A stretch of 64,000 nt of DNA, taken from positions 323,307 through 387,306 of the forward strand of contig CAWFCE010000001.1 of NCBI GenBank assembly GCA_963814275.1. The letters run 5' to 3'. Each line of letters starts with the position of its first letter. The first letter of the stretch is position 1. Below are positions 1 through 64,000 of this stretch, in pieces. This DNA comes from Candidatus Parcubacteria bacterium (GTDB lineage Bacteria; Patescibacteriota; Patescibacteriia; Patescibacteriales; UBA12075). Below the pieces are notes generated by a model. The model worked only from the letters and a program-made list of their open reading frames with translations. It was not told where the DNA came from and did no database searches. The position numbers and the translations under genes were made by a program.

Positions 1-74
1 ATCGGCTATTGACGTAAAACGGGAAATAATGTAAACAATAAACAAATCGTAAACATTCAACCAAAGGAGGAGCT

Positions 75-434
75 ATGGGCAAATATTTATTGGAATACAA
101 GAATGCGGAACGTTATTCGCCGTACAATTTCGAGGCTATTGATGACTTGCAGGCCGTAAATCACGCAAAATCCATTCTGGATATACCAAGGAAAATAGAT
201 AGCGGGAATTTTTCGGAATTTGGCGGCCAGGCTCTTTACCGGATTGAGGAAGGCGGCTGTCTCGTGAGGGTTTTTCCGACCCGAGAGATGGCAACGGTGA
301 TTTTTCCCTTGCCGAATGACCAGATTTCACTTGATAATATGGAGGAATTTATGGCCTGGGTCAAGGGCGCGGGCGGTGAATACGAAAATAAGATGGGTAT
401 GCTGCAGGTGGCATTCGAACCACTTGCGCGGTAA
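75..434 (+). CDS. hypothetical protein (119 aa)
   Basis: ORF preceded by AAAGGAGG Shine-Dalgarno; no recognisable motif. Confidence 0.5.
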   Translation: MGKYLLEYKNAERYSPYNFEAIDDLQAVNHAKSILDIPRKIDSGNFSEFGGQALYRIEEGGCLVRVFPTREMATVIFPLPNDQISLDNMEEFMAWVKGAGGEYENKMGMLQVAFEPLAR

Positions 435-549
435 AATTGATCACTCGGACTTTATGCAATGGAACGCTGCAGTAGGCAATACTGCAGCGTTTTTTAATTT
501 TATTATAATCTAAATATAATATAATCATTATTATTAATTAGCTCAATAT

Positions 550-1029
550 ATGGAAAAAATAACCCCATTTCTCTGGTTCAAGAAGGATGCCGAGAAGGCC
601 GCGGAATTCTATACGAAAATTTTCCGGGATTCGCGGATCCTGAGAACTACCCATTACACCAAGGAAACCGAAGAAGTCTCCGGCAAACCGGCCGGATCGG
701 TCATGACTGTTGAATTCGAGATCGAAGGTCAGACTTTCACTGCCATCAACGGCGGCGAGCCTTTCCAGCTAAGTGAGGCGGTGTCTTTCGTCATAAACTG
801 CAAAGACCAGGAAGAGATAGATTACTATTGGGATATGCTCACATCCGGCGGCGATCCCAGTTCGCAGGTTTGCGGCTGGCTCAAGGATAAGTACGGCTTG
901 TCCTGGCAGGTGGTGCCCGCCAACCTGCCCGAACTGATCGGCGGGGATGACACAGCCAAGAACGAACGGGCGATGGCCGCGCTTCTTAAGATGAAAAAAC
1001 TGGACATGGAGGCTTTAAAAAACGCCTGA
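550..1029 (+). CDS. VOC-superfamily protein, PhnB-like (3-demethylubiquinone-9 3-methyltransferase-domain family)
   Basis: N-terminus MEKITPFLWF..AEKAAEFY and C-terminal KDKYGLSWQV are typical of this family. Confidence 0.75.
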   Translation: MEKITPFLWFKKDAEKAAEFYTKIFRDSRILRTTHYTKETEEVSGKPAGSVMTVEFEIEGQTFTAINGGEPFQLSEAVSFVINCKDQEEIDYYWDMLTSGGDPSSQVCGWLKDKYGLSWQVVPANLPELIGGDDTAKNERAMAALLKMKKLDMEALKNA

Positions 1030-1185
1030 TTAAAATAGTAATAAGTGATAAGACATAAATTATAATACCCCGGATTTTTTATAGCGCTTATTGCTTATTA
1101 CTATTTCTTCATATCTGCGGTCTGATCCCAGATTAAGCGAATAAATTGCATATAATAAAATAATAATCAAATTAACGGAAAATAT

Positions 1186-1578
1186 ATGAATAGAGTGATT
1201 CATTTCGAGATCCAGGCCGATGATGTCGAGCGGGCAAAGAAGTTCTACGGCCAGGTATTGGGCTGGAAGATCGAACCGGCGATGTCCCAGGACAAAGGCG
1301 ATCCGATGAACTATTGGATGGTGAAAACAGCCGAGTCCGGTCCGGGCATCAATGGCGGCCTCTATGAGCGGCCGAAAGAAGGGGATAAGTATTATCTCTA
1401 TGATTGTACTGTCGGCGTGGCTGATATCGACAAGGCCGCGGCGGCTGTCAAAGAAAACGGCGGCACGGTCGTGCGGGAGAAAACGGAGATTCCGGGAGTC
1501 GGCTGGTTCGTCAGCGCCAAAGATACGGAAGGCAACCGCTTCGGCCTGCTCCAGTCGACTGGCTGGAAGCCGGAATAG
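1186..1578 (+). CDS. VOC / glyoxalase-bleomycin-resistance family protein
   Basis: VIHFEI..DD.ERAKKFY..LGW and C-terminal DTEGNRFGL pattern of glyoxalase-fold proteins. Confidence 0.75.
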   Translation: MNRVIHFEIQADDVERAKKFYGQVLGWKIEPAMSQDKGDPMNYWMVKTAESGPGINGGLYERPKEGDKYYLYDCTVGVADIDKAAAAVKENGGTVVREKTEIPGVGWFVSAKDTEGNRFGLLQSTGWKPE

Positions 1579-1600
1579 GCGCCGACAGCCGATCCAAATA

Positions 1601-1640
1601 AAATCCTGATTATCATTCGTACGGTAATCAGGATTTTTTG
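1601..1640 (+). terminator. intrinsic terminator
   Basis: aatcctgatta/taatcaggatt stem followed by a T run. Confidence 0.7.
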
Positions 1641-1781
1641 TGTTTGACATTTCCATAAATTTGTGTAATAATAGCAAGTTATTTTGCCTGATGGCTATAA
1701 CGGGCGGAAGTTAGCCCTTTTTCAAATAAATTTTTAAATTTTCGTCTCAAAATTTATAAACCGACGAAGAAAGGAGAAAGA

Positions 1782-2972
1782 ATGAAAAAGTTATCCCTGA
1801 TCGTGTTTTTGGTGTTTTTTGCGTGTATTGACAGGTCGTATGCCGCAACCGACTGGTCGTTTAAATTGACCGGTACGGCTGATACTTTGAACGGCGCCGC
1901 CGGGCGAATGCAAGCGGAACTCGACTGGCGAAGAAACGGATTCCATGCATTCGTGTCGCCGGACTTCGGTTATGGTACGGCAGATTATTGGACATTTAAT
2001 ATGGCCAACTGGAGCGGGGTAAACTATGCCAAACGCTCGGTATTTACAGCCCAGGAAATTTACGGTGATTACAGCTTCTGGCGCTTTAATACCGGGCTGG
2101 GATACAGGCTCTTCGATACCGGCGCGGTCGATGTAAGCACTTCATTGGATGTCAACCCGGTCGATATACTTGATCTGGACCAGCCCCGGCTGATGGCCCA
2201 GCAATCCCTTTGGGGGGAATATAGCTATGGCCGTCTGCGAATGCAGTATGTGCAAATGAGAACGTCCGAGGGCAAATTGCCGGTGGACAAGAGCAACCCG
2301 TGGCGGCCGGACCATTTCAATTTCCCTCTGCAGAACGGGACGCATGGCGGCGGCAATTTCGTCAATTGGCTGCGCTTATCCTACGCACGGGACGTAACCT
2401 CATACAGCTTTATGTTCTATGATGGACAGAGTCCGTTCCAGAATTTTCAGGTCAATTCCCATTTTGAGGCGGACTATTATCCCAAGCGGATGGTTTCCGG
2501 CGTGTTCGGATCGGAATTCAGGGGTATCCGTTTCAAATTCGGCGCCGGTTATAACGACCGGGACGAATGGCTTGATGACAGCTTCGATTTCGAGGGAACC
2601 GTGTGGAAGCGTACCGGATTCCATGGCGGTTATCTGGAATGGAGCCTGGGAAGCGTCCAAAGACTGGTCGTAGATCGCGGCGAAGATTATCTGGAAAATA
2701 AGGCCAGCCTATGGCGAAAGCTGAGTCCGGAGAATCTTTATGTCGGCAGCCAGTGGCTAGGATTGTCGTATTCCAGGGATTCGGTGGAGCTTGGCCTCAG
2801 GACTTTCATCAGCAACCGGGGCGGATGGAAGTTAAATCCTGCTTTTGATTGGGAATTTATGGAAAAAACCCATTTCCGGATCGAAGGAGCCGTGATGGAT
2901 GATTTCTATGAAAGGTATCGCAACAATAATTACGCGACCCTCTCGCTCTCCCGGCACTTCGGAGGAAAATAG
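1782..2972 (+). CDS. secreted beta-strand-rich protein, possible porin-like beta-barrel
   Basis: Signal peptide ending in YA|AT; GAAAGGAG RBS; many alternating aromatic/polar segments (LRLSYARDVTSYSFMFY, IRFKFGAGY, YATLSLSRHF). Confidence 0.6.
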   Translation: MKKLSLIVFLVFFACIDRSYAATDWSFKLTGTADTLNGAAGRMQAELDWRRNGFHAFVSPDFGYGTADYWTFNMANWSGVNYAKRSVFTAQEIYGDYSFWRFNTGLGYRLFDTGAVDVSTSLDVNPVDILDLDQPRLMAQQSLWGEYSYGRLRMQYVQMRTSEGKLPVDKSNPWRPDHFNFPLQNGTHGGGNFVNWLRLSYARDVTSYSFMFYDGQSPFQNFQVNSHFEADYYPKRMVSGVFGSEFRGIRFKFGAGYNDRDEWLDDSFDFEGTVWKRTGFHGGYLEWSLGSVQRLVVDRGEDYLENKASLWRKLSPENLYVGSQWLGLSYSRDSVELGLRTFISNRGGWKLNPAFDWEFMEKTHFRIEGAVMDDFYERYRNNNYATLSLSRHFGGK

Positions 2973-3068
2973 CCGGGAAGTCCGGCTTCCCCGGAAATAA
3001 ACCAGGCTCTGTGCATTCTATACGCAGGGCCTTTTTTAATTTATCCATTAAAATGTTATAATGAAAGC

Positions 3069-4295
3069 ATGGGAAATGTTAAAAATATATTGAAAACGGC
3101 AGCGATTGATGCCGTTATAATGGCCTTGGCCGGTTATTGGATATTTGAAGGGGATTGGCCCTTTCTGCCCTGGCTGCTTTTGGCCGGTGTTACTTTGGCA
3201 TTCATACATAAGGAAAGCAAGGCGCATAAATATTTACCCGGATTAATGATCGGTTCCTTGGTATTCGGTTTGTTGACCATGATTTTCGTATTTTTACGGA
3301 TGTATGTTTTTTCGCATTTCTTCTATGATTCGTCCTTGCCTTTTTCGTTTTTATTCAATCCGGAATGGGGTATAATGGCTGCCGTTTTCGCGGCCGCCGC
3401 CTTTCTGGGCGGGCTAATGGGAATCGCGTTAAAAGGGTTCTATTCGTTATATAAAAATAAACTCGATTATGCCTTGTTGCTTCTGGGACCGGCGCTGTTG
3501 ACGCTTGCCTCCGTATCGATCGCCAGGATCAAATACGGCGGCACGATCTTAAGCACGCTCTCGGGCTGGCCGTATTATTTCATCACTTACCGGGTTAAGG
3601 ATATCATCGACAATTTCCGTATCGACGAAAGGTCATTCACACCAGGTAGCCTCTATCATAATATTATTTTGGATTATTTGTTCTTTTTGGTAATCCTGGT
3701 CTTGGTATATTTGTTGATGCGCGCCGTTAGCGGCCGCTGGAACGCCGTAAAGACCCACACCACATTCGTCCTGTCCGGTCTTGTGGTAGCCGGCTTGATC
3801 GCGATGATGTCTTATTTGCCGGCCAGACAATCATATATATCCCGGCAGATCGCCCGGGCCGGAAATTGCGCGACTGATGCGGAATGCGTCATTGTCGGTA
3901 ACAAGTGCCCTTTCAGCTGTGCGGTCGTGGCTAACCGCAATGAAGCCGATCGGATCACCAGGCTGGTCAATTTATTTCCCTCGACCTGCGAACTGTCTTG
4001 TCCCGGCAATAACCGGGCAGTTTGCTTGAACGGCAGCTGCCGGGTGGCCGACCAGGAGACGGCGGACAATGGGTTGGATAGCCGGAACGGCAATAATATC
4101 GCGTGGCTGCGGATCATCCAGGCGATATCGAATTGCGAGGCTGTACGGCTTTTCCAGGCGCACAGCCTCAGGGTGCAGGCACAGCTAAAGGACGGCAGCG
4201 AGCTGGAGGCGACCGAACCCGTGATCGACGAAATCTTCCGGGTGGCGGAAACGGCGGAAGAAAAATGCGGACACATTCCGGTGGCGACGGAATAG
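3069..4295 (+). CDS. polytopic membrane protein with Cys-rich C-terminal domain
   Basis: Multiple hydrophobic spans in the first ~250 aa, then CATDAECVIVGNKCPFSC...CELSCPG...CLNGSC. Confidence 0.6.
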   Translation: MGNVKNILKTAAIDAVIMALAGYWIFEGDWPFLPWLLLAGVTLAFIHKESKAHKYLPGLMIGSLVFGLLTMIFVFLRMYVFSHFFYDSSLPFSFLFNPEWGIMAAVFAAAAFLGGLMGIALKGFYSLYKNKLDYALLLLGPALLTLASVSIARIKYGGTILSTLSGWPYYFITYRVKDIIDNFRIDERSFTPGSLYHNIILDYLFFLVILVLVYLLMRAVSGRWNAVKTHTTFVLSGLVVAGLIAMMSYLPARQSYISRQIARAGNCATDAECVIVGNKCPFSCAVVANRNEADRITRLVNLFPSTCELSCPGNNRAVCLNGSCRVADQETADNGLDSRNGNNIAWLRIIQAISNCEAVRLFQAHSLRVQAQLKDGSELEATEPVIDEIFRVAETAEEKCGHIPVATE

Positions 4296-4380
4296 CATAT
4301 GGCCCATAATCATGCTTATATAAAATAATTCAATGGGATCGGTTTTCGAATAAACATTCAAATCAAAAAGGAGGCAGGCA

Positions 4381-4737
4381 ATGAAAGATCTGGGACATGT
4401 CGTCGCTTTTATCAGTATTTTCCTTCTTATCATGACGGTCATATGGACGAGTGATCTCGAGCGGCAGCGCGAAATCAGGCAGGCAAGCGAAAAGGGAGTT
4501 ATGCTCAAACTGGCCCATGCCCTCAATAATCTGGGGGAATTCAGACAGGCGTTCGATTGCCTGACCGCCGTATTTGTGACCGGCATCAAGCCCCGCACCT
4601 TCCTGGAATGGGAGGCGCAAAAGGAAAAAAGATCTTTGGCAAAACAGAAGTTAACTATGGCCGTTAATAAGGCGGAAAACAAGCAAAAACTGATCAAAGT
4701 GTTATTGCTGGCGGCCGGGTCCGGCCAAGTCCGGTAG
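4381..4737 (+). CDS. hypothetical membrane-anchored protein (118 aa)
   Basis: AAAGGAGG RBS; one N-terminal hydrophobic span. Confidence 0.55.
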   Translation: MKDLGHVVAFISIFLLIMTVIWTSDLERQREIRQASEKGVMLKLAHALNNLGEFRQAFDCLTAVFVTGIKPRTFLEWEAQKEKRSLAKQKLTMAVNKAENKQKLIKVLLLAAGSGQVR

Positions 4738-4807
4738 AGACCGGATATATCAAAGAGAGCGGAGTATTTCCCGGAAATGCTCCGTTTTGCTTTTTCATAT
4801 GGATATG

Positions 4808-4872
4808 TAGGATGCTGAAGCATCCCGGACCTTCGGCCCTGCCTGCCGGCAGGCAGGTAAAGCCAAGTGGAA
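4808..4872. repeat. composite hairpin repeat (GGATGCTGAAGCATCC / CCTTCGG / CCTGCCTGCCGGCAGGCAGG / GCCAAGTGGAA)
   Basis: About 65 bp recurs in inverted orientation at 49899-49962 with a few mismatches. Confidence 0.8.
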
Positions 4873-4916
4873 GCGAACGGGCATGGGAACGCACAATTTT
4901 GCGTTCCTTCCGGTTA

Positions 4917-5006
4917 TTTTTATAATTTGACTGTTTACCTAAACTGGAGTAAATTTAAGTAAATAAAGTTCGATGACAAACCTTCCATAAAGGAGAAGCC
5001 GGGGGG
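4917..5006 (+). promoter_or_regulatory. conserved promoter plus hairpin/U-tract leader, copy A (upstream of pyrD)
   Basis: TTGACT(4917-4922)-17 nt-TAAATT(4940-4945); 10-bp stem 4967-4976/4991-5000; T6 run; block-wise conserved with 8773-8859. Confidence 0.55.
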
Positions 5007-5084
5007 TTTGTTTTTTCGTATTTGGACATTGAAAATCAATTTAACCGGAAATAAATTTGAACTGGCAGAAAGGAGATAAGGAAC

Positions 5085-6065
5085 ATGGCAGGATTAACAT
5101 TACGGGGAGTGGGTTTCAAATCAGTATTTACAGCATCCGGAACGCTTAATTTCTTCGGAGACGGTTGGCCGCCTCATCGCTTGTTCAGTTCGTTCTTCGG
5201 CAAACGATTCGATTTTAGCGGCGCTACCTTTATTTCAAAAACCACTACGCTATCGCCGCGAGCCGGTCATATGCCGCTGGATAACGATTTACAGCCGAGG
5301 GAATATTTTCCCAAGTGTATCAATGCTAATTACTGGAAAGGCGTAACCTTGAATTCAGTCGGATTGAGCGGGCCGGGCGCGATTGAATTGTTTCGCCGGA
5401 AAAAGTGGCAGTCCAGAATATGGCCATTTCTCATATCATTTATGAGCGTCGGCAGTTCACCGGATCTAAGACTGGGCGAAGCAGCAAAATTTGCGGATAT
5501 GCTCATCGCGGAGCAGCCGAATTTCCAAACGGATTTCGGCATTCAGGTGAATGTGTCTTGTCCGAATACAGACCACGCGACAAGGGAAATGATCGACGGT
5601 TCTCTCGGCATTCTGGAAGTATTCAAAAAACTGTCCGTGCCGATTGACCTCAAGATCGGCGTAGCTGATGCGATTGAAGCGGGAACACCCTTCACCAGGG
5701 AGATCGAGGCTTCCGGGCTCTGCGACTGCTTGACCTGTTCGAATACGATTCCTTGGGGCAGACTGCCCGAGCGGATCGACTGGCCAGCCTTGTTCGGTAC
5801 CCGTGAGTCGCCTTTGAAACATTTGGGTGGCGGCGGGCTGTCAGGTAAACCGCTTAAACCGATCGTGATCGAATGGCTAAAAACGGTAAGAGACGCCGGT
5901 ATCACGATGCCGATCAAAGCCGGCGGCGGAATCCTGGCAAGGCGGGATGTTCGCGAGTATATGGAAGCCGGCGCTTCGGCATTTGAGATCGGCAGTATCG
6001 CGATACTGCGCCCTTGGAACGTACGGCGTGTTATCGAAACCGGAAATAATATCTTTAGGAGGTAA
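5085..6065 (+). CDS. pyrD: dihydroorotate dehydrogenase, class 1-like
   Basis: NVSCPNT (Cys-type active-site loop), GGLSGKPLKP and GGGI..RDV.EY..AGASA.EIGS motifs; GGAG RBS. Confidence 0.8.
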   Translation: MAGLTLRGVGFKSVFTASGTLNFFGDGWPPHRLFSSFFGKRFDFSGATFISKTTTLSPRAGHMPLDNDLQPREYFPKCINANYWKGVTLNSVGLSGPGAIELFRRKKWQSRIWPFLISFMSVGSSPDLRLGEAAKFADMLIAEQPNFQTDFGIQVNVSCPNTDHATREMIDGSLGILEVFKKLSVPIDLKIGVADAIEAGTPFTREIEASGLCDCLTCSNTIPWGRLPERIDWPALFGTRESPLKHLGGGGLSGKPLKPIVIEWLKTVRDAGITMPIKAGGGILARRDVREYMEAGASAFEIGSIAILRPWNVRRVIETGNNIFRR

Positions 6066-6067
6066 AA

Positions 6068-7114
6068 ATGCTGAAATTAATCCATAGGTTACCGGACAAT
6101 TGGCACGCCCATCTGCGCGAACAGGAACTCCTACTCGCAGTTTATCATCACTTCAATATCTATGGGCGGGTACTATGCATGGGAAACCTCATGACACTTA
6201 TCGAAACGGCTTTCGCCGCTCGCCATTACCGAGAGGACATTCTGGAGCTTCCGGTGCGGTTCCAGCCGGAAATATGTATTATGCTCACCCAGGATACAAC
6301 CCGGGAAACGATCTATGAAGCGGCCGAGGCAGGTATTAAATTCGTCAAATTCTTGCCGGTGGGGACCTCGACTGGCGCTATCAAAGGTCTGCGGCTCGAC
6401 GATTTCGCCGAATTATACCTGTTGTTTCCCGTGATTGAAGAAACCGTGATGCATCTTTTGATTCACAGTGAGCTGATGTCAGAACGGGATGGCACGGAAA
6501 TACCTTTGATCGAAAGGGAAGAGCGAGCGATTATAATTGCCGGAATCTTTCATCGCCGGTTTCCCGGCCTGAAAATTACGATCGAACACGCTTCGACCGC
6601 CAAGATGATAGATTTCGTGAAATGGACGGATAGTCCCAATGTCCGCGCCACCCTAACGCCGCAACATGGTATTCTTACCTATGATGATGTGTTCCACGGG
6701 CGAGACTGGCCACCGCATAATCCGTTAAATTATTGCCTGCCGGTCGCAAAACTCGAGAGTGACAAGCGGTCGGTGGTTAAGGCAACAGTGAGCGGTGATG
6801 AACGTTTTTTTTACGGTACTGATGCGGCACCGCATTGGATCGTAGATAAGACCGGTCACAAGCCGAAAGCCGGTGTATTTTTCGGCGCCAACGAGTATGT
6901 CCGCTCATTGGAAATATTCGAGCGGGAAGGTGCGATCGATAAATTCGAAGATTTCACATCCCGTTTCGGCGCCGAATACTACGGCTACCCATTAAATCAG
7001 GAAACACTTACGGTCGTGCAGGAAGTATGGCAGCCGCGGGATAGTGCTGCACGGTATCCGCTTTTGTCTGGGCGATCAGCCGCTCCGCTGGAAGATCATC
7101 GAAAGGAACGGTGA
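6068..7114 (+). CDS. pyrC: dihydroorotase, E. coli-type (class II); 3' end probably frameshifted
   Basis: WHAHLRE, KFLP (carbamylated-Lys region), IHSE, EHAST, TPQH and GTDAAPH motifs in canonical order; a better C-terminus (LGDQPLRWKII) lies in the +1 frame, ending at 7130. Confidence 0.85.
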   Translation: MLKLIHRLPDNWHAHLREQELLLAVYHHFNIYGRVLCMGNLMTLIETAFAARHYREDILELPVRFQPEICIMLTQDTTRETIYEAAEAGIKFVKFLPVGTSTGAIKGLRLDDFAELYLLFPVIEETVMHLLIHSELMSERDGTEIPLIEREERAIIIAGIFHRRFPGLKITIEHASTAKMIDFVKWTDSPNVRATLTPQHGILTYDDVFHGRDWPPHNPLNYCLPVAKLESDKRSVVKATVSGDERFFYGTDAAPHWIVDKTGHKPKAGVFFGANEYVRSLEIFEREGAIDKFEDFTSRFGAEYYGYPLNQETLTVVQEVWQPRDSAARYPLLSGRSAAPLEDHRKER

Positions 7115-7153
7115 ACCGATTTCGGTATAACCCTTAATACAAAGGATAAGAAA

Positions 7154-7901
7154 ATGGTTAAGCAATTGAAAGATGAAGAGCGTTTGATTATAGCAGCCGA
7201 TTACAAACCTGCGGATTGGGGAGGCGTAAGCGGAGTCAAGAAAAAAGTATTACAACTCGTGGAAAAACTCAGCGAAACCGGCGTATTTATCAAAGTTAAT
7301 TCAGTTCTCCGGGCAATCGGTTACGGACTAATCGCCGATCTGCATTCAGCTGGCCTTAAAGTTTTTGCGGATTTAAAACTCAATGATATTCCCAATACGA
7401 TGGGCATTCAAGCCGAATCGCTTATTATGTTTTAACCTGAAATTCGTGACTGTAATGTGTTCAGCTGGAATCGACGGTATGCAGGCTGTCCAGAAGACCA
7501 TCGGGGATTTCTGCGAGGTGCTGGGCGTGACAGTGTTAACCAGTCTGAATAAAAGTAAATGTCAGGCGATTTATGGATGTTCGCCAGAGGCGGGGGTATT
7601 GCGTTTTTCCCGAATGGCGAAAACCGCTGGCCTCGGCGGCCTGATTCTTTCACCGAATGAATTGGTAATTACCAAAAATCATTTCGAATTATCAGGTCTT
7701 AGCTTGAACACGCCAGCAATCCGTCCGTTTTGGTCGTTAGTAAATGATGACGATCAAAGCAGGATATCAACGCCCTTTAAGGCGATTCAGGCCGGAGCTG
7801 ATCGGATTGTCGTGGGGCGGCCAATTATTGGCGCCAAAGATCCGCGCGAGGCAGCACTGAAAACTTTAGATGAAATAAGAGAAGGCCTGAAAAAAAGCTG
7901 A
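7154..7901 (+). pseudogene. pyrF: orotidine-5'-phosphate decarboxylase split by a +1 frameshift at a T4 run (7430-7433)
   Basis: ORF 7154-7435 carries DLKLNDIPNT; ORF 7383-7901 continues with VTVMCSAG...IVVGRPI; removing one T restores ...ESLIMFNLKFVTV... Confidence 0.8.
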
Positions 7902-7923
7902 ATAGCTGAAAGGAGATTATGAA

Positions 7924-8640
7924 ATGGAAAAAATGAATAAAACAAAAGCCCGGGATTATCCGCCGGAAATGTATTGTCGTCCGGAATGGGTGATTGAGGA
8001 CAACTTCGTTACGTTAATTATGGAAAAGTGCGATGCATACTGGGTCCATAATGGCATTTCCGAAAGAGCGCATGCCGAGTTGACATCCGGAAAATGCAGC
8101 AATGGTTTTTTCAACTGTCTCAAGGCGCTCAAATACATCAATATCAACGAGATTTTCGCTTATCACCTAGCCGCCAAAATACGCAAAGAGATCGGTGAAG
8201 TCCAGGTTGACTGGGTGATTGGTTCGCCGATGGCCGGAATTACGTTCAGTTACGCTGTGGCCCGTCATCTTGGCGCTGCTGTTCAACTGTTTACCGAAAA
8301 AGATCCCGAAGTAAAAGGGCGAATGTTGTGGAAACGGGAAGTCATTCCGGAGGGCGATTCCGTCCTGCAAATCGAAGAGTTGATCACCACATCCAAAACG
8401 CTCAACAGTGTTCGGGACGGGATTGAAAGAGATAATCCGTTCCCGGTATATTGGATTCCGGTAATTGGGGTTTTTGTGCATCGTCCCGACAGGTTACCTG
8501 TCACGCATTATGGCGATAGAAAAGTTGTCTCGCTTTTTGAAAGGGAAATTTGGACGGCCGATTATCCATGCAAACTTTGCAAAGAAGGCTCGGTTCGGTA
8601 TCGGCCCAAAACCAACTGGAAGGAGTTGACGGTCAACTAA
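7924..8640 (+). CDS. pyrE: phosphoribosyltransferase, orotate PRTase-like
   Basis: HAELTSGKCS (GHF.LSSG.HS-like) and PRPP loop VLQIEELITTSKT; sits in the pyr cluster. Confidence 0.6.
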   Translation: MEKMNKTKARDYPPEMYCRPEWVIEDNFVTLIMEKCDAYWVHNGISERAHAELTSGKCSNGFFNCLKALKYININEIFAYHLAAKIRKEIGEVQVDWVIGSPMAGITFSYAVARHLGAAVQLFTEKDPEVKGRMLWKREVIPEGDSVLQIEELITTSKTLNSVRDGIERDNPFPVYWIPVIGVFVHRPDRLPVTHYGDRKVVSLFEREIWTADYPCKLCKEGSVRYRPKTNWKELTVN

Positions 8641-8668
8641 AAGTGACTGTCAATTTAATAAAAATCAA

Positions 8669-8700
8669 GGGAATCGCTTGCGCGATTCCCTTATTTTATT
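8669..8700 (+). terminator. intrinsic terminator
   Basis: gggaatcgc/gcgattccc stem followed by a T-rich tail. Confidence 0.7.
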
Positions 8701-8772
8701 ATAAATTTATTAGAATATGAAATATTTTTAGACCCGCCGGTGCTTTTTGTTAATCAGAGGAGATATAGCTAT

Positions 8773-8859
8773 TTGACTTTTCGCTTAATTTGGGATAAAT
8801 TTAAAGCATAAAGACAATCGGCAAACCTTCAGATCAAGGGGAATGGGGAGGTTTGTTTT
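8773..8859 (+). promoter_or_regulatory. conserved promoter plus hairpin/U-tract leader, copy B (upstream of the PurD-like gene)
   Basis: TTGACT(8773-8778)-17 nt-TAAATT(8796-8801); 9-bp stem 8822-8830/8847-8855; T run; same layout as 4917-5006. Confidence 0.55.
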
Positions 8860-8927
8860 CGTTTTTACGCACTTTTTAAACCGTGAATCATATAGCCAAC
8901 ATTTACTAACATAGAAAGGAGGCGACT

Positions 8928-10427
8928 ATGAAGAAAATCGCATTTGCCGGCACCGATGGCCGGACCCTGCTCAGCGCCCTGGTTACCGCGACGGCGACCA
9001 ATGAAGCGGGAGTTAATGAATTCGAAGGGATCGTTATCCGCGGCAATGACGCCATGGCCCGGTATGCCGCAGTGATGGATTGGCCGGTTAAGTTCTTTCC
9101 GACTGCCAGCAATTCGGTGGCTGATTATGCCAAGGCCATCGTCGACGCGTTCATGGCCGGCAAGATCGATTATGTGGTACCGATGCCAGAAGCCTTGCTT
9201 TTCGATGGTCTTGTCGACGCGGTGGCGGACGCCGGTTATGGCGGACATATTGTCGGTTTGAACCGGCTGGGCGCCTTCATCGAGGCCGATAAGATCGCCT
9301 GCAAACATCTGTGCCGCGATGCCGGAATTCCGGTGGCTGACTCCTGGGTCGATGCCGATGCCAGGGACTACCAAAGGGTACTGGATTCATGCCTTTTATT
9401 TATCCAGCATCATGGCGGGGCTGTACTTAAGTATCCGTACAGCGCCGGCGGCAAGGGCGCTCGCGTCATATTGAATTCCTGGGAGATCAGGGATGTGTAC
9501 GATACGCTCATCAAGGACTATCAGGACAGCTACAAAAAGCTGCACGGCAAGGGCAGATGGCCACTCTTGATCGAATCACTCATGTCCGGCGTGGAGATCA
9601 GCTTTACTCTGTTGGTCGATGGACTTGGCGCTTATCGTATCCTGCCGACCGCTATGGATTATCCCGAACGGTATGTGGGGCCAGCCTCGAGAAACAACCC
9701 GATCACCGGCGGTATGGGCGCGGTTTCGCCCCATCCGATGGAAACGCCGGCGCTCATCGAAATGGCCGGTGAGACCATTGCCAAACCGCTCATCGCCAGG
9801 ATGAAAAAAATGGGCATATTGCGGCCCTGCGTCCTTTATCCCGGCTGTTTCATTTCCCTGGATGGCCAGATGCAGCCTACCAGGATCCGTGTCTCGGAGA
9901 TCAATATCCGCCCCGGCGAGCCGGAAATGCAGCCGGTCGTGCGCCGCCTGCGCAATTTGGGAGCGCTGATCGCCGCTACCTGTGAAGGCCGTTTGAAAGA
10001 AGTCGCGCCGGAGATCAGGACGGAACAAATCGCGGCCAATGTCGCTTTGGTGACCGGACCGGGCGGTCCGGACGGGCAAAAAGGCTATCCCGGGTCATGC
10101 ACCAGGGGGGAGCCGGTGGAGATCGACCGTAAATACCTGAAGCGCAAAGGGATCCAGCTGATTCCTTCGGCCATGGCGATGAACGAAGAAGATGATTTCA
10201 TTTCGGACGGAACACGGGTGGCATACCTTAACTGCAATGTGACCGTCAAAGACACGGACGATCGGAGCGTGATGGCGGACAGACTGCAGACCAAGCTTCT
10301 GGCTGCCTTTGACAATGGCAAAGTACGGGTTGCTCCCCGTGAAAACCCTGAGGGCAACCGCCTTGATCTGCGCCGGGATATCGGCAGCCATTACCGGATC
10401 CAGGCAAAAACGTTTCCGGAAAATTAA
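8928..10427 (+). CDS. divergent phosphoribosylamine-glycine ligase (PurD)-like ATP-grasp protein
   Basis: GKGA, EISF..LVDG, NPITGGMGAVSP, EINIRPGEPEMQP and DGTRV motifs collinear with PurD; about 80 aa longer than typical PurD. Confidence 0.7.
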   Translation: MKKIAFAGTDGRTLLSALVTATATNEAGVNEFEGIVIRGNDAMARYAAVMDWPVKFFPTASNSVADYAKAIVDAFMAGKIDYVVPMPEALLFDGLVDAVADAGYGGHIVGLNRLGAFIEADKIACKHLCRDAGIPVADSWVDADARDYQRVLDSCLLFIQHHGGAVLKYPYSAGGKGARVILNSWEIRDVYDTLIKDYQDSYKKLHGKGRWPLLIESLMSGVEISFTLLVDGLGAYRILPTAMDYPERYVGPASRNNPITGGMGAVSPHPMETPALIEMAGETIAKPLIARMKKMGILRPCVLYPGCFISLDGQMQPTRIRVSEINIRPGEPEMQPVVRRLRNLGALIAATCEGRLKEVAPEIRTEQIAANVALVTGPGGPDGQKGYPGSCTRGEPVEIDRKYLKRKGIQLIPSAMAMNEEDDFISDGTRVAYLNCNVTVKDTDDRSVMADRLQTKLLAAFDNGKVRVAPRENPEGNRLDLRRDIGSHYRIQAKTFPEN

Positions 10428-10452
10428 CATCATTTGGCCATATCTTCAGACC

Positions 10453-10486
10453 GGCCTGCCACGAAATTTGTGAGCAGGCCTTTTTT
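10453..10486 (+). terminator. intrinsic terminator
   Basis: ggcctgc/gcaggcc stem followed by T6. Confidence 0.7.
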
Positions 10487-10531
10487 ATTTATGAGTATTA
10501 TCCGATAAGGCAGATTTCAGGTATTTTTGGT

Positions 10532-10560
10532 TTGACAGGACATAATTTTCGTGCTATAGT
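10532..10560 (+). promoter_or_regulatory. sigma70-type promoter
   Basis: TTGACA-17 nt-TATAGT. Confidence 0.55.
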
Positions 10561-10631
10561 CTGGAGTCATTTGAAGTAGCAGTTATTTCATTAATGTCAT
10601 TCAGAAAACAATAGAGAAGGGAGGGAAATTA

Positions 10632-11387
10632 TGTATCAGAAGAAATGGTATTGTTGTTCTTTGAAACATCATCAAACTGGCGGCGGGATTATTTCCCTGC
10701 AAAGGGAAAACAAACATTATATCTTTTCCCCGGCAAATGTTCCAGAATAAAGAGGGAAAATTCTGAGAGCGGGGCGGGAGTGCAAATCTGTACGCCGATT
10801 TTCGGCGAGTCTAAGGACAAGGGGATATTTTCCCAGGCTCCACAACACGGAGAGCTAGAAAGGAAATTTGGAAGTATTATCTTAATAAGATCGAGGACTT
10901 GCGGCCTTGAATATGAATACCGCAAATGGGGCGTGGCGATCGATTATCAGATGAGAGTACTAGATGATGGTTAAACAGCCTGAATGTCGAAACTGTAATT
11001 TGCCGGAATTCCGGTGATGATCATTTCGGCGATAAACCCCTGCCCTTCGAGCTGGGCTGGCATCCGTATTTTAACGCTCCTAATGGTGCTTGGATCAAGT
11101 TCATCGGAGATGATACTACTGATGTTGAGGTTAGGGGAGCATTTGGACCGAAAATTTTTGCCGCTGCTCCTACAATCCTTATCAATTTGGTCGGTTTAGG
11201 CCAAGTGCGAATGGAACTTTACGACGGATTTGAAACTGGTAAGATTTGCGTTTGGACCGATTGGCTTGACCATTATGTTTGTGTCGAGCCACTTTTAAAC
11301 CACCGAATGTTCGGTACGGGCGATGGTTCGTATCTTTATCCAAACAAGCCATTCGAGGCGAATTTTTCAATGTTTTTCGAAGACTGA
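10632..11387 (+). pseudogene. aldose 1-epimerase (galactose mutarotase)-like gene broken over three frames
   Basis: Frame a, 10632-10751 (GGGIISL...); frame b, to 10974 (VQICTPIFG...QHGE); frame c, 10965-11387 (PLPFELGWHPYF...VCVEP). GGGAGGG RBS is intact. Confidence 0.6.
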
Positions 11388-11422
11388 ATTAAACCCCGCA
11401 AACCATGAAAGGAGGAAATTAA

Positions 11423-11854
11423 ATGGTAAAGCCAATCATCAATTGCATCAGGTTAAGTGGAGCCTCTATTCCGGCCATTATCAGCGAAGCGCTGGCAATC
11501 GAATCTGTGAGCTTGTATCGCAGCGCGGACGGCAAAAAAGATTTTGCAGGAGAAAAATACTCCGGCCGGATAAAAACCGACCGCGAATCGATGAGTTTTT
11601 TCGGTGCGAGCGGAGTGTATTTCGAGGCCCATATCGAATATGAGGCACCTGACAAGACAACTCGCAAAACACTGGCTCTATATATTGTTACCCCCGGCGT
11701 CCTGCAGATGGATTTCGGCGAGGGTTATGAGTTTATGACCCAGGATATCGACGAACTGTTGTCCGAGGCCGATTCCGACGCTGCCGAGATCATACGGGAT
11801 CATATGGCAAAATTCGGCAATGATCCGCTCAGTAAAACCGCCGGATCGTGCTAA
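11423..11854 (+). CDS. hypothetical protein (143 aa)
   Basis: AAAGGAGG RBS; no motif recognised. Confidence 0.5.
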   Translation: MVKPIINCIRLSGASIPAIISEALAIESVSLYRSADGKKDFAGEKYSGRIKTDRESMSFFGASGVYFEAHIEYEAPDKTTRKTLALYIVTPGVLQMDFGEGYEFMTQDIDELLSEADSDAAEIIRDHMAKFGNDPLSKTAGSC

Positions 11855-12076
11855 ACGTAAATTCAAGCGCCAAGAGCGCCGGGCCATTCCTCAGGGGATG
11901 GCCTTTTTTATTGTAATATTTTGCCCGATATTGACAAATACGAAATTTTTCATTATTATAATATGGTTATTCCGTTGTATATAGGGCTAAGTTAAAATAT
12001 TCAGTTTATATTTCAAATAAATTTTTCCGGTAAAACGAGATCCAAAACAATAATTCAAACAAAACAGGAGGACGTA

Positions 12077-12457
12077 ATGAGAAAAAAATGTTTGTTGTTG
12101 GGAGCCGTGTTGTCATTGGCTTTGACCGCTTATTCGATAGCGGGACCGGATTTGACTGCGCCGACGCAGGTGCGGGCGATAAAAGTAACAGATAGTTTGA
12201 TAAAGGTGACCTGGGCGCCCGTGGCAAATGCCTCCGTTTACGTGGTTTACCGCAACGGGAAAAGCTTTGCCCTGGTTAATGGGACGAGTTTCGATGACGT
12301 TAAAATCGAAAAAGACCAAGGCTATTCCTACCGGATTCAGGCGGTAAATGGCAGCGGCCGGTCGCCTTTTTCCGCCGCAACGCATGTGGCGGCACATGGG
12401 CAGGGAAAACCGCCAAGCGCCCCAGGCGGCATGAAAATCGTTCAAAAAAAACCTTAG
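12077..12457 (+). CDS. secreted fibronectin type III domain protein
   Basis: Signal peptide; P.QV.A..VT.S.I.V.W.PV.NAS.Y.VYRNG...Y.Y.IQAVN FN3 pattern; AGGAGG RBS. Confidence 0.7.
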   Translation: MRKKCLLLGAVLSLALTAYSIAGPDLTAPTQVRAIKVTDSLIKVTWAPVANASVYVVYRNGKSFALVNGTSFDDVKIEKDQGYSYRIQAVNGSGRSPFSAATHVAAHGQGKPPSAPGGMKIVQKKP

Positions 12458-12630
12458 AATCAATTAGCCGGTTACCATTGGCCTTTCGATGGTAACCGGT
12501 TTTTCATTATTTTATTAATAACACTCTGCCATTTCGGCGGATTTAATTAAGCTAATATTGGCTTGCCAGGCAGGCTTAAATGTGCTATTTTGAGGGTAGA
12601 TTTATTGTTTAGCGGACTTTCCGCATTATT

Positions 12631-13209
12631 ATGAATATCGAATACGAGGCGACATTCGCCAATATCGACAAAGACGAAGTGAGGAATATGCTGGCTAATG
12701 CCGGAGCGCGGCTCGTGCATCCGGAGTTTCTCATGAAGCGTGCGGTTTTCGCTCCGGCCGAGGGCTGCACCGTGAGTGACAGCTGGCTCAGGGTGCGCGA
12801 TGAAGGGGATAGGATCACGATGAGCATCAAGGCTGTGGACGGCGAAGCGATCCACAACCAAAAAGAGATAATGCTCACGGTAGACAGTTTCGAGGAAGCC
12901 AAGAAATTCCTCCTGAGTATCGGCTGCCGGGAAAAATCCTACCAGGAAACCCGGCGGGAGTGCTGGGAGCTGGACGGAGCCGAGATCACGATCGACGAAT
13001 GGCCGTTCCTCGAACCCTTCGTCGAAGTGGAGGCGGCGAGCGCCGAAGTGGTGCGCGTGGCCGCGGAGAGAGCCGGTTTCGATTATAATAAAGCAAGATT
13101 CTGCGCGGCGGACATTCTCTATAGTGAAAAATATCATCTTAGCCTGGACCGAATCGACAACCAGACGCCGCGTATCGTCTTCGAAATGGAAAACCCATTC
13201 GTGAAATAA
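12631..13209 (+). CDS. CYTH-domain protein (CyaB-like class IV adenylyl cyclase / triphosphate tunnel metalloenzyme family)
   Basis: N-terminal EYEATF (ExExK-like), RVRDEG..ITMSIK, and WELDG.EITIDEWP..EPFVEVE. Confidence 0.75.
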   Translation: MNIEYEATFANIDKDEVRNMLANAGARLVHPEFLMKRAVFAPAEGCTVSDSWLRVRDEGDRITMSIKAVDGEAIHNQKEIMLTVDSFEEAKKFLLSIGCREKSYQETRRECWELDGAEITIDEWPFLEPFVEVEAASAEVVRVAAERAGFDYNKARFCAADILYSEKYHLSLDRIDNQTPRIVFEMENPFVK

Positions 13210-13301
13210 ATTGCATCAAGTATCGAATTGAGTTAAATATATTTTAATTTGGCAAAACCAAATAAATAAATACCAAAACGCTCTTAAAAAGGAGAATAAC
13301 C

Positions 13302-13943
13302 ATGACAGTAAATTTGACGAAAAGCGAAGTGTCGGATGTCGAAACTTATTTAAATATGATCCGGAAGCAAATCAGCGACCCGGGCGGTTATAAGTTCAAT
13401 CCGAAATTACTCCTGAACCATCTTAAAGCAGGGAGCTGTGGCAGGTTCATCGATGCCGAGTGTAAATGGCCGCTCTGGAGAACGATCGATCACGGTAATC
13501 ACCACAATTATGTGCGTAACTTTTATGAGGCATTCGATGATCACAAAATCAGGATGGACGATTGGGTGAGCAAAATTGTGGATAATTTTTTGTTCTGTTC
13601 CGCATCGGTCCATTCGGAAGAAAATATCGATCTGTGCAAGGCCAGAACCAAAGAGATCGTGGGCGGCTACGGCCAGCTGGCTGAGATTTTCAAAGGCATC
13701 GAGGATTTTGGCGGCGGTCTGCTTACGGCCGAAATGAGCCTATGTCTGCGTGACCAATACCGGGACCAGCCGGAAGGCGAACAATTGCTCATTGCCATGC
13801 AGCCGGTAGCTTTATCCGGCGACAGCGCTTATATTCCCTGTCTGGAGCGCCAGGATAATGCTCTATGGATACGCGGCCAGCAGATCGACCCTGTTCGTTT
13901 TTGGGACGCTGGCAGCATGTGGGCTTTCCGCTATCCGCAATGA
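13302..13943 (+). CDS. hypothetical protein (213 aa)
   Basis: AAAGGAG RBS; no motif recognised. Confidence 0.55.
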   Translation: MTVNLTKSEVSDVETYLNMIRKQISDPGGYKFNPKLLLNHLKAGSCGRFIDAECKWPLWRTIDHGNHHNYVRNFYEAFDDHKIRMDDWVSKIVDNFLFCSASVHSEENIDLCKARTKEIVGGYGQLAEIFKGIEDFGGGLLTAEMSLCLRDQYRDQPEGEQLLIAMQPVALSGDSAYIPCLERQDNALWIRGQQIDPVRFWDAGSMWAFRYPQ

Positions 13944-14012
13944 TTATCACGCCCCGGCATGTCCAACTTTCTAATTCCGCATAGCACCTTGGATTATCAA
14001 ATTCACAGCAAA

Positions 14013-14050
14013 ACCCTGCCCATGTGTTTAACTCAGGCAGGGTTTTTTTA
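14013..14050 (+). terminator. intrinsic terminator
   Basis: accctgcc/ggcagggt stem followed by T7. Confidence 0.75.
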
Positions 14051-14264
14051 TTTTTTCTTTTAGAAAATTTTAGGGTTGGTTTAGAAATTTTTTATTTATT
14101 CGATACGAATCGGCCAGATTGTCAGTTTTGCCTGGTTGCCGCAATAAACCGGAACGCGCCGTGGCGCGTACCTACGAGTGGAATTATAATTTTAGAAAAA
14201 AATAAAAATGGCTGACGGAAATTCCATCAGCCATGTTATATGGGGGCGGTGGTATATGATATCA

Positions 14265-14666
14265 CTAAATCGCGATGGCTTCGCGATTGTGATACACTTC
14301 GGTCGCCAGAGGGTTGGCCGCGACCAGCTCAGCCAGCCTGGCCTCGTCGGTGACGGTGTAAAACGACAAAAACGGATTTTCATTGCCGGCTGAGATGGTG
14401 ATCCATTCAGAGCCAAGTTTCATTTTCCGGCTGCCGTCGGTCTTCTGCCAATAACCGGTAACCTTAAGCTTCCGGAAGCCGTATACCCCACCCTTGGGGT
14501 GGATTGACCCGTATTCGTGCCAAATGATCTCTCCGAAACGGATCGATGAAATCTCTGCCGTATTCATCAGCCGGAACATTTCACTGATTTCAGGGCTGTC
14601 GAATCCGGACCAAACATTGCGGTATAGGACAAAATTGCCGTGTGGAAAATTATTCATTTCGAACAT
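14265..14666 (-). CDS. hypothetical protein (133 aa)
   Basis: AAAGGAGG RBS on the minus strand; no motif recognised. Confidence 0.55.
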   Translation of the reverse strand: MFEMNNFPHGNFVLYRNVWSGFDSPEISEMFRLMNTAEISSIRFGEIIWHEYGSIHPKGGVYGFRKLKVTGYWQKTDGSRKMKLGSEWITISAGNENPFLSFYTVTDEARLAELVAANPLATEVYHNREAIAI

Positions 14667-14940
14667 GGTGTGTACCTCCTTTTGGTTTGATGGGTAATGA
14701 GCGGAAATTATCGTTATTAGTTTATAATTTACAAAAATAATTTCATGATTTGATAATATAACATGTTAATTATATTTTGTAAAGCTTTGCGGCATTACGG
14801 CGCGATCTGCTAATCCGAGCGGCAATGGGCGATTGTCTGTTTTTTTCAAGGGTCATTGATCCTGATGGCCCTTCATTTATTTCAAAATATGTTTCCGGCA
14901 TCGTAACGGAATATTGTTAAGTTTAAGGATTCTCCTGACA

Positions 14941-14978
14941 GCACATTCTATAGCACATTCCATAGAATGTGCTATAAT
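14941..14978 (+). promoter_or_regulatory. operator-like inverted repeat overlapping a TATAAT box
   Basis: tagcacattc(14951-14960)-cata-gaatgtgcta(14965-14974), an extra direct half-site at 14941-14950, and TATAAT at 14973-14978. Confidence 0.5.
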
Positions 14979-14984
14979 TTATAT

Positions 14985-15155
14985 ATGGCCAAACACATCG
15001 TAAAACTTACCAAATCCTCCCGCTACAGCTATTCGGTCGTTCTGCCCAAAGAGATCATTGCTAAATACGGCTGGCGCGAGCGGCAGAAACTAACTGTCGA
15101 AGACAAAGGGCGAGGCGTTGTCGTGATCAAGGACTGGAAGAGCGGTAGCATGTAG
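14985..15155 (+). CDS. AbrB/MazE/SpoVT-family DNA-binding protein (56 aa)
   Basis: VKLTKSSRYSYSVVLPKEI....GW......L.V swapped-hairpin pattern; the ATG lies 7 nt past the TATAAT box, so the mRNA may be leaderless. The track ORF starts at 14967, inside the operator. Confidence 0.65.
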   Translation: MAKHIVKLTKSSRYSYSVVLPKEIIAKYGWRERQKLTVEDKGRGVVVIKDWKSGSM

Positions 15156-15273
15156 CATGGAGCGAGTAGCACATAGCAGGCAACATATGGCTGGTAAACA
15201 ATAATCACAGCTTCTGGCAGGTTTGTTTCTTTTTAGTTGTGAGGGTAAATTATTATAATTAACCGAAACAAAA

Positions 15274-16098
15274 ATGGTATTCAAAATAGCGGTCAAAGGG
15301 ATCATCCGCCGTGGTGACGGCAAAATATTGATAGTTAAAAGAAGCGGGCAAGACAGTTATTTGCCGGGGAAATGGGAGATGGTCGGGGGCGGGGTGGAAG
15401 AAAAAGAAAAACCCCAGATTGCTTTGGCGAGGGAGATCATGGAAGAGACCGGGCTCAGGGTCGTCATCCGGGAGCCTTTCAATGTGTTCACCTTCGAGAA
15501 CGAGAAAAACGAATTCAAGATCGGCATCACTTTTATTTGCGAATATGCGGAAGGAGAGGTGAGTCTGAGCGATGAACACAGTGAATATGCCTGGATCGAC
15601 CCCAAAGATATCAAGAGCTATGATACCGCCCTGTCTTTGTGCAACGAGATCACGACTTATGCCAATAAATACAGCAGAAGCTACGGCAAATTCAACGTCA
15701 GCCAGAAAGCTGTCATCATCCGCGGCAACAAATGCTTTATCGCGGAAGTATATAAACGGCCGGGCGTTTGGGATTTGCCCGGCGGCCGGATCGATGACCG
15801 GGAAGATTCCCTGGAGGCATTCCGGCGGGAGCTCGTCGAAGAGACCGGCGTGAGCGACTGCGAAATTCTCTCGACCTTTGCCGGCGCCACATCGATGACA
15901 CCTGCCGGCGCGACCGTCTTCGCTACCGCCTCCCTGGTCCGTACGGACCAGGAAATCGTCCTGAGCCAAGAACACGTCAGGGGCAAATGGATCGGTGAAA
16001 ACGAAGTCGATGATCATGAATACATCTGGCCGGCCATGAATCGGATGATCAAACAAGGATTCCGGTTCAACAAATTGCTGGCCAAAAACAATGATTGA
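15274..16098 (+). CDS. tandem (double) Nudix hydrolase
   Basis: Two complete Nudix boxes: GGVEEKEKPQIALAREIMEETGL and GRIDDREDSLEAFRRELVEETGV. Confidence 0.85.
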   Translation: MVFKIAVKGIIRRGDGKILIVKRSGQDSYLPGKWEMVGGGVEEKEKPQIALAREIMEETGLRVVIREPFNVFTFENEKNEFKIGITFICEYAEGEVSLSDEHSEYAWIDPKDIKSYDTALSLCNEITTYANKYSRSYGKFNVSQKAVIIRGNKCFIAEVYKRPGVWDLPGGRIDDREDSLEAFRRELVEETGVSDCEILSTFAGATSMTPAGATVFATASLVRTDQEIVLSQEHVRGKWIGENEVDDHEYIWPAMNRMIKQGFRFNKLLAKNND

Positions 16099-16645
16099 CC
16101 TGATAAAGAATGCAAAAACCGTAAAAAATGAAGCCGATACATTGCTCAAAAAATCGGCCTTGCTTGGCGTACTTTCCGGATACGGCCGGGTCTTCATCAG
16201 GGGCAGCTATGAATTGGACCTGATGGTAGACGGCGACATCGATATCTATGTAGTAAATAAAAAGATAGATAAAAAATCAGCGGTCAAAGCTCTGAATGGA
16301 ATGATAAATATGAATTATTTTCGGGGTTATCTGTTTTACGATTTCGTTAAACGGCGAAGAAAGGGCTTCCCCAAAGGGTATTATCTGGGCGCGCGGACAA
16401 GATTCAAAAAAAAGAAATGGAAAATCGATATCTGGTTCATGGCGGAAATGGACAAGGGGAGCGATAAACTGTTGAATTTCGTTAAGCGGAACACTGACGA
16501 GAAAACCCGGATAACTATTTTGAAAATAAAAAAAGAGTGCAAAGACCGGAAATTGGATATATCAAGCCATTTGGTCTATCTGGCAGTGATAAATGATAAC
16601 GTGAATTCATTTTCTGATTTTATAAAAACTTTGGATAATTCATAA
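16091..16645 (+). CDS. Pol-beta superfamily nucleotidyltransferase-like protein
   Basis: GS-x9-DIDI motif (RGSYELDLMVDGDIDIYV) and a later KIDIWF acidic strand; start overlaps the Nudix stop by 8 nt; visibly more AT-rich than its neighbours. Confidence 0.6.
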   Translation: MIDLIKNAKTVKNEADTLLKKSALLGVLSGYGRVFIRGSYELDLMVDGDIDIYVVNKKIDKKSAVKALNGMINMNYFRGYLFYDFVKRRRKGFPKGYYLGARTRFKKKKWKIDIWFMAEMDKGSDKLLNFVKRNTDEKTRITILKIKKECKDRKLDISSHLVYLAVINDNVNSFSDFIKTLDNS

Positions 16646-16661
16646 TAATCAATGTGAGTTT

Positions 16662-18155
16662 ATGAAAAAAGTATTTATTGCATTATTCACACTATTACTG
16701 GCATTACCCCTGTCGGCCCGTGGGAGCGGCGATATGGCCGGCCGGCTGGCCGGGCGGATATTGCTGCAGGTCCAGGGCAACGGCGAGGCCTGGTATATCG
16801 AACCGGGTGCGGGCATGCGCGCTTATCTGGGCCGTCCCGCAGACGCATTCCGGATAATGCGTGAGCAGGGCCAGGGCATTACCAATGCCGACCTTGGGCG
16901 TATTCCGATCGGCCTGTCCGCACCGACCGGACCCGATACGGACGGCGACGGTCTTTCGGATCTCCTGGAGGATGCGGTCGGGACCGACAAGGCCAAGGCT
17001 GACACCGATAGCGACGGTTATTCCGACGCAGATGAGCTCAAGAATGGCTATGATCCGCGCAGCGGCGCGGTTTATCAAACTGATGCCGCTTTCAGTACGC
17101 TCCAGTCCGGCAAGATCTTCCTCCAGGTAGAGAAGCACGGGGAAGCCTGGTATGTCAATCCGGGCGACCATAAACGCTATTTCCTGGGCCGGCCGGCCGA
17201 CGCTTTCCAGGTGATGCGCGAGCAGGGTCTGGGCGTCACGAACGCCGATTTGGAAAAAGTTCCCGTGGATGAGAATTACTACGTGACGGAAACCATCAAG
17301 CGGAAAGTCGCGGATTTCATCAATAAGAACCTGACGCAGCCGGGGAGTGAGGCCACTATTGTAAACATTACTCCGGAAGGTGATATGTACCGGGTGGAAA
17401 TAAGATTATCGAGCGGCCAGGAAATCACCTCATACACCGATAAGGCGGTAACCAAATTCTTTCCCCAGGCCCTGGATATGGATCAGCCGCCGGTCCAGCC
17501 GGCCGCGCCGGCCGCGCCGGTAACGCCCGAAAATCTTACGAAAACGGACAAGCCGACCGTCGAGCTCTTCGTGATGAGCTATTGCCCATACGGCGTACAA
17601 ATGGAGAAGGCGATCCTGCCGGTCGTGGCTACGCTCGGCAGCGCGATCGATTTTGAGATCAAATTCGTCGACTATGCCATGCATGGCAAAAAGGAAGTCG
17701 ATGAAAACCTGCGCCAGTACTGTCTCGAAAAAAATAACCAGACAGAGTATTTATCTTATCTGGAATGTTTTCTCGCCGACGGCGACAGCGGACGCTGTTT
17801 AACCGCAACCGGCATTGCCACTTCGACCCTGGACGCCTGCATGGCCGCGACTGACGAAGAATACGGCATTAATGCCGCATATGAAGACAAGTCGACCTGG
17901 CGGGGAAATTATCCTTCCTTTGCGACCAACGCGGTTGACGCGAAAAAATACAGCGTATCCGGTTCGCCGACCCTGGTGATAAACGGCAGCAAGCTTACCA
18001 TCAACCGCAGCCCGCAAAGCCTGCTGGAAGCGATTTGCGGCGCGTTTACAGCTGAGCCGGCCGAATGTTTGACGACATTACCGCTTGAACCGGCGTCTGC
18101 CGGTTTCGGGTATAACGGCACAGCCGCAGCCGGCACCGCTGATTGCGGGCCTTAG
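16662..18155 (+). CDS. secreted multidomain protein: 2x GEAWY(I/V)xP repeat, Ca-binding-like DxDxDG stretch, C-terminal thioredoxin-fold (DsbA-like) domain
   Basis: Signal peptide; repeats GRILLQVQGNGEAWYIEPG...GITNADL and GKIFLQVEKHGEAWYVNPG...GVTNADL; DTDGDGLSD..DTDSDGYSD; VELFVMSYCPYG. Confidence 0.7.
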   Translation: MKKVFIALFTLLLALPLSARGSGDMAGRLAGRILLQVQGNGEAWYIEPGAGMRAYLGRPADAFRIMREQGQGITNADLGRIPIGLSAPTGPDTDGDGLSDLLEDAVGTDKAKADTDSDGYSDADELKNGYDPRSGAVYQTDAAFSTLQSGKIFLQVEKHGEAWYVNPGDHKRYFLGRPADAFQVMREQGLGVTNADLEKVPVDENYYVTETIKRKVADFINKNLTQPGSEATIVNITPEGDMYRVEIRLSSGQEITSYTDKAVTKFFPQALDMDQPPVQPAAPAAPVTPENLTKTDKPTVELFVMSYCPYGVQMEKAILPVVATLGSAIDFEIKFVDYAMHGKKEVDENLRQYCLEKNNQTEYLSYLECFLADGDSGRCLTATGIATSTLDACMAATDEEYGINAAYEDKSTWRGNYPSFATNAVDAKKYSVSGSPTLVINGSKLTINRSPQSLLEAICGAFTAEPAECLTTLPLEPASAGFGYNGTAAAGTADCGP

Positions 18156-18387
18156 CGTGCAGCGCGCGGCATGCTTCCCGTCATAAAAGGCAATTTAATT
18201 TTATAATGTATATTTATGATGATTATAATAGTCGGCGTAATCTTTGTCGCGTTAGCAATCGGAGCGATTGCAATGGGTGTGAGAGAGGACGCAAAAAAAG
18301 AGAAAAAGGAAAAGTAACGGCAGAATCCGGATGTTTAATTAAACAGCTATTAAGGGAAATATAAAGGAAGGGCTAGACTATATCAGC

Positions 18388-18415
18388 GTAGGTACGCGCC
18401 ATGGCGCGTACCTAC
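18388..18415. repeat. perfect 28-bp palindrome
   Basis: gtaggtacgcgcca|tggcgcgtacctac; a partial copy (acgcgccgtggcgcgtacctac) lies at 14153-14178. Confidence 0.85.
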
Positions 18416-18535
18416 AGACGTGGAAAAATTTTCAGTATGCTTTCTACTGATGGGTATTTTACGGATGGTATTGACAAGTTATGTGTTTCGTGTTAATATA
18501 TATATAATTAAAAACAACATAAAAAGGGGGATATT

Positions 18536-18718
18536 ATGACGAAATGTACATTGGCAGAAAATAACAATGGTGGGTTTAGCTTTTCGAAACCGATTATTCT
18601 GGACCAAGATGGCGTTCGGGAAGCAGCCCAGATGGACTATAACCAGGAAAAGGGGCTGTGTCCCCTGGACCGCAGCCAGATCCAGGACCTGATGGCGGCG
18701 GTCGAGGCGTCGTGTTGA
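18536..18718 (+). CDS. small hypothetical protein (60 aa)
   Basis: AAAGGGGG RBS and a strong downstream terminator. Confidence 0.55.
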   Translation: MTKCTLAENNNGGFSFSKPIILDQDGVREAAQMDYNQEKGLCPLDRSQIQDLMAAVEASC

Positions 18719-18746
18719 TCGGCGCCAACAATATAGACAATCATAG

Positions 18747-18784
18747 CGCCCCGTTGCGAACCATGCGGCGGGGCGATTTTTTTT
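18747..18784 (+). terminator. intrinsic terminator
   Basis: cgccccg/cggggcg stem followed by T8. Confidence 0.75.
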
Positions 18785-18847
18785 GTGATTATTTTGTTAA
18801 GAAGACATGTAAATATAAAAACTAAAGTTGTGCACATTTTTTATAAG

Positions 18848-19133
18848 AAAAAAAGGACTCTCGTTGAGAGTCCTAAAGGTAAAAAAGGTATCACGCCGTG
18901 ATGCTGGCGTCCGAAGCTTCGGCGATGTCCTTTGCCCGGGGCATTATAACTGATCCTGTAATCGATGTAGGACTACACTTATGGGCCTTAGCTGTCGGTC
19001 TGGGCCGGTATCGTTTAACAAAACGATATCGTAAAATTCACGAAATCCGCCCTTTAGCGCCGTTACCCTATTCGGGAATTGCCTCAAAATTGACGACAAT
19101 GCGTGTTCTTAGGACGCGTTCCCTTTTTTACTT
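18848..19133 (-). ncRNA. candidate structured sRNA, family unknown
   Basis: Minus-strand TTGACA(19162-19167)-16 nt-TGaTAATAT(19140-19145); GC-rich body with several hairpins; terminator ggactctc/gagagtcc (18855-18873) plus U7; no minus-strand ORF of 60 aa or more. Confidence 0.45.
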
Positions 19134-19394
19134 AATAATATATTATCATTTTATTTTATATTGTCAAATCGGATTGCCAATTTCGCGGATTACCCCAAAA
19201 GCGTAAACCGATGCGGATCCGCTTTTGTTATAAATAATTTTTTGGCAACAATTATCCTAATCCACGACAGACAAAATTCGCGCAGGATTTATTTCGGCTG
19301 TTACCTGGCATACCCCCGTATGGGGTATTTTTTTATTATTTTATAGTGTGTTAAAATTAAAAAAGCAAATAACCATTTATATTAAATAATCTAT

Positions 19395-19955
19395 ATGGCC
19401 GACAAAAAGCAAACATTGGCTCAGGAACTGACTGAGTTATTGGCAGGGATCGGGAAAAGCGAAACGATAAGCAAATACCGGGAGAAAATCAGGCAAGGGC
19501 GGCTGACCCGGGACGAGGATCCGGAAAGCCATTTTTGCGTCTATTTCGCCCCTTATGATCCGGAGGCGAAGCAGGTGTTTTTCGGGCACCATAAGAAAGC
19601 CGGACTTTGGCTTTTTAACGGCGGACATATCGACGCAGGCGAAACCGTCAGGGAAACACTGGAGCGGGAGATCGGCGAAGAGTGGGGGCTGGAGGCCTCC
19701 GGTTTCCGCATCTGGGAGCCGGCCTTATTTACGATCACGGAAATCGATAACCCCGGCAAGCAGGCCTGCCGCCGGCATCATGATATCTGGTTTTTCATTC
19801 CGGTAAAAAAGGATGAATTCCGGCCCGCTTCGGATAAGCTGGCCGTCGAATACCATGAAACAGGCTGGAAAGGCATTCCGGAGGCGCTAGCTATTGCCCA
19901 GGATCCCAGCACCCGGGAGGCCATTGGGTTTATCGAAAAGGAGCTAATGGATTGA
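19395..19955 (+). CDS. Nudix hydrolase
   Basis: Nudix box GGHIDAGETVRETLEREIGEEWGL. Confidence 0.8.
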   Translation: MADKKQTLAQELTELLAGIGKSETISKYREKIRQGRLTRDEDPESHFCVYFAPYDPEAKQVFFGHHKKAGLWLFNGGHIDAGETVRETLEREIGEEWGLEASGFRIWEPALFTITEIDNPGKQACRRHHDIWFFIPVKKDEFRPASDKLAVEYHETGWKGIPEALAIAQDPSTREAIGFIEKELMD

Positions 19956-19982
19956 ACACGCAGTATATTAATAAATTCAATT

Positions 19983-20414
19983 ATGAAAGCAGAATACGGT
20001 TTCAGTCCAATGCATATCGCGCCCTGCGGCATGAATTGCGGCATTTGTTCCGCTTATTTGCGGGCCAAAAATAAATGCCCGGGTTGCCGGGGAGCGGACG
20101 AAGGCAAACCGGTGACGAGGCTAAGCTGCCGCATCAAGACCTGCGGATTTTTCGTTTCCGGGAAAACGGAATATTGTTTTGCATGCGATGAATATCCCTG
20201 TGCGAATTTAGCGCATCTCGATAAGCGCTACCGGAACAAATACCATATGAGCATGATAGACAATCTCGAAGATATTAAAAAATCCGGGATGCGGAAATTT
20301 CTCAAGTCCCAGAAACTGCGCTGGACCTGCAAAAATTGCGGCGGCACCATAAATGTTCACCGGGGAGTATGCGCCGATTGTGGTAAAGAATCCGTAATTT
20401 GTAGCAACAGATGA
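19983..20414 (+). CDS. DUF3795-like Cys-rich protein
   Basis: CGMNCGICSAY....KCPGCRG and further CxxC pairs. Confidence 0.65.
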   Translation: MKAEYGFSPMHIAPCGMNCGICSAYLRAKNKCPGCRGADEGKPVTRLSCRIKTCGFFVSGKTEYCFACDEYPCANLAHLDKRYRNKYHMSMIDNLEDIKKSGMRKFLKSQKLRWTCKNCGGTINVHRGVCADCGKESVICSNR

Positions 20415-20456
20415 TTTATATTTTAAGTATATTGTTAACGCCTTTGGAGTTAGAAA

Positions 20457-20990
20457 ATGAACATGAAGATTAACAGAAAATTTTTTTGGATAATTATATC
20501 ATCGGCGATTATAATAATCACAATATCGTTATTATTAATTTTCGCTGTCGTTTATATTTACCCCACTTCCCTTACCCCACCCACCCGTTTGGCGGGGCAA
20601 TATAACGATAAAGTGGGTCGTTTAGGATTCGGTTTTTTCGATATTGTGGTAAACGGCCAAAGCGTAGGTGAAGGCGAACCGGTTATAATTCATGACAATA
20701 ATATGGTTGGAGTCACTACTGCAATAAACCACTCTGTTTTCAAGAACATTGACATAAAGATATTTGTAGATAATAAATTAATAACCCGTAAGCTTTGCCA
20801 AAAGAATGATAGTGATCTGCAATTTGACATGTTAACAATTACCGGCAGTTCGAAAAATAATGGGATGACCTTAAAGATTCTTTTAACAGGCTATCGCAGT
20901 GAAGATAGCCTTGGTTTCAAAAAGGATACAAAATTTCAGGCTTATCAGTCAAATTATATTGTCTACGAACGCCAGTCAGTGGGTAATTAA
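20457..20990 (+). CDS. membrane-anchored hypothetical protein (177 aa)
   Basis: N-terminal TM span; coding region markedly more AT-rich than its neighbours. Confidence 0.5.
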   Translation: MNMKINRKFFWIIISSAIIIITISLLLIFAVVYIYPTSLTPPTRLAGQYNDKVGRLGFGFFDIVVNGQSVGEGEPVIIHDNNMVGVTTAINHSVFKNIDIKIFVDNKLITRKLCQKNDSDLQFDMLTITGSSKNNGMTLKILLTGYRSEDSLGFKKDTKFQAYQSNYIVYERQSVGN

Positions 20991-21020
20991 AATATATGTA
21001 AATATTATCTGAATAAATAC

Positions 21021-21722
21021 ATGAAAAAGAAAAAGATTTATCTGGTGTTTTCACCCCATCCTGATGACCTGGACTTCTCCTGCGCCGGCACCGCGGCCAA
21101 ATTGACGGCTGATGGTAATGAGGTCGTCTATTGTATCATTACCGACGGCAGCAAAGGGACGCAATCGGTCAGGCAGCCGAAAAAAGAGCTGATCGCTATC
21201 CGGCAGCGTGAACAGAAGGCAGCCGCGGCTACAGTCGGAGTGAAGCGAGTTATCTTCCTGGGGCAGACCGACGGCGAGCTTGAACACACCCCGGCGCTCA
21301 GGAAAAAGATCGTCGCAGCGATCCGCCGGGTCAAGCCGAACGTGATTTTGTCATTCGATCCGGCCAACCGGGGTTTCGATAATTTCTACCGCTATCACCG
21401 TGACCACCGCGTGGCGGCGGAGGCGGTCTATGACGCGGTCTATCCGGCAGCCGGCTCGCCGGTTTTCTTCCCCGAACTTTCTAAGCGGGGACTGAAGGCG
21501 CACCAGATCGACGAGGTCTGGTTCTATATACCGGAGCGGCCCAACCTATATATCGATATCGCGAAGACGATAGACCGCAAGATCGCGGCCCTGCTCTGCC
21601 ACAAAAGCCAGATGGGCGATGCGGCCGGCCTGGAAAAGCGTATCCGGCAATGGGCCCGCGAGCAGGGGAAGCTGAAGAAAATGCGTTACGCCGAGACATT
21701 CCGCCGCGTGGCATTGAATTAG
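21021..21722 (+). CDS. PIG-L / LmbE family deacetylase
   Basis: SPHPDDLDF motif and the later HRDH / H.SQ pattern. Confidence 0.8.
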   Translation: MKKKKIYLVFSPHPDDLDFSCAGTAAKLTADGNEVVYCIITDGSKGTQSVRQPKKELIAIRQREQKAAAATVGVKRVIFLGQTDGELEHTPALRKKIVAAIRRVKPNVILSFDPANRGFDNFYRYHRDHRVAAEAVYDAVYPAAGSPVFFPELSKRGLKAHQIDEVWFYIPERPNLYIDIAKTIDRKIAALLCHKSQMGDAAGLEKRIRQWAREQGKLKKMRYAETFRRVALN

Positions 21723-21898
21723 TTTTTAGTGTTTGACTAATTGCTAAATTTAAGGTAAATTATATTAATTATAAACGAGCCTTCAGGGAGTAAAAGATGG
21801 TTCGTTTTTATTTGGCCCTTTGAAAATTATCAGGAACTGGCATCAATCATATTGGCTTTTTAGACATTATCGCCCTGACAACAAAAGGAGGTTTCAAA

Positions 21899-23178
21899 TG
21901 TACTTGTTTGATATTATAGTCCGTTCTGACAGCCATGCCTTAGGCGCGGTCATCGTGTGCATTTTGGGCGCGGCGATGTGCATTTTGGGCAACTGGTTGA
22001 TCGAATGGTATCGGAAAGGCGCCGAAACCAAGCGCCGGCGGGTAATATTCACATTGAATTACGCGTTGGCTTTTTACGCTGTTGGCTTGTTCATTACCGG
22101 TAATTATTTGTGGTCGGAGAGATCAAGCGTCGGCGCCTGGACGACCATCCTTGTTTGTTTTATCGCGGCATTTTGTCTGTGCGCGTACCTTCTCCTGTTT
22201 CATCCGTTATTTGGCTTGGCCTCGGAGGAATACCAGTCTTTTCACGCCAAGGCCGTATTATTTTTTGTCGCATCTTTCTTTCTTACCGTTATTTTTAACG
22301 GTTATTATGAAGATTTTGCGATGCTCGGATATTCACTGCGGCAAAAAAACGACTGGCAGCTGGCCAAAGTCGTAAATTTGGATTTGTCGGCCAAAGAGGC
22401 GGCTGAAGCCATGGAAAAATATCGAGAACGTGCCGTACCGGGCATTGGCGAAGTTACCGATGGCAGCAGCCAAGCTAAACACTCGCCGATCCCGGAGTAT
22501 TATGAGGGAATTGTCGATTTACGCAATCATTTTGGTTATTCGGCCAACTTGGAGAAATACGCCGATAGCTTAACCGGGAGCGAGAGAGAGCTTTGGCTCG
22601 GGTATGGTTATTTTTTTACGAATAAAGATTGGGCCAAAGCACATTTCGACCAGACCGAAGAAGCCGATATGGAGGCTATTTTGCAGTTTTATAAAGCCGG
22701 TGACGCGATTTCCACTGAAGGAATGCTTGAACATTGGGTACTCTTCAACAGGACATTTCGGCCTAAATGCCGCTGGCTGCCGGCGAAAATTTTAGACAGA
22801 ATGAACAACTTGATGGTATATATGATTTATTATGAAACCGGAAAGGATTTTTTCCGAGAATTGAATTATCGGTTCGATAACAAGATGCCGGAGACGTCCG
22901 AATATCATTATCGGCAAATTAAGATTATTAGAAGCTATCTGACGGATCCGGAGGAAAAGTTCAAAATATTGATGCAGGAGCTTAACCATCTGGTTCTGGC
23001 CCACATGATACTGATCGGTCCGAAACTTTCCTTGCCGGACCAGACGACTGTGTATGCCAGAAAAATATTTGCGATTTCGATTTGTCCTATTTTTTTAGCG
23101 GTACTGTTTTGCGTGAATTTTTGGTATCATAGCCTGCGCGCCGTATTTTCAAAAGCGCGGACAGTGGCGGGCCCGTGA
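21899..23178 (+). CDS. polytopic membrane protein, hypothetical
   Basis: ATG at 21899 follows AAAGGAGG; the track ORF (from 21820) extends upstream without an RBS. Confidence 0.55.
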
Positions 23179-23347
23179 ATGACGGCCGTGTTCCGGATAA
23201 AGCAAAAGGCAGGTTCCTAGTACCCTGCCTTTTTTATAAGGATAAATTAAAATTGGCGCTCAGCAGTTATTATTTTTTATTAATTGTCGTCGGTTTACTA
23301 TTTTTCGATAAAATGTTAGAATATTTAGGAAAAATGATAATAAAATT

Positions 23348-24913
23348 ATGGATATTCATAATACCGGGCGGGTTCCGGCAATGGCGAAATCGGAGAAGAA
23401 CCGCGACAACGGTTCTTTGTCCACAAACATAAGCGGTTCGGCCAAGTTAACAAGAAGTCTTCTCGTTAATATGGTCTGGTGCCTGGGACTGGCGTTGTTC
23501 TGGGTAGTTTTCATTTGGGGGTTTTGGGACAGGGGCGTATTTGCCCTGGGCATGAATGCGTTCGTGTTTAGCGCGGCAGTCTTGGCATTGTTCATTTCTA
23601 TCCTTTACCGCCACAGCCATTACGGAACAAAAGATTTGGTCTGGATAATCCCGCTTTTTCTGATAGCTCTAAGCTATCTCATATACGATAATCCGTTCAT
23701 CAAGGCGGTCAATATGCTTATTTTCCCCGCGCTGATCGCGGTTTTCATCAATTACGGCTTTCTCTCCGACAAGAATAAGAAATACTGGGACCTGGATTTC
23801 GCCTATCATATCGTCGGCCGGATATTGTCGCTTATCGCGAAAATTCCCGCCGCCGCCAATTACTATATCGATATGGTGATCCCGAGAAGCAAGCACGGCC
23901 GGGGAACGGTCCGCAAGTCCGTTTTGGGGACGCTCCTGTTCCTGATCATCGCATTCACCGTGATCATTCCGCTCCTGTCCGCGGCCGACAGCGTATTTGC
24001 CGCCCGGATCGAAGTGGTCTACGGCTGGTTTCGGGATCTTTTCTCCGAGGTGTTCGTGTACAAGATTCTCGTTTTCATCGCCTTATCCGTCTTATTGTTC
24101 TCGGCCCTGTTGGCCTGGACCCGCGGGCACAATCTCCGCGACCGGGATGGGGCCGGCAAGAAGATCGACCCGATCGTGTCCGGGATCGTCCTCTCCGGCA
24201 TCCTGGCCCTTTATCTCTTCTTTCTCTGGGTGCAGGTCGAGCGGCTCTGGGTGGGCAGCTTGCCGTTCGAGTTCAAGGAGACGGAAAGCCTGGTCAAAAG
24301 CGGCTTCTGGCAGCTTTTCTTCCTGACCGGCCTCAATACGCTGATCTATTTCTTTACCTACCGCAAGACCAATAAGGCCGTCCAGCATATCCTGGGCGGT
24401 TTTACCGCCGCCTCGCTCCTCCTCTTGGTATCGGCCGGGGAGCGGATGGCCCTTTATGTGGTCAATTACGGGTTTAGCTACGAGAAATTTTTCGCGTCTT
24501 ATACCGTCCTTTATTCTGCTATCCTCTTTGCCTGGCTTATTTACCAATTGTTCAGGAAAGACAAAGCCAACATACTCAAGTTCCTGGTATTCCTTTTTCT
24601 CTGGATGTACGCGCTGATCACGGTCTTTCCGGTCGAGCAGTTCATCCTGCGCGCGAACGTGGCGCTCGCCCGGCGTCCGGATTCGCGCATCCGGCTCTAC
24701 GAATTGACCATGCTTTCGACCGACGTGCTCGGGCTGGCGAAAAAATACGACAGCGAGGGCGTCCTGCGCGAGCAAGCCGGCTACCTGGAGCGGGAGAACG
24801 GGGAGGCGGATAACGAGGAATTCGACTGGCAGCCGTGGATCGACAAGCAGGAGAAGCGGATTACGGACAAGAAATGGTATGAGAAAAATCTCATGAATTT
24901 CGTAAACTACTGA
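23348..24913 (+). CDS. large polytopic membrane protein (possibly DUF4153/DUF4173-like)
   Basis: At least 10 hydrophobic spans; family assignment is from memory only. Confidence 0.6.
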   Translation: MDIHNTGRVPAMAKSEKNRDNGSLSTNISGSAKLTRSLLVNMVWCLGLALFWVVFIWGFWDRGVFALGMNAFVFSAAVLALFISILYRHSHYGTKDLVWIIPLFLIALSYLIYDNPFIKAVNMLIFPALIAVFINYGFLSDKNKKYWDLDFAYHIVGRILSLIAKIPAAANYYIDMVIPRSKHGRGTVRKSVLGTLLFLIIAFTVIIPLLSAADSVFAARIEVVYGWFRDLFSEVFVYKILVFIALSVLLFSALLAWTRGHNLRDRDGAGKKIDPIVSGIVLSGILALYLFFLWVQVERLWVGSLPFEFKETESLVKSGFWQLFFLTGLNTLIYFFTYRKTNKAVQHILGGFTAASLLLLVSAGERMALYVVNYGFSYEKFFASYTVLYSAILFAWLIYQLFRKDKANILKFLVFLFLWMYALITVFPVEQFILRANVALARRPDSRIRLYELTMLSTDVLGLAKKYDSEGVLREQAGYLERENGEADNEEFDWQPWIDKQEKRITDKKWYEKNLMNFVNY

Positions 24914-25009
24914 ACGTAACTTTATTTAATTTACAATTTTGATCTATAGACGTAAAAAGACCGAGGTTCAAATCCCCGGTCTTTTCTAATGTACGATCCA
25001 AAAGAATGG

Positions 25010-25414
25010 CTACTGCAATCTATTAGTGGACAAAATACCGCCAGTCACATAAAAGGCCGCTTCCTCCCATGCTTCATTTGCCAGGTCACAATTCGTTTCC
25101 GACCAGCAGGCTAGGCGTTTTTCTTCTTCCTCGCTAAAAGAGGTTTCTTGCTGGAGCAGGGCTGTATACAGATAACAGGCAGCAACGAACTTAATGTCGA
25201 TGGGAAAAAGCGATATTTCAACGGTTTTGAAATCCTGTTTTTCCGCGTATTCGATCAATATGCGAAAGGGGTCATCATTTTCCAGTATTAGGAACAGGGT
25301 TTCTCTGGCGGCGACGGCTTCCTCGTCGTTTACGAGGCTCATTTCTCCGATAATGTTGATCAAATTGCATTCGTATTTATTGCAATCTTCACAAGATAAA
25401 CAGTTATTATCCAT
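25010..25414 (-). CDS. acidic Cys-containing hypothetical protein (134 aa)
   Basis: GGGAGG RBS; N-terminal CLSCEDCNKYEC. Confidence 0.5.
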   Translation of the reverse strand: MDNNCLSCEDCNKYECNLINIIGEMSLVNDEEAVAARETLFLILENDDPFRILIEYAEKQDFKTVEISLFPIDIKFVAACYLYTALLQQETSFSEEEEKRLACWSETNCDLANEAWEEAAFYVTGGILSTNRLQ

Positions 25415-25586
25415 TGGTTTCCTCCCTGGTTTATTGTCGTTGTGTGTAATTGCGGGCCCACTTTATAGATAATAAAAAATAATATATCATAATAGGATTA
25501 ATGTCAAAACAGATATATAGTTTTATTTTCTGCCAATACAAAAAAGCCGGAGAGAATACTCTCGCGGTTTTTTATTATGACACGGC

Positions 25587-26645
25587 CTAAAGCAGGCGGC
25601 GGATCGGGGATAGTATGGCTTCCATCAGGCGCTGCCAGTATGAGCGGCGGTTCCAGTCGGCGAGCGTATAGGGCTTGGCGGTAGCGATCAGACGTTTCAT
25701 GATCCTGGCCATCGGATCGGTCAGGGCCGGTTCCGATCCCGAGACAGCCAGTTCGTAGTTAAAAAGTACCGAGCGGTAGTCGAAATTGGACGAGCTGATA
25801 AGCGCTGTCCGGCCGTCCACCAGGATCGCCTTGCCATGGAGAAAAGGGCCGGTATGGGCGTAGAGTCGGCAGCCGGCGCTGAGCAATTGCCCGAAATAGC
25901 GGTAGCGGAAAAGATCGACTATCCGGATGTCCGAGCGATGAGGAAAGATAAGCGAGATCTTTACGCCGCGGCGGGCCAAGGCAACCAGGCGGGCGCGCAA
26001 TTTCAGGCCGAATACCGGATAGGGGCTGGCGACGATAATCTCATGGCGGGCGCTTTTGAAAAGCCGGTATGCTTGGTGCAGAATGGGCGAAATGATCCCG
26101 GGCAGATCGCGGAAGATCGTGTAGGGACCGCAGGCCAAAGGTTTCTGGAAACGGTGCGGTATGAGCCGGCGTTTGTCCCGGCGGTGGTAATTTTCGTAGA
26201 AGATATTGCGTAAGACGCGAGTTTCGGCGCCGGATAGCCTGACGGTGAATTCAGTATATTCGAGGCCGTTATCGTATATATTGGTCGAGCCCAGATAGGC
26301 GATCCGGTCGTCGATCACGAACAGCTTGCGGTGGTCGCTTTCGTTAATATCCCGAAAAAACCGGTAGTGGAAAATAGTCTTGTGAAAAAATCTAACTTCA
26401 CCGCCTGCCAGGATAAGCTCCTTAAAAAAGCCCAAATGCGTGCCGAATGAACCGACATAATCCAGGAGCACTCTGACCAGTACGCCGGCCCGGGCGCGCT
26501 CGGCCAGAAGGCGAACGAAGCGCCGGCCGGTCGCGTCCGGGTAGAAAATATAAGATTCGATCAGGATGCGTGACCGGGCATTCCTGATATCCGCCTCCAG
26601 GCTATCGTAAAGCTTTCGGTTATTTTCGTAGATTTTTGTTTCCAT
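25587..26645 (-). CDS. phospholipase D family protein (cardiolipin synthase-like, no TM segment)
   Basis: Two HKD motifs: HRKLFVID..GSTN and HGKAILVD..SSSN. Confidence 0.8.
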   Translation of the reverse strand: METKIYENNRKLYDSLEADIRNARSRILIESYIFYPDATGRRFVRLLAERARAGVLVRVLLDYVGSFGTHLGFFKELILAGGEVRFFHKTIFHYRFFRDINESDHRKLFVIDDRIAYLGSTNIYDNGLEYTEFTVRLSGAETRVLRNIFYENYHRRDKRRLIPHRFQKPLACGPYTIFRDLPGIISPILHQAYRLFKSARHEIIVASPYPVFGLKLRARLVALARRGVKISLIFPHRSDIRIVDLFRYRYFGQLLSAGCRLYAHTGPFLHGKAILVDGRTALISSSNFDYRSVLFNYELAVSGSEPALTDPMARIMKRLIATAKPYTLADWNRRSYWQRLMEAILSPIRRLL

Positions 26646-27189
26646 TGTGTTCGGGCAGATATCTGCTGTCGGCGGCAGGAGGGGTTGTGGCGCCAGGCAA
26701 AGGAACCAGCCGTCTTAACGCAGATACGGAATGATTAGTATAGCTGCTTGGTATTAATGCAGTAAAATATATGAGAATTATTAGTTTCTATTAAGAATTA
26801 TATACCTATTTATCGATAAATAACAAATTCGGAATTTTATTCGCAAGATAATCCCAATAATTAAAATAATAAATGATTTTTCGACTGGATTTTCATTAGT
26901 ATTCCATCTTTTTTGTTTTTTTTGGATAACTGTTGTATTTTTTATTTATTAATATTACGACAGATCTGCCCTTAGTACAAAGATTTGGTCAGACAAGCTT
27001 GGATCTGAGGGAATTGATTATTTGACAACCGGCCTTTGATATTTGTTACTATTTCGCTATAATATCGTTAATATAAACAAGGATGTGAAGCGCCCGGTTA
27101 TTGGTTCGGACAATCTGACATTACATGCTGTTAAAATAATAGTTCGATAAAATCGATTAAATGAATAATTCTAAATATTAAATGAATTT

Positions 27190-28356
27190 ATGAAAAAACA
27201 ATTAATAGTGGTTATTGTCGTTTTTGTGGTTGTTATTGGGGCGGTCATCGCATTGCGCCTCTTAACCCCGGAAGATGCCTGGGTTTGCGAGAACGGGGAG
27301 TGGGTGAGGCACGGTAACCCGTCAGCAGACATGCCGGAAAGCGGTTGCGGTGAAGCGGCCCCGGCAGACAGCAGCAATCAAACTATCGCCGAGTCTTGCG
27401 CGGACAGCGGCGGCACCTGGCTTGAGGAATACCAGGAATGCGAAAATGCCAGCGCCGATTGGTGCCAGGAAGAAAGCGGCGGACAGTTCGAGGAATGCGC
27501 GTCCGCCTGCCGCCATGACCCGGAAGCGGAGATGTGCACCCTGCAATGCGTGCCGGTCTGCGGTTTTGCGACTTCTACCGAATCGGCGGCAAAGGGAGTG
27601 GAAAACGCGACTTATACTCTTGATGGCCAGTCGATCACTCTGCACGACGGCCAGGCAATCGAACAAAGCGCTCCCGGTGCGGCCGCAAAAGTGACAACCA
27701 TTCTTTTCGGGGAGCCTGTTACCGGCGATATGGACGGCGACGGCGTTGATGACGCCGGCGTGATACTGGTGCGCAGCGGCGGAGGCAGCGGAACATTCTA
27801 TTATGCCGCCGCGGCGATCTACCGGGGCGGCGCTTACCAGGGGACGAACGCGATCCTCCTGGGTGACCGGATCGCTCCCCAGTCAAGCGATATCAAACGT
27901 TATATCTATACCGTTAATTACGCCGAACGCGAGTCGGGTGATGCGATGACTGTCGCGCCATCCGTCGGCGTGAGTAAATATCTGTCGTATGACGGTGAAA
28001 AGCTGGTTGAAGCGGACCGGAATGATGATTTGATCCGCATATTTACCCCGCATCCGGGCGAGACGATATCATCGCCATTATCCATTACCGGCGAAGCCCG
28101 GGGAAATTGGTACTTCGAGGCCAGCTTCCCGGTTTCGCTGGTAGATTGGGACGGACGGATCATCGCCGAAGGGGTGGCTAGCGCCCAGGGCGATTGGATG
28201 ACCGAGGATTATGTACCCTTTACGGCCGAACTCGATTTCACGGCGGATACGACCGTAAGCGACCGCGGCGCATTGATTCTCAAGAAGGATAATCCTTCCG
28301 GTTTGCCGGAGAACGATAATTCACTGGAAGTGACGGTTTATTTCAGCAAGCAATAG
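27190..28356 (+). CDS. secreted protein with Cys-rich N-terminal region and C-terminal Gmad2 Ig-like domain
   Basis: TM/signal anchor; DGDGVDD; the C-terminal P..GE.ISSPL.ITGEARGNWYFEASFPV.LVD pattern is typical of Gmad2. Confidence 0.65.
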   Translation: MKKQLIVVIVVFVVVIGAVIALRLLTPEDAWVCENGEWVRHGNPSADMPESGCGEAAPADSSNQTIAESCADSGGTWLEEYQECENASADWCQEESGGQFEECASACRHDPEAEMCTLQCVPVCGFATSTESAAKGVENATYTLDGQSITLHDGQAIEQSAPGAAAKVTTILFGEPVTGDMDGDGVDDAGVILVRSGGGSGTFYYAAAAIYRGGAYQGTNAILLGDRIAPQSSDIKRYIYTVNYAERESGDAMTVAPSVGVSKYLSYDGEKLVEADRNDDLIRIFTPHPGETISSPLSITGEARGNWYFEASFPVSLVDWDGRIIAEGVASAQGDWMTEDYVPFTAELDFTADTTVSDRGALILKKDNPSGLPENDNSLEVTVYFSKQ

Positions 28357-28417
28357 GCGGGTAGGTTGGTAGGTTTTGTTTCGGCAGTTATAAAATCGAA
28401 ATAATTTTGTTTTAAAA

Positions 28418-28446
28418 AGAACGGACGATTGGCGTCCGTTCTTTTG
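28418..28446 (+). terminator. intrinsic terminator
   Basis: agaacggacg/cgtccgttct stem followed by a T run. Confidence 0.7.
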
Positions 28447-28623
28447 TGTTAACATTTAGCTGCGGAAAATAGTCAATTTAATTGTATATTAGAAAAAAAT
28501 TCAATAGAACAAGGCATTGTTTTGTTCCGGCCGGTATTTTGTTTGATTGACAAAATGCGATTGTTATAGTAATTTGATACATCACACAAAAACACAAACC
28601 GCAAAAAATAAGGAGGAATCGAA

Positions 28624-29610
28624 ATGTCGCGATCATTTAAAATTTTTATCAGTTTGGTTATTGGCGTTTTGATCGCTGTCGGGGCTAATCCGGCACGGGC
28701 CAATAATGGCACTACGTTTGCAATCATGGGGTTTTACCAAAAGGTCGCCGTCAATGATGCGGCGGTAATAATCCATCGTATTTCCAGTCCAGCAAAATTA
28801 AACGAAATGTGCCGTCCCAAAGATTTTGATTTTGAGGGGTGCGCCTATCTGGAAAAAAACACAATATATATCCCGGGATGGACCGGAGATGTCGACAGTT
28901 ATCTGGTATTGTCCTTGGAGCTGGGCCACCTTTCTTCATCCGGAAAAAATACCGCAAGTTATTTCCAATCCGGCGGGACGAAAATCCCCAAGATCGCCAG
29001 ATATTTAAAAGGACGATTGGAAAACGATATCGCCGACAGGATCGAAGTGCTGGCAGCGGTATATAATTTTTCCTGGGCGATCGAAGAAGCCAAATCAACC
29101 CTGTTCGCCGTTGCGGCGATCGAGTCAGTAGCCGAAAAATTTCCTGAAATTTCCCGGTATATGCTGGCCGATCTGTCCCGACGAAATGAATTGTATGAAG
29201 AACGGGGGGAATATCCGGGAAACGGCGAGCATTTTGAGGGAAGGTTATGGGCCCTGATTCTGCTTGACATGTACAATTATGACGCCCTGAAAGCCTATAA
29301 GGTAGTTAGGGATAGCGACCTCGTTGAATTGTGGCAGCTACTTGGCGCGCAAATCAATTGCATTCTTGGTCCCGGGGAAGTTCATGACCCGGACGTGATC
29401 AGCGCCGTACCGGCCCGCATCTATCGGCATGCTTGGGAGCACTATGGGCTGAATTGGCAAGCTGTATTCAACCAGGAGTTTTTCTATCTTTGCCGGCGGG
29501 CGATCGAGCCGCTTCTTGAGCACGCTACGGTTAGCCGGAATGTGCTGGAGCAGGCGCAAAAAGACCTGGTTGAAATCACCAAGCCATTGGCCTCTCTCCA
29601 AAACAATTGA
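28624..29610 (+). CDS. secreted hypothetical protein (328 aa)
   Basis: AAGGAGG RBS; signal peptide ending in ARA|NN. Confidence 0.55.
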   Translation: MSRSFKIFISLVIGVLIAVGANPARANNGTTFAIMGFYQKVAVNDAAVIIHRISSPAKLNEMCRPKDFDFEGCAYLEKNTIYIPGWTGDVDSYLVLSLELGHLSSSGKNTASYFQSGGTKIPKIARYLKGRLENDIADRIEVLAAVYNFSWAIEEAKSTLFAVAAIESVAEKFPEISRYMLADLSRRNELYEERGEYPGNGEHFEGRLWALILLDMYNYDALKAYKVVRDSDLVELWQLLGAQINCILGPGEVHDPDVISAVPARIYRHAWEHYGLNWQAVFNQEFFYLCRRAIEPLLEHATVSRNVLEQAQKDLVEITKPLASLQNN

Positions 29611-29644
29611 CGGCAGGTATTAATTGTCGAAAACAGATATCCAT

Positions 29645-29682
29645 AAAAATGGGTCTGGGCAGAACACCCAGACCCATAAAAT
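29645..29682. terminator. bidirectional hairpin between convergent genes
   Basis: gggtctggg/cccagaccc stem flanked by an A run and a T-rich tail. Confidence 0.6.
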
Positions 29683-29701
29683 TATTTGGATACCTGTTTT
29701 T

Positions 29702-30409
29702 TTATTTTAAATAGGGAATAATATCGATCCAATCTTTGAGCTGGGCTTCGGTCGGGACGTATCCCAGGTAATTAACTTCCTGGCCGCGGTGGATGCCGAG
29801 ATGGAGATGCTTGCGCTCACCGTCGGTTTCGGCGCTGTAGCCCTGGCCCAGAATGGACAATTGGTCGCCCGCCGAAATATCAGAGTTTACGGCCGCCGCA
29901 ATACTTTTTAATTTGAGGTGTCCATAGAGTACGGTAATGTCCTCGTTATTGAGCTTGCAGCGCTGAACCGCCACGCCGCCGTAGCCGTTTACCGTGCCCC
30001 GGTAGATTAGCGGACCATCGCAAACCGCGAAAACCGGAATATCGGCATCGGCTTCATCCGGCGTAGTTTCGAAATCGACGCCAGTGTGGTAGCCGGAGAA
30101 CCGCTCCGGGCTGACCGGCGAATTATCGGGCGACACTTTGATGCCGAAAGGTTTCTTGGTGACTCTCGCCAGGGCATCGGCGATTGGCGCGGTAAATTCC
30201 GGCTGGGGTTGGCCGGGTGACGCTGCGGGAGCGGGTTCCGGCTGGCTGACGGGAGGAGCCGCTACCACAGGGGTTGAAGACCCAGATGGGTAATTTTGGC
30301 TGATGGCTGGCAGGGCAGGATTGTTGCAAGCGGACAGGATGCTTGTAAAAAAAACGGCAACTGCCGCCAAAGTTAATACAGATTTTAGCCAGTGTGAATA
30401 GCCATTCAT
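29702..30409 (-). CDS. M23 family metallopeptidase
   Basis: HTGVDF (HxxxD) and HLHLGIH (HxH) motifs; N-terminal anchor; Pro-rich linker. Confidence 0.85.
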   Translation of the reverse strand: MNGYSHWLKSVLTLAAVAVFFTSILSACNNPALPAISQNYPSGSSTPVVAAPPVSQPEPAPAASPGQPQPEFTAPIADALARVTKKPFGIKVSPDNSPVSPERFSGYHTGVDFETTPDEADADIPVFAVCDGPLIYRGTVNGYGGVAVQRCKLNNEDITVLYGHLKLKSIAAAVNSDISAGDQLSILGQGYSAETDGERKHLHLGIHRGQEVNYLGYVPTEAQLKDWIDIIPYLK

Positions 30410-30706
30410 ATTATTTCCAATATTTATACATATTAGCTTATTCTATTTAACCATAAGACCGGCATTTTGCAAGTTTTTAGACTTTACATTTGTGTAAATT
30501 ATGCAATTGTTCGTTTATTTTAAATTAACCGTAATTTAATATTATTATGAAATAATTATCATACAAAACAACAGATCTTTTAATTACCGATACGCTCGGG
30601 AGAGCCCAGACGCGCGGCCGGCAACGGCAGCGCTTTTGCGCTCTCCCAGGCGAAGGGGACGGCGAAGACGGGTATATTGCCCGTTTAAACAATTAACTGA
30701 AAAAAT

Positions 30707-31117
30707 ATGAAAAAGTTAATGTATACGGTTGCCGGCCTCACCCTGGTGGCGGTAATGGCATTTCCGGCCATTACATTCGCGGATACCGGTAACACATCGA
30801 CGAATAATTCCGGCATACTCGGAATGACGAATGGCAATAGTTTGGGGAATCTCTTTATTCTGGACCGGCTGTTCAACAACAACCGGGGCCTGTTCAACAA
30901 CAACCGGACCAATCTCGGCGATCTCTTCATTTTGGACCAATTGTCGGGCAATACCAAATTGCTTGGCAATAATAACACCAATCTGGGGGATATGTTCGTC
31001 CTAGACCGGCTGTTTAACAACAACAGCGGACTCCACATCCTGAATAACGGCAATAATCTGGGTGATCTCTTCGTATTGGATCAGCTGTTCAACGGCTCCA
31101 ACCTCCTATCAAAGTGA
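30707..31117 (+). CDS. small secreted Asn-rich repeat protein
   Basis: Signal peptide, then five copies of an N(L/I)G(N/D)(L/M)F(I/V)LD(R/Q)L(F/S) unit separated by N-rich linkers. Confidence 0.55.
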   Translation: MKKLMYTVAGLTLVAVMAFPAITFADTGNTSTNNSGILGMTNGNSLGNLFILDRLFNNNRGLFNNNRTNLGDLFILDQLSGNTKLLGNNNTNLGDMFVLDRLFNNNSGLHILNNGNNLGDLFVLDQLFNGSNLLSK

Positions 31118-31146
31118 CATGCGGATATGTTTGACCTATAGTAACC

Positions 31147-31186
31147 AGCCAAAACACAGCTAATAAGGCTGTGTTTTTGGCTTTAT
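31147..31186 (+). terminator. intrinsic terminator
   Basis: agccaaaacacagc/gctgtgtttttggct stem. Confidence 0.7.
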
Positions 31187-31332
31187 AATTTTCAATTACA
31201 ATAGCTATGGATAATTTTAATGAAAAATTAATATTATAATAACCATATTCGCAATTTTTAATATTATTTAAATATTAACGGAGTAATATATTATCGTGGG
31301 ATAGTAAAATAATAGGGGGGAGGTGAAATCAT

Positions 31333-31689
31333 ATGAACGAAAAAAATCAAATTCAAACCGCCAGTGGAATCAATATCGCGGCTGGAGTGTGGATGCTATT
31401 TTCACCTTTTATTCTGGGTTTCGCGGCGATTAGCGCTGCAGTAATGAATAACGCGATTTTGGGAATAGTGATTGCCGTAATGGCATTAATCAGAGTCACA
31501 AATCCGCAAAAAACGAACGGCTTAAGCATCATAAATGCAATACTCGGGCTTTGGCTGATTATATCACCGTTCGCCTTCGGTTTTACCAGCGCGGTAATTG
31601 TTTGGAACAATGTCATTCTCGGCATAATCGTAACAGCTATGGCAGTCTGGAGCGCCAGTACCAGTAAGCAAACAAGCCACGCCGTATAA
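31333..31689 (+). CDS. small four-TM membrane protein (SPW-repeat-like)
   Basis: GGGGGAGG RBS; duplicated W.L.SPF..GF motif. Confidence 0.55.
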   Translation: MNEKNQIQTASGINIAAGVWMLFSPFILGFAAISAAVMNNAILGIVIAVMALIRVTNPQKTNGLSIINAILGLWLIISPFAFGFTSAVIVWNNVILGIIVTAMAVWSASTSKQTSHAV

Positions 31690-31824
31690 GTTACGGCAGA
31701 CGGTTGCTGGATAAACCGCCCCGGCAGAGATCGGGACGGTTTTCGGCTGCGCCCGGATGATGCCGAAAATAGCAATAATTAAATTTCTCGGGTATGGGTT
31801 CATTTTTCTCCCTGGTTTGCTATA

Positions 31825-32961
31825 ATGATAAACATGGCAAAAAATAAAGGAAAAATTCGCGTAAGTTTGTTGATTTGTGTTTTATTGGCGGGGGTATTAT
31901 CTCCGGTATATAATGCGCTGGGCGAGGAAGAAATCGCGAAAGACATATTTTTCCGGGCCGAAGTGGTAAAGATCCTGGAAAATAAAGAAACGGTTTTGCC
32001 CGACGGCGTTCCGGCCACCCAGCAGCGGCTGCTGTTGCGCGGCCTGGAAGAACCTTACAAGGGGCAAGAAATCGAATTCAACGGCATCGGCAATTATGAT
32101 GTGATCAACAAGCAGTTATACCGGGAAGGGGATACGGTATTGGTGGTCGCGAGCCGTGATAGCGAGGGGGAGACATATTTTTATATATCCGACTACGTAC
32201 GGACCAACGGACTGTGGATTCTGTTTATTGTCTTTTGCCTGACTCTGATCCTGGTCGGCCGGTTTAAGGGGCTTCGTTCGTTAGTGACCCTGGTCTTGAG
32301 CTTCGTCGTCATAATCGGCTACATCATACCCCAGATACTCGATGACGCCGATCCGATAATCGTTACGGTTATCGGATCATCGGTAATACTTCTGATTATT
32401 ATCTACCTGACCGAAGGCTGGCGGACCATTTCCCATTTGTCGATTTTGAGTATATTTATCAGCCTGGTAATTACCATATTCGTCTCCTGGTTCTTCACCG
32501 GACTGGCGCGGTTGACCGGTGTAACCGGGGAGGAAGTGTCGTTCCTGGTCGATATCGGCCCGCAGACCATAGATTTCCGCGGTTTGCTTCTGGCCGGCAT
32601 CATTATCGGCGCCCTGGGCGTACTGGACGATGTCGTGATCTCGCAGATCGCTACCGTGGAGCAGCTTTCCGAGGCTAATCCATCTTACACTTTCCGCGAG
32701 CTGTTCAAGCGGTCGTACCACGTCGGTATTTCCCATATCGCTTCCATGACCAACACCTTGTTCCTGGCTTATGCCGGCGTTTCACTGCCGATCCTGATTC
32801 TGTTCACCTCCGGGCAAAGCGCCTTCCAGAACTGGATGCAGGCGATCAATAACGAATCGATCGCCACCGAGATCGTCCGTACGCTCGCGGGCAGTATCGG
32901 GCTTATTCTGGCGGTGCCGATCGCGACGTTGCTGGCGGCCTGGAAGTACGGTAGGAAATAA
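31825..32961 (+). CDS. YibE/F family membrane protein
   Basis: N-terminal extracytoplasmic domain followed by polytopic region with GALGVLDDVVISQ motif; family assignment from memory. Confidence 0.7.
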   Translation: MINMAKNKGKIRVSLLICVLLAGVLSPVYNALGEEEIAKDIFFRAEVVKILENKETVLPDGVPATQQRLLLRGLEEPYKGQEIEFNGIGNYDVINKQLYREGDTVLVVASRDSEGETYFYISDYVRTNGLWILFIVFCLTLILVGRFKGLRSLVTLVLSFVVIIGYIIPQILDDADPIIVTVIGSSVILLIIIYLTEGWRTISHLSILSIFISLVITIFVSWFFTGLARLTGVTGEEVSFLVDIGPQTIDFRGLLLAGIIIGALGVLDDVVISQIATVEQLSEANPSYTFRELFKRSYHVGISHIASMTNTLFLAYAGVSLPILILFTSGQSAFQNWMQAINNESIATEIVRTLAGSIGLILAVPIATLLAAWKYGRK

Positions 32962-33036
32962 ATCAATCGATAGGAAAGTTATTTGTTTCCGATATGTTTA
33001 TATGATAAAATCTGCTTATTATTTAATATTATAATT

Positions 33037-33858
33037 ATGAAAACCATTAAATTGAAATCCGGTGCCTTGATGCCGGCACTTGGGCAGGGGACCTGGACGA
33101 TGACGGGCGATGAAGCCACCTGGGCGATCGAAGCGGCCATCCGGATCGGCTTCCGGCATATCGATACAGCCGACCGCTACGGCAACCACCGCGAGGTCGG
33201 CCAGGCGATCAGGGACAGTGGTGTTAAGCGGGAAGAAATTTTCCTCACGAGCAAAATATGGCACGAAGACCTGGCCCCGGCCGATTTGCGGCGCGCGGCT
33301 GAGCGCTTTTTGGCAGAACTCGGTACGGATTATCTGGATTTGCTGCTGATCCATTGGCCCAATCGCGATATTCCGGTAGGCGATTCTCTCCGGGAACTGG
33401 GCAGACTAAAAGAAGAGGGGCTGGCCCGCGACTTTGGTGTTTCCAATTTCACGGTTTCCCACCTGAAGAAAGCCCTCGCGACCGGAGCGGAGATTGCGGT
33501 CAACCAGGTGGAATTCCATCCGTCGCTTAACCAAAAAGAGCTCAAAGATTACTGTGATAAGCAGGGTATAATAGTCACGGCCTATTCGCCCTTGGCCCAA
33601 GGCCGCGATTTCGGCCTGCCCGTAATAGCGGAATTGGCCGGAAAATACGGCCGCACCCCTGCCCAGATAATCCTTAACTGGTTGACCGGTAAAGGGATGG
33701 CCGTCGTTCATGGTTCGCGGAATGAGGCCCATATTAAAGAAAACCTGGCCAGCCAGGATTTTACGCTTACTCCCGAAGACCGGGCGCGCATCGAATCAGC
33801 CTCGAGCGAGTCCGTTCGCGTGGTTGATCCGCCATTCGCAGAATTCGACCAAAAATAA
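33037..33858 (+). CDS. aldo/keto reductase (2,5-diketo-D-gluconate reductase-like)
   Basis: MPALGQGTW, IDTADRYGNHREVG, LLLIHWP and NQVEFHP motifs; ATG at 33037 chosen over the upstream TTG. Confidence 0.85.
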   Translation: MKTIKLKSGALMPALGQGTWTMTGDEATWAIEAAIRIGFRHIDTADRYGNHREVGQAIRDSGVKREEIFLTSKIWHEDLAPADLRRAAERFLAELGTDYLDLLLIHWPNRDIPVGDSLRELGRLKEEGLARDFGVSNFTVSHLKKALATGAEIAVNQVEFHPSLNQKELKDYCDKQGIIVTAYSPLAQGRDFGLPVIAELAGKYGRTPAQIILNWLTGKGMAVVHGSRNEAHIKENLASQDFTLTPEDRARIESASSESVRVVDPPFAEFDQK

Positions 33859-33946
33859 ATAGCACCCTTTACAAATTAGCCTTTTTATACTATAATTTAT
33901 TCCGAGGACATTATCATAATTTTTGTAATTTAACGGCTCAAAACTT

Positions 33947-34639
33947 ATGTCCGGAATAATTAAAATCACCAACCGCAAAACTGTGGCCAATAAAAAGGCC
34001 CTGAAAAGGATTCAGGAGATAATGCGCGCGCAGTTTCCCGGCCTGGACGAAAAGACGATCAGCAACCTGCCCTATACCGTATTCGGCGGGCCGAAGATGG
34101 GGTTCAATTATAGCTTATATGCAGCCGCGGATGACCTTTCGGATATCCGCGGTTTTATGATGTATTCGTATTTTCCCCGTTATAGCTTTTATTTTCTGGA
34201 CCATATAGCGGCCGCCCCCGGACAAACCGGGCGGGGGATCGGCGGCATGCTCTATTCCCATTTGCGGACAGAAGCCAAAGCGGCGGACGCGGTCGGGGTT
34301 TTTTATGAATGTTTAAGCGATGACCCCGGCGAGGAGAAGGACAAGACAAGACTCGAACAAAATAAAGCCCGGTTGCGGTTCTATGAGCGCTTCGGTGCCC
34401 GTCCGCTGGCCGGCAATTTGTTCCACGAACGCGTCAAACCGGAGAATAATTCCGCCTTACTGGTCTATGACCCGCTGGACCAGCCGCCGCTCTTGACGCG
34501 TGATGCCGCCCGCAAAATAGTGCGCAAGATCATACTTAAGAAATATTCCGACTTTTGTCCGCCGGACTATATCAAACGGATAACCTTGTCTTTTAAGGAT
34601 AATCCGGTACAGATGAGGGAGACAAGATATAAATTGTAG
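33947..34639 (+). CDS. GNAT-like N-acetyltransferase
   Basis: Q.GRGIGG.L acetyl-CoA loop and FYERFG. Confidence 0.55.
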   Translation: MSGIIKITNRKTVANKKALKRIQEIMRAQFPGLDEKTISNLPYTVFGGPKMGFNYSLYAAADDLSDIRGFMMYSYFPRYSFYFLDHIAAAPGQTGRGIGGMLYSHLRTEAKAADAVGVFYECLSDDPGEEKDKTRLEQNKARLRFYERFGARPLAGNLFHERVKPENNSALLVYDPLDQPPLLTRDAARKIVRKIILKKYSDFCPPDYIKRITLSFKDNPVQMRETRYKL

Positions 34640-34664
34640 ATTATCCAATTTTCAATTCTACATA

Positions 34665-34687
34665 AATATCCCGGTGGGATATTTTTT
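34665..34687 (+). terminator. intrinsic terminator
   Basis: aatatccc/gggatatt stem followed by T6. Confidence 0.65.
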
Positions 34688-34751
34688 AATTTAAAGTTAA
34701 TTAATAATTTATATAATATAAATATGAAATTAACAAATATTTTTAAAAAAT

Positions 34752-35225
34752 ATGGAAGAAGATAAATCAAAATCGAACGGTGGAATGATCATCGGCGTAA
34801 TTATTGCAATAGTTGTTATCGCGGGCGTGGTATATTATTTCCAAAGCCGTCCGCAGGCGCCGCAAGCAATGGCGCCTGGCGCAGCGACGCCGGTTGCGGG
34901 CGGCAATGGTACAGATTATACTCCGAGCGATACGATGAGCACGACAACGGAAGTAAAAACTTTCGACTTAATCGCACGGAATTATTCCTTTACCCCCAAT
35001 GAGATCAGGGTAAAGACGGGCGACAAAGTAAAGATTAACTTGACGAGTGAACAGGGTTTCCATGATTGGACGATAGATGAGTTCAAAGCCGCCACCAGCC
35101 GGATAAATACGGGTGAAACCGCGAGCGTGGAATTCACGGCGGACCGGCCGGGCACTTTCGAATTCTATTGCAGCGTGGGCAACCACCGCCAACTGGGCAT
35201 GGTGGGGAATTTGATCGTGGAATAG
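34752..35225 (+). CDS. membrane-anchored cupredoxin (type-1 copper) domain protein
   Basis: N-terminal TM span; ligand pattern H(DW)...C-x4-H-x4-M in FYCSVGNHRQLGM. Confidence 0.75.
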   Translation: MEEDKSKSNGGMIIGVIIAIVVIAGVVYYFQSRPQAPQAMAPGAATPVAGGNGTDYTPSDTMSTTTEVKTFDLIARNYSFTPNEIRVKTGDKVKINLTSEQGFHDWTIDEFKAATSRINTGETASVEFTADRPGTFEFYCSVGNHRQLGMVGNLIVE

Positions 35226-35400
35226 CATGGGAGTTATATGATATATTCCAAACCAAAGTATTTAGACTATAAAAAATATCCTTTGAGGATATTTTTTATT
35301 TGTTATAGCTGTTATTTAACCGAAATTTCCCGCGAAAACCCGGGCTGAAGCCCGGTAGAAAGCCGGAGCATTATTCTGACGGGCTTCAGTCCGGGTTCGG

Positions 35401-36762
35401 ATGGGTGCCGTGTATTCGGTTTTTAACGATATGCGTTTAAAATATTCAAAATCGATTTTAATTGCAGTGGTTTTATTAAACCTGCTGGTCATTCTTTATT
35501 TTTGGCGGCAGAATTCAGGCAGTTTGCTCAAGGGCAGTAATGCCGATATCCTGCTGGCTGCGGGCCGGGCCAGCGGCCTGATCCTCGTATTTCTGATCCT
35601 ATCCCAGCTTTTTCTGATGGGCCGGGCCAGGCCCCTGGAAAGGGTTTGGGGGCTGGACAGACTTTCGCGCATCCACCATTGGAACGGCGTGTTGGCCCTG
35701 GTTTTCCTGTTTGCGCACCCGATCTTGATCGCCAGCAGCCTGGCGCTTTATGAAAAAATCAATTTTTTCCGGTCATTATTGCTTTTCCTGCAGAATGACG
35801 ATGTTCTGGCCGCTTTTTTCGGGCTAGTGATCCTGCTTGCAGTTATTTTCGTATCGACAGCCGTGATTATTTTCCGCTGGCGTTATGAGTTTTTTTATTT
35901 TCTTCACCTCACCGTTTATCTGGCGATACTCCTGGTCTTCAGCCATCAGATGGAATTGGGCGGCGATTTTGGCGCCCAGCCCCTGTTCCGCGCTTATTGG
36001 ATATTATTGTATACGGCGGTAATCGGCCAGTTGCTGTTCTACCGCTTTGCCCGCCCGCTCTGGCTGTCCTGGCGCTACCGTTTCCGGGTGAAAGAAGTGA
36101 ACGCGGAATCGCCTGAGTCGGTATCGATCATAATCAGCGGCCGTGATACGGGATCATTCAGGTCAATTCCCGGACAATTCATGATCTATCGTTTTTTCGC
36201 GCCGCGGCTGTGGTGGCAGGCGCATCCTTTTACTATTTCCGGCCGGCCGGATGGTGATATCCGGCTGACCGTCAAGGCAGTGGGGGATTATACCCGGGAT
36301 ATCCAGAAGCTAAAACCCGGTACATCGGTTTTGCTTGAAGGGCCATACGGCGTTTTTACCGCCCGGGAGCCGCTGAAGGATAAATATTTGTTGATTGCCG
36401 GCGGCATCGGCATCACGCCGCTTTTTTCTTTGGCCGAATTTTTAACCGTTAAAAGGAAAGACGTGATATTGGTTTACGGCAATCGCACTAAGTCCGCGAT
36501 CGTGTTCAGGAGTGTCCTGGATCGGATGGCAAAACAGCGGGAAAATCTGCGCGTAAATTATATATTGAGCGAGGAAAAACGGCCGGGATACGCGAACGGA
36601 TACGTTGATTTGGATAAAATAACAAAATTCGCACCGGATTACCATGAACGGGAAATCTATCTCTGCGGCCCGGTGCCGATGATGAATAAATTGATTGCCG
36701 AATTGGGAAAGAACGGCGTGAAGAAAAAGAGATTGCATTATGAAAAATTTTCGTTAAATTGA
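35401..36762 (+). CDS. NOX/FRE-type flavocytochrome (ferric-reductase TM domain plus FAD/NAD(P)H-binding domain)
   Basis: Two TM His pairs (HHW-x13-H, H-x12-H), HPFTISG, GPYG, GGIGITP and CGP motifs; alternative start at 35431. Confidence 0.8.
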   Translation: MGAVYSVFNDMRLKYSKSILIAVVLLNLLVILYFWRQNSGSLLKGSNADILLAAGRASGLILVFLILSQLFLMGRARPLERVWGLDRLSRIHHWNGVLALVFLFAHPILIASSLALYEKINFFRSLLLFLQNDDVLAAFFGLVILLAVIFVSTAVIIFRWRYEFFYFLHLTVYLAILLVFSHQMELGGDFGAQPLFRAYWILLYTAVIGQLLFYRFARPLWLSWRYRFRVKEVNAESPESVSIIISGRDTGSFRSIPGQFMIYRFFAPRLWWQAHPFTISGRPDGDIRLTVKAVGDYTRDIQKLKPGTSVLLEGPYGVFTAREPLKDKYLLIAGGIGITPLFSLAEFLTVKRKDVILVYGNRTKSAIVFRSVLDRMAKQRENLRVNYILSEEKRPGYANGYVDLDKITKFAPDYHEREIYLCGPVPMMNKLIAELGKNGVKKKRLHYEKFSLN

Positions 36763-36805
36763 CATTTATCTTGACATTAAATATCGGTTTTGATAATATT
36801 CATAT

Positions 36806-37074
36806 ACTTATGGGGCACGATTCCGGGAATGATGCATGGCGCCCAATTGAGGACCGGCGGTTTTTCGCCAGCCACAGGGACCCGGATGGACCTATACGCC
36901 GGCATATCGGTTCCATTGTAGTCACACCGGAACCGACAAATATCCTCGCGCAGGGGTTTTTCATATTCGTCATACCGGGAGACGAGATTATCGTCCCGGA
37001 ATCGTGTTCCACCAATTCCCCTTTTTTGTTCATTGTTAAACCCCCTGACAGCGTTACTGTCAGGGGTCTTTTTT
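36806..37074 (+). ncRNA. candidate structured sRNA (rod-like, 6S-like or other), family unknown
   Basis: TTGACA(36771-36776)-17 nt-TGaTAATAT(36794-36799); 17-bp closing helix 36812-36828/36994-37010; internal hairpins; terminator 37042-37066 followed by a T run. Confidence 0.5.
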
Positions 37075-37182
37075 ATCCCAAATAATTCCTGATATTTAAT
37101 TTTGAAATAATAATTAGTTAATTGCGTACTAATAAATAGAAAGGAAGTTTTCCCTAAAAAAATTATTAATGAAACCACAAGT

Positions 37183-37644
37183 ATGGATTATTTTCAGAAA
37201 TACAAAAAAGCGGCGATCAGTATCGCTATCCTGACGCTTATGATGACCGCCGGCCTCAGTTCGGCCTATGCCGCGACCGACAGCCAGGGGTTCACGCCAA
37301 ATTCATTCAAGACCGATACGCAGATCAATCTCTTGAATACCCTGGAGGCAGGGGATTATGAACAATGGAAGCAGGCAGTGGGGCATTATTCCGGCCTTTC
37401 CGGCGTTATTGCCAAGGATGATTTTCTGGAATTCATCCGGGCCCGGAAATTTGCACGCGAGGGCCGCTATGACGAGTCGCTGGCCATGAGCCAGGCTTTG
37501 GGCGACAGATTGGCCGCAAAACTAGTCGATTACCTCAAAACCGACAAGCGCCGTCCGAACAGCCAGACTTGGGATAAGGTTCTGGGCGCCCTGCAGGCCG
37601 GAGATTTTCAGGCGTTAGAAACGATATTGGCTAACACAAAATAA
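37183..37644 (+). CDS. secreted hypothetical protein (153 aa)
   Basis: Signal peptide ending in AYA|AT. Confidence 0.5.
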   Translation: MDYFQKYKKAAISIAILTLMMTAGLSSAYAATDSQGFTPNSFKTDTQINLLNTLEAGDYEQWKQAVGHYSGLSGVIAKDDFLEFIRARKFAREGRYDESLAMSQALGDRLAAKLVDYLKTDKRRPNSQTWDKVLGALQAGDFQALETILANTK

Positions 37645-38011
37645 GCAATACAATTATCCGCGTAAAATCAGCGTATAATCCGCGGTTAGAAGATTTGCAA
37701 AGGGATAAAATTCAAATAATAAATTTAAGATGGTTAGCATAGAGTACAATAATAATTATTTGCAAACAAAGGAGGGATAGATAAAGTGCATAGTAATAAA
37801 TAAAACATCCCGAATGCCGCACCCGCCAGGGGCGGCTTTTGGGTTGGAATATTTTTTTGTACGATTTTTACACGGAATCGGAAACGGACTGTTTTTCCGG
37901 CGCTAGCCGGACGGGCAGTTTGCCGGGAAATATGCAAAAATATTGCGAACTGCCTGCTCCGCTTCGCTGCGCAAACAGTCCGGGCACCATGCAAACAATC
38001 CGGGCGCCGGT

Positions 38012-38040
38012 TTGAATTTTCCGAAGAAAATCGCTATAAT
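38012..38040 (+). promoter_or_regulatory. sigma70-type promoter
   Basis: TTGAAT-17 nt-TATAAT; identical hexamers and spacing at 54036-54064. Confidence 0.65.
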
Positions 38041-38075
38041 TTGCGTATTATATTATAACCAGTTATGATCGTATT

Positions 38076-38660
38076 ATGAAGGAATACTATGCCGTGCCGG
38101 ACAAAACCGACGAAGAGCTTGTTGCCATGACCCTGGCCGACCAGGAGAATTTTTTATTTCTCGTCAACCGTTACAAAGAGAAGTTATTCCGTTATATCCG
38201 CCGGCTGACCAATATCAGCGCGGAAGACGCCGAAGACATCCTGCAGGAAGTCTTTATGAAGGCTTACGTCAATTTGAACGATTTCGAACAGGACCTCAAA
38301 TTTTCTTCCTGGATCTACCGCATCGCCCATAACCAGGTGATCAGCCATCACCGCAAAATAATGGTCCGGCCGCAGGGGAACGCGGTTAATCTGGAAGATA
38401 GTGAAGTAATGAACATCGCCGCCGACCTGGATACCGAAAAAGACATCGATATCAAGATCCTGCGCCAGAATATCGATATGGTCGCTTCCCGCCTGGAACC
38501 GAAATACCGCGAAGTGCTGATCCTCAGGTATTTTGAGGATAAGAATTACCAGGAAATCTCCGATATCATCAAGCGCCCGCTCGGCACAGTCGCATCCTAT
38601 CTCAATAAGGCCAAGCAGGAGTTTCGTGACGAGATTGAAAAGCAGAAGATTAAATTTTAA
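38076..38660 (+). CDS. RNA polymerase sigma-70 family (ECF-like) sigma factor
   Basis: Region 2 (DILQEVF.KAY.NL..F......F.SWIYRIAHNQ) and region 4 (YREV..LRYFE...YQEISDI...P.GTV). Confidence 0.85.
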   Translation: MKEYYAVPDKTDEELVAMTLADQENFLFLVNRYKEKLFRYIRRLTNISAEDAEDILQEVFMKAYVNLNDFEQDLKFSSWIYRIAHNQVISHHRKIMVRPQGNAVNLEDSEVMNIAADLDTEKDIDIKILRQNIDMVASRLEPKYREVLILRYFEDKNYQEISDIIKRPLGTVASYLNKAKQEFRDEIEKQKIKF

Positions 38661-38705
38661 TAATTGAGTTGGATTATCGGTCAAGAGCGAAAGGATAACC
38701 TTAAA

Positions 38706-38777
38706 GAAATTTGAAATTAGAAATTGGAAATTCGGAATCGGTTTACGCCCAATTTCCAGTTACAAATTTCAAATTTC
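38706..38777. repeat. GAAATT/GGAAATT-word imperfect palindrome
   Basis: gaaatttgaaattagaaattggaaattc ... caatttccagttacaaatttcaaatttc; related copies at 41689-41774, 46008-46062 plus 46197-46216, 55565-55644 and 63044-63092. Confidence 0.8.
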
Positions 38778-38833
38778 ACTCTTCCTTGTTTGTTCGCATA
38801 TTGGGAATAGATGAAGAAACTAATCAAATATAT

Positions 38834-39706
38834 ATGGAATTAAAAAAATCATTCGGCCAGGAGCTCCTGGGAAAGATCAAGGAAAAGAAACTGGTCCCCA
38901 AACCAAAATGGCAGTTTTTTTTGAAAGATTATATGGTTTGGGGCTCCGGAGTGGCCGCGTTGTTCGTCGGCGGGTTGGCCTTTTCCGTCATTATTTATAT
39001 GTTCATCAATAACGATTGGGGCGTATACGAACATTTCAGCGGCAGCTTGCTTGGTTTTGTCCTGCTGTCACTGCCTTATTTCTGGATATTGCTTCTCGTG
39101 TTATTCATCGCGATCGTCAATTATAATATCAAGCACACCAAGAACGGTTACCGCTATCCGATCGGCGTCATCGCCGCCGCCTCGATCGTCGTGAGCGCCG
39201 GGATCGGGCTGATATTTTTCGGCGCCGGCATGAGCCAGGCGGTAGACGAGATATTGGGAGAGAATTTACCCCTATATGAAAAGTTCATCAATAGCCGTAT
39301 CGGCCAGTGGGAGCATCCCGGGGAAGGGCTGTTGGCGGGATTGGTGACAGAGAGAATTTCGACTTCCAGCATTATCGTCTTCGGACTGGACAGGAAAGAA
39401 TGGACCGTGGACCTGAGTGGGGCGCGGATCGCGCCGGGAGTCGAGATCACTGTCGGCCAGCCCTTGAAGTTTACCGGCGAAGCGGTTTCGGATAATGTTT
39501 TCCGCGCCGGCGAGGTCTTGCCGGCCGGACCGGGCGGGGGATTCCTCAGACGCAACAATCGGATGCATTTTATTGGTCCGGAAGGCGGAGTCCGCAACCG
39601 GATAAACCCGGGTCTGCCTGGCCGGCTGCCGATGATGGAAGGCAGGCCGATCTTACCGGGGTTGCCCCGCGGTATCGGCAGCAGTACGGATAGCGGTAAT
39701 ATTTAA
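38834..39706 (+). CDS. membrane protein partner of the sigma factor (putative anti-sigma-like)
   Basis: Short cytoplasmic N-terminus with KPKPKWQFF, about 4 TM spans, extracytoplasmic C-terminus; paralog at 54754-55488; ATG at 38834 chosen because the track TTG (38711) lies inside the palindrome. Confidence 0.6.
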   Translation: MELKKSFGQELLGKIKEKKLVPKPKWQFFLKDYMVWGSGVAALFVGGLAFSVIIYMFINNDWGVYEHFSGSLLGFVLLSLPYFWILLLVLFIAIVNYNIKHTKNGYRYPIGVIAAASIVVSAGIGLIFFGAGMSQAVDEILGENLPLYEKFINSRIGQWEHPGEGLLAGLVTERISTSSIIVFGLDRKEWTVDLSGARIAPGVEITVGQPLKFTGEAVSDNVFRAGEVLPAGPGGGFLRRNNRMHFIGPEGGVRNRINPGLPGRLPMMEGRPILPGLPRGIGSSTDSGNI

Positions 39707-40005
39707 GTTAAATAGTATAATTTTTAAATCATTCAAATTTCTTCCCGGCCGGGAAGAAATTTTTTTAACCCTGCGTATTAACAGATAGGGGACGCAAAAG
39801 AGATCTCTATCCCAAAAAAATCCGCATAATACATTTAATATTCAATTAATTTCGAGACTGTAAGATAAGATAACATTCTTTTCTTATTAATAATCGGGTT
39901 GGCGAAGACGCGGAAAAGAACGTTAACAATCTTAACTTATTTAAATCCCGGCGATATGAAGGCTCGCGTGGAACCCCAGTCTTTATATCGCCGGAAAAAT
40001 AAATT

Positions 40006-40542
40006 ATGAAGAAGTCTAATGTTATGATGACGGGCGCCGCGGCGCTCGTCGCCTTGGTCGCGGTGGCCGGTATGGCGATGTACACATTCGCCCAGGACAA
40101 TACCGCCACCGATACGCCAACAGCCCCGTTTTTCGGGCGGGGCGGTATGCAATGGCAGAATCTGACCGATGAACAAAAAACCCAGCTTGAAGCCCAGAGA
40201 CAGGCCCAACAGGAAAAATACCAGGCCGAGCGCGACGAGATTAATGCCGCAATGGCCAAGGGATATGACGCCTGGGTAACAGTGGTCAAGAAATATATGG
40301 GCGAAAATGCGCCGATACTGAGCGTGATCAACACGGGTAATTTTGACAAATACGTACAAGCCCAGGGATATTCACAACAGGCCCAGACGCTTTATGACGA
40401 GATCGGATTGCCAGGCAAAGGTTTTGGCGGCTGTCTGGGCGGCGGATTCGGACGACACGGCGGTATGATGGGTTTTGGCGGCAGATACCAGGGTGATATT
40501 GATGCCGGCATGAACACCAACACGAATACGCAGACACAATAA
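40006..40542 (+). CDS. secreted LTxxQ-motif (CpxP/Spy-like) protein with Gly-rich tail
   Basis: Signal peptide; NLTDEQKTQLEAQRQAQQEKY; C-terminal GFGGCLGGGFGRHGGMMGFGG. Confidence 0.55.
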   Translation: MKKSNVMMTGAAALVALVAVAGMAMYTFAQDNTATDTPTAPFFGRGGMQWQNLTDEQKTQLEAQRQAQQEKYQAERDEINAAMAKGYDAWVTVVKKYMGENAPILSVINTGNFDKYVQAQGYSQQAQTLYDEIGLPGKGFGGCLGGGFGRHGGMMGFGGRYQGDIDAGMNTNTNTQTQ

Positions 40543-40640
40543 ATAAATGTTAGCTTTTTAAGAGCAGTCTTTCGAGAGAGGCTGCTCTTATTATTTTTGT
40601 TTTGTGAATAATAAATTTTTCAGGAAGTGCATGATGGCTT

Positions 40641-40797
40641 TGCCATAAATTATCAATTTTCAATTATCAATGACCCAATCAATATCAAATTTTCAATACT
40701 CAATATTTAAACGGAATATTGGGTATTTCATGGTGTTTGAAAATTTAATATTCGATATTGATTGAGTCACTGGATAATTGGGTTATTGGTAATTGGC
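40641..40797. repeat. long AT-rich imperfect palindrome (CAATTATCAAT / CAATATT words)
   Basis: Arms of about 70 bp centred near 40712; core caatcaatatc...attttcaa mirrored in both arms; related words at 58187-58240. Confidence 0.75.
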
Positions 40798-40949
40798 AGA
40801 TATCCATGATTAATCCGATATAAGAGCTATTTATTCCTAACATTAAATTAATTTAAAAATTTTGCCACGTCTTGTTTTTCAAAGAAAAATGCCCTAAAAT
40901 GCGTATTAGTATATATAATGGATAACTTATTATTTTAAAATTAGCCAAT

Positions 40950-41642
40950 ATGAAGAAAACTGCAATTTTTGTGGCATTTTTTGTTGCATTAATGACACTG
41001 AGCGGCTGTGCCCAAAAAACCAGCGGAAACACCAATAACCCCGCCGGCAATGCCAGCGCCGGAAATGGCGCGGCAGCCGGCAGCCTGGCCGGGCGGATGC
41101 CGGATTTCGGCCAACCGGACCGGCAGCCGGATATTAGCGGTATTGTCCAGTCAATAACCGGCAACGAAGTGACAATCCTCAAGATCGACCGGCCAGCCCG
41201 CAACTCCGATGGCAGCGGGCCGGCTGATAGCCAGACGCAAAACACGGACAACAATAATCGGCCAGCCGGCATACCGGGTGTAGGCGGCACCGGAGGCCGG
41301 GGTGGATTCGTGGCAGGCGGCGGAGGCGGCGGCAGATTCGTGGCAGGCGGCGGAGGCGGCGGACCAGAGGGGGCTGGCGGGCAAAACGGCGGCAATTTCG
41401 ACCGGACAGCCATGCTTGAACAATTGAAAGCAATGAGTAGCGGTTCCGAAACAGTAACCGTACCGGTCGGCATCAGGATGCTTAAGCCCGACACCACCAC
41501 CACCGGTACGGCACAAGCCAGAGATAGGAATATGACCGAGGCCAATCTGGGTGATATCCAGGCCGACAAAATGGTCAGTATCTGGCTGAATACGGACATC
41601 ACCGACCGCAATATCGCAGATTTTGTCCTTATAACGAGATAG
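40950..41642 (+). CDS. Gly-rich lipoprotein
   Basis: Lipobox LSGC; internal duplication GGFVAGGGGGG/RFVAGGGGGG. Confidence 0.6.
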   Translation: MKKTAIFVAFFVALMTLSGCAQKTSGNTNNPAGNASAGNGAAAGSLAGRMPDFGQPDRQPDISGIVQSITGNEVTILKIDRPARNSDGSGPADSQTQNTDNNNRPAGIPGVGGTGGRGGFVAGGGGGGRFVAGGGGGGPEGAGGQNGGNFDRTAMLEQLKAMSSGSETVTVPVGIRMLKPDTTTTGTAQARDRNMTEANLGDIQADKMVSIWLNTDITDRNIADFVLITR

Positions 41643-41688
41643 AATTATAAAATAAACCGCTGTTTAGTATTAAGTCAGACAGATAATA

Positions 41689-41774
41689 GGAAACTTGAAA
41701 CTAGAAACTGGAAATTAGAAATTTTATATCGTTAATCTATCCAATTTCCAGTTACAATTTTCCAGTTACAAAAT
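41689..41774. repeat. GAAACT/GGAAATT-word imperfect palindrome
   Basis: ggaaacttgaaactagaaactggaaattagaaatt ... ccaatttccagttacaattttccagttac. Confidence 0.75.
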
Positions 41775-41781
41775 ATGTTAG

Positions 41782-43701
41782 ATGTCATTAAACAATATAA
41801 ATTGGCTATCCCCATTTAATCAAATACAAATTATGTCAAGTTCAATTTTAGAAGAAAGTAAAAAGGCCAAAAGAAAGGGCATTCTCGGAATATTCAAAAA
41901 CAAGAAAATTATGGCGGGAGCCCTGATTGTCGTGGTTATCGGCGGATCGTTCTATTATTTCCGCAACCGCGGCCAGTCGCAGGTCAATACCGTGGTGCCG
42001 AAGAACTGGACAGTCAGGAACGGGGATATCCAGATCGCGATCGATACCGACGGCAAAGTAGTTGCCGAGGACGGCGTGGAATTGTCGTTCTCCGTGAGCG
42101 GTGACAATCTCGAGGTTTCGGACGTTTACGTAAATGAGGGCCAGCAGGTCAAGAAAGGCGACAAGATAGCATCGGTCAAGACCGATACCCTGGAGTATAG
42201 CGTCCGAACCGCTTATTCAAGCTATCAATCGGCTCTGGCGGCTTATAACGAAAAAATAGCCGGTCCGACCGACGATGATATCGCCAAAGCCAAGGCATCG
42301 ATCGAACAGGCCCAGATATCCCTGGACCAGTCTAAGATCAGCCGGGACAAGACCAAAGTCAGCGGCGAGGACAAGGTCAGGGCGGCCCAAGACGCGGTTA
42401 AAACCGCCAAAGATAATTTGAACATGAATCAGAGCGTATACTCGAGCCAGGACGTGGATGACGCTTATCAGACCTTGGTCGATACCGTGAAATCGACCGA
42501 CCTTTCCCTGGAGGGCATACTGCGTGATTCGGATGAAGTCGTCGGAGTGGATAATTCATTATTGAATGACGCTTACGAAAAAGACCTGGGGACATTGGTC
42601 GTGGGGTCGCTGTCCGCCGCGCAGGGCAGCTATACCGTGGCTAAGCGGGCTCAGCAAGCGCTGGATACGAAAGTGATCGGTTTGTCTTACGCCAGCCCAT
42701 ATGCCGATATCGACGCCGCGGTCCAATTGGCCCAAGCAGCCCTGGACGCGTTCGACCGGCATTTGTATGATATGCAGAATCTGTTGAGCGCGTCGGTCGC
42801 GACCAGCAATTTGACGCAAACCAAGCTGGACGGATTCAAATCCAGCGTCAGTTCAAACCGGACGAGCGTCAATACCAAGACGACAGCTATCAATAACAAT
42901 TTAAAAACATTGAAGGATGCCAAGGACGGTCTGGACGATTACGTAACCGCGTACAATGATGCCCTAAGGGATCTCGACAACGCGAAAGTGAGCGCCGATC
43001 AGGATAATCAGACGGCTGATTCCAATGTCCGTACCCGGGAATTGTCCCTGGAGGACGCCCAGCGCAGTTATGATGACCTGATGGCGCCGATGACTGACGC
43101 GGAAATGGCCGCCGCCCGTTCGTCCCTAACCTCGGCTTCGGTGAACCTGGAACGGGCGAAACTGGATCTGGAAAAGGCCACTATCCTGTCGCCGATTGAC
43201 GGCCAGATTGCTCAGCTTAACTATAAGCAAGGTGATATCATTACCGATAATACCAAATCGGTGGCTACGGTGATAAACAACGATACCTTGTATATCGAGG
43301 TAAATATAGAAGAAGCTGATATTTCCAAAATTAAGGTTGGCGACAAGGCAGTAGCGACATTCGACGCATTGAACAGCGCGGAAATACCCGGTGAGATCAG
43401 TTTCATTTCCCTGACATCCGGTTCGTCGAACAATGGTATCGTCACTTATCTGGTGCGCGTCCTCCTGGATAATTCCGACAAGAAGAATATCCGGGAAGGG
43501 ATGACCGCCGGGGTCAAATTCGTAACCGCCGGCGTTAGCAATGTCTTGATGGTGCCGGTCGAAGCGGTGCGCAATGTCGACGGCAAACCCTCGGTCCAGA
43601 TGGACAACGGGGAATGGCAGCCGGTGGTGACCGGATTCACCGATGGTAAATATGTGGAAGTGATAAATGGGTTGAGCGAGGGAGATAAGTTGGTATATTA
43701 A
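41782..43701 (+). CDS. HlyD/MacA-family periplasmic adaptor with long coiled-coil
   Basis: TM anchor, lipoyl-like GDKIASVKTD and ATILSPIDGQIAQLNYKQGD, about 300 aa of heptad-like sequence; alternative start at 41833. Confidence 0.75.
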   Translation: MSLNNINWLSPFNQIQIMSSSILEESKKAKRKGILGIFKNKKIMAGALIVVVIGGSFYYFRNRGQSQVNTVVPKNWTVRNGDIQIAIDTDGKVVAEDGVELSFSVSGDNLEVSDVYVNEGQQVKKGDKIASVKTDTLEYSVRTAYSSYQSALAAYNEKIAGPTDDDIAKAKASIEQAQISLDQSKISRDKTKVSGEDKVRAAQDAVKTAKDNLNMNQSVYSSQDVDDAYQTLVDTVKSTDLSLEGILRDSDEVVGVDNSLLNDAYEKDLGTLVVGSLSAAQGSYTVAKRAQQALDTKVIGLSYASPYADIDAAVQLAQAALDAFDRHLYDMQNLLSASVATSNLTQTKLDGFKSSVSSNRTSVNTKTTAINNNLKTLKDAKDGLDDYVTAYNDALRDLDNAKVSADQDNQTADSNVRTRELSLEDAQRSYDDLMAPMTDAEMAAARSSLTSASVNLERAKLDLEKATILSPIDGQIAQLNYKQGDIITDNTKSVATVINNDTLYIEVNIEEADISKIKVGDKAVATFDALNSAEIPGEISFISLTSGSSNNGIVTYLVRVLLDNSDKKNIREGMTAGVKFVTAGVSNVLMVPVEAVRNVDGKPSVQMDNGEWQPVVTGFTDGKYVEVINGLSEGDKLVY

Positions 43702-43860
43702 ATGTAAATATAAATCCGAATACCACGAATTACATCCAAACAAATACATGCTCCGAATCGATTTATTTATGACATTTAAACGAAATGACAACAAATTGAA
43801 ATACAGCTCAAGGATGCGCACAAGTCGTATTATCTCGCGAATGGCGAGGAGATCCCGGTT

Positions 43861-44493
43861 TTGAAAGGGATAGATCTGAATATCAAAAAGGGAGAGTTTG
43901 TCGCTATTATGGGCGAATCCGGCGGCGGTAAGACCACGCTTTTGAATATCATCGGATGCCTGCATCCGCTGACCTCGGGCGAGTATTACCTGTCCGGCGA
44001 GGATATCGGCGAAGTGCGGGACGACTTTACCCTGGCTTTTATCCGCAATAAGAAAATGGGGTTCGTGTTCCAGCAGTTCAACCTTTTTTCCCGCTTGAGC
44101 GCTGTCAAAAACGTCGCGCTTCCTTCGCTCTACGCCGGCGTACCGAAAGCGGAAAGGGAGGCCAAGGCCGCGGAACTATTAACCAGTGTCGGCATGGAAG
44201 ACCGGATGGGCCATAAGCCGACCGAGTTGTCCGGCGGCCAGCAGCAGCGCGTGGCGATCTGCCGCTCGCTCGTCAATGATCCGCAGATCATACTGGCTGA
44301 CGAGCCGACCGGCGCTCTGGATTCCAAATCCGGGCTGGAAGTAATGGAGATATTCACCAGCTTTAAAGCCCAGGGGAAAACCGTGGTTATGGTAACGCAT
44401 ACCGCCGAAGTGGCAAAATTCGCCGATCGGATCATATATCTGCGCGACGGCAAAGTGGTGGATCATGACTATAAGCTGAAGAGCAATTATTGA
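43861..44493 (+). CDS. ABC transporter ATP-binding protein (MacB/LolD-type)
   Basis: Walker A GESGGGKTT, Q-loop, signature LSGGQQQR, Walker B ILADEPT; conserved N-terminal strand (IEIQLKDAHKSYYL) lies in-frame upstream of the TTG, with no canonical start. Confidence 0.85.
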   Translation: MKGIDLNIKKGEFVAIMGESGGGKTTLLNIIGCLHPLTSGEYYLSGEDIGEVRDDFTLAFIRNKKMGFVFQQFNLFSRLSAVKNVALPSLYAGVPKAEREAKAAELLTSVGMEDRMGHKPTELSGGQQQRVAICRSLVNDPQIILADEPTGALDSKSGLEVMEIFTSFKAQGKTVVMVTHTAEVAKFADRIIYLRDGKVVDHDYKLKSNY

Positions 44494-44508
44494 AGTGTTC
44501 CGTTTAAC

Positions 44509-44709
44509 CTGTCATTGCGAGCCCCGATCGCATCGGGGCGAAGCAATCCCGAGGCGCGTGGGAATCGGCCTTTTTAACTCATTTGAATCAACGCCTCATG
44601 TGTTGTGGCGCGGGATTGCTTCGCGACCCATTATTCGAGAATAAATATTTTTATTCACTTATCATACTGTTGAGCTTTTGAAAAGATTTTCTGTCGCTCG
44701 CAATGACAG
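44509..44709. mobile_element. MITE-like nested inverted-repeat element
   Basis: Outer 14/14 IR ctgtcattgcgagc (44509-44522) / gctcgcaatgacag (44696-44709); inner 14/14 IR gcgaagcaatcccg (44538-44551) / cgggattgcttcgc (44611-44624); no ORF. Confidence 0.5.
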
Positions 44710-44739
44710 TATATAATGATGAATTAGATTATATAAATT

Positions 44740-45951
44740 ATGATACTCGAAATTGCAAAAATGTCCTTCGAGTCGCTTATGGCCAAGAAGACCAGGAGCG
44801 TTTTATCCATGCTCGGCATCATTATCGGCGTATCGACAGTAATTGCCGTTTTCGCAATTGGCCAAGGCGCGCAGAACGCCGTTAACGCCCAATTCCAGAA
44901 TTTAAGCGCCAACACGATTATTGTTATGGGTATGTTCGGCCGGGGCGCCACCCAAAGCTCCAAGCTGACAGCCGCCGATGCCGCGGTGATCAGGGATAAG
45001 GCCAGCTACATAAAGTCAGCCTCCGGTTCGATCACGGGCAATATGAGCGCTTCTTTCGGCGCGGAAAGCGGAAATTATAATGTGATCGGCGCCGATGCCG
45101 ATTATTTCAGCATATCCAATTTGAAATTGGGGAGCGGGCGATTCTTCGACCAAGGCGAGGTGGACAGCAAGGCAATGGTCGGGGTTATCGGCAGTGATGT
45201 TGCTGCCGCCCTTTTTCCCGATGGCTCGGATCCGGTCGGAGCGACCATTACGGTCGGAGGCAAACGCCTGCAGGTGGTCGGCACTATGGCGGAAGTCGGC
45301 TCCAATATCGGCCGGATGTCGCCGGACGAAGCGATCATCGTTCCCAATACGACCGCGGAGAAGAGCTTGCTGGGCACCAGGGGACAGGTGATGATCAATG
45401 TCCAGGCCGATTCGGTGGACAATATCGCGGCCGCTACCGAAGAGATTACCTCCGTTTTGCGCACCGAACACAAGCTCAAGGTCGATCAGGAAGACGATTT
45501 CCGCATAATGGACGCGGGCAGCATGGTTTCGACAGCCCAGGACACGGCCAAAATGATGACGATGCTCCTGACCGCGATCGCGGCGATAACCCTCCTGGTG
45601 TCAGGCATCGGGATCATGAACGTCATGTTCGTGACCGTGGCCGAGCGGACCAAGGAAATCGGCATTGCCAAAGCGATCGGCGGCAAACAGATGGATATAC
45701 TCACCCAGTTTCTCCTGGAATCGGTCATCCTGTCGATGATCGGCGGCTTGATCGGCATTTCGATCGGACAAGGGATAATATTCCTGGTGAATCGGACAAC
45801 CGCCTTGAGCTCGCTTATTACATTGGCGTCGTCTTATCTGGGTATTTCCATCGGCTTCGGTTTTTCGGTTATGGTCGGGGTATTTTTCGGCTTTTATCCG
45901 GCGCTCAAGGCCAGCCGGTTGGACCCGGTGGATGCGCTGAGGAGCGAATGA
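44740..45951 (+). CDS. ABC transporter permease (MacB/FtsX family)
   Basis: N-terminal TM, large extracytoplasmic MacB_PCD-like domain, C-terminal FtsX 3-TM bundle ending YPA.KASRLDPVDALR. Confidence 0.85.
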   Translation: MILEIAKMSFESLMAKKTRSVLSMLGIIIGVSTVIAVFAIGQGAQNAVNAQFQNLSANTIIVMGMFGRGATQSSKLTAADAAVIRDKASYIKSASGSITGNMSASFGAESGNYNVIGADADYFSISNLKLGSGRFFDQGEVDSKAMVGVIGSDVAAALFPDGSDPVGATITVGGKRLQVVGTMAEVGSNIGRMSPDEAIIVPNTTAEKSLLGTRGQVMINVQADSVDNIAAATEEITSVLRTEHKLKVDQEDDFRIMDAGSMVSTAQDTAKMMTMLLTAIAAITLLVSGIGIMNVMFVTVAERTKEIGIAKAIGGKQMDILTQFLLESVILSMIGGLIGISIGQGIIFLVNRTTALSSLITLASSYLGISIGFGFSVMVGVFFGFYPALKASRLDPVDALRSE

Positions 45952-45975
45952 CGTTTGTTTTTTTGGATAAAAATT

Positions 45976-46002
45976 CCGCGGGAGTATTGCCCGCGGTTTT
46001 TT
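45976..46002 (+). terminator. intrinsic terminator
   Basis: ccgcggg/cccgcgg stem followed by T6. Confidence 0.75.
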
Positions 46003-46307
46003 GATATTCGGGAAATTGGAAATTAGAAACTGGAAATTTGGTTTTTTAAATCCAAATTTCGGCTTAAGTAGTTTTTGGACGCTTATTTCCTGAAAATTTG
46101 CCAATCATCCCATGTCGATATCCGATCTATGCCTCGATGATTACCGGGCAAATCCTTTAAAGTTTTAAAAACAACATAAGTCCATATTCGCCATATCTAA
46201 TTTCCGGTTACAAATTAATTTAGATAAACCTAATAAAAATATAATAAAATTTTAATTAAAATATAACCCCGCCGTGATAAGCTCATTAATATTTAAAAAA
46301 AAGAAAA

Positions 46308-47372
46308 ATGAGTCAGACAAGTAATGTCAGGAGGATATTTTTTTATATCTTTATAATTATGTCCGGTTTAATTATCGGCCGGGCAAGCGAAGCAGTCGGT
46401 ATTACTGGACAGCTGGCTGGCCGGATTTTAGCGGCAACGGAGCAGCCGGGAGGACTATGGTACGTAAACCCCGAAAACCGCCAGTTATATTATCTTGGTC
46501 AGCCGGCGGCCGTTATGGATATGATACGCGCTCTCGGGCTAGGGGTTTCGAATAGCGATTTCGATATCTGGAAAGGTATTGCGCCGAAGCGCCTTAAAGG
46601 CAAAATCCTGCTAAAAGTCGAGGACCGGGGACAGGCCTATTATGTCAACCCAAACGATCTGGCATTGGTTTATCTGGGCCCACCGGATGATGTCATGCGG
46701 ATATTGTCACCCTTGGCTATTACCGTAAACTATGCCGATATCGAAGCAATGGCGGCGGGAGGAAGCGGCGGCGGGACGATCGACCCGATAACCGTCCAGT
46801 TGACAGTGCCATTTACCAGCCAGGCGCCGGATGGCAACTGGAGCAATCCGGTCTATGAGGACGGTTGCGAGGAGGCGGCAATATTGATGGCGTATTATTG
46901 GGCAAATCGCCTGCCCCTGGATTCGGGAACGGCGGCGCGGGAGATATCCGCGATCGCGCAATATGAGATTAAGCTAGACGGTGAATACCGCGACCGTTCG
47001 ATTACCGATACGGCGGCGCTGATGCGCGATTATTTCGGCTATAACGGCGTTAAAAGCAATCTGAATATAACGGCGGACGATATAATAAACCAGCTGATGA
47101 ACGGCAACCTGGTTATAGCGGCGGTAAACGGACGACGCCTGGGTAACCCGCACTACACTCCGCCCGGACCGCCAAATCATATGCTGGTGGTAACCGGTTA
47201 TGACGCGGCCAGTGATGAATTCATTACCAATGACCCAGGAACACACTTCGGCGCCGGATACCGTTATCCGCGCGCCGTGATCGAAGACAGCTTGCGCGAC
47301 TATCCCACTGGCTATCGCGGCACTTTTGCCGACGCCCATACGGCGATGATAACGGTTGAACCGGGGAGTTGA
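46308..47372 (+). CDS. secreted protein: 2x GEAWY-type repeat plus C39-like (YvpB-type) cysteine peptidase domain
   Basis: GRILAATEQPGGLWYVNP...GVSNSDF and GKILLKVEDRGQAYYVNP; VPFTSQAPDG.W.....DGCEEAAILMA. Confidence 0.65.
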   Translation: MSQTSNVRRIFFYIFIIMSGLIIGRASEAVGITGQLAGRILAATEQPGGLWYVNPENRQLYYLGQPAAVMDMIRALGLGVSNSDFDIWKGIAPKRLKGKILLKVEDRGQAYYVNPNDLALVYLGPPDDVMRILSPLAITVNYADIEAMAAGGSGGGTIDPITVQLTVPFTSQAPDGNWSNPVYEDGCEEAAILMAYYWANRLPLDSGTAAREISAIAQYEIKLDGEYRDRSITDTAALMRDYFGYNGVKSNLNITADDIINQLMNGNLVIAAVNGRRLGNPHYTPPGPPNHMLVVTGYDAASDEFITNDPGTHFGAGYRYPRAVIEDSLRDYPTGYRGTFADAHTAMITVEPGS

Positions 47373-47454
47373 TACAATTTTACAAATTGACACAAGGCAT
47401 ATATTTATAGTATGCTTTTTTTGTTTGGTCGAAATTAGTCATGATAAATATACA

Positions 47455-48540
47455 ATGGCAATTTTAAGTAAAATTAAAGAAAATTATTTCAAGTACGAAC
47501 ATTTCCTTTCGCCATTAGTCCTGATTGGCGGATTTATTTTCGACAATCTTACACTGACGCGGATCGATCTTTGGATTGACAATCTTATCATAATAATCTA
47601 TCTGTCGGTTGCCCTGGGGTCGATCATATACCTGAGCATATACGATAGCAGCCGGCCGGAACATCGCTGGCTCAAGAATCTGGCCGCGTTCGCGCCGTTC
47701 GTTCTGCAGTTCGTGATCGGCGGTTTGTTCAGCGCTTTTTTCGTATTTTACCGCCGCAGCGCCTCTTTCCTCGATAGTTGGCCTTTTCTGCTGCTTTTAG
47801 CCGGCCTTCTTGTCGGCAATGAATTGTTCCGCGAGCGCTATCAGCGCCTGGTCTTCCGGCTTGGCATATTCTTTATAGTCTTGTTTTCGTACGCGGTTTT
47901 TGCCATGCCGGTACTGCTGGGTAAAATGGGCGCGGACATATTCCTCTTAAGCGGAGCCGTATCGCTGGTAATTATTTTTTTGGTTATGTCTGTTTTATGG
48001 CGCTTTTTACCCGAGCGGATGAGGGCGGGACGGAATGCGCTTCTTATCAGTATCGGCATGATCTACTTCGGCTTCAATTTGCTGTATTTCACTAATGTAA
48101 TCCCGCCGATACCGCTCGCCTTGCAAGAAAGCGGCGTTTATCATGATGTTAAGAGAAGCGGTTCCGACTATACGGTCGAATACGAGCCTGTTCCCTGGTA
48201 CCGTTTTTGGCGGATCTCGCGGCCGGTTTTCCACTGGCAGACCGGCCAGCCGGTATATGTATTTAGCGCGGTTTTCGCCCCGACGAAAATCGCCACCCGG
48301 ATCTACCACCGCTGGTCTTATTATGACCCGGCGAGCGAAGACTGGGTCGAGAAGAGCCGGATCGGCTACCCGATCACTGGCGGCCGTGACGGCGGTTATC
48401 GGGGCTGGACCGTAAAATACAATGTCTGGCCGGGCAAATGGCGGGTGGATGTTATCACTGAGTCGGGCCAGGTGTTGGGCCGGACGGTTTTTTATATCGT
48501 ATCCGGTCCGCCGCCAGAGCTGGAAAGCGGGATTCGCTGA
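47455..48540 (+). CDS. polytopic membrane protein with DUF2914-like C-terminal domain
   Basis: ATG at 47455; about 7 TM spans; C-terminal W.PGKWRVDV....G.VLGR..F pattern. Confidence 0.6.
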   Translation: MAILSKIKENYFKYEHFLSPLVLIGGFIFDNLTLTRIDLWIDNLIIIIYLSVALGSIIYLSIYDSSRPEHRWLKNLAAFAPFVLQFVIGGLFSAFFVFYRRSASFLDSWPFLLLLAGLLVGNELFRERYQRLVFRLGIFFIVLFSYAVFAMPVLLGKMGADIFLLSGAVSLVIIFLVMSVLWRFLPERMRAGRNALLISIGMIYFGFNLLYFTNVIPPIPLALQESGVYHDVKRSGSDYTVEYEPVPWYRFWRISRPVFHWQTGQPVYVFSAVFAPTKIATRIYHRWSYYDPASEDWVEKSRIGYPITGGRDGGYRGWTVKYNVWPGKWRVDVITESGQVLGRTVFYIVSGPPPELESGIR

Positions 48541-48671
48541 CTCCAATAAAAACGTTAGCCGTGATAATAATTGAAGAAAATGCTATAATAATAACAGGGT
48601 TATTTCGGGTAAAGAGACAGTCAGGCAATATTTGGCTTTAAAACATTGGTTTATTCGTATAAGATAGTAAT

Positions 48672-49649
48672 TTGCAGGTTATGCTTTTCTTACTCCGTTT
48701 AATAATCGGCCTGGTCATTGAGGGCATGGTACTTTGGCTGACTGTCGGCCTGGATTCGGTGATAGATTCTATGTCCGCCAGCTTCGGTGTTATGGCCGCG
48801 GTGTATGGAATCGTCGCTTATTTTTTGGGTTGGATTTTTGTCCGCCTAATGGAAAAATTTACGGCCAGTGCCTGGGGCGTAAGCGTTTATGATCGGTTGG
48901 TGAATTTTTGTATTTTTCTCGCGGTCGGATTGTGGCTTTTGTCATGGTGGAATCTCCGTACCCTGCCCGGTCCGGAGATGATCGTGCCCGAATTATACCA
49001 TGAACCGGCGCAAACACCCGTACACGAGGAGACGCTCAATTTCGATTACCGCGGCACCTCTTACGGGGTTAAGCCGCAGGCCGAATATGAACTTTGGGGG
49101 CTTGTCGTAACCCATAACGACATCGGCGCCTGGTATAATTACTACCATAATGAGGATTCGGTCAATCTGAAAGATCTATGCGTGATTTGGGGGGACAATG
49201 TAAAAGGCGATTTTTACCAGCGGATGAAATACGATAGCGGGGAGTGGACCTGCTACTTCCAGGCCGATAAGCGGGCGGACTGGCTTAAGTTCAAGCCCGA
49301 GGAACTGTCCAATAACCATCTGATAGCCGCCGACGAGAGGGTTCAAGACATAATCCGTCGCGTTCGGGTGGGGGACCAGGTGCATTTCCAGGGTTATCTG
49401 GCGTCTTACGGTACGGCGGATACGCCAGAAAGCCAGTGGCGCGGCACCAGCCTGACCCGTACCGATACCGGTAATGGCGCCTGCGAAACCGTATTCGTCA
49501 AGAATATCGAAATTCTCGCTCCGGGCAATTCGGGCTGGTACGCCCTGGCCAAGAACGCATTGATAGCGCTCTTCATCCTCCTGTGGTTCAAAGTCATACT
49601 GTTCTTTTTCCATCATCGGAAGATCATTTTCAATACGGAAGAAAATTAA
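48672..49649 (+). CDS. membrane hypothetical protein (325 aa)
   Basis: N-terminal TM spans and a C-terminal TM span; no motif recognised. Confidence 0.5.
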   Translation: MQVMLFLLRLIIGLVIEGMVLWLTVGLDSVIDSMSASFGVMAAVYGIVAYFLGWIFVRLMEKFTASAWGVSVYDRLVNFCIFLAVGLWLLSWWNLRTLPGPEMIVPELYHEPAQTPVHEETLNFDYRGTSYGVKPQAEYELWGLVVTHNDIGAWYNYYHNEDSVNLKDLCVIWGDNVKGDFYQRMKYDSGEWTCYFQADKRADWLKFKPEELSNNHLIAADERVQDIIRRVRVGDQVHFQGYLASYGTADTPESQWRGTSLTRTDTGNGACETVFVKNIEILAPGNSGWYALAKNALIALFILLWFKVILFFFHHRKIIFNTEEN

Positions 49650-49898
49650 TATAATATCGGGAGGATTTTGAGAATCATCTATTGCCAATTTTTATTAATC
49701 AATAATCCGGCTATCGATTAAAAAGTTTTCTGATGGTGATAGGGCAGCTGGTGCCCGAAAATTAAAATTTATTTTATCGTACATAATTTCAAACCCGGGG
49801 CCCAGGAAACCAGGGGTTTTTTATTGGGTTATTATTTTGTACGAGGCTGAAGCCTCGGAAACCTTCGGCTAAAGCCAAGTGGAAAAACCCCGTCGCGT

Positions 49899-49962
49899 TC
49901 CACTTGGCTTTACCTGCCTGCCGGCAGGCAGTGTCGAAGGTCCGGGATGCTTTAGCATCCTA
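49899..49962. repeat. inverted copy of the 4808-4872 composite hairpin repeat
   Basis: ttccacttggctttacctgcctgccggcaggcag...cgaaggtccgggatgctttagcatcctac; adjacent 11-bp hairpin gccaagtggaa/ttccacttggc (49874-49908). Confidence 0.8.
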
Positions 49963-50101
49963 CAATATTTTGTCCGGAAAAATAAAACCAACCATAAACT
50001 GAAGTCAAGGGAAAACAACCTGATCCCAAACGCTTTTTGCCGATTGGACGTAATGCGGCCATTTATAGTATAATAAACAGAGATTATTTAGTGTCACTTT
50101 C

Positions 50102-52078
50102 ATGCCCTTAAGAGGAGTTACAACAGAGAAATTCGAGTTCGATCCGGGGAGCGAAGCATTTCATGGTTTTATCGATAATTTGAATGATTCGGTGGTGGCC
50201 ATGGATATTAGCGGCCGGATACACTATGCCAACTTGAGCGCCCGCCGCTTGCTCGGCTACATGACGCATGAATTGGAGCAGATGCTTTTTTTCGATTTGC
50301 TCCACCCCCGCTCGGCTTCATATTTACGGGAAATTTACGCCAAGATCAAGCGCGGTTCGCCAGTGACCGACCAGAATTTTATTTTCATTTCCAAATCGGG
50401 GGAAGAAATACCGTTATCCGGCAGTATGATCCCGGTTTTGTCGGCTCAGGGCGGTTTGACGGTGTGGGGCATATTTCGTTCAGCGGAGCGCCATCCGGCG
50501 GAGATCGAAGACGTGGAAGCTTTGAAGCGCCGACGTTTCGAATTGGAAGCTTTGAAATCTTTGTCCGACCGCCTGACCAATATTTTCGATATCCGTGAAG
50601 CGGTAAAGACCATCAACAGCTATCTGACCGAAGTCTTGGAATATTCGACAGCCACGTATTTGATCCTCAATCCGGATGATAAACACGATTTCATCTACCT
50701 GGATTATCTCAAGGAGCCGGTTGGGAATAAGTTTATAAAGGAGACGAGGGATAATATAGTCAAGTATTTTAGGGCGGAAAAAGTCGGCGGGCTGGATAGC
50801 GCGCTAAAGCAATTTATCTCGAGCCAGCCCGAGACTTCAGGCTACAAAATTGCGCAGGGAAGCGCGCTAAAACCCCGGTCGCAACTGTTCTTTCCCTTGC
50901 GGCTGGCCGGTGACACATTCGGGGTCATCCATATCGCTTCGGCTAAGCCCGGTATGTACGAGAGTGGGACCAATTGGCTGACCGATGCCATGGTCGTGAC
51001 TTTCGTATTGTTCATTGTCCGCCTGCAGACACTGGTCCGAAGCCAGCGTAGCCGCACGGAATCACTCGTCAAAAGCCTGTCGGACGGTATAATAATGTTC
51101 AATACCAAGATGAATGTCGTCCTGATGAATCCGCCCGGCAGCATATACACGGGATTACCCGCCTCCCGGGCATCGCTGGGGGATTTTTATACCCTTTTTC
51201 CCGATATCAATATGCAGGCAAAGACGACCGAAATGCTGATCTCCGCCAAAACGGTCCATGTCGAAGACGCGCTTTTAAAGGACCGCCATTATGAAATATT
51301 TTTTACTCCGGTCAAAGATAACCAGGGAAAAGTAGTGAGCGGGGCGATAATCCTGCATGATATCACCCAGCTTAAGGAGATCGATGAGATGAAGTCCGAT
51401 TTTGTCTTTATGGCTTCGCATCAGTTGCGCACCCCGCTGACCGGTATCAAATGGTTTACCAAGCTTTTGGAGAAAGCGTTGTTACGCGAAGGAACGATGT
51501 CGCCGCGTGACAAGGAATGTCTGGAACAAATCAATATTTCTAATGACATGATGATCAAGCTGGTAAACGATTTGTTGAATGTATCGCGGATCGAATCCGG
51601 GCGTAAATTCAAAATCGAGAAAACCGCGGTAAAATTCGACGAAATTATCGAACAAATAAAAAAGAACAATATTGTCGTTACAACCACTAACAAAATCAAA
51701 CTGATTGTATCCAGCCAGCCTAAACGTCTGGTATTTTATGCCGATGGCCCCAAGTTCCAGCAAGTTCTCCATAATTTGGTCAACAATGCCGTCAAATATT
51801 CTCCGCCAAAATCAACCGTCAAGGTTGAGGCCGAACAGGGCGCGAATGAAACATTTTTTTCGGTCACGGATAATGGAATCGGAATTCCCAAAAATCAGCA
51901 GAAAAAGATTTTTGAAAAGTTTTTCCGGGCCGATAATGCCGCCTCCCACGGCATGCCCGGCTCCGGTTTGGGGCTATATTTGGCGAAAGCAGTGATCGAA
52001 GCCCATGGCGGCAAACTGAGCTTTAAATCCGCCGAAAACAAAGGCACGACATTTACTTTAACTTTACCGAATAAATAA
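50102..52078 (+). CDS. cytoplasmic sensor histidine kinase (PAS-GAF-PAS-HisKA-HATPase_c)
   Basis: H-box FVFMASHQLRTPL; N, G1 (DNGIGI) and G2 (GSGLGL) boxes; no TM segment. Confidence 0.85.
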   Translation: MPLRGVTTEKFEFDPGSEAFHGFIDNLNDSVVAMDISGRIHYANLSARRLLGYMTHELEQMLFFDLLHPRSASYLREIYAKIKRGSPVTDQNFIFISKSGEEIPLSGSMIPVLSAQGGLTVWGIFRSAERHPAEIEDVEALKRRRFELEALKSLSDRLTNIFDIREAVKTINSYLTEVLEYSTATYLILNPDDKHDFIYLDYLKEPVGNKFIKETRDNIVKYFRAEKVGGLDSALKQFISSQPETSGYKIAQGSALKPRSQLFFPLRLAGDTFGVIHIASAKPGMYESGTNWLTDAMVVTFVLFIVRLQTLVRSQRSRTESLVKSLSDGIIMFNTKMNVVLMNPPGSIYTGLPASRASLGDFYTLFPDINMQAKTTEMLISAKTVHVEDALLKDRHYEIFFTPVKDNQGKVVSGAIILHDITQLKEIDEMKSDFVFMASHQLRTPLTGIKWFTKLLEKALLREGTMSPRDKECLEQINISNDMMIKLVNDLLNVSRIESGRKFKIEKTAVKFDEIIEQIKKNNIVVTTTNKIKLIVSSQPKRLVFYADGPKFQQVLHNLVNNAVKYSPPKSTVKVEAEQGANETFFSVTDNGIGIPKNQQKKIFEKFFRADNAASHGMPGSGLGLYLAKAVIEAHGGKLSFKSAENKGTTFTLTLPNK

Positions 52079-52267
52079 TAGACTATTTAAGTATAGGCCG
52101 ATATCTGTTATAATATAAATAATAAATATTAAGTTAAAACAGTAAAAATTTTTAAACAAGTCATTTAAACTTTAAACTTTTAACCCATAAAATGAGTTTC
52201 TTTGTCCGATTATCCGTAGTTTTTGGCAATAAACTTTTTATATGCGTTATAAGTCTGTTAATATCAT

Positions 52268-52636
52268 ATGGCTAAAAAAATATTAGTCGTAGAAGACGTC
52301 AGTTTTTTGCAAAATGCAATCCGGATATCCCTGGAGGATGCCGGCTATAAGGTTTTGACCGCTTCTGACGGCGAGGAAGGATTGGAGATGGCCCTGGCTA
52401 AAATTCCCGACCTGATCCTTCTGGATATCATGATGCCGAAAATGGACGGAATGACAATGCTTAAGAAACTGCGCCACGACCCCAAGGGGAAGAAAATCCC
52501 GGTCATTATCCTCACTAATATGTCGAGCGAGGAAAAACTGATCGAGGCGCACAAGGAAGGCGTTACGGACTATTTTATAAAAAGCGATTGGGAGATCGAA
52601 GAATTGCCGGATTTGGTTGCCAATAAACTGGGATAA
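52268..52636 (+). CDS. stand-alone response-regulator receiver domain (CheY-like)
   Basis: VVEDV, DLILLDIMMPKMDG, T and K pattern; no output domain. Confidence 0.85.
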   Translation: MAKKILVVEDVSFLQNAIRISLEDAGYKVLTASDGEEGLEMALAKIPDLILLDIMMPKMDGMTMLKKLRHDPKGKKIPVIILTNMSSEEKLIEAHKEGVTDYFIKSDWEIEELPDLVANKLG

Positions 52637-52673
52637 CCGGGGTAAAATAATAAGGATAGTATTTGTTATATTT

Positions 52674-52706
52674 CAAAAAAGTCCGGTGTTTTGAACCGGA
52701 CTTTTT
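52674..52706. terminator. bidirectional intrinsic terminator
   Basis: agtccggt/accggact stem flanked by A6 and T5. Confidence 0.7.
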
Positions 52707-52869
52707 AATATTTATTAATAATTTTTTAATTTAATTTTGATATTATATTTCTACGAATTACGAATTTATTATGAATATACGAATAATAAGTTATTTTAAC
52801 ATAAATTTATGGATAAACTATCCATAGGCTGGCGTGTGCATATAGGCATTATCAATTTATCTCAAATCG

Positions 52870-53451
52870 ATGAATAAAAAGTTAATCATTGGCGCTTTGG
52901 CCGTAATCATTTTATCGGTTGCGGTTATAATATATCTTGACGCGCGGCAGAACGGCCAATACGTCAATCTGCCGGAGCTTGAGAAATCTAATTTGTCAAT
53001 AAAAAATATGCAGCTTACGAGTAGTTCCTTTATTCCCGGCGGACCTATACCCGCCCGTTTCACCTGCGATGGCGAGGATATTAATCCGCCGCTAGAATGG
53101 CGGGATGTGCCGGTTGGGGCCAAAAGCTTGGCGATAATCACGGATGACCCGGATGCCCCGGGTGGTACCTGGCTCCATTGGACACTGTGGAATATTGATC
53201 CGTCACTGTCCGGCATCGAAACCGGAAAAGTCCCGTCGGGCGCTGTGGAGGGGATGACCGATTTCGGCCGATCAGGATATGGCGGGCCTTGTCCGCCAAG
53301 CGGCAATCACCGATACTATTTTCGGATCTATGCCTTGGACATTCGCCTTGATCTGCGGGCCGACGCGCTGTTAAGCGACTTGAACCAGGCCATGACCGGC
53401 CATGTTATTGGACAGGCCGAACTCATGGGCACCTACAGCCGCAATCAGTAA
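52870..53451 (+). CDS. YbhB/YbcL family Raf-kinase-inhibitor-like (PEBP) protein
   Basis: DDPDAP.GTW.HW and GYGGPCPPSG.HRY.F..YALD motifs; N-terminal anchor. Confidence 0.85.
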   Translation: MNKKLIIGALAVIILSVAVIIYLDARQNGQYVNLPELEKSNLSIKNMQLTSSSFIPGGPIPARFTCDGEDINPPLEWRDVPVGAKSLAIITDDPDAPGGTWLHWTLWNIDPSLSGIETGKVPSGAVEGMTDFGRSGYGGPCPPSGNHRYYFRIYALDIRLDLRADALLSDLNQAMTGHVIGQAELMGTYSRNQ

Positions 53452-53564
53452 ACAGGGTATGCATTTCATCGCCTAATCTCTTAATTAGGGATTTTTATGT
53501 AAATAAAAAACCCGGATTGTCGAGGACGATCCGGGTACTGATAATAATTGAGGAAATTTTATTT

Positions 53565-53891
53565 TTAATGTAGTAAAATAACAAAGAAACGCAGACCTTG
53601 GATAAACAAAAGTAACGGCAATATAAAGTAATAATAATATTTGTCCCACTGCGTAGCCTTGACATGTTTGGTTGATTTTGCGAAAAGAACGATCAGGATA
53701 ATTACCGAGACAAAAAAGGCAACATGTGATGCGATAAAATCCGCCCAGTAGCGGTGATAGTCAGCTGGCTTGATGAATACTAAAAATATTAATATCCCAG
53801 CTATCGATATAACCGCAATAAATGCGGTAAATATCTGTCCGGCTAGCCATTTGTCTTCCCAGCTATTTCTTATCATGACGATGTCCTCCAT
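53565..53891 (-). CDS. small 3-TM membrane protein, hypothetical
   Basis: Hydrophobic spans; AT-rich; downstream hairpin cccggat/atccggg with an A run (53505-53535). Confidence 0.5.
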   Translation of the reverse strand: MEDIVMIRNSWEDKWLAGQIFTAFIAVISIAGILIFLVFIKPADYHRYWADFIASHVAFFVSVIILIVLFAKSTKHVKATQWDKYYYYFILPLLLFIQGLRFFVILLH

Positions 53892-54035
53892 CCATATTTG
53901 TTAGTTGTTGACTATTTTATATCACAAACCAGGTTTTATATCAATAATAGATATTTTGTGACTATAATAAATCATAAATTATGCCCGATAATACCGGATT
54001 TGACTGATTTTTCCTGATAACAATTAATCGCGTTT

Positions 54036-54064
54036 TTGAATATTGAAATAAATAAATGTATAAT
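54036..54064 (+). promoter_or_regulatory. sigma70-type promoter
   Basis: TTGAAT-17 nt-TATAAT, same hexamers as 38012-38040. Confidence 0.65.
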
Positions 54065-54097
54065 TTCGTAATATACTATAAATACGAGCTAAACTAA

Positions 54098-54679
54098 ATG
54101 ATCAGTGAGCTTGAGTGCGAGGGGAAAACAGACGAAATATTGGCGCGCCTGGCCTTAGTTGACGAGGATTATTTGGGTTGCCTGATCAGGCGTTACGAAA
54201 AACCCCTGGCGCGCTATATCCGGCGGCTAACCAATGTAGCGGAAGACGAAATTTCCGATATTCTGCAGGAAGTATTCATCAGCGTTTATAAAAACCTGAA
54301 CGATTTCGACCCTGAGCTCAAATTTTCATCATGGATATATCGTATCACCCACAACCAGGTGATCAGCCACCACCGCAAGAAGCAGAGCAGGCCGCAGACG
54401 ATCGAGGTAGACCTAAGCGATGAATCGCTCAATCATCTGGCTTCCGAATTGGATACCGGCCGTGAAGCCGATTTGCGCCTATTGGGCGAGCAAGTCGAGC
54501 GAACGCTTGCCGGAATGGAAGAGAAATACCGCGATGTATTGGTGTTGAAGTTTTTCGAAGAAAAAAGCTACCAGGAGATTAGCGATATTCTCAAGAAGCC
54601 CATGGGCACGATCGCTACGCTCTTGAGCCGAGCCAAAAAGCAGTTCAGAATTATTTACGAAAAACAAGGTAAAAAGTAA
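54098..54679 (+). CDS. RNA polymerase sigma-70 family (ECF-like) sigma factor, paralog of 38076-38660
   Basis: Collinear with the first copy, e.g. DILQEVFISVYKNLNDFDPELKFSSWIYRITHNQVISHHRK. Confidence 0.85.
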   Translation: MISELECEGKTDEILARLALVDEDYLGCLIRRYEKPLARYIRRLTNVAEDEISDILQEVFISVYKNLNDFDPELKFSSWIYRITHNQVISHHRKKQSRPQTIEVDLSDESLNHLASELDTGREADLRLLGEQVERTLAGMEEKYRDVLVLKFFEEKSYQEISDILKKPMGTIATLLSRAKKQFRIIYEKQGKK

Positions 54680-54753
54680 TTGTAAACCGCGGCAAGCGAA
54701 TATAATAAACGATTTATGATTTACGATCTCCAACTTACGTTTCATGGCCAACA

Positions 54754-55488
54754 ATGAATATGTCCGAAAATATAGCCAGTAAAATACTGGATTCAATCAA
54801 GAAAAAAGACATAAAACCCAAGCCGAAATGGGAGTTTTTAGTGCGGGAATACGCTATTTGGGGACTGGGAATTTTTTCTATTTTAATCGGTGCCCTGGCC
54901 TTTGCGGTAATCGTCTATTTGGTCGTAAACAACGACTGGGATGTGTACGGCGAGGTAAACTCCAATATATTCGCGTTTATATTTCTTACTTTGCCTTATT
55001 TTTGGCTGGTTTTGGTCGCTGGACTGGTATTGGCAGTCATTTATAATTTTCGACACACCAAATACGGCTACCGCTATCATTGGGCGATCGTGGTATTGGG
55101 CAGTATTTTTCTGAGTGTGGGCTTGGGGGTGATCTTCCATCGCGTGGGGTGGGGCGAAGCGATCGATGACACCTTGGGCCGGCGCGCGCCGCTATATGGC
55201 ACAGTTATCAATCCGCGATTGCATCTCTGGATGCAGCCTGAGCAGGGTCTATTGGCAGGCGTGGTGGTCGAAGTTATTACCCCGGAAGAATTTTTTCTTT
55301 ACGATCTGAGCCGTGAGAAGTGGCTGGTTGAGGCTCACAATACGCTGTTTCATCCCATGATAATAATAGAGCCGGGAAGGGAAATAAAAATGATCGGGGA
55401 AATGATCGGCCAGCATGAATTCGAAGCGTTCAATATCATACCGGTCGGTCCGGGCCGCGGCCAATTCCCGACAGATTTAGATTGGTAA
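54754..55488 (+). CDS. membrane partner protein, paralog of 38834-39706
   Basis: KPKPKWEFL, NNDWDVY, LPYFW and HTKYGYRY blocks shared with the first copy. Confidence 0.6.
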   Translation: MNMSENIASKILDSIKKKDIKPKPKWEFLVREYAIWGLGIFSILIGALAFAVIVYLVVNNDWDVYGEVNSNIFAFIFLTLPYFWLVLVAGLVLAVIYNFRHTKYGYRYHWAIVVLGSIFLSVGLGVIFHRVGWGEAIDDTLGRRAPLYGTVINPRLHLWMQPEQGLLAGVVVEVITPEEFFLYDLSREKWLVEAHNTLFHPMIIIEPGREIKMIGEMIGQHEFEAFNIIPVGPGRGQFPTDLDW

Positions 55489-55564
55489 AATGCCATTAAA
55501 TTAATTGAGAGAATATGTCAAATAACTTAATTTAAATTAAAAATTAAATTAAATAAGCTGCTTT

Positions 55565-55644
55565 TAGAAATTCGAAATTGGAACTGGAAATTTGTTAAAT
55601 TTTATTAAATATTAACAAATTTCCAGTTTTAAATTCCCGGTTTC
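55565..55644. repeat. GAAATT-word palindrome, probably a terminator
   Basis: Perfect 15-bp stem ctggaaatttgttaa (55583-55597) / ttaacaaatttccag (55612-55626) followed by TTTT. Confidence 0.8.
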
Positions 55645-56039
55645 ATAATTTGAAAGAAAAATTATTCTGGCACGTATTATTAATTATAAGGGCCCGTTAA
55701 TTATAATTAATAATTAATTAATTAAAATTCATGAACTATAGTTTAGCGATAGCGGTAAATGCCGCTTTTGCTAATTAGCTCCGAATACTGAATTCGGTGG
55801 GATATTCCGAGAATGGCGCGGCAGTAATGCCGGCCGCATCGATTGCCTGGCAACAAGAGGCATGGGGCGCGGGCACATCGAAAATGTGAATTACCGCCAC
55901 AGTGTTATGAGAGCTTTAAAAATCAAAATCAGTTATTTCCTCCAAATAAAAATCGTCCGCTTCCTGAATAGGTATGCGGGCGGTTTTTGTAATATGGCCT
56001 GGCAGAGTGCTGCCAGACCATTAATCATGTATTCGGTTT

Positions 56040-56222
56040 TTATTGTTTTATGCCTCGCCGGTCCCTCCCCTTGCGTCTTTCCGGAGATACGGCAGTGTAT
56101 TGGAAAGTCCTGCGTTCACACGCTCTGCGGGAGGGGATTTCGCCCTCCGCATACATTCGGTCGATTAACTCACGGGCTTCCGGGTCTTGACCATTTTTAG
56201 TTTCGGATTTTTTTTGGTTCAT
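56040..56222 (-). CDS. small basic hypothetical protein (60 aa)
   Basis: AAGGAGGG RBS 5 nt upstream of the ATG on the minus strand; Arg-rich ERR...DRR tail. Confidence 0.5.
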   Translation of the reverse strand: MNQKKSETKNGQDPEARELIDRMYAEGEIPSRRACERRTFQYTAVSPERRKGRDRRGIKQ

Positions 56223-56432
56223 CGAGCCCTCCTTATGGTTAAATGAATTTCCCCCTTTAATTTGTCGAATTATTTTATCTATACAATATTTTTAAATATT
56301 AGTCAAGTCGAAAGATGATTTTTTATGGTTAATAAGAATTATATATTTAAAATTAGTTTTTTACTCACAGTTATTCGGATAATTCCAAGTTATATTGAAA
56401 AAATAAACTAAAACCGCTACAATATAAATAAC

Positions 56433-57161
56433 ATGACTATAATTGACAAAAAGGGGCTAAAGTTGTCGTGCCTGCTGATTTTTGTTTTAAGTATCGCCGG
56501 TCTATCCAGCGGCTGTTTAAAACAGAAAACCGCCGGTACCGGTTCGGACGATTGGGAGAAACAAGTGCTTTTTGCGCAGGATTGCGGTATGGACGGGCTG
56601 CCTTGCTGTACGAAAGGCGACCAGCCATGTTTCTACAATCAGCAATGCTGCGCCTCCCCGGTAGATTCGAAAATAAATATGTGCCGGGAAGATTGCTCTT
56701 GCGGTACAGAGGGCGCTTTTTGCTGCGGTGAAGACCAGACGTGCGGCGATGGACTGGCTTGCCTGGGAGGTACTTGCGCCACTTGCGGCGGGGACAACGA
56801 ACCCTGTTGCGACAAAGAGCAGGCTTGCCAGAATGATTTGGTTTGCCATCAGAATATTTGCGTAACCTGCGGATTGCCGGGTAATCCCTGCTGCACGATC
56901 GGCGAATCCTGCATGAACCAGGAAAAGCGCGATAATACCCGTACAGAATGCCGCAAAGGGGTATGTATTTTTTGCGGTTCGAGCGGTCAGGTATCCTGCG
57001 AGTATCCGCCGTTTTGCGAGAATGGACATCTGCTAAACAATGATTTTTGCTATCGTTGCGGCGGATTGAACCAGCCTTGCTGCGACGACCAGTCCGGCGT
57101 ATCGGACCAATGCAACCCCGGCAAGGGGCTGGAATGCGATCGCGGCTTCTGCACCCAATAA
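56433..57161 (+). CDS. Cys-rich modular lipoprotein (six CG..G.PCC...C...C...C modules)
   Basis: Lipobox LSSGC; six consecutive modules of about 28-38 aa, each starting with CG. Confidence 0.65.
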   Translation: MTIIDKKGLKLSCLLIFVLSIAGLSSGCLKQKTAGTGSDDWEKQVLFAQDCGMDGLPCCTKGDQPCFYNQQCCASPVDSKINMCREDCSCGTEGAFCCGEDQTCGDGLACLGGTCATCGGDNEPCCDKEQACQNDLVCHQNICVTCGLPGNPCCTIGESCMNQEKRDNTRTECRKGVCIFCGSSGQVSCEYPPFCENGHLLNNDFCYRCGGLNQPCCDDQSGVSDQCNPGKGLECDRGFCTQ

Positions 57162-57230
57162 TAATTATTTCAGGGGATAACGGCATGCCCCAATAAGGCG
57201 CACCGCTATTCCGGTATATAACCAATAAAT

Positions 57231-57458
57231 ATGATAAATCTTTTCAAGGAGTTTCACAAAAAGATGAATGGCCTGGTCTGGTCGTTCGTATCCACCGGTG
57301 TAATCCTGCTTTTGTTGTCCGTTTTGATCGTTTGGACAGATTTTATGCTGCGATTGGTATTCGGCCTGATCGTATTGGTGGTCGCCTATGGCTTTCTCTA
57401 TGCCGGATTCAAAATCTGGGCGCTGAAGAAAGACATAGAAGACCATTTTAAGTTGTGA
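57231..57458 (+). CDS. small 2-TM membrane protein
   Basis: Two hydrophobic spans; no RBS seen. Confidence 0.45.
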   Translation: MINLFKEFHKKMNGLVWSFVSTGVILLLLSVLIVWTDFMLRLVFGLIVLVVAYGFLYAGFKIWALKKDIEDHFKL

Positions 57459-57682
57459 AGAGAATTTGACCGTTATCGCATGGTTATTTTGGCGTTTATA
57501 GCGGCAACTATTAACTATCTATTGTCCGCTGATGTTACGCGGAACGCTACGCGGACAGGCCGCTGACAGCAATCGATAGCCGAGATAAATTGAAATATTT
57601 TAATATCCATCTTCAGCGTAATATCAGCGTAGTAATCCGCGAAAGATCAGCGGATAAAAACTAATTCGATAACAATATCTGT

Positions 57683-58147
57683 ATGTATGGAAAAATATTT
57701 ATTCTGGCAATAATACTATTAGCCATATCCGGGTGCGCAAAAACGCAAATCGTTATGGATCAGCCGGCCAATGACGGGCAATACCATTACAGAAACCAGG
57801 AGCTCGGTTTCAGCGTGGTATTTCCGGCCGAGTTTATCTATTACCAGACTCAGCGGGTGAACAAAAGCGGTTATATCGATATGGAATATTATGTTCCCAC
57901 CAATGACGTCGATTATCCGCAGGACGTACCGAGCTACGCTAAGCCAGTTGTAATACGGGTGTTTGATCGTCCGGACTGGACCGATTACTCGGCTACGTTA
58001 TCCGATATGGATGAGTTCCAAAAACTGGGGGAAAAGGGGAGCCGTGCTTACTTTATCAAATTCTGGAATGAAGTGCCGGCTGACTGGAGTGATCGTTGGA
58101 ATGATACTCTCAAACAGGAGATAGCGGATTCATTTAAAATATTATAA
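57683..58147 (+). CDS. lipoprotein, hypothetical
   Basis: Lipobox AISGC. Confidence 0.55.
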   Translation: MYGKIFILAIILLAISGCAKTQIVMDQPANDGQYHYRNQELGFSVVFPAEFIYYQTQRVNKSGYIDMEYYVPTNDVDYPQDVPSYAKPVVIRVFDRPDWTDYSATLSDMDEFQKLGEKGSRAYFIKFWNEVPADWSDRWNDTLKQEIADSFKIL

Positions 58148-58313
58148 TCAATATTAAGCATTAATTAATTGGATATATACAATTGCAAAAATTTTCAATT
58201 ATCAATAATCCAAACAATATTGAAAATTGATAATTAATAATACGTATATTATCCACGTAAAGGATCGCTCGCAAATGCGCAAAATTCGATAATATTTAAA
58301 TAATCAATATATT

Positions 58314-59975
58314 ATGGTCAATCCGATGCTATTGCGTAAAACTGATATGTCCGGTTATACACCGACCCAGAACGCCAAACGGCTGTTTCAGGCGATTTAC
58401 TACGAGCAAAATCCGCCACAGGAGCCGCCCCACGATGTGCCTAAATTGCGCGTATCCGAGATCGTATCCAAAATGGCATTCTATTACGAAAAAATCCGCA
58501 ATACCGTCGAATACAAGGAAGAGCATCTTTTGCGCAAGAATTCGATAGAGCGGATCCTCTGGCGCCAGATTGTGATCGAGGGCGCAATCTCCCGGACACA
58601 CGGCGCCGATATTTCCCGGCACCTGCTGGTCGAACTGATCCGCGCCGGATACCTCCCGAACGATAAGATTCCTGAAGCCAAGGTGGATGAATTCGGCCAG
58701 GTGATAGATAAATACCTGCTCCTCCGGAAATACGGCTTGGAGCGTTTCCGGGGGCTGCAGATCAAGGAAAAGAACGAACTGACCCGCTGGATAATCGCCC
58801 TGCTGGCAAGCGACCTCGAAGAGCGTCTCGGCCGCAGCCAGGTCGACCTGGTTATAATCGATTATATGTACCAGGTGCTCTTAAACAATATCGAATTGCC
58901 GGAAAGCAGTCCCTATGCCCACGACAAGGAGATCCAAATTTTTATCGGTATCTATCGCTCGTATTTGAAATTCGACCGCGACATGCTTGGTTTTATACTC
59001 TTTAAATTCTACAACGCCGATTGGCAGAAAGCTGGCGATGATATGGTCGAAGAAGTGGGTAAGCAGATCATCCCCCTAAAGGAGGCGATCGATAAACAGT
59101 TAGACCATCCTCTGTCCGGCCAGCTGAACCGTATCATTAGCCGTTATACCGTATTTTATGCCATACTAAAAGACGTTATTGAGGAAAATCCGGTAAAAGT
59201 ATATGACAGTTTCAGGCAGGACCCCAAAGCCTTTTCCCGCATGATCAAGCAGGCCGCGGAAAAACGTTATCGTGAAGCGAAGTCGAAGCTCTGGCGGTCA
59301 GCAATCCGCAGTATCATATATATTTTCATTACCAAATCGATTTTTGCGTTCATACTGGAGGTGCCGGCCACCCGCTGGTTCGGCGAAGACCTGAATAGTT
59401 TTTCCCTCCTGGTAAATGTCACTTTTCCGGCCATTCTTTTGTTTTTTATCGTACTGTTCACCCGGATGCCCTCCAGTGCCAATTCAGAGAAGATCGTCGA
59501 GGGGATCCAGCAGGTCGTTTTTGAGGAATTCGAGCGCCAGGATCCTTTCCGCTTGCGTACGCCGGTCAAGCGCAGCGCTTTGATGAATACGATGTTCGGG
59601 CTGGTCTACATGATCACGTTTTTCCTTTCTTTCGGCGGCGTAGTCTGGTTCCTTAACCGGATAAATTTCAGCTTCGTGTCGATCGTGATTTTCTTGTTTT
59701 TTCTGGCTTTGGTCAGCTTTTTTTCGATCAGGATCCGCCGCAGCACCCGCGACCTCTTGATTATGCCGCCCAAGGAAAGCGCCCTGGGCTTCCTGGTGGA
59801 TTTCTTCTATGTCCCGGTAATCCAGGCCGGCAAATGGCTGAGCGAGAATTTTTCCAAGATCAACGTATTTGTATTTGTCCTTGATTTTATCATCGAAGCG
59901 CCGTTCAAGATCTTTATCGCCATTACGGAAGAATGGACGAAGTACGTGAGGGAGAGGAAGGATGAGATCGGGTGA
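58314..59975 (+). CDS. large membrane protein, hypothetical (553 aa)
   Basis: Soluble N-terminal half and a C-terminal half with at least 5 TM spans. Confidence 0.55.
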   Translation: MVNPMLLRKTDMSGYTPTQNAKRLFQAIYYEQNPPQEPPHDVPKLRVSEIVSKMAFYYEKIRNTVEYKEEHLLRKNSIERILWRQIVIEGAISRTHGADISRHLLVELIRAGYLPNDKIPEAKVDEFGQVIDKYLLLRKYGLERFRGLQIKEKNELTRWIIALLASDLEERLGRSQVDLVIIDYMYQVLLNNIELPESSPYAHDKEIQIFIGIYRSYLKFDRDMLGFILFKFYNADWQKAGDDMVEEVGKQIIPLKEAIDKQLDHPLSGQLNRIISRYTVFYAILKDVIEENPVKVYDSFRQDPKAFSRMIKQAAEKRYREAKSKLWRSAIRSIIYIFITKSIFAFILEVPATRWFGEDLNSFSLLVNVTFPAILLFFIVLFTRMPSSANSEKIVEGIQQVVFEEFERQDPFRLRTPVKRSALMNTMFGLVYMITFFLSFGGVVWFLNRINFSFVSIVIFLFFLALVSFFSIRIRRSTRDLLIMPPKESALGFLVDFFYVPVIQAGKWLSENFSKINVFVFVLDFIIEAPFKIFIAITEEWTKYVRERKDEIG

Positions 59976-59980
59976 TGACA

Positions 59981-60018
59981 GCACGTAGCACGTAGCACGT
60001 AGCACGTAGCACGTAGCA
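59981..60018. repeat. tandem heptamer (GCACGTA)x5
   Basis: Starts 6 nt after the stop codon; complementary tgctacgtgctgc at 60104-60116; related gtagcatgtagcatg..gtagcacatagca at 15141-15178. Confidence 0.85.
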
Positions 60019-60188
60019 TCTCTCCTTAATTGTTTTTTTAAAAAAATAGACGAGGTAAAATAACAGACATCTTGTCACGTTATTATTTGTTCTATTTGCT
60101 TCATGCTACGTGCTGCATGATTCGTGAAGAGTGATATGTAGTATTTAAATAAGACAATGTTTTATTATTGCCAAGTTATAAATTATTT

Positions 60189-60604
60189 ATGTCCACGTTA
60201 TATATAGTTGCCACGCCAATCGGGAATCTGGAAGATATTTCCATGAGAGCGCTTCGCCCCGTCATCCGACAGGGCTTCGCTTCGAAATTTTTATGACCAC
60301 ACTTTATATAGTCGCCACGCCTATCGGGAATCTGGAAGATATTTCCATGAGAGCGCTTCGCCCCGTCATCCGACAGGGCTTCGCTTCGAAATTTTTATGA
60401 CCACACTTTATATAGTCGCCACGCCTATCGGGAATCTGGAAGATATTTCCATGAGAGCGCTTCGCCCCGTCATCCGACAGGGCTTCGCTTCGAAATTTTT
60501 ATGACCACACTTTATATAGTCGCCACGCCTATCGGGAATCTGGAAGATATTTCCATGAGAGCGCTTCGCCCCGTCATCCGACAGGGCTTCGCTTCGAAAT
60601 TTTT
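60189..60604 (+). repeat. four tandem 104-bp units duplicating the rsmI start region
   Basis: ATGs at 60189, 60293, 60397 and 60501, with the genuine start at 60605; units 2-4 are identical; unit 1 differs at 6 nt. Confidence 0.9.
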
Positions 60605-61393
60605 ATGACCACACTTTATATAGTCGCCACGCCTATTGGGAATCTGGAAGATATTTCCATGAGAGCGCTTCGCATTCTGGGGGAGGTTGATTTTGTGTTG
60701 TGTGAAGACACCAGGGTGACGCAGAAGCTGCTGTCCCATTACAATATCAAAACGCCGACAATGTCATTTCATCAGCATTCCGACGATATCAAGATCGATC
60801 GTATCTTGAAGCTGTTCGCCGAGGGGAAGAATCTGGCCCTGGTAACGGACGCGGGTACTCCCGGCATCTCCGATCCCGGCGGCAAATTGGTGCAGGCTGT
60901 AATTGAGGAGTCCAATTCGGGGAAATTACAGGAAAAACCGGTCCATGTCGAATCGGTTCCTGGACCATCCGCGGTTACCGCCGCCTTGTCCATTTCCGGG
61001 ATTCCGACCGACAAGTTCATGTTTATGGGCTTCCCCCCGCACAAAAAGGGCCGGATGTCTTTTATTGAGCGCATTGCCTCAAGCGTTTATCCGGTCGTTA
61101 TTTATGAGTCCAAGCATCGTATAATCAAATTTCTCGATGAATTGGCGGCTCTGAACCGCCAGATACTGAAACGCAATAAAGAGATCGACAACGAACTCGA
61201 GCAAGGCGCCTCGGCAGAGCGGAAAGAGCTGTCGGCTTTCAAACGCGCGCCGGTTACTTCGGTCGTGGTATGCCGTGAATTGAGCAAGCTGCACGAAACC
61301 GTTTATCGCGGCGATCTGGATTACATAATCAAACAGATCAAAGAAAATAAAGACGACCAGCGCGGGGAATTTACGGTGATAATCGGGAAATAG
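60605..61393 (+). CDS. rsmI: 16S rRNA (cytidine1402-2'-O)-methyltransferase
   Basis: LYIVATPIGNLEDIS.RAL..L..VD.V.CEDTR, DAGTP.ISDPG, GPSA and RELSKLHE motifs. Confidence 0.9.
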   Translation: MTTLYIVATPIGNLEDISMRALRILGEVDFVLCEDTRVTQKLLSHYNIKTPTMSFHQHSDDIKIDRILKLFAEGKNLALVTDAGTPGISDPGGKLVQAVIEESNSGKLQEKPVHVESVPGPSAVTAALSISGIPTDKFMFMGFPPHKKGRMSFIERIASSVYPVVIYESKHRIIKFLDELAALNRQILKRNKEIDNELEQGASAERKELSAFKRAPVTSVVVCRELSKLHETVYRGDLDYIIKQIKENKDDQRGEFTVIIGK

Positions 61394-61483
61394 GATGCAA
61401 CAATTAACTATTTACACTTAACAGTTAACATAAGTAAAAAATTTGCGAGTACAAGATGAAGAAAATATAGCGAATAAGTCATT

Positions 61484-63043
61484 ATGAAGAAGTTTTATAT
61501 TACAACTACGCTACCGTATGTGAATGCGGATCCGCATATCGGATTCGCCGCGGAGATCGTGCGGGCGGACACGATTGCCCGCTATCGGCGGATGGCCGGT
61601 GATGACGTGTTTTTCAATACCGGTACGGATGAACACGGGCTTAAGATATACAGGAAGGCCGCGGAGCAGGGTATGGACCCGCAAACCTATGTCGATGATT
61701 ATGCGGCAAGATTCGATAGACTCAAAAAAGCGCTGAATCTAAGCTATAACAGTTTTACCCGCACCAGTGATAAGCAACACATGGAAGCGGCCCGGGAGTT
61801 CTGGCGCCGTTGTGACAATAATGGCGATATTTACAAGAAAAAGTATCAAGTCAGGTATTGTGTCGGCTGTGAATCGGAAAAATCCGACTCCGATTTGGTC
61901 CATGGCAAATGTCCGGACCATCCCAATTTGGAACTGGAAATTATCGATGAAGAAAATTATTTTTTCCGTTTTTCCAAATACCAGGATAAATTGACCGCCC
62001 TGTATGACGAAAATCCGGATTTCGTGCATCCGAAAACGAAACAGAACGAAATTCGCAATTTTGTATCGCAGGGGTTGAATGACTTCAGCATATCGCGGCT
62101 TAAGGAAAAAATGCCCTGGGGAGTAGAGGTGCCGGGCGATCCGGAGCATGTGATGTATGTCTGGTTCGACGCTCTGGTCAACTATATCTCCTGCCTGGGT
62201 TGGCCCGGGAAAAGCGATTTTGGCGGCTATTGGCCGGGGATGCAGGTGGCAGGCAAGGACAATCTCCGCTTCCAAACGGCAATGTGGCAGGCGATGTTGA
62301 TGTCCGCCAGCCTGCCTAATTCCGCCCTGATCCTTATTTTCGGCTTTATTACATCGGGCGGCCAGAAAATGTCCAAGTCCCTGGGCAACGTAGTTAATCC
62401 GTTCGACTTGGTGGAAAAATACGGCACTGACGCAGTCCGCTATTATCTTCTTGGTGATCTCAATATGTATGAGGACTCCGATTATACCCAGGAAAAATTT
62501 GAAGCCCGCTACACCGCCGACCTTGCTAATGGTTTGGGTAATCTTGTGGCGCGGTCGATCGCTTTGGCCGGGAAAATGGCACAGGCGGGAATTAAAATAC
62601 CCGACTGCGTAGCGCGCCCGGCGGATGATGAAGCTCTGGAAAAATGGGGAGGGAAAGAATTCATCGGACCGGTCGCAACGGCCTGGCGGGATTATCGCTC
62701 GGCTATGGATAACTTCGCGCTTGACCGGGCGATTGCCGTAGTGATGGCGGAAGAGCGCTACCTGGATAATTACATAACAGAGAATGAACCCTGGAAAATG
62801 ATCAAGGCAAATGACGGTTCAGTCGCGGTGGTGATGTATAATGTCTTGGAGCGCTTGCGCCATGTCGCGTTAATGTTGTTGCCGTTTTTACCCGTGACAG
62901 CTGAAGAAATTTTGCGCCGCTTAGGCCTTGACCCGGCGGTCGAGACAAAGAAGGACCTGACGGAGAATGCCGCCTTCGAACTTTTACCGCACAATACCAA
63001 AATTCTGGCCGGTAATCCGCTCTTTCCCCGTTTGCAAAATTAG
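61484..63043 (+). CDS. metG: methionine--tRNA ligase
   Basis: TTTLPYVNADPHIGF (HIGH region), Cys knuckles CVGC..C, KMSKS loop QKMSKSLGN. Confidence 0.9.
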   Translation: MKKFYITTTLPYVNADPHIGFAAEIVRADTIARYRRMAGDDVFFNTGTDEHGLKIYRKAAEQGMDPQTYVDDYAARFDRLKKALNLSYNSFTRTSDKQHMEAAREFWRRCDNNGDIYKKKYQVRYCVGCESEKSDSDLVHGKCPDHPNLELEIIDEENYFFRFSKYQDKLTALYDENPDFVHPKTKQNEIRNFVSQGLNDFSISRLKEKMPWGVEVPGDPEHVMYVWFDALVNYISCLGWPGKSDFGGYWPGMQVAGKDNLRFQTAMWQAMLMSASLPNSALILIFGFITSGGQKMSKSLGNVVNPFDLVEKYGTDAVRYYLLGDLNMYEDSDYTQEKFEARYTADLANGLGNLVARSIALAGKMAQAGIKIPDCVARPADDEALEKWGGKEFIGPVATAWRDYRSAMDNFALDRAIAVVMAEERYLDNYITENEPWKMIKANDGSVAVVMYNVLERLRHVALMLLPFLPVTAEEILRRLGLDPAVETKKDLTENAAFELLPHNTKILAGNPLFPRLQN

Positions 63044-63094
63044 GATTTGAGATTTGTATAGAAATTAGGAATTATAATTTAGAAATTTTCTAAA

Positions 63095-63613
63095 ATGCTG
63101 CCGATCATTGATGTCATCTTAATAATCCTCCTGGCCGGTTTCGTTTTTTACGGTTTGTTTTTCGGCCTGATCCGCACTTTCGGCGCTTTTATGGGCGTGA
63201 TCGTGGGCGCCATTCTGGCCAGCCGCCTCTATCTGCCGGTGGCGGCATTTATCGAACCGCTTTTTTACGGCTACAATAACCTGGGCAAAGTTTTGACCTT
63301 TCTCGTTCTGTTCTCCCTGATCAACCGTCTGGTCGGCTTCGGGTTTTATCTCCTGGAAAAAATATTCAACATAATCTCCATTATCCCTTTTTTGAAGACG
63401 ATCAACCGTTTGGCCGGTGCTGTTCTTGGTTTCCTGACCGGCGGATTGGCGATCGGGCTTTCTCTGTATGTCATTTCCCGCTATACCATCCTGGAGTCGT
63501 TATTGGGGCACTGGCTTGATGCCAGCCGACTGGCACCGATGTTTCTCAAATTTAACGATTTGCTCCTGCCCCTTTTACCGGAAGTAATGAAGAAACTACA
63601 ATCTTTACTGTAA
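63095..63613 (+). CDS. cvpA: CvpA family membrane protein
   Basis: N-terminal IDVILIILLAGFVFYG...G and a 4-TM layout typical of CvpA. Confidence 0.75.
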   Translation: MLPIIDVILIILLAGFVFYGLFFGLIRTFGAFMGVIVGAILASRLYLPVAAFIEPLFYGYNNLGKVLTFLVLFSLINRLVGFGFYLLEKIFNIISIIPFLKTINRLAGAVLGFLTGGLAIGLSLYVISRYTILESLLGHWLDASRLAPMFLKFNDLLLPLLPEVMKKLQSLL

Positions 63614-63891
63614 TATTCTTTTTAACCCTTGCCAATTAAGAATTTTCTTATTACAATAATAAAGAAGGGTAAATGTTGCATAAATATATCGCATATACGA
63701 GACGATATTGATAATTGCCATTTTTAGGGAAATTTACGCCAGAGAGAACGGACAATCGGTATTATGCATTAAATATCAATCAATTCCCTATAATCGTACG
63801 ATGTTATTTCAAAGATAATCTTATTAGCTAATTTCGTTCGATCCGGGAATTCCGATTTTATGTCAGATTTTCCGGAGACGATTATAAAAGT

Positions 63892-64000
63892 ATGGGATTA
63901 ATGGATTCACTCAAAAAGCTATTTGGCGGCGGACAGCCGGCGGATACTTCCGTGCAGGAGCCGGCCGCTCCCGCAGAGCAGCCTAGCCAAGAAACTCCCA
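63892..64000 (+). CDS. hypothetical protein, 5' fragment running off the window
   Basis: ATG at 63892 (or 63901) opens a frame (MGLMDSLKKLFGGGQPAD...) with no stop before the window end. Confidence 0.35.
   Translation, partial: MGLMDSLKKLFGGGQPADTSVQEPAAPAEQPSQETP

What the first reader, a model, noticed from the sequence alone, without database searches (positions are those of the whole stretch)
60189..60672. 104-bp unit repeated 4.6x re-creates the rsmI start codon and first 22 codons as a ladder of overlapping mini-ORFs
ATG codons sit at 60189, 60293, 60397, 60501 and 60605, an exact 104-nt period. The last one is the genuine rsmI start. Each unit has 66 nt identical to the rsmI 5' coding sequence (MTTLYIVATPIGNLEDISMRAL) plus 38 nt (cccgtcatccgacagggcttcgcttcgaaattttt). 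GCTTCGC occurs at both breakpoints, which is a microhomology signature of tandem duplication. Units 2-4 are identical to each other and differ from the real gene by one silent ATC/ATT change (60637). Unit 1 differs at 6 nt in its first 30 nt, and 5 of those are silent (S for T is the only amino-acid change). That pattern implies its donor was a functional rsmI allele, for example from another strain. Because 104 is not a multiple of 3, each unit is a closed 35-codon ORF (..RPVIRQGFASKFL*) whose TGA overlaps the next ATG (ATGA). This is the geometry used for translational coupling. The array could therefore be a uORF ladder tuning rsmI, a recent amplification, or an assembly artefact.
Basis: seen in the sequence. 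Interest (0 to 1): 0.75.

Follow-up and report, generated by a model that had tools for sequence, protein, structure and literature searches.

The report
Repeated decoy starts before rsmI
The ribosomal-RNA methylase gene rsmI of this tiny-genome (Patescibacteria) bacterium is preceded by four "decoy" copies of its own first 23 codons, each followed by a conserved GC-rich hairpin; the same decoy-hairpin-restart module sits at the same codon in two other distant relatives, so it is a real, recurring and apparently constrained structure, not a one-off duplication or assembly error.

Summary
In detail: five copies of the first 69 nt of rsmI (period 104) are separated by four identical 35-nt spacers, giving four closed 35-codon mini-ORFs whose TGA overlaps the next ATG. 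It is not a simple tandem duplication, because the spacer is absent from the native upstream. The spacer holds a 20-nt GC-rich hairpin followed by CTTCGCTT. The same module (decoy copy, hairpin, restart) lies after the same Arg codon of rsmI in two other Patescibacteria lineages (RsmI 64-76% identical). It is reproduced in 8 and 22 independent contigs, and each carrier lineage sits next to single-copy relatives. Across the three lineages decoy and real copies differ at 21 nt, 20 of them synonymous. The decoy ORF always ends at or 3 nt before the real ATG. In one lineage only the decoy has a Shine-Dalgarno site, and there the hairpin scores as a terminator. Best reading: a translated decoy leader coupled to rsmI, amplified to four units in this genome only. 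Main rival: a gene-sparing insertion of a small hairpin element. The copy number (418 nt of perfect periodicity) cannot be verified here; at least three copies are required. No expression data exist.

The parts
60189..60257 (+). Decoy copy 1 of the rsmI 5' coding sequence (23 codons, MSTLYIVATPIGNLEDISMRALR). It has the native upstream and is the most diverged copy.
   Evidence: 6 nt differences from copies 2-4, all within the first 30 nt, 5 of them silent.
60189..60296 (+). Mini-ORF 1 (35 codons); its TGA overlaps the next ATG (ATGA).
60256..60275 (+). Hairpin 1: GCCCCGTC-ATCC-GACAGGGC (8-pair stem with one C/A mismatch, 4-nt loop). It starts inside the last decoy codon.
   Evidence: Coordinates. 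Predicted in RNA folds. Homologous hairpins occur in L003, L139, L100 and miaA loci.
60258..60292 (+). Spacer 1 (35 nt: hairpin remainder, then CTTCGCTTCG, then AAATTTTT). It is absent from the native upstream of copy 1.
60293..60604 (+). Three identical 104-nt units. Decoy copies are at 60293-60361, 60397-60465 and 60501-60569. Mini-ORFs are at 60293-60400, 60397-60504 and 60501-60608. Hairpins are at 60360-60379, 60464-60483 and 60568-60587. Spacers are at 60362-60396, 60466-60500 and 60570-60604.
   Evidence: There are 0 differences between units 2, 3 and 4; coordinates.
60605..61393 (+). Genuine rsmI (262 aa, TP_methylase family). Its first 69 nt form copy 5, with one silent difference (60637) from copies 2-4.
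   Evidence: P0163 is 100% identical and carries PF00590
60219..60636 (.). Block of perfect 104-nt periodicity (418 nt). The number of units inside it cannot be checked without spanning reads.

Best explanation
This is a conserved 'decoy start, hairpin, restart' leader module in front of rsmI, amplified in this genome. Anatomy (shown): right after the CTTCG of the Arg-23 codon, the reading frame leaves rsmI and runs through a GC-rich 8-bp hairpin followed by CTTCGCTT and a short A/T-rich stretch. A fresh ATG and the same first 21-23 codons follow. The upstream copy is therefore a closed 33-36-codon decoy ORF that runs through the hairpin and stops at the real ATG (ATGA in the window and L003) or 3 nt before it (TAA-ATT-ATG in L139). 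How it most likely works (inferred): ribosomes start on the decoy, which in L139 is the only start with a Shine-Dalgarno site. They melt the hairpin as they translate through it, terminate at the genuine start and re-initiate, so rsmI expression is tied to translation of the decoy. Where the hairpin tail is T-rich (L139), a hairpin left unmelted would also terminate transcription, as in a pyrBI-type attenuator. The decoy is kept translatable: its differences from the real copy are almost all silent. Origin (inferred, unresolved): either one old duplication of the gene start with a templated hairpin insertion, kept in a few lineages and deleted in most, or repeated insertion of the hairpin module at this CTTCG site. 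In this window the 104-nt unit was then recently multiplied, by unequal recombination or slippage between the identical repeats, from one decoy to four.
For: The same architecture occurs at the same codon in L003 and L139. These lineages have RsmI 66%, 64% and 76% identical to one another. The structure is reproduced identically in 8 records and in 10 of 22 contigs inspected, from different samples and assemblers. The hairpin plus CTTCGCTT is about 88-92% conserved between genomes of 32-48% GC in which neutral DNA should be randomised. Cells are 94% paired, with one compensatory C-G to T-A change in L139 and a wobble intermediate in L106. Decoy and real copies differ at 6 + 6 + 9 = 21 nt, of which 20 are synonymous, with no indels or stops. 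Under a neutral-decoy simulation, P(0 aa changes) = 0.0027 for L003 and 5e-5 for L139, and P(at most 1) = 0.042 for the window. The decoy ORF ends at or 3 nt before the real ATG in all three lineages, although three indels separate the window and L003 spacers. An SD (GGAG) precedes only the decoy in L139. No rsmI copy in the window has an SD, although many other genes in the window do. The hairpin plus tail passes the terminator-like scan in L139 and L100. Units 2-4 are identical and one nt from the real copy, which indicates recent amplification.
Against: The module is rare and patchy. Only three lineages were found among 73 related genome loci and 1.84 billion representative proteins. Each carrier sits beside single-copy relatives that show no relics. 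An old beneficial regulator would be expected to be more widespread. The frame relation is not conserved: periods 104 and 107 are 2 mod 3, but 105 is 0 mod 3. The real AUG is not sequestered by the hairpin, which ends at -18 in an unstructured A/U-rich context, so coupling is not obligatory. The hairpin fails the terminator-like scan in the window. Folding energy is only modestly better than shuffles (z about -2). Covariation is not significant (129 of 500 shuffles). The same hairpin occurs in unrelated contexts: the miaA loop in two reading frames, and 3' of a PEP-utilizer gene. That points to a generic or mobile module rather than an rsmI-specific regulator. Why the decoy's amino-acid sequence should matter is unexplained. 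There are no transcript, ribosome-profiling or peptide data.
Confidence: 0.45

Rival explanations
1. Gene-sparing insertion of a small hairpin element, with no dedicated function. A REP-like or miniature site-specific element inserts after CTTCG in the Arg-23 codon. It either brings or generates a replacement 5' end (start region plus first 21-23 codons), so rsmI survives. The decoy is simply the displaced original 5' end. Insertions are young and are soon lost by recombination between the direct repeats. The window's array is a tandem multimer of the 104-nt unit.
For: The site, orientation and hairpin module are the same in three non-sister lineages with single-copy neighbours. The hairpin is flanked by direct CTT(C/G)G...CTTCG repeats in most contexts. 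The same hairpin is conserved at nucleotide level inside the miaA variable loop in two reading frames, and it also occurs intergenically. An unrelated GC-rich contig (L149) has a 120-nt duplication of the rsmI start flanking about 1 kb of inserted DNA, with homology ending in the same Arg codon. If the insertions are young, silent-only differences need no selection.
Against: In every lineage both copies are host-like in codon usage and in lineage-specific residues. They are closest to each other (4-9 nt) rather than to copies in other lineages (8-17 nt). So a travelling surrogate 5' end would have to come from very close relatives each time. If the duplicate is instead made from host DNA, the 9-18% silent-only divergence again requires selection on the decoy. 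No transposase, integrase or reverse transcriptase lies in window 38-64 kb or in the gene lists of the L003 and L139 loci. The hairpin is low-copy: it occurs nowhere else in the window or in 72 other loci, and the window has no hairpin family. There are no phage or plasmid matches. No known mechanism gives an 80-120-bp target duplication.
Confidence: 0.3
2. The module works mainly as a transcription attenuator of the pyrBI/pyrE type. The hairpin is a weak intrinsic terminator lying inside a leader ORF. A ribosome following RNA polymerase closely prevents hairpin formation and allows read-through into rsmI. This overlaps with the best explanation rather than excluding it.
For: The hairpin plus tail meets the terminator consensus in L139 (GTCCCGTCATTCGACGGGAC followed by TTCGCTTTTA) and in L100, where it sits at a convergent gene end. 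The decoy ORF spans the hairpin in all three lineages. Bare versions of this stem-loop serve as ordinary terminators in unrelated phage contigs.
Against: In the window and L003 the T-run starts 13-17 nt after the stem, and the scan finds no terminator in the array. Four successive terminators would be expected to silence rsmI. The hairpin also lies inside the miaA coding sequence.
Confidence: 0.15
3. Assembly artefact. The array, or the number of units in it, was produced by the assembler from a repeat or from strain variants.
For: There are 418 nt of perfect 104-nt periodicity, which short reads cannot count. Only one assembly of this organism is on record (P0163, one contig of 457,738 bp). 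Several in-frame rsmI 5' duplications in other metagenome proteins look like chimeras.
Against: The two-copy module with the same hairpin is reproduced in many independent assemblies of two other organisms. Three distinguishable copy types in the window (copy 1, the middle type with C at position 33, the last copy with T at position 33) require at least 3 copies. An allelic 'false duplication' would not place a conserved hairpin between the copies.
Confidence: 0.05
4. The decoy encodes a trans-acting micro-protein: the RsmI N-terminal strand-loop-helix with the TPIGN motif. Alternatively, the hairpin RNA mimics the RsmI contact strand of 16S helix 44 (GCCCGUCA, G1401-A1408) and RsmI binds its own leader, in ErmC-style autoregulation.
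For: The decoy peptide is under apparent purifying selection. TPIGN-region residues of RsmI contact C1407/A1408 (PMC13037946). The hairpin 5' arm reads GCCCCGUCA.
Against: RsmI needs the assembled 30S subunit and does not act on naked rRNA (PMC2831307 and PMC13037946). L003 has an extra A that breaks the CCCGUCA match. The same hairpin occurs in miaA and in intergenic DNA. A 23-residue fragment is unlikely to fold. The similarity to 16S was noticed post hoc and spans only 8 nt.
Confidence: 0.05
5. Plain slipped-strand tandem duplication of native sequence at GCTTCGC microhomology, with no further meaning.
For: Units 2-4 are identical, which fits recent slippage for the amplification step.
Against: The 35-nt spacer is absent from the native upstream. 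It is a conserved module shared with distant genomes at the same codon. The GCTTCGC pair flanks the hairpin, 23 nt apart.
Confidence: 0.03

Closest known systems
Translationally coupled leader ORFs / uORFs with overlapping or adjacent stop and start (e.g. the iraD uORF, PMC5574718; RNA-phage coat-lysis UGAUG-type coupling, PMC9955659)
   Same: A short upstream ORF on the same strand ends at or within 3 nt of the downstream start. The downstream start lacks its own SD. The upstream ORF runs through a stable hairpin.
   Different: Here the leader is a paralogue of the gene's own first 21-23 codons and stays synonymous with it. It is repeated up to four times. No experiment shows coupling.
pyrBI / pyrE-type attenuation, in which a leader ORF spans an intrinsic terminator (own knowledge)
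   Same: The decoy ORF is read through a GC-rich hairpin followed by a T-containing tail just upstream of the structural gene. The hairpin passes a terminator scan in L139 and L100.
   Different: The U-tract is poor or distant in the window and L003. No nucleotide-sensing pause logic is evident. The units are multiple.
REP / RPE small palindromic elements, including in-frame intragenic copies (PMC3733652)
   Same: It is a 20-nt GC-rich palindrome with an 8-bp stem and a 4-nt loop. It occurs both intergenically and inside genes (the miaA loop), and it is conserved at nucleotide rather than peptide level.
   Different: It is low-copy: none occurs elsewhere in 64 kb. It has no terminal GTAG/CGTC tag (CGTC lies inside the stem). 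No RAYT gene was seen. At rsmI it is associated with an ~80-nt duplication of the target.
Integrating elements that enter the 5' end of a gene and supply a new 5' end (e.g. SXT/R391 in prfC; own knowledge)
   Same: Direct repeats of a gene's 5' end flank inserted DNA, and the downstream copy restores an intact gene. L149 shows this with a ~1-kb insert at the same codon.
   Different: The 'insert' is only 35-42 nt and has no recombinase. Both copies are host-like.
Tandem-repeat contingency loci (copy-number change by slippage)
   Same: Identical 104-nt units in tandem should expand and contract readily.
   Different: Every copy number leaves an intact last copy with its own ATG, so there is no on/off frame switch. 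Variation in copy number has not been observed.

Membership tests
Translationally coupled leader ORF (uORF) | An upstream ORF with a start codon on the same strand, immediately 5' of the gene | tested here: met
   There are four 35-codon ORFs in the window, a 36-codon ORF in L003 and a 33-codon ORF in L139.
Translationally coupled leader ORF (uORF) | The upstream stop overlaps the downstream start or lies within a few nt of it | tested here: met
   ATGA overlap in the window and L003; TAA-ATT-ATG in L139.
Translationally coupled leader ORF (uORF) | The downstream start depends on upstream translation (no SD of its own, or an occluded start) | tested here: inconclusive
   In L139 the SD precedes only the decoy. 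In the window no copy has an SD. The real AUG is not sequestered in predicted folds.
Translationally coupled leader ORF (uORF) | Demonstrated translation of the leader and an effect on the gene | not testable with these tools
   This needs ribosome profiling or reporters. The only indirect support is the silent-only divergence.
Leader-ORF attenuator (pyrBI type) | An intrinsic terminator (GC hairpin immediately followed by a U-tract) inside or just after the leader ORF | tested here: inconclusive
   Met in L139 and for the module in L100. Not met in the window array or, by inspection, in L003.
REP / RPE palindromic repeats | A short (20-40 bp) GC-rich palindrome | tested here: met
   GCCCCGTC-ATNC-GACGGGGC; 94% of cells paired over 9 instances.
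REP / RPE palindromic repeats | Present in many copies per genome | tested here: not met
   It occurs only inside the array in 64 kb of window. There is one per locus in L003, L139 and L128, and none in 72 other loci. Whole genomes were not available.
REP / RPE palindromic repeats | A conserved GTAG or CGTC tag at one end, and an associated RAYT transposase | tested here: not met
   CGTC lies inside the stem next to the loop, not at an end (definition from PMC3733652). No transposase was found in window 38-64 kb.
Integrative element with a surrogate gene end (attL/attR) | Target repeats flank an insert that encodes, or once encoded, a recombinase; one repeat is host-derived and one is foreign | tested here: not met
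   The insert is 35-42 nt with no gene. Both copies are host-like and nearest to each other. There are no phage or plasmid matches.
Simple slipped-strand tandem duplication | The repeat unit is a contiguous stretch of the native sequence | tested here: not met
   The spacer is absent upstream of copy 1. The criterion holds only for the later amplification of the 104-nt unit.
Programmed translational bypass (T4 gene 60 / byp elements) | Matched take-off and landing codons, a stop right after the take-off codon, and bypass that restores one frame in all homologues | tested here: not met
   CCC, not a stop, follows the Arg codon. A hop to the CGC inside the spacer would be in frame with the next ATG in the window but not in L003 (sequence).
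Known RNA families (Rfam 15) | A match to a curated covariance model | tested here: not met
   No hit at gathering threshold in the window, and none at E up to 10 in 59900-60750.

The most novel reading that the evidence does not exclude
The hairpin module is a new kind of miniature insertion element. It targets CTTCG in the conserved Arg-23 codon of rsmI (and similar sites such as the miaA loop). It regenerates the interrupted gene's start region as part of the insertion, by duplicating 60-120 nt of target including the ATG. The host gene therefore survives behind a translated decoy. A second, less likely novel reading: the decoy/restart junction senses ribosome state, because RsmI methylates the P-site nucleotide C1402, which affects termination and frame maintenance. 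That would give feedback control of rsmI with a set-point tuned by decoy number.
Probability: 0.15. Interest if true: 0.8.

Novelty: new variant of a known kind. Interest (0 to 1): 0.62.

Why it matters
If the decoy leader is functional, it is an unusual way to build a regulatory uORF: copy the gene's own start and keep it synonymous. It also sits in front of an enzyme that modifies the ribosomal P site, in organisms (Patescibacteria) whose gene regulation is almost unknown. If it is instead an insertion footprint, it shows a small hairpin element that enters an essential-type gene at a fixed codon yet leaves it working. That would be a new route by which selfish DNA persists in very small genomes. 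Either way the silent-only divergence of a 'non-gene' copy in three lineages is a concrete, testable anomaly. The 104-nt ladder also gives a natural copy-number series for testing it.

Tried and rejected
(1) Exact look-ups of the window's RsmI, MetG and 35-aa mini-ORF found no record, so the source contig could not be fetched.

(2) The viral scan with the spacer pattern gave only a chance hit. In the metagenome scan, 35 of 40 hits were chance matches in GC-rich DNA without the hairpin.

(3) The bare 18-nt hairpin is found as ordinary terminators in unrelated phage contigs, at about the chance rate for 17 specified bases. It is not diagnostic on its own.

(4) Rfam gave nothing. ARAGORN found no tRNA or tmRNA in the window or in the hairpin loci. 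A remembered resemblance to the tmRNA 5' motif UUCGACGGG was dropped.

(5) DGR-type adenine-specific differences between copies are not seen.

(6) CRISPR-like array: rejected, because the 'spacers' are identical and are conserved between species.

(7) Translational bypass: rejected, because frame and landing are not conserved.

(8) P0175 (RsmI called from Met19) was suspected of having a disrupted start, but it is an ordinary single copy.

(9) No relic of a decoy or hairpin lies upstream of rsmI in 18 single-copy relatives. This is uninformative, because precise deletion leaves none.

(10) The orthology test of decoys across lineages is too weak to decide (8 vs 14 differences, one shared codon).

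(12) Pfam gave nothing for the 250-aa ORF in the L149 insert or for the conserved 553-aa upstream membrane protein.
Full report
**1. What is in the window**

Tandem Repeats Finder reports one long-period array, 60180-60673, with period 104, 4.7 copies, 97% matches and score 930. Reading the sequence in register gives five copies of the first 69 nt of rsmI. Each runs from the ATG to the CGC of Arg-23, and they start at 60189, 60293, 60397, 60501 and 60605. Four identical 35-nt spacers (CCCGTCATCCGACAGGGCTTCGCTTCGAAATTTTT) separate them. The spacer occurs 4 times against 0 expected by chance.

- Copies 2-4 are identical.
- The last copy starts the genuine 262-aa rsmI (60605-61393) and differs from copies 2-4 by one silent C>T at 60637.
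- Copy 1 differs at six positions within its first 30 nt, and five of these are silent.

Because 104 is 2 mod 3, each upstream copy is a closed 35-codon ORF whose TGA overlaps the next ATG.

Two points change the picture. First, the spacer has no counterpart upstream of copy 1, so the unit is not a contiguous piece of native DNA. Second, the two GCTTCGC heptamers are 23 nt apart and flank the core of a hairpin, not the ends of the 104-nt unit.

**2. Genomic setting**

RsmI relatives place the organism among Falkowbacteria-like Patescibacteria. The best species-level relative is 72% identical, and an identical protein exists on a single 457,738-bp contig. The neighbours are a conserved 553-aa membrane protein upstream and metG and cvpA downstream. 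This order is shared with many relatives. Window 38-64 kb holds housekeeping and regulatory genes and no transposase, integrase or reverse transcriptase. The window has no tRNA and no Rfam match.

**3. The module recurs at the same codon in other lineages**

Among 73 related genome loci, one (L003, 32% GC, RsmI 66% identical) has two copies of the rsmI start separated by CCCAGTCATTCGACGGGGCTTCGCTTAGTAAAAATTTT. Its period is 107, and its 36-codon decoy ORF ends in ATGA. That mini-ORF (P0001) is on record in 8 places from NCBI, JGI and ENA assemblies, all identical over the region.

An exhaustive HMMER search with the window's mini-ORF against 1.84 billion representative proteins found a third example, P0286. 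It lies on 22 contigs from JGI, ENA and Logan assemblies (L139-L148, identical over the region).

L139 has the following features:
- The decoy is 21 codons and the spacer is 42 nt (CCCGTCATTCGACGGGACTTCGCTTTTAGCAAAAGATAAATT).
- The period is 105.
- The decoy ORF stops at TAA one codon before the real ATG.
- Only the decoy start has a Shine-Dalgarno site (GGAG).

The three RsmI proteins are 64-76% identical. On a neighbour-joining tree of the upstream protein plus RsmI, the three carriers fall in three subclades, each beside a single-copy lineage (L001, L072, L004). Eighteen single-copy relatives show no relic upstream of rsmI.

The module is therefore real: it is independently assembled many times, with copies that can be told apart. 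It is also rare and patchy.

**4. The hairpin module**

The spacer begins with a 20-nt hairpin, GCCCCGTC-ATNC-GACGGGGC, whose first two bases are the last two of the Arg codon. CTTCGCTT follows it in all three rsmI lineages.

A metagenome scan for part of it gave 40 hits. Thirty-five were chance matches in GC-rich DNA that lack the complementary arm. All five in AT-rich CPR-like DNA had the complete hairpin plus CTTCGC. They were:
- L098, which is the same as L003;
- L088 and L100, about 50 nt beyond a convergent PEP-utilizer gene in a region full of other GC hairpins;
- L106 and L112, inside miaA on the opposite strand.

MiaA homologues show that the stretch between GTAKP and H(W/H)LLD is a variable loop, 8 residues in most and 16-31 in others. 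The hairpin is read there in two different frames, as AKPRRMTGP or as GAPSNDGA. At DNA level the 20-nt core is 90-100% identical between these miaA genes, against 63-90% for the coding flanks. The hairpin is therefore conserved as nucleotides, not as peptide.

Over nine instances, 94% of cells are paired. There is only one compensatory double change (C-G to T-A in L139, with a T·G intermediate in L106), and this is not significant against shuffles (129/500).

The bare 18-nt stem-loop also occurs as ordinary terminators in unrelated phage contigs, at roughly the chance rate, so only the extended form defines a family. It is low-copy: it occurs nowhere else in the window or in the 72 other loci, and the window's roughly 11 GC-rich hairpins are all different. 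With its tail it passes a terminator-like scan in L139 and L100 but not in the window. RNA folds predict it in both species tested, with energies only modestly better than shuffles (z about -2).

**5. The decoys look constrained**

Decoy and real copies differ at 6 nt in the window (5 silent), 6 nt in L003 (all silent) and 9 nt in L139 (all silent and spread over the whole copy). There are no indels or stops.

I simulated a model in which the decoy drifts freely and the real copy accepts only silent changes. The probability of seeing no amino-acid difference is 0.0027 for L003 and 5e-5 for L139. The probability of at most one is 0.042 for the window.

In the window and L003 all differences lie in the first 33 nt, and the last 36 nt are identical within each genome, although they differ at 5 nt between the genomes (P about 0.009 each). 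This suggests local homogenisation next to the hairpin. L139 does not show the pattern.

Within each genome the two copies are each other's nearest relatives (4-9 nt, against 8-17 nt between genomes). They share lineage-specific residues and codon usage. The window and L003 decoys are closer to each other (8) than the two real copies are (14), and only those two decoys share CCA at codon 10. This is a weak hint of old common ancestry.

**6. How it most likely works**

Shown by the sequence:
- The decoy ORF runs through the hairpin and ends at the genuine start or 3 nt before it in all three lineages, although three indels separate the window and L003 spacers.
- The genuine start has no SD. In L139 the decoy has one.

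Inferred: ribosomes translate the decoy, unwind the hairpin, terminate at the rsmI start and re-initiate. Where the tail is T-rich, an untranslated hairpin could also terminate transcription (pyrBI-type logic). The three identical units in the window then look like a recent amplification of the 104-nt unit by unequal recombination or slippage.

Weak points:
- The AUG is not sequestered, since the hairpin ends at -18.
- The frame relation is not conserved (104 and 107 versus 105).
- Why the decoy's amino-acid sequence should matter is unexplained.
- The module is rare.

**7. Origin and the main rival**

A plain slippage duplication is excluded for the origin of the module (section 1). Two origins remain.

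(a) A single old complex event: a duplication of about -10 to +69 with a templated hairpin insertion at the junction, as in replication template switching. It would have been kept in a few lineages and deleted precisely in many.

(b) Recurrent insertion of a small hairpin module at CTTCG, with the gene start duplicated or supplied by the element. The following speak for (b):
- the patchy tree;
- the CTT(C/G)G...CTTCG direct repeats around the hairpin;
- the hairpin's presence in miaA and in intergenic DNA;
- one unrelated GC-rich contig (L149), where a 120-nt repeat (49 nt upstream plus 71 nt of rsmI) flanks about 1 kb of other DNA and homology ends in the same Arg codon. That contig is short and carries a further repeat, so it is only a hint.

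The following speak against (b):
- both copies are host-like in every lineage;
- the hairpin is low-copy;
- no mobility gene was found;
- there are no phage or plasmid matches;
- no known mechanism makes such a long target duplication.

If the insertions are always young, the silent-only pattern needs no selection. If the duplicate is made from host DNA, it does.

**8. Other ideas considered**

The hairpin's 5' arm (GCCCCGUCA) resembles 16S G1401-A1408 (GCCCGUCA), the strand that RsmI pulls out of helix 44. The duplicated peptide contains the TPIGN region that contacts C1407/A1408 (PMC13037946). However, RsmI needs the assembled 30S subunit and not naked RNA (PMC2831307, PMC13037946). L003 breaks the match, and the hairpin occurs in unrelated genes. 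I rate substrate-mimic autoregulation as unlikely.

Loss of RsmI changes UGA read-through and frameshifting only about 1.2-1.3-fold in E. coli. A ribosome-state feedback through the stop/start junction is therefore possible but speculative. CRISPR-like, DGR-like, bypass and tmRNA-related readings were rejected (see 'tried and rejected').

**9. Copy number caveat**

The array contains 418 nt of perfect 104-nt periodicity (60219-60636), and only one assembly of this organism is on record. Three distinguishable copy types require at least three copies. The figure of five cannot be verified here.

**10. Verdict**

The finding is real and more interesting than a local duplication. A decoy-start, hairpin and restart module at a fixed codon of rsmI recurs in three distant Patescibacteria lineages, shows signs of constraint on a 'non-gene' copy, and is amplified in this genome. 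Its closest functional analogues are translationally coupled leader ORFs and leader-ORF attenuators. Its closest structural analogue is a REP/RPE-like palindrome, whose defining high copy number it does not meet. I file it as a new variant of a known kind (a leader/uORF device). A substantial rival is a gene-sparing insertion of a small hairpin element. Interest is 0.62.

Noticed in passing
window 59980-60126; also 38705-38778, 41690-41771, 46011-46060, 55570-55645, 63059-63087, 15140-15178: Intergenic regions carry arrays of 3-6 tandem heptamers (e.g. AGCACGT x5.6, GGAAATT/AGAAATT x4, GAAACTN x4.6). A few tens of nt further on lies an inverted copy of each array, so the two form long imperfect hairpins (-18 to -49 kcal/mol). 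Relatives L001, L005, L007, L009, L010 and L123 have different heptamers in the same arrangement just upstream of rsmI. This looks like a clade-wide intergenic signal (terminator, or a binding-site array) that I could not identify.
   Followed up: partly
L106, L112, L124, L125, L128 (miaA loci); proteins P0043-P0048, P0057, P0061: The MiaA loop between GTAKP and H(W/H)LLD varies from 8 to 31 residues in Staskawiczbacteria-like CPR. In several lineages it contains the same 20-nt GC hairpin on the antisense strand, read in two different frames (AKPRRMTGP or GAPSNDGA). So a nucleotide-level element sits inside a tRNA-modification gene.
   Followed up: partly
L149 561-2047 (JGI 3300056868, GC 0.61): In an unrelated GC-rich organism, a 120-nt repeat of the rsmI start region (622-741 and 1711-1830) flanks about 1 kb containing a 250-aa ORF with no Pfam match. 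Homology ends in the same Arg codon as in the CPR cases. The downstream rsmI copy is itself truncated after about 47 residues, and another repeat follows (561-607 and 2002-2047). This may mean the codon is a general insertion hot spot.
   Followed up: partly
proteins P0284, P0285, P0287, P0288: Other metagenome proteins show in-frame duplications of the RsmI N-terminal region. Examples are ATPIGNLEDITLRALR twice in P0285, an 87-residue repeat in P0287, and two diverged N-termini fused in P0288. These may be assembly chimeras across this highly conserved sequence, or further real duplications.
   Followed up: no
L100 870-1300 (= L088, opposite orientation): About 450 nt of non-coding DNA is packed with different GC-rich hairpins (e.g. 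CCCGCCCTAGTGGCGGG, CCCCGCAATCCTGACGGGG, CCCCGCCCCTCGCGAGGAGCGGGG) and ends with the hairpin studied here plus a T-run. There is no Rfam, tRNA or tmRNA match. It is either a REP-cluster-like region or an unknown structured RNA.
   Followed up: partly
L088 2459-2535: There is a partial match to the group II intron D1-D4 model (RF02005, 33 bits, E 1.7e-6), cut off by the contig end about 2.2 kb from the hairpin.
   Followed up: no
window 60177-60183: TATAAAT lies 6 nt upstream of the copy-1 ATG. If it is a -10 box, the rsmI transcript would be leaderless or nearly so, starting at the first decoy. No -35 match was found.
   Followed up: no
window 58314-59975 and its homologues in L001-L014, L139: A conserved ~553-566-aa multi-pass membrane protein with no Pfam family lies immediately upstream of rsmI throughout this clade. 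In L003 its stop codon is only 7 nt from the decoy ATG.
   Followed up: no
window 38076-38657 and 54098-54676: There are two ECF-type sigma-factor genes (Sigma70_r2 + r4_2), each followed by ORFs with no family match. A PAS histidine kinase and response-regulator pair lies at 50102-52633.
   Followed up: no
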